This document shows, one piece after another, positions 1 through 1,000 of a DNA stretch of 1,000 bases. This DNA comes from Escherichia coli (GTDB taxonomy: Bacteria > Pseudomonadota > Gammaproteobacteria > Enterobacterales > Enterobacteriaceae), in NCBI RefSeq assembly GCF_003334765.1, contig NZ_QOWT01000091.1. The stretch is one strand, 5' to 3'. A model generated the notes under the pieces. It was not told the DNA's origin and did no database searches. It saw only the letters and a list, made by a program, of their open reading frames with translations. Made by a program: the position numbers and the translations under genes. Each line of letters starts with the position of its first letter. Within the stretch, counting starts at the first letter, position 1.

Positions 1-1000
1 TCATTGCTGCCATTCATCGCGAATACAAGCAGACATGGAAAACACTGGATGACGAACTGGCCTACGCTCTCTGGCCTGGTGATGTGGATGCCGGAAACAT
101 TGACGGCAGCATCCATCGCTGGGCAAAAAATGAAGTTATCGACAACGACCGCGAAGACTGGAAGCGTATCTCGGCATCAATGCGCAAACAGCCTGATGCC
201 CTTCGCTACGACCGCCAGACTATTTTTGGCCTTGTCCGTGAACGTCCGATCGACATTCACAAAGACCCTGTGGCACTGAACAAATACATTACTGAATACC
301 TGACTACAAAGGGCGTGTTTGAAGATGAAGGAACAAATCAGAGCGCAACTGATACTCTCTCGTCGCCAGTACCAGAAACTGATGCAGTGGAAACGGCAAT
401 TCCGGACAACGAAAAAACCGAATGCAAAGTGGAAGTCGAACCATCTGTAGAACGTGAGGGGCCGTTCTACTTCCTCTTCACCGACAAGGATGGCGAAAAA
501 TACGGTCGCGCAAACAAACTTTCTGGTCTGGATAAGGCGCTGTCTGCTGGGGCTACTGAAATCACGAAAGAAGAATATTTCGCCCGCAAAAACGGTACAT
601 ACTCAGGTTCACAACAAAATACTGGTGCATCTGACACGACCGCACAACCAGGGTCAGTAAAAGTTACCGCTGACGAAGTAAACAAAATTATGCAGGCAGC
701 CAATATCAGCCAGCCTGACGCCGATGAACTGCTTGCAGTATCACGTGGTGAATTTGTTGAAGGGATTAGCGACCCGAATGATCCGAAATGGGTTAAGGGG
801 AACCAGACCCGCGATTCTGTGAACCAGAACCAGCAAGAAACGGAACAGAACGACCAGAAAGCGGAACAAAACAGCCCAAATGCGTTACAAAACGAGCCAG
901 AAACGAAACAGCCTGAATCAGTGGCGCAACAGGAAGTGGAAAAAGTCTGCACCGCCTGCGGTCAGACCGGCGGCGGCAACTGCCCTGATTGTGGCGCGGT
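1..1000 (+). CDS. recE: Internal fragment of a long CDS, partial at both ends (first complete codon at 3, last at 996..998); likely RecE-family exodeoxyribonuclease VIII of a Rac-like prophage, non-catalytic central region
   Basis: Hand translation of the frame starting at position 3 gives 332 consecutive sense codons with no stop, while the other two + frames are interrupted. Codon usage is typical of enterobacteria (GAA, AAA, CTG, CGC, GGC, CAG) and the + strand is purine-rich. The translated segments LLAVSRGEFVEGISDPNDPKWVKG (726..800) and KVCTACGQTGGGNCPDCGA (942..998) match my recollection of RecE. Confidence that this is coding is about 0.9; confidence in the RecE assignment is about 0.6 because it is memory-based and unverified. 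Confidence 0.8.
948..992 (+). other. Cys4 motif CxxC-x7-CxxC (C-TA-C-GQTGGGN-C-PD-C), putative zinc-ribbon or zinc-knuckle within the same CDS
   Basis: Read directly from the in-frame translation: Cys codons at 948..950, 957..959, 981..983 and 990..992, with a Gly-rich spacer between the two CxxC pairs. This spacing is characteristic of zinc knuckles. The window ends 8 nt after the fourth Cys, so the downstream context is not visible. Confidence 0.5.

Follow-up and report, generated by a model that had tools for sequence, protein, structure and literature searches.

What is a tight pair of CxxC knuckles doing in the middle of an Escherichia coli prophage gene, and to what kind of protein does it belong? 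A first-pass annotation of a 1,000-nucleotide stretch of E. coli DNA (the whole stretch analysed, hereafter the window) took the gene to be recE and drew attention to a glycine-rich CxxC-x7-CxxC motif near the 3' end. Frame 3 of the plus strand is open across all 1,000 nucleotides and the other two frames are rich in stops (ORF and translation check). At positions 948–992 this frame reads C-T-A-C-G-Q-T-G-G-G-N-C-P-D-C, exactly the arrangement that had been described, with four glycines among the seven spacer residues, and the window does end just after the fourth Cys, eight nucleotides past its codon. The Cys codons occupy positions 948–950, 957–959, 981–983 and 990–992 and correspond to C551, C554, C562 and C565 of the 823-residue protein discussed below. 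Five of the 332 codons in the window encode Cys, and random placement of these five gave a CxxC-x(4–20)-CxxC pattern in 4 of 100,000 trials (33 of 100,000 when the 12 Cys of the full 823-residue protein were placed). A 161-codon ORF on the minus strand, at window positions 467–952, is probably no more than a shadow of the long plus-strand frame. The features recognised in the window are collected in Table 1.

Table 1. Features of the window, with positions counted from its first nucleotide; residue numbers (aa) are those of the 823-residue protein unless RecE is named.
Feature	Position	Strand	Evidence
Internal part (aa 236–567) of the 823-aa prophage 'exonuclease' gene (WP_113344110.1-type)	3..1000	+	Open frame; 100% match to annotated E. 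coli genomes; gene context; full translation
Helical segment, aa 245–340, among the few confidently predicted parts; weak similarity to RecE aa 278–350	30..317	+	AlphaFold2 pLDDT 81–90; BLASTP against RecE
Small beta-hairpin plus helix segment, aa 385–435, GPFYFLFTDKDGEKYGRANK..., predicted ordered	450..602	+	AlphaFold2 pLDDT 85–90
Start of a ~440-nt cassette common to K-12 recE at the DNA level; ~165 nt more lie past the window	722..1000	+	blastn against K-12 recE; BLASTP
Conserved block SRGEFVEGISDPNDPKWVKG, aa 482–501; also in RecE and in distant RecE-like proteins without the Cys module	741..800	+	74% mean pairwise identity; present in P0139, P0176, P0186, P0187
Variable Q/N/E-rich linker, aa 502–550, predicted disordered; many indels among homologs	801..947	+	pLDDT <50 over aa 499–549; 51.5% identity, 656 gap cells; Q/N/E 25 of 46 residues
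First knuckle, C551-T-A-C554, followed by Gly	948..959	+	Cys invariant; following Gly at least 90% conserved
Gly-rich seven-residue spacer, GQTGGGN	960..980	+	GGG at least 90% conserved
Second knuckle, C562-P-D-C565	981..992	+	C, P, D and C all invariant
Start of the conserved strand and tail G-A-V-M-G-D-A-T-Y-(Q-E-T-F) completing the module, which runs past the window to about aa 580	993..1000	+	G, V, G and T invariant; M and Y at least 90% conserved

Matches to the window are present in 4459 of 5426 complete E. coli genomes, and in 3602 of the 5426 the match spans at least 80% of its length; lambdoid phages such as mEp460, Evi, Tritos and HannyBb and the 'PPompW' prophages match it as well. 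In strain 118UI it corresponds to residues 236–567 of an 823-codon gene, annotated 'exonuclease', in a lambdoid prophage integrated beside ompW; dicB and a DUF1482 gene precede this gene, and xis and int follow it directly. Its C-terminal domain (aa 642–813) matches the Rv2179c-like DEDDh (DnaQ-like) 3'-5' exonuclease family (Pfam PF16473, E 3.4e-67), residues D646, E648, D746, H796 and D801 fall in DEDDh-type motifs (assigned by inspection), and the domain weakly matches PDB 8KEL, an 'Exodeoxyribonuclease' (E 1.5e-6). Judged by its sequence, then, the gene as a whole fits a DEDDh 3'-5' exonuclease of the Rv2179c-like, DnaQ-like type. A RecE nuclease domain had been expected downstream of the motif; the domain found there is the DEDDh exonuclease (PF16473) and not a PD-(D/E)XK nuclease. 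Nor does the motif lie immediately upstream of the nuclease, as had been supposed, because a 76-residue acidic linker (21 D/E versus 3 K/R), predicted by AlphaFold2 to be disordered, separates the two.

The identification of the gene as recE stood in one part only. The NCBIfam RecE equivalog model NF007259 gives the 823-residue protein 273.7 bits against a cut-off of 1269 and covers only aa 246–625 (profile positions 271–602 of 877): there is a real RecE-like central region, and it contains the motif, but the gene is not recE. BLASTP against K-12 RecE (translated from NC_000913) aligned query residues 262–625 with RecE residues 278–591, with very high similarity only from about residue 476 (RecE 456), and from there to the end of the alignment (query 476–625, RecE 456–591) all four Cys are in register, the K-12 motif reading C517-N-A-C520-GQTGGDN-C528-P-D-C531. 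In the same comparison the N-terminal 235 residues of the 823-residue protein were unrelated to RecE, and no similarity was found to RecE aa 592–866, its nuclease end. The sole DNA-level similarity to K-12 recE is between nucleotides 1425–1867 of the gene and 1365–1765 of recE (77% identity by blastn); over the conserved module defined below the two proteins are 92% identical. These alignments point to a central cassette of about 150 residues, common to the gene and to RecE, that runs from the SRGEF..DPNDPKWVKG block through the variable Q/N/E-rich linker and the Cys module to the acidic linker and is joined to different nuclease heads; a third kind of C-terminal end stands behind the cassette in the homologs P0123 and P0125. 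Like the 823-codon gene, recE of the Rac prophage (exonuclease VIII) occupies an early-left operon position adjoining xis and int. RecE, however, has a PD-(D/E)XK 5'-3' exonuclease at its C-terminal end, and recT is the next gene, whereas the 823-codon gene ends in the DEDDh exonuclease and no annealase gene adjoins it in its gene neighbourhood. On this comparison the annotation of a very common E. coli prophage gene can be corrected: it is, by its predicted domains, neither recE nor exonuclease VIII but a RecE-like mosaic that ends in a DnaQ-type nuclease.

The motif had also been presumed to be uncharacterised in RecE. Two 2023 reviews describe the region of RecE ahead of its nuclease domain, roughly 560–600 residues, as having no known function and do not mention zinc (PMC11611040, PMC11610958), in agreement with that presumption. 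The position of the motif N-terminal of the truncated or crystallised RecE nuclease domain was likewise as stated.

An exhaustive HMMER search with residues 416–641 against 1.84 billion representative proteins returned 78 clusters only. All but a few of the in-frame matches spanning the motif keep C-x2-C-G-x2-G-G-x2-C-P-D-C-G. Of the exceptions, P0143 and P0159 are frameshifted fragments, P0142 has a deletion that joins two GGGN repeats and leaves the second knuckle only, and P0144 and P0148 have three Cys. Conservation of the four Cys across RecE homologs was the first check that the original annotation had named. When 22 divergent copies are aligned, the two Cys of the first knuckle, the C-P-D-C of the second, and a G, V, G and T are invariant, while the G, the GGG, the M and the Y are at least 90% conserved; all four Cys were present in 96 of 96 loci retrieved by a pattern that specified the second knuckle alone, and they are present in K-12 RecE (C517–C531). 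Across 28 distinct DNA versions both TGC and TGT are used at each of the four Cys positions, and the Gly codons vary widely with no change of residue, indicating that selection acts on the protein. Similarity drops sharply on either side: among ten long carriers, residues 551–575 are 81% identical pairwise and gap-free, compared with 51.5% for the upstream linker and 37% for the downstream tail and acidic linker, both of which are rich in gaps. The four Cys are the core of a module of about 25–30 residues, C-x2-C-G-x2-GGG-x-CPDCG-x-VMGDATY, which in the alignments and structure predictions appears as a conserved island between variable, predicted disordered linkers.

This module is an optional insert, since the distant RecE-like proteins P0139, P0176, P0186 and P0187 retain the SRGEF block and have no Cys module (P0194, which aligns elsewhere in the query, is also without it), and it is in fact optional within every carrier family. 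Its two halves may not be equally important: the deletion variant P0142, the three-Cys P0144 and P0148, and an Aeromonas phage copy with an altered first half suggest that the first knuckle may be less essential than the CPDCG-VMGDATY half. Homolog searches with a 178-residue segment and a 44-residue alignment recovered similar-length fragments only, almost all from E. coli, and gave little information on context, and a first pattern scan of viral contigs was dominated by near-identical E. coli prophages.

The wider set of carriers shows that the module is portable, being common to several unrelated phage DNA enzymes and to small early-region proteins. It occurs in RecE-type PD-(D/E)XK proteins of other genera (P0154, P0179) and at or near the C-terminus of small, otherwise unrelated proteins of 79–190 residues. 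The gene for one of these small carriers (locus L083) has rdgC on one side and a DnaJ-like gene on the other, within the early region of a prophage in which recT, dam and int are also present, and another (L085) is flanked by kil and a Mu-Gam-type gene. Dam-family DNA adenine methyltransferases can carry the module too, appended at the C-terminus: these proteins score 251–278 bits with TIGR00571 (cut-off 115) over residues 3–267, and their module lies at about residues 271–306, where it matches positions 526–555 of the RecE profile. These module-bearing dam genes are located in P2-like early operons: the order in Salmonella phage SI7 (Peduoviridae) is cox ... dam ... C5-methylase ... replication endonuclease, and in a Citrobacter locus a stand-alone 182-residue DEDDh exonuclease gene is followed by dam with the module, a C5-methylase gene and a gpA-type nickase gene. 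In Aeromonas phage 13AhydR10PP a 335-residue hypothetical protein carries the copy with the altered first half, which reads C-x6-C-x2....

In a survey of one genome per species across 100,044 species we confirmed 16 module loci, 14 of them in named Enterobacterales. The remaining two are on MAG contigs labelled Lachnospiraceae and Proteobacteria; their encoded proteins are 80–86% identical to the query over the 44-residue module segment, and the contig labelled Proteobacteria carries the module sequence of K-12 RecE. Module carriers made up 48 of 50,697 records in a phage collection, Aeromonas phages included. The range of the module, on these searches, is confined to phages of Enterobacterales and Aeromonas. 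Since RecE/RecT is a standard recombineering and direct-cloning tool, it matters that the RecE region ahead of the nuclease domain now holds a discrete, conserved and mutable element, one that is found on a 3'-5' exonuclease and on phage Dam methylases as well, so that the vague question of what the RecE N-terminus does becomes a set of specific experimental ones.

The CxxCG ... CPxCG pairing is the rubredoxin knuckle signature, and the original assignment of the motif to the metal-binding knuckles was apt: it has the double-knuckle signature of zinc ribbons and rubredoxins. It belongs, nonetheless, to no family that we could name. No Pfam model reached E 0.001, the best being DZR (E 0.007 for the first sequence, 3.4e-3 for any member) with ZnF_RZ and the TFIIB ribbon also below threshold; the NCBIfam model ribbon_DG_selen gave 14 bits against a cut-off of 130. 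No model in NCBIfam, Pfam or PHROG describes the module, which NCBIfam and PHROGs show only as a piece of 'exonuclease' families, and no paper in the literature searched contains its sequence strings. Classical C4 zinc ribbons (the TFIIB ribbon, and Pfam DZR, Zn_ribbon_3 and related families) resemble it in having two CxxC knuckles, the second CPxCG and followed by a hydrophobic strand, with weak profile similarity, but they typically have 10–20 residues between the knuckles against seven here, and the module brings a conserved tail of its own, VMGDATY. The cysteine-rich domain of DnaJ is another zinc-binding array of Gly-rich CxxC repeats (CXXCXGXG), but it has four repeats rather than two, and in our module the Gly directly follows the second Cys (CxxCG); a DnaJ-type zinc centre is ruled out by this register (CxxCGxxGGG / CPDCG), and PF00684 was not among the Pfam matches. 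We regard the module as a putative, undescribed family of mini zinc ribbon type.

Structure prediction was of limited help. AlphaFold2 modelled the isolated module from a 14-sequence alignment with a low-confidence pLDDT of 60, too low for judging the geometry of a metal site; the second knuckle was modelled as a hairpin and DATYQETFD as a helix, and a Foldseek search of the PDB with this low-confidence model gave no match with E <3. The full-length model, from a shallow 20-sequence alignment, had a mean pLDDT of 46 with even the DEDDh domain poorly modelled, and only its contrast between order and disorder is usable: about 56 at the module versus 27–37 in its flanks.

A profile search of PDB sequences was more informative. 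Its best match, at E 0.006, was the N-terminus of MtrI (CEACGRESDTKYCNDCGKVM; Methanosarcina mazei MM_2401, PDB 9QTR/9QTS), and it also aligned the second knuckle and strand of the TFIIB ribbon (CPECGLVVGD with CPDCGPVMGD). The MtrI stretch is described as a 15-residue zinc ribbon and the protein binds zinc by ICP-MS (PMC12774963), which indicates that so short a double knuckle can bind the metal. The likeness lies in an N-terminal mini zinc ribbon of 15–16 residues, CxxCG-x-CxxCGxVM, carried by a small protein that itself docks onto a larger assembly; the MtrI ribbon itself is flexible in the structure and its role is unknown. MtrI differs in being archaeal, in having a spacer of eight rather than seven residues, in lacking the GDATY tail and in its unrelated context, and the similarity is probably convergent.

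What might such a module do? The reading we prefer, to which we assign a probability of roughly 0.5, is that it serves as a portable protein-docking module with a Zn(Cys)4 site, through which various phage DNA enzymes are tethered to a partner that they share. The module is probably zinc-binding: the four Cys would bind one zinc ion in a single Zn(Cys)4 site, where a tight Gly loop links the two rubredoxin-type knuckles (CxxCG and CPDCG). This site would hold together a mini-domain of about 25–30 residues that includes a predicted strand and short helix, VMGDATYxx(M/T)F. In the 823-residue protein the module would be a small ordered element within a long acidic linker that is otherwise flexible, with the DnaQ-like 3'-5' exonuclease domain starting some 77 residues further on; the same module is inserted in RecE (a 5'-3' exonuclease) and attached to the C-terminus of P2-like phage Dam and to small early-region proteins. 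The character of the residues argues for a protein partner. The net charge is zero or negative in 22 of 22 variants with no conserved basic residue, the E. coli version has 0 K/R against 3–6 D/E, and the flanks are acidic, all of which make a protein likelier than DNA as the thing bound; and because the module is too small for a hydrophobic core, its conserved V, M, Y and M/F probably form an interaction surface. From these two properties, together with the restriction to one host group, we infer a docking module rather than a DNA-binding finger. Because every carrier is either a DNA enzyme or an early-region protein, and all come from phages of one host group, the common partner would most plausibly be a hub of host replication or recombination.

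One alternative is that the module has no external partner, its zinc site serving to staple the linker or to drive homo-oligomerisation of its carriers. Most zinc ribbons are structural, according to the authors of the MtrI study (PMC12774963), and RecE works as a tetramer (PMC11611040). When two prophage stretches (L083, L084) were scanned for the motif a single module-bearing gene was found in each, which makes heterotypic module–module interaction between phage proteins unlikely and is still compatible with self-association. The crystal structure of RecE, however, covers the nuclease domain only, and that domain tetramerises without the module (PMC11611040). A staple is hard to square with those carriers, the small proteins and Dam, in which the module forms the very C-terminal end, and conserved hydrophobic residues on an element of 30 residues suggest an interface. 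We therefore consider a purely structural or self-associating role unlikely.

Could the module instead contact DNA ends or single-stranded DNA and so help the enzyme that carries it to engage its substrate, close to what the original annotation had suggested? DNA is the substrate of all the carriers identified as enzymes (two types of exonuclease and Dam), and small C4 zinc ribbons elsewhere, such as the C-terminal ribbons of topoisomerase I, bind single-stranded DNA. The lack of any conserved basic residue and the charge distribution just described, extending into the strongly acidic linkers around the module, speak against a nucleic-acid-binding finger, and restriction to one host group is unexpected for so generic a ligand as DNA. 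DNA contact by the module is thus disfavoured by its sequence, and we hold it to be improbable.

A rubredoxin-like centre that binds iron or is redox-active, or a redox switch that releases zinc when the Cys are oxidised, is suggested by the rubredoxin signature itself and by the fact that the closest PDB sequence, MtrI, is from an oxygen-responsive protein. The inter-knuckle loop of rubredoxins is about 29 residues, against seven here, the module has no aromatic core, its carriers are without redox chemistry and no tool supported such an assignment, so that we give this reading very little credence. That the Cys are a chance cluster, or a functionless relic in a decaying cryptic-prophage gene, would fit the many database copies that are fragments or frameshifted (P0143, P0159) and the deletion and three-Cys variants, but the probability of such a cluster by chance is about 4e-5, the Cys are invariant despite synonymous changes, and the module is conserved across unrelated carriers and present in isolated, viable phages (e.g. 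Tritos, HannyBb, mEp460, Evi and Salmonella phage SI7), so that the conservation data effectively exclude it.

If the module is indeed a shared docking device, it would show how temperate enteric phages direct several DNA-modifying activities to one cellular site, and it would offer a small transferable tag for engineering. A more specific version of the docking proposal is tentative and, in our estimation, itself rather doubtful: that lambdoid and P2-like temperate enteric phages have fused this undescribed 30-residue portable zinc module (CxxCGxxGGGxCPDCGxVMGDATY) to RecE, a DnaQ-like exonuclease, Dam and small early proteins so as to bring each of these proteins to a single host hub, such as the replisome via the beta clamp or SSB. 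Were that so, the module would be a concrete, testable element behind the unexplained difference in behaviour between full-length and truncated RecE. Two details may bear on the choice of hub. The tail of the module, Y-x-x-M-F, has what we take to be a resemblance to the clamp-binding motifs QADMF and QTSMAF of the Pol III alpha and epsilon subunits. In addition, eight of the eleven Dam fusions end in a C-terminal Phe after an acidic tail, an ending that, we presume, recalls the tip of SSB.

The only DNA-level similarity between the window gene and K-12 recE, the exonuclease VIII gene of the Rac prophage, is a cassette of about 440 nucleotides with 77% identity, which contains the SRGEF block (a conserved segment upstream of the Cys4 module), the module itself and the acidic linker that joins it to the nuclease domain. 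On either side of this cassette the two genes differ: their N-terminal regions are unrelated and their nuclease domains are of different kinds, an arrangement that forms a clear mosaic junction pattern. Two further homologs, P0123 and P0125, carry a third type of C-terminal end.

In P2-like phages and prophages the Cys4-VMGDATY module also occurs on adenine methyltransferases of the Dam family, as a C-terminal extension immediately after the methylase domain. The hosts of these fusions are Citrobacter, Yokenella, Enterobacter, Trabulsiella, Hafnia, Kosakonia, Klebsiella and Salmonella. At one of these loci (L091) the neighboring gene encodes a stand-alone DEDDh exonuclease that shares its PHROG families with the domain at the C-terminus of the window's protein. 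Eight of the eleven Dam-plus-module proteins (L091, L093-L096, L098, L099 and L103) end in an acidic tail whose last residue is Phe, and the endings include ..AFDGSEGF, ..AFDDGEVF, ..TFDDLEAF, ..SFDDRNIF, ..ETQEPF and ..YGVEPF. These tails are reminiscent of the C-terminal tip of E. coli SSB, DFDDDIPF, and they may mimic the SSB tail.

Natural variants of the motif were documented in several homologs. In P0142 (756 aa) a deletion fuses the upstream RecE sequence ANAGGGN with the module sequence GGGNCPDC, and because of this deletion the protein keeps the second knuckle only. The first Cys is replaced by Gly in both P0144 and P0148. In Aeromonas phage 13AhydR10PP, which extends the range of the module beyond Enterobacterales, the first half is spaced differently (C-PELGPE-C-RG-CPDC). 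Conservation within the module seems to be highest in the CPDCG-VMGDATY half.

Many database entries begin within the module, with their first residue either at aa 560 or at the Met of VMGDATY (Met569), which lies just past the window end, and one PHROG family, phrog_14078, likewise begins there. The truncated gene calls divide the module and conceal it from family models.

Besides portions of aa 150-205, which precede the window, only two segments of the window's protein are predicted with confidence (pLDDT 80-90): a helical one and a beta-hairpin plus helix, both inside the window. A Pfam search returned no family for either of the two segments within the window.

Locations of the cassette, module-bearing loci, predicted segments and neighboring elements
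Feature	Location	Details
recE-like cassette	window 722-1000 + ~165 nt beyond; L001:6722-7164	L001, locus of the window gene
Dam fusion loci	L091:3179-4144; L093-L101; L103:2143-3126	L103, Salmonella phage SI7
Stand-alone DEDDh exonuclease	L091:2620-3168	182 aa; P2-like prophage, directly upstream of Dam-plus-module gene
Helical segment	window 30-317	aa 245-340
Beta-hairpin plus helix, GPFYFLFTDKDGEKYGRANK...	window 450-602	aa 385-435
Variant module	L102:3458-4465	335-aa hypothetical protein, internal position; Aeromonas phage 13AhydR10PP
Entries beginning within module		P0150, P0151, P0164, P0166, P0167, P0175
Gene after P0180	L083:5537-6541	334-aa product
Antisense ORF	window 467-952, minus strand	161 aa, GTG start

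P0180, a small protein that carries the module, is followed by a gene whose product has a DnaJ-like pair, CSRCKGHGMIGG ... CPDCGGRGKV (a weak PF00684 match); this is a Cys-rich element distinct from the module of P0180 in the same early operon. The minus-strand ORF runs antisense to the exonuclease reading frame; the likeliest interpretation is a shadow ORF arising from the long plus-strand frame.

Follow-up and report, generated by a model that had tools for sequence, protein, structure and literature searches.

The closest described relative of the sequence analysed here is RecE (exodeoxyribonuclease VIII) of the Rac prophage. [quoted passage not shown] A 2025 survey of lambdoid recombination modules describes DnaQ-like 3'-5' nucleases and RecE-like proteins that lack the usual nuclease domain (PMC12315714). 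Just upstream of the RecE nuclease domain, in the part of undefined role that is dispensable for the core nuclease (564-866; PMC11611040), lies a cassette with the succession GEFVxGISDPNDPKWVKG, a run of heptads, CxxCGQTGGxNCPDCG and an acidic tail ending in ETGE. The same cassette, at high identity, is present in the Escherichia coli prophage exonuclease considered here, where it is conserved over residues ~474-621 (GEFVEGISDPNDPKWVKG, the repeats, CxxCGQTGGxNCPDCG and the acidic tail ending in ETGE), and direct comparison recovered it in both K-12-type RecE (residues 453-587) and Rac-SA53 RecE. The heptad number differs between these proteins, with 5 units (35 aa) in K-12-type RecE, 6 (42 aa) in Rac-SA53 RecE and 7 in the exonuclease; 5 units were also counted in NCCP 13963. 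What comes after the cassette differs: in RecE it is the PD-(D/E)XK 5'-3' nuclease domain, in the present protein an Rv2179c-like DEDDh 3'-5' exonuclease domain.

In 1989 Wootton and Drummond reportedly described Q-linkers as Gln/Glu/Ser/Pro/Arg-rich interdomain tethers of bacterial multidomain proteins. The segment encoded by the heptads resembles them in being hydrophilic and Q/E/P-rich, in lying between folded modules and in varying in length and sequence among homologs; it differs from them in its size (49 aa as against ~15-25 aa), in being N-rich and in being made up of 21-nt tandem repeats whose alleles differ in copy number. This organization is reminiscent of the coding minisatellites or VNTRs of bacteria and phages (e.g. 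MLVA loci), with which it shares a head-to-tail arrangement of units divisible by three in length, a copy number that varies in frame and hybrid units at the junctions. However, compared with typical MLVA loci the units are diverged (~56% self-identity at lag 21) and a single length accounts for 88% of sequences; given the divergence of its units, the array is probably far less unstable than such loci. Another lambdoid parallel is provided by the origin iterons of phage lambda, which are tandem repeats with a period of ~20 nt in the linker-coding part of gene O. The two have in common ~20-nt tandem repeats in the part of a lambdoid phage gene that codes for an interdomain linker, but the array described here is devoid of dyad symmetry and of an AT-rich flank, varies in copy number and belongs to a gene that is not for replication.

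The prophage exonuclease gene and its RecE-type cassette

The window, i.e. the whole stretch of 1,000 nucleotides analysed, has a 100% match, with annotation, in E. coli 118UI (NZ_CP032515.1). Its frame-3 translation is stop-free and internal to an 823-aa CDS annotated as 'exonuclease', window position w starting residue (w+705)/3. The gene resides in a lambdoid, Rac-like prophage whose integration site adjoins ompW, with dicB and ydfC upstream and xis and int downstream. An AlphaFold2 model of the full protein, built on an alignment of 146 sequences, has a mean pLDDT of 77 and supplies the confidence values given with the following features:

Window 3..1000, + strand: internal part of the exonuclease CDS (residues 236-568 of the 823-aa WP_113344110.1, L001:5298-7769)
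Window 669-797, + strand: two-helix segment ending in DPNDPKWVKG (residues 458-499; helices 458-467 and 475-482; pLDDT 61-79)
Window 771..800, + strand: anchor DPNDPKWVKG (residues 492-501), immediately before the repeats and found in 117 of the 120 homologous clusters listed
Window 801..947, + strand: degenerate tandem array of seven 21-nt units encoding a 49-aa Q/N/E/P-rich linker (residues 502-550)
Window 821..880, + strand: T-free run of 60 nt (A31 C16 G13), spanning units 2-4, which are the most alike and the nearest to the T-free consensus
Window 948..995, + strand: CxxC-x8-CxxC zinc-ribbon-like motif CTACGQTGGGNCPDCG (residues 551-566; pLDDT ~65), just downstream of the repeats
Window 467..952, - strand: antisense ORF of 161 aa, a chance ORF that is not part of the repeat feature

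The sole Pfam domain of the protein is the C-terminal Rv2179c-like DEDDh 3'-5' exonuclease (PF16473, residues 642-813, E = 3.4e-67), which resembles T4 DexA, RNase T and oligoribonuclease (Orn) in sequence and fold, as judged from a PDB sequence search and Foldseek. The former search matched residues 643-776 only and recovered no solved structure over the linker, the latter, run with the full model against the PDB, matched only the C-terminal DEDDh domain, and Pfam, NCBIfam and PHROGs contained no linker-specific family. A match to DUF4072 at residues 464-491 was disregarded (E = 0.44). Against the RecE equivalog model NF007259 of NCBIfam the protein scored 273.7 bits, well short of the cut-off of 1269, with a match limited to residues 246-625 against model positions 271-602. 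Designation of the whole protein as RecE/exodeoxyribonuclease VIII was rejected on account of this sub-threshold score and of a C-terminus that is a DEDDh rather than a PD-(D/E)XK 5'-3' nuclease. The gene is a chimera, in which a RecE-type N-terminal and middle region that includes the cassette is joined, directly after the ETGE motif, to an Rv2179c-like DEDDh 3'-5' exonuclease that replaces the PD-(D/E)XK 5'-3' nuclease. No recT-like gene follows it, its place being taken by xis and int.

The zinc-ribbon-like motif is kept both in the E. coli DEDDh exonuclease alleles and in RecE, and it may bind metal. Next come a conserved AVMGDATYQETF and, after this, a second acidic, disordered and indel-rich segment (residues 567-636).

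Window-like sequences were detected by megablast in 4,459 of the 5,426 complete E. coli genomes, and a 260-nt query covering the linker region, used in a more sensitive mode, raised this to 4,731 of 5,426 (~87%), with up to 9 places per genome and 10,021 places overall. Many database matches to the window start abruptly at query position 656 or 750, the recE of Rac-SA53 being among those starting at 750; these points look like mosaic recombination boundaries at which the shared cassette begins. In the Qin prophage region of the K-12 derivative E. coli XL1-Blue (L002:2798-3565) only a truncated exonuclease pseudogene is found, the window match stopping at position 64, and in that record rrf and tRNA-Asp follow directly. 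The database proteins of the exonuclease family mostly carry the label 'partial' and begin at the end of a contig, even where the contig measures hundreds of kb, apparently because the up to 9 gene copies per genome break short-read assemblies at these points.

Organization and base composition of the 21-nt array

The initial annotation had drawn attention to a T-poor stretch (residues 502-549 of the exonuclease) coding for a Q/N/E-rich linker with short codon repeats. Its counts, i.e. no T in 821-880 and 11 T in the 145 nt of 801-945, are exact (the whole window has 18.2% T), its translation of the linker is the same as the frame-3 translation, the tandem AACCAGAACCAG is present at 822-833, and the 12-mers that it termed near-identical, ACGGAACAGAAC (840-851) and GCGGAACAAAAC (861-872), differ at 2 of 12 positions. 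What had been read as scattered short repeats is, however, a tandem array of seven 21-nt units; the two 12-mers are offset by exactly 21 nt and hence represent the same part of successive units. The units, with the heptads that they encode, are:

Unit 1, 801-821: NQTRDSV
Unit 2, 822-842: NQNQQET
Unit 3, 843-863: EQNDQKA
Unit 4, 864-884: EQNSPNA
Unit 5, 885-905: LQNEPET
Unit 6, 906-926: KQPESVA
Unit 7, 927-947: QQEVEKV

TRF assigned the array a period of 21, and a repeat search recovered copies 21 and 42 nt apart. Its self-identity at lags of 21, 42 and 63 nt is 0.56, 0.50 and 0.52, as against 0.34 +/- 0.04 in codon shuffles, 0 of 5000 of which reached the observed value. The consensus unit derived from 41 units in ten alleles, AAACAGAACGAGCCAGAAGCG (KQNEPEA), is T-free. 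Within the heptad, Q at position 2 and N at position 3 are conserved at 79-99% across units and alleles, with Q2 nearly invariant. We consider it highly probable that window 801-947 is a coding minisatellite, comprised of seven diverged head-to-tail 21-nt copies that encode a disordered spacer of variable copy number; the head-to-tail periodic units and the whole-unit copy-number polymorphism that distinguish coding tandem repeats (minisatellites/VNTRs) are both observed. A literature search recovered no description of the 21-nt repeat and none of its use as a typing locus; recE and VNTR do appear in PMC6760104, in unrelated contexts only.

The longest T-free run in the window other than the 60-nt run measures 27 nt. 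When the window was shuffled 20,000 times by mononucleotide and 20,000 times by codon, T-free runs of at least 60 nt arose in 15 and 23 of the shuffles, respectively, which yields p ~1e-3 for the T-free run. The residues of the linker are mainly Q (11), E (8) and N (7), followed by K, A, P, T and D, none of which needs a T at codon position 1 or 2. At third positions T makes up 8% in the linker versus 27% in the remainder of the gene. Over the 49 linker codons there are 12 T, where the amino acids would lead one to expect 16.6 (P = 0.05). With the peptide fixed and the synonymous usage of the gene applied, the 20 codons of 822-881 would be free of T with a probability of 0.003; this is a model probability for a codon span that extends beyond the T-free run by one base, the T at 881. 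Every allele is T-poor (7-13%), and the longest T-free run ranges from 20 to 77 nt among alleles, which makes the 60-nt run a peculiarity of this allele rather than a conserved feature. Most of the T depletion is explained by amino-acid composition, and the remainder fits an amplified T-free founder unit. Descent of the array from such a unit would leave third positions that are mostly G, A or C, and would account for the compositional oddity as a by-product of the amplification of a T-free codon unit.

Copy-number alleles of the linker

Alleles were collected by a word-indexed search with residues 381-640, which listed 120 clusters (90% identity), almost all of them from E. coli. Linker length was taken from DPNDPKWVKG to the first CxxC, and both anchors could be located in 110 clusters. 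The allele counts therefore refer to protein clusters, of which many represent partial proteins of draft assemblies, and are not a complete-genome census; a spread sample of complete genomes (best place per record) favours same-length alleles and was left out of the allele frequencies. The distribution of linker lengths over the 110 clusters is as follows:

21 aa: 1 cluster
24 aa: 3 clusters
28 aa: 1 cluster
35 aa: 4 clusters
42 aa: 14 clusters
48 aa: 1 cluster
49 aa: 85 clusters
56 aa: 1 cluster

The suspicion that this segment might be a hotspot of in-frame indels among homologs has been borne out: the length polymorphism, from 21 to 56 aa, is in frame and falls exactly here, and the alignment of homologs did not show a structured segment of fixed length. 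While 25 of the 110 clusters depart from the modal 49 aa, 106 of the 110 have lengths of 21, 28, 35, 42, 49 or 56 aa, the exceptions being those of 24 and 48 aa. By member sequences the 49-aa form amounts to 88% and the 42-aa form to 11.5%. At least 8 of the ~10 distinct types of indel junction are multiples of 7 aa, an excess with a chance of ~6e-6 if each in-frame indel had a probability of 1/7 of being such a multiple. Two types of indel do not correspond to whole units: one deletes 25 aa between two GCGGAA (Ala-Glu) microhomologies, the other duplicates 13 aa.

The DNA of ten alleles tiles perfectly in rows of 21 nt. In P0062 units 3 and 4 are fused at a shared GAACARAAC (GAACAGAAC followed by AGCCCAAATGCG), and P0040 has an additional hybrid unit, GAACAAAACAGCCAGAAAGCG; these hybrid units mark the DNA junctions of copy-number change. 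When P0040 and P0062 are compared with the 49-aa alleles P0092 and P0044, the one-unit change is the sole difference, which identifies these as recent events. Among E. coli alleles of equal length the pairwise identity is 0.85 in the linker, as against 0.87 in the upstream and 0.76 in the downstream flank. With linker identity so near to that of the flanks, the segment varies at the depth of E. coli in length rather than in sequence. The value of 0.85 may reflect constraint on the linker sequence or simply recent common ancestry, and the dominance of the 49-aa form (88% of member sequences) may similarly reflect selection on length or just clonal sampling.

The lengths and junctions suggest a route wherein misalignment between 21-nt units, by replication slippage or unequal recombination, would result in the gain or loss of whole heptads in frame and so give rise to alleles with 3 to 8 units. 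The spacer, placed between the helical segment and the zinc ribbon of the RecE-type region, would most likely act as a flexible tether alone, its exact length being only weakly constrained. The array is an ordinary coding minisatellite and spacer, and copy-number differences between strains are usual for such spacers.

Three alleles in the sample are CxxC[NS] variants or contain frameshifted sequence. P0082 apparently leaves the frame within the repeat array and returns to it before the zinc ribbon, whereas P0163 apparently shifts frame just after the zinc ribbon; these two could be either pseudogenes or sequencing errors.

Predicted disorder of the spacer and alternative readings

In the AlphaFold2 model residues 500-548 have pLDDT values below 50 (30-43) and lack DSSP elements, a segment that coincides almost exactly with the repeat array; block means over residues 501-550 are 33, 30, 33, 35 and 43. 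The mean normalised hydropathy of the linker (0.279) lies well below the charge-hydropathy disorder boundary of 0.457, the net charge is -6, and 65% of its residues are disorder-promoting. The linker is situated between folded modules, namely the helices at 458-482 and DPNDPKW upstream and the zinc ribbon (551-566) and exonuclease domain (640-823) downstream. These predictions favour the flexible, disordered linker proposed in the initial annotation, and the array is thereby predicted to encode an acidic, Q/N/E/P-rich, intrinsically disordered spacer of 49 residues. In the remainder of the model, confident domains cover residues 1-205, 240-344, 385-437 and 640-823 (the last with pLDDT above 90), the two helices at 458-482 and the zinc ribbon at 551-566 are of moderate confidence, and further stretches with pLDDT below 50 are found at 345-384, 438-456 and 567-636. 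The first two of these correspond to window 330-449 and 609-665, and between them sits the small confident beta/alpha domain of residues 385-437 (GPFYFLFTDKDGEKYGR...), which K-12-type RecE lacks, as a gap in the alignment of the two shows.

A heptad period could in principle denote a regular fold (e.g. coiled coil, single alpha-helix or repeat solenoid), and the exact spacing of 7 residues and the richness in E, Q and K would agree with this. It is nevertheless very improbable: the consensus K-Q-N-E-P-E-A offers no hydrophobic residues at positions of the a/d type, each array contains three to six prolines (here in units 4-6), AlphaFold2 predicts no helix and assigns pLDDT below 50, and copy number is not conserved. 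Neither the hydrophobic a/d positions nor the predicted helix typical of coiled-coil heptads is thus observed, and the lack of such positions together with the prolines excludes a coiled coil. More can be said for heptads that function as short linear motifs, either as a multivalent binding platform or as a length 'ruler' set by copy number, the unit number for instance tuning the cooperation of the N-terminal RecE-type module with the zinc ribbon and nuclease in end-to-end recombination. The strong conservation of Q2 and N3 (79-99% across units and alleles), a linker identity as high as that of the flanking domains, the retention of the cassette before two unrelated nuclease domains and the enhancement of linear-linear recombination by the part of RecE that precedes the nuclease domain (PMC11611040, citing Fu et al. 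2012) are all in keeping with such a role. Yet alleles of 3 to 8 units occur, the segment is absent or unalignable in homologs from other genera, a binding partner is not known, and the conservation is explicable by recent unit duplication combined with the shallow divergence of E. coli prophages; we therefore regard motif function as unlikely. A shade less likely still is the specific notion of the array as a tunable element, whose unit number (3-8) would determine how far, or with what valency, the RecE-type N-terminal module connects to the zinc ribbon plus nuclease. If true, recombination or end-processing would be modulated and the copy-number alleles would differ functionally, which might help to explain why linear-linear recombination is promoted by full-length RecE but not by its nuclease domain on its own.

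Alternatively, the repeats might act at the level of DNA or RNA, as iteron-like protein-binding sites, as a structured RNA or as part of a real antisense gene that the T-free strand would protect. In favour of this, the 21-nt spacing approximates two helical turns of DNA, the origin iterons of lambda likewise lie in the interdomain linker of a gene, and the 161-aa antisense ORF overlaps the repeat segment. However, 780-960 contains no inverted repeats or dyad symmetry, in the absence of which the iteron idea was dropped; moreover, GC is ~0.5 with no AT-rich region found alongside, copy number (3-8) and unit sequence vary among alleles, and the replication genes are ~5 kb from the array and on the opposite strand. 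Hence dyad-symmetric units, an AT-rich neighbour and a conserved copy number, the hallmarks of iteron-type origins, are all wanting. RNA folding of 801-947 gave no sign of structure (z = -0.29), and no Rfam match rose above chance, the only hit at a permissive threshold being Hrs13 (E = 0.67, minus strand, 411-510). The longest antisense stop-free run (window 470-961, 164 codons) is no longer than in the codon-shuffled gene (158 +/- 39 codons, P = 0.38) and thus needs no special explanation; an antisense gene was ruled out by this test. The initial annotation had explained the antisense ORF by the absence of T: it is logically correct that a plus strand without T cannot carry a minus-strand stop (nor a stop on its own strand), but the T-free part covers only 60 of the ~490 nt of the ORF. 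A role of the repeats as DNA or RNA elements accordingly has very little probability.

On the preferred reading of the array as a coding minisatellite encoding a tether, in-frame length variation is to be expected at this position when RecE-like prophage exonucleases are annotated or aligned, and designers of RecE truncations or fusions for recombineering would find in the linker a natural boundary that tolerates changes in length. In practical terms these consequences are small, and a new biological question would emerge only if unit number affects activity.

In homologs from other genera the segment is unalignable and of different length, often without a zinc ribbon. In a set of these (P0134-P0162) the linker preceding the nuclease is free of both heptads and zinc ribbon and instead displays the short conserved motifs GGGxFSI[ED]GL and NVQMEE, which may be short linear interaction motifs.
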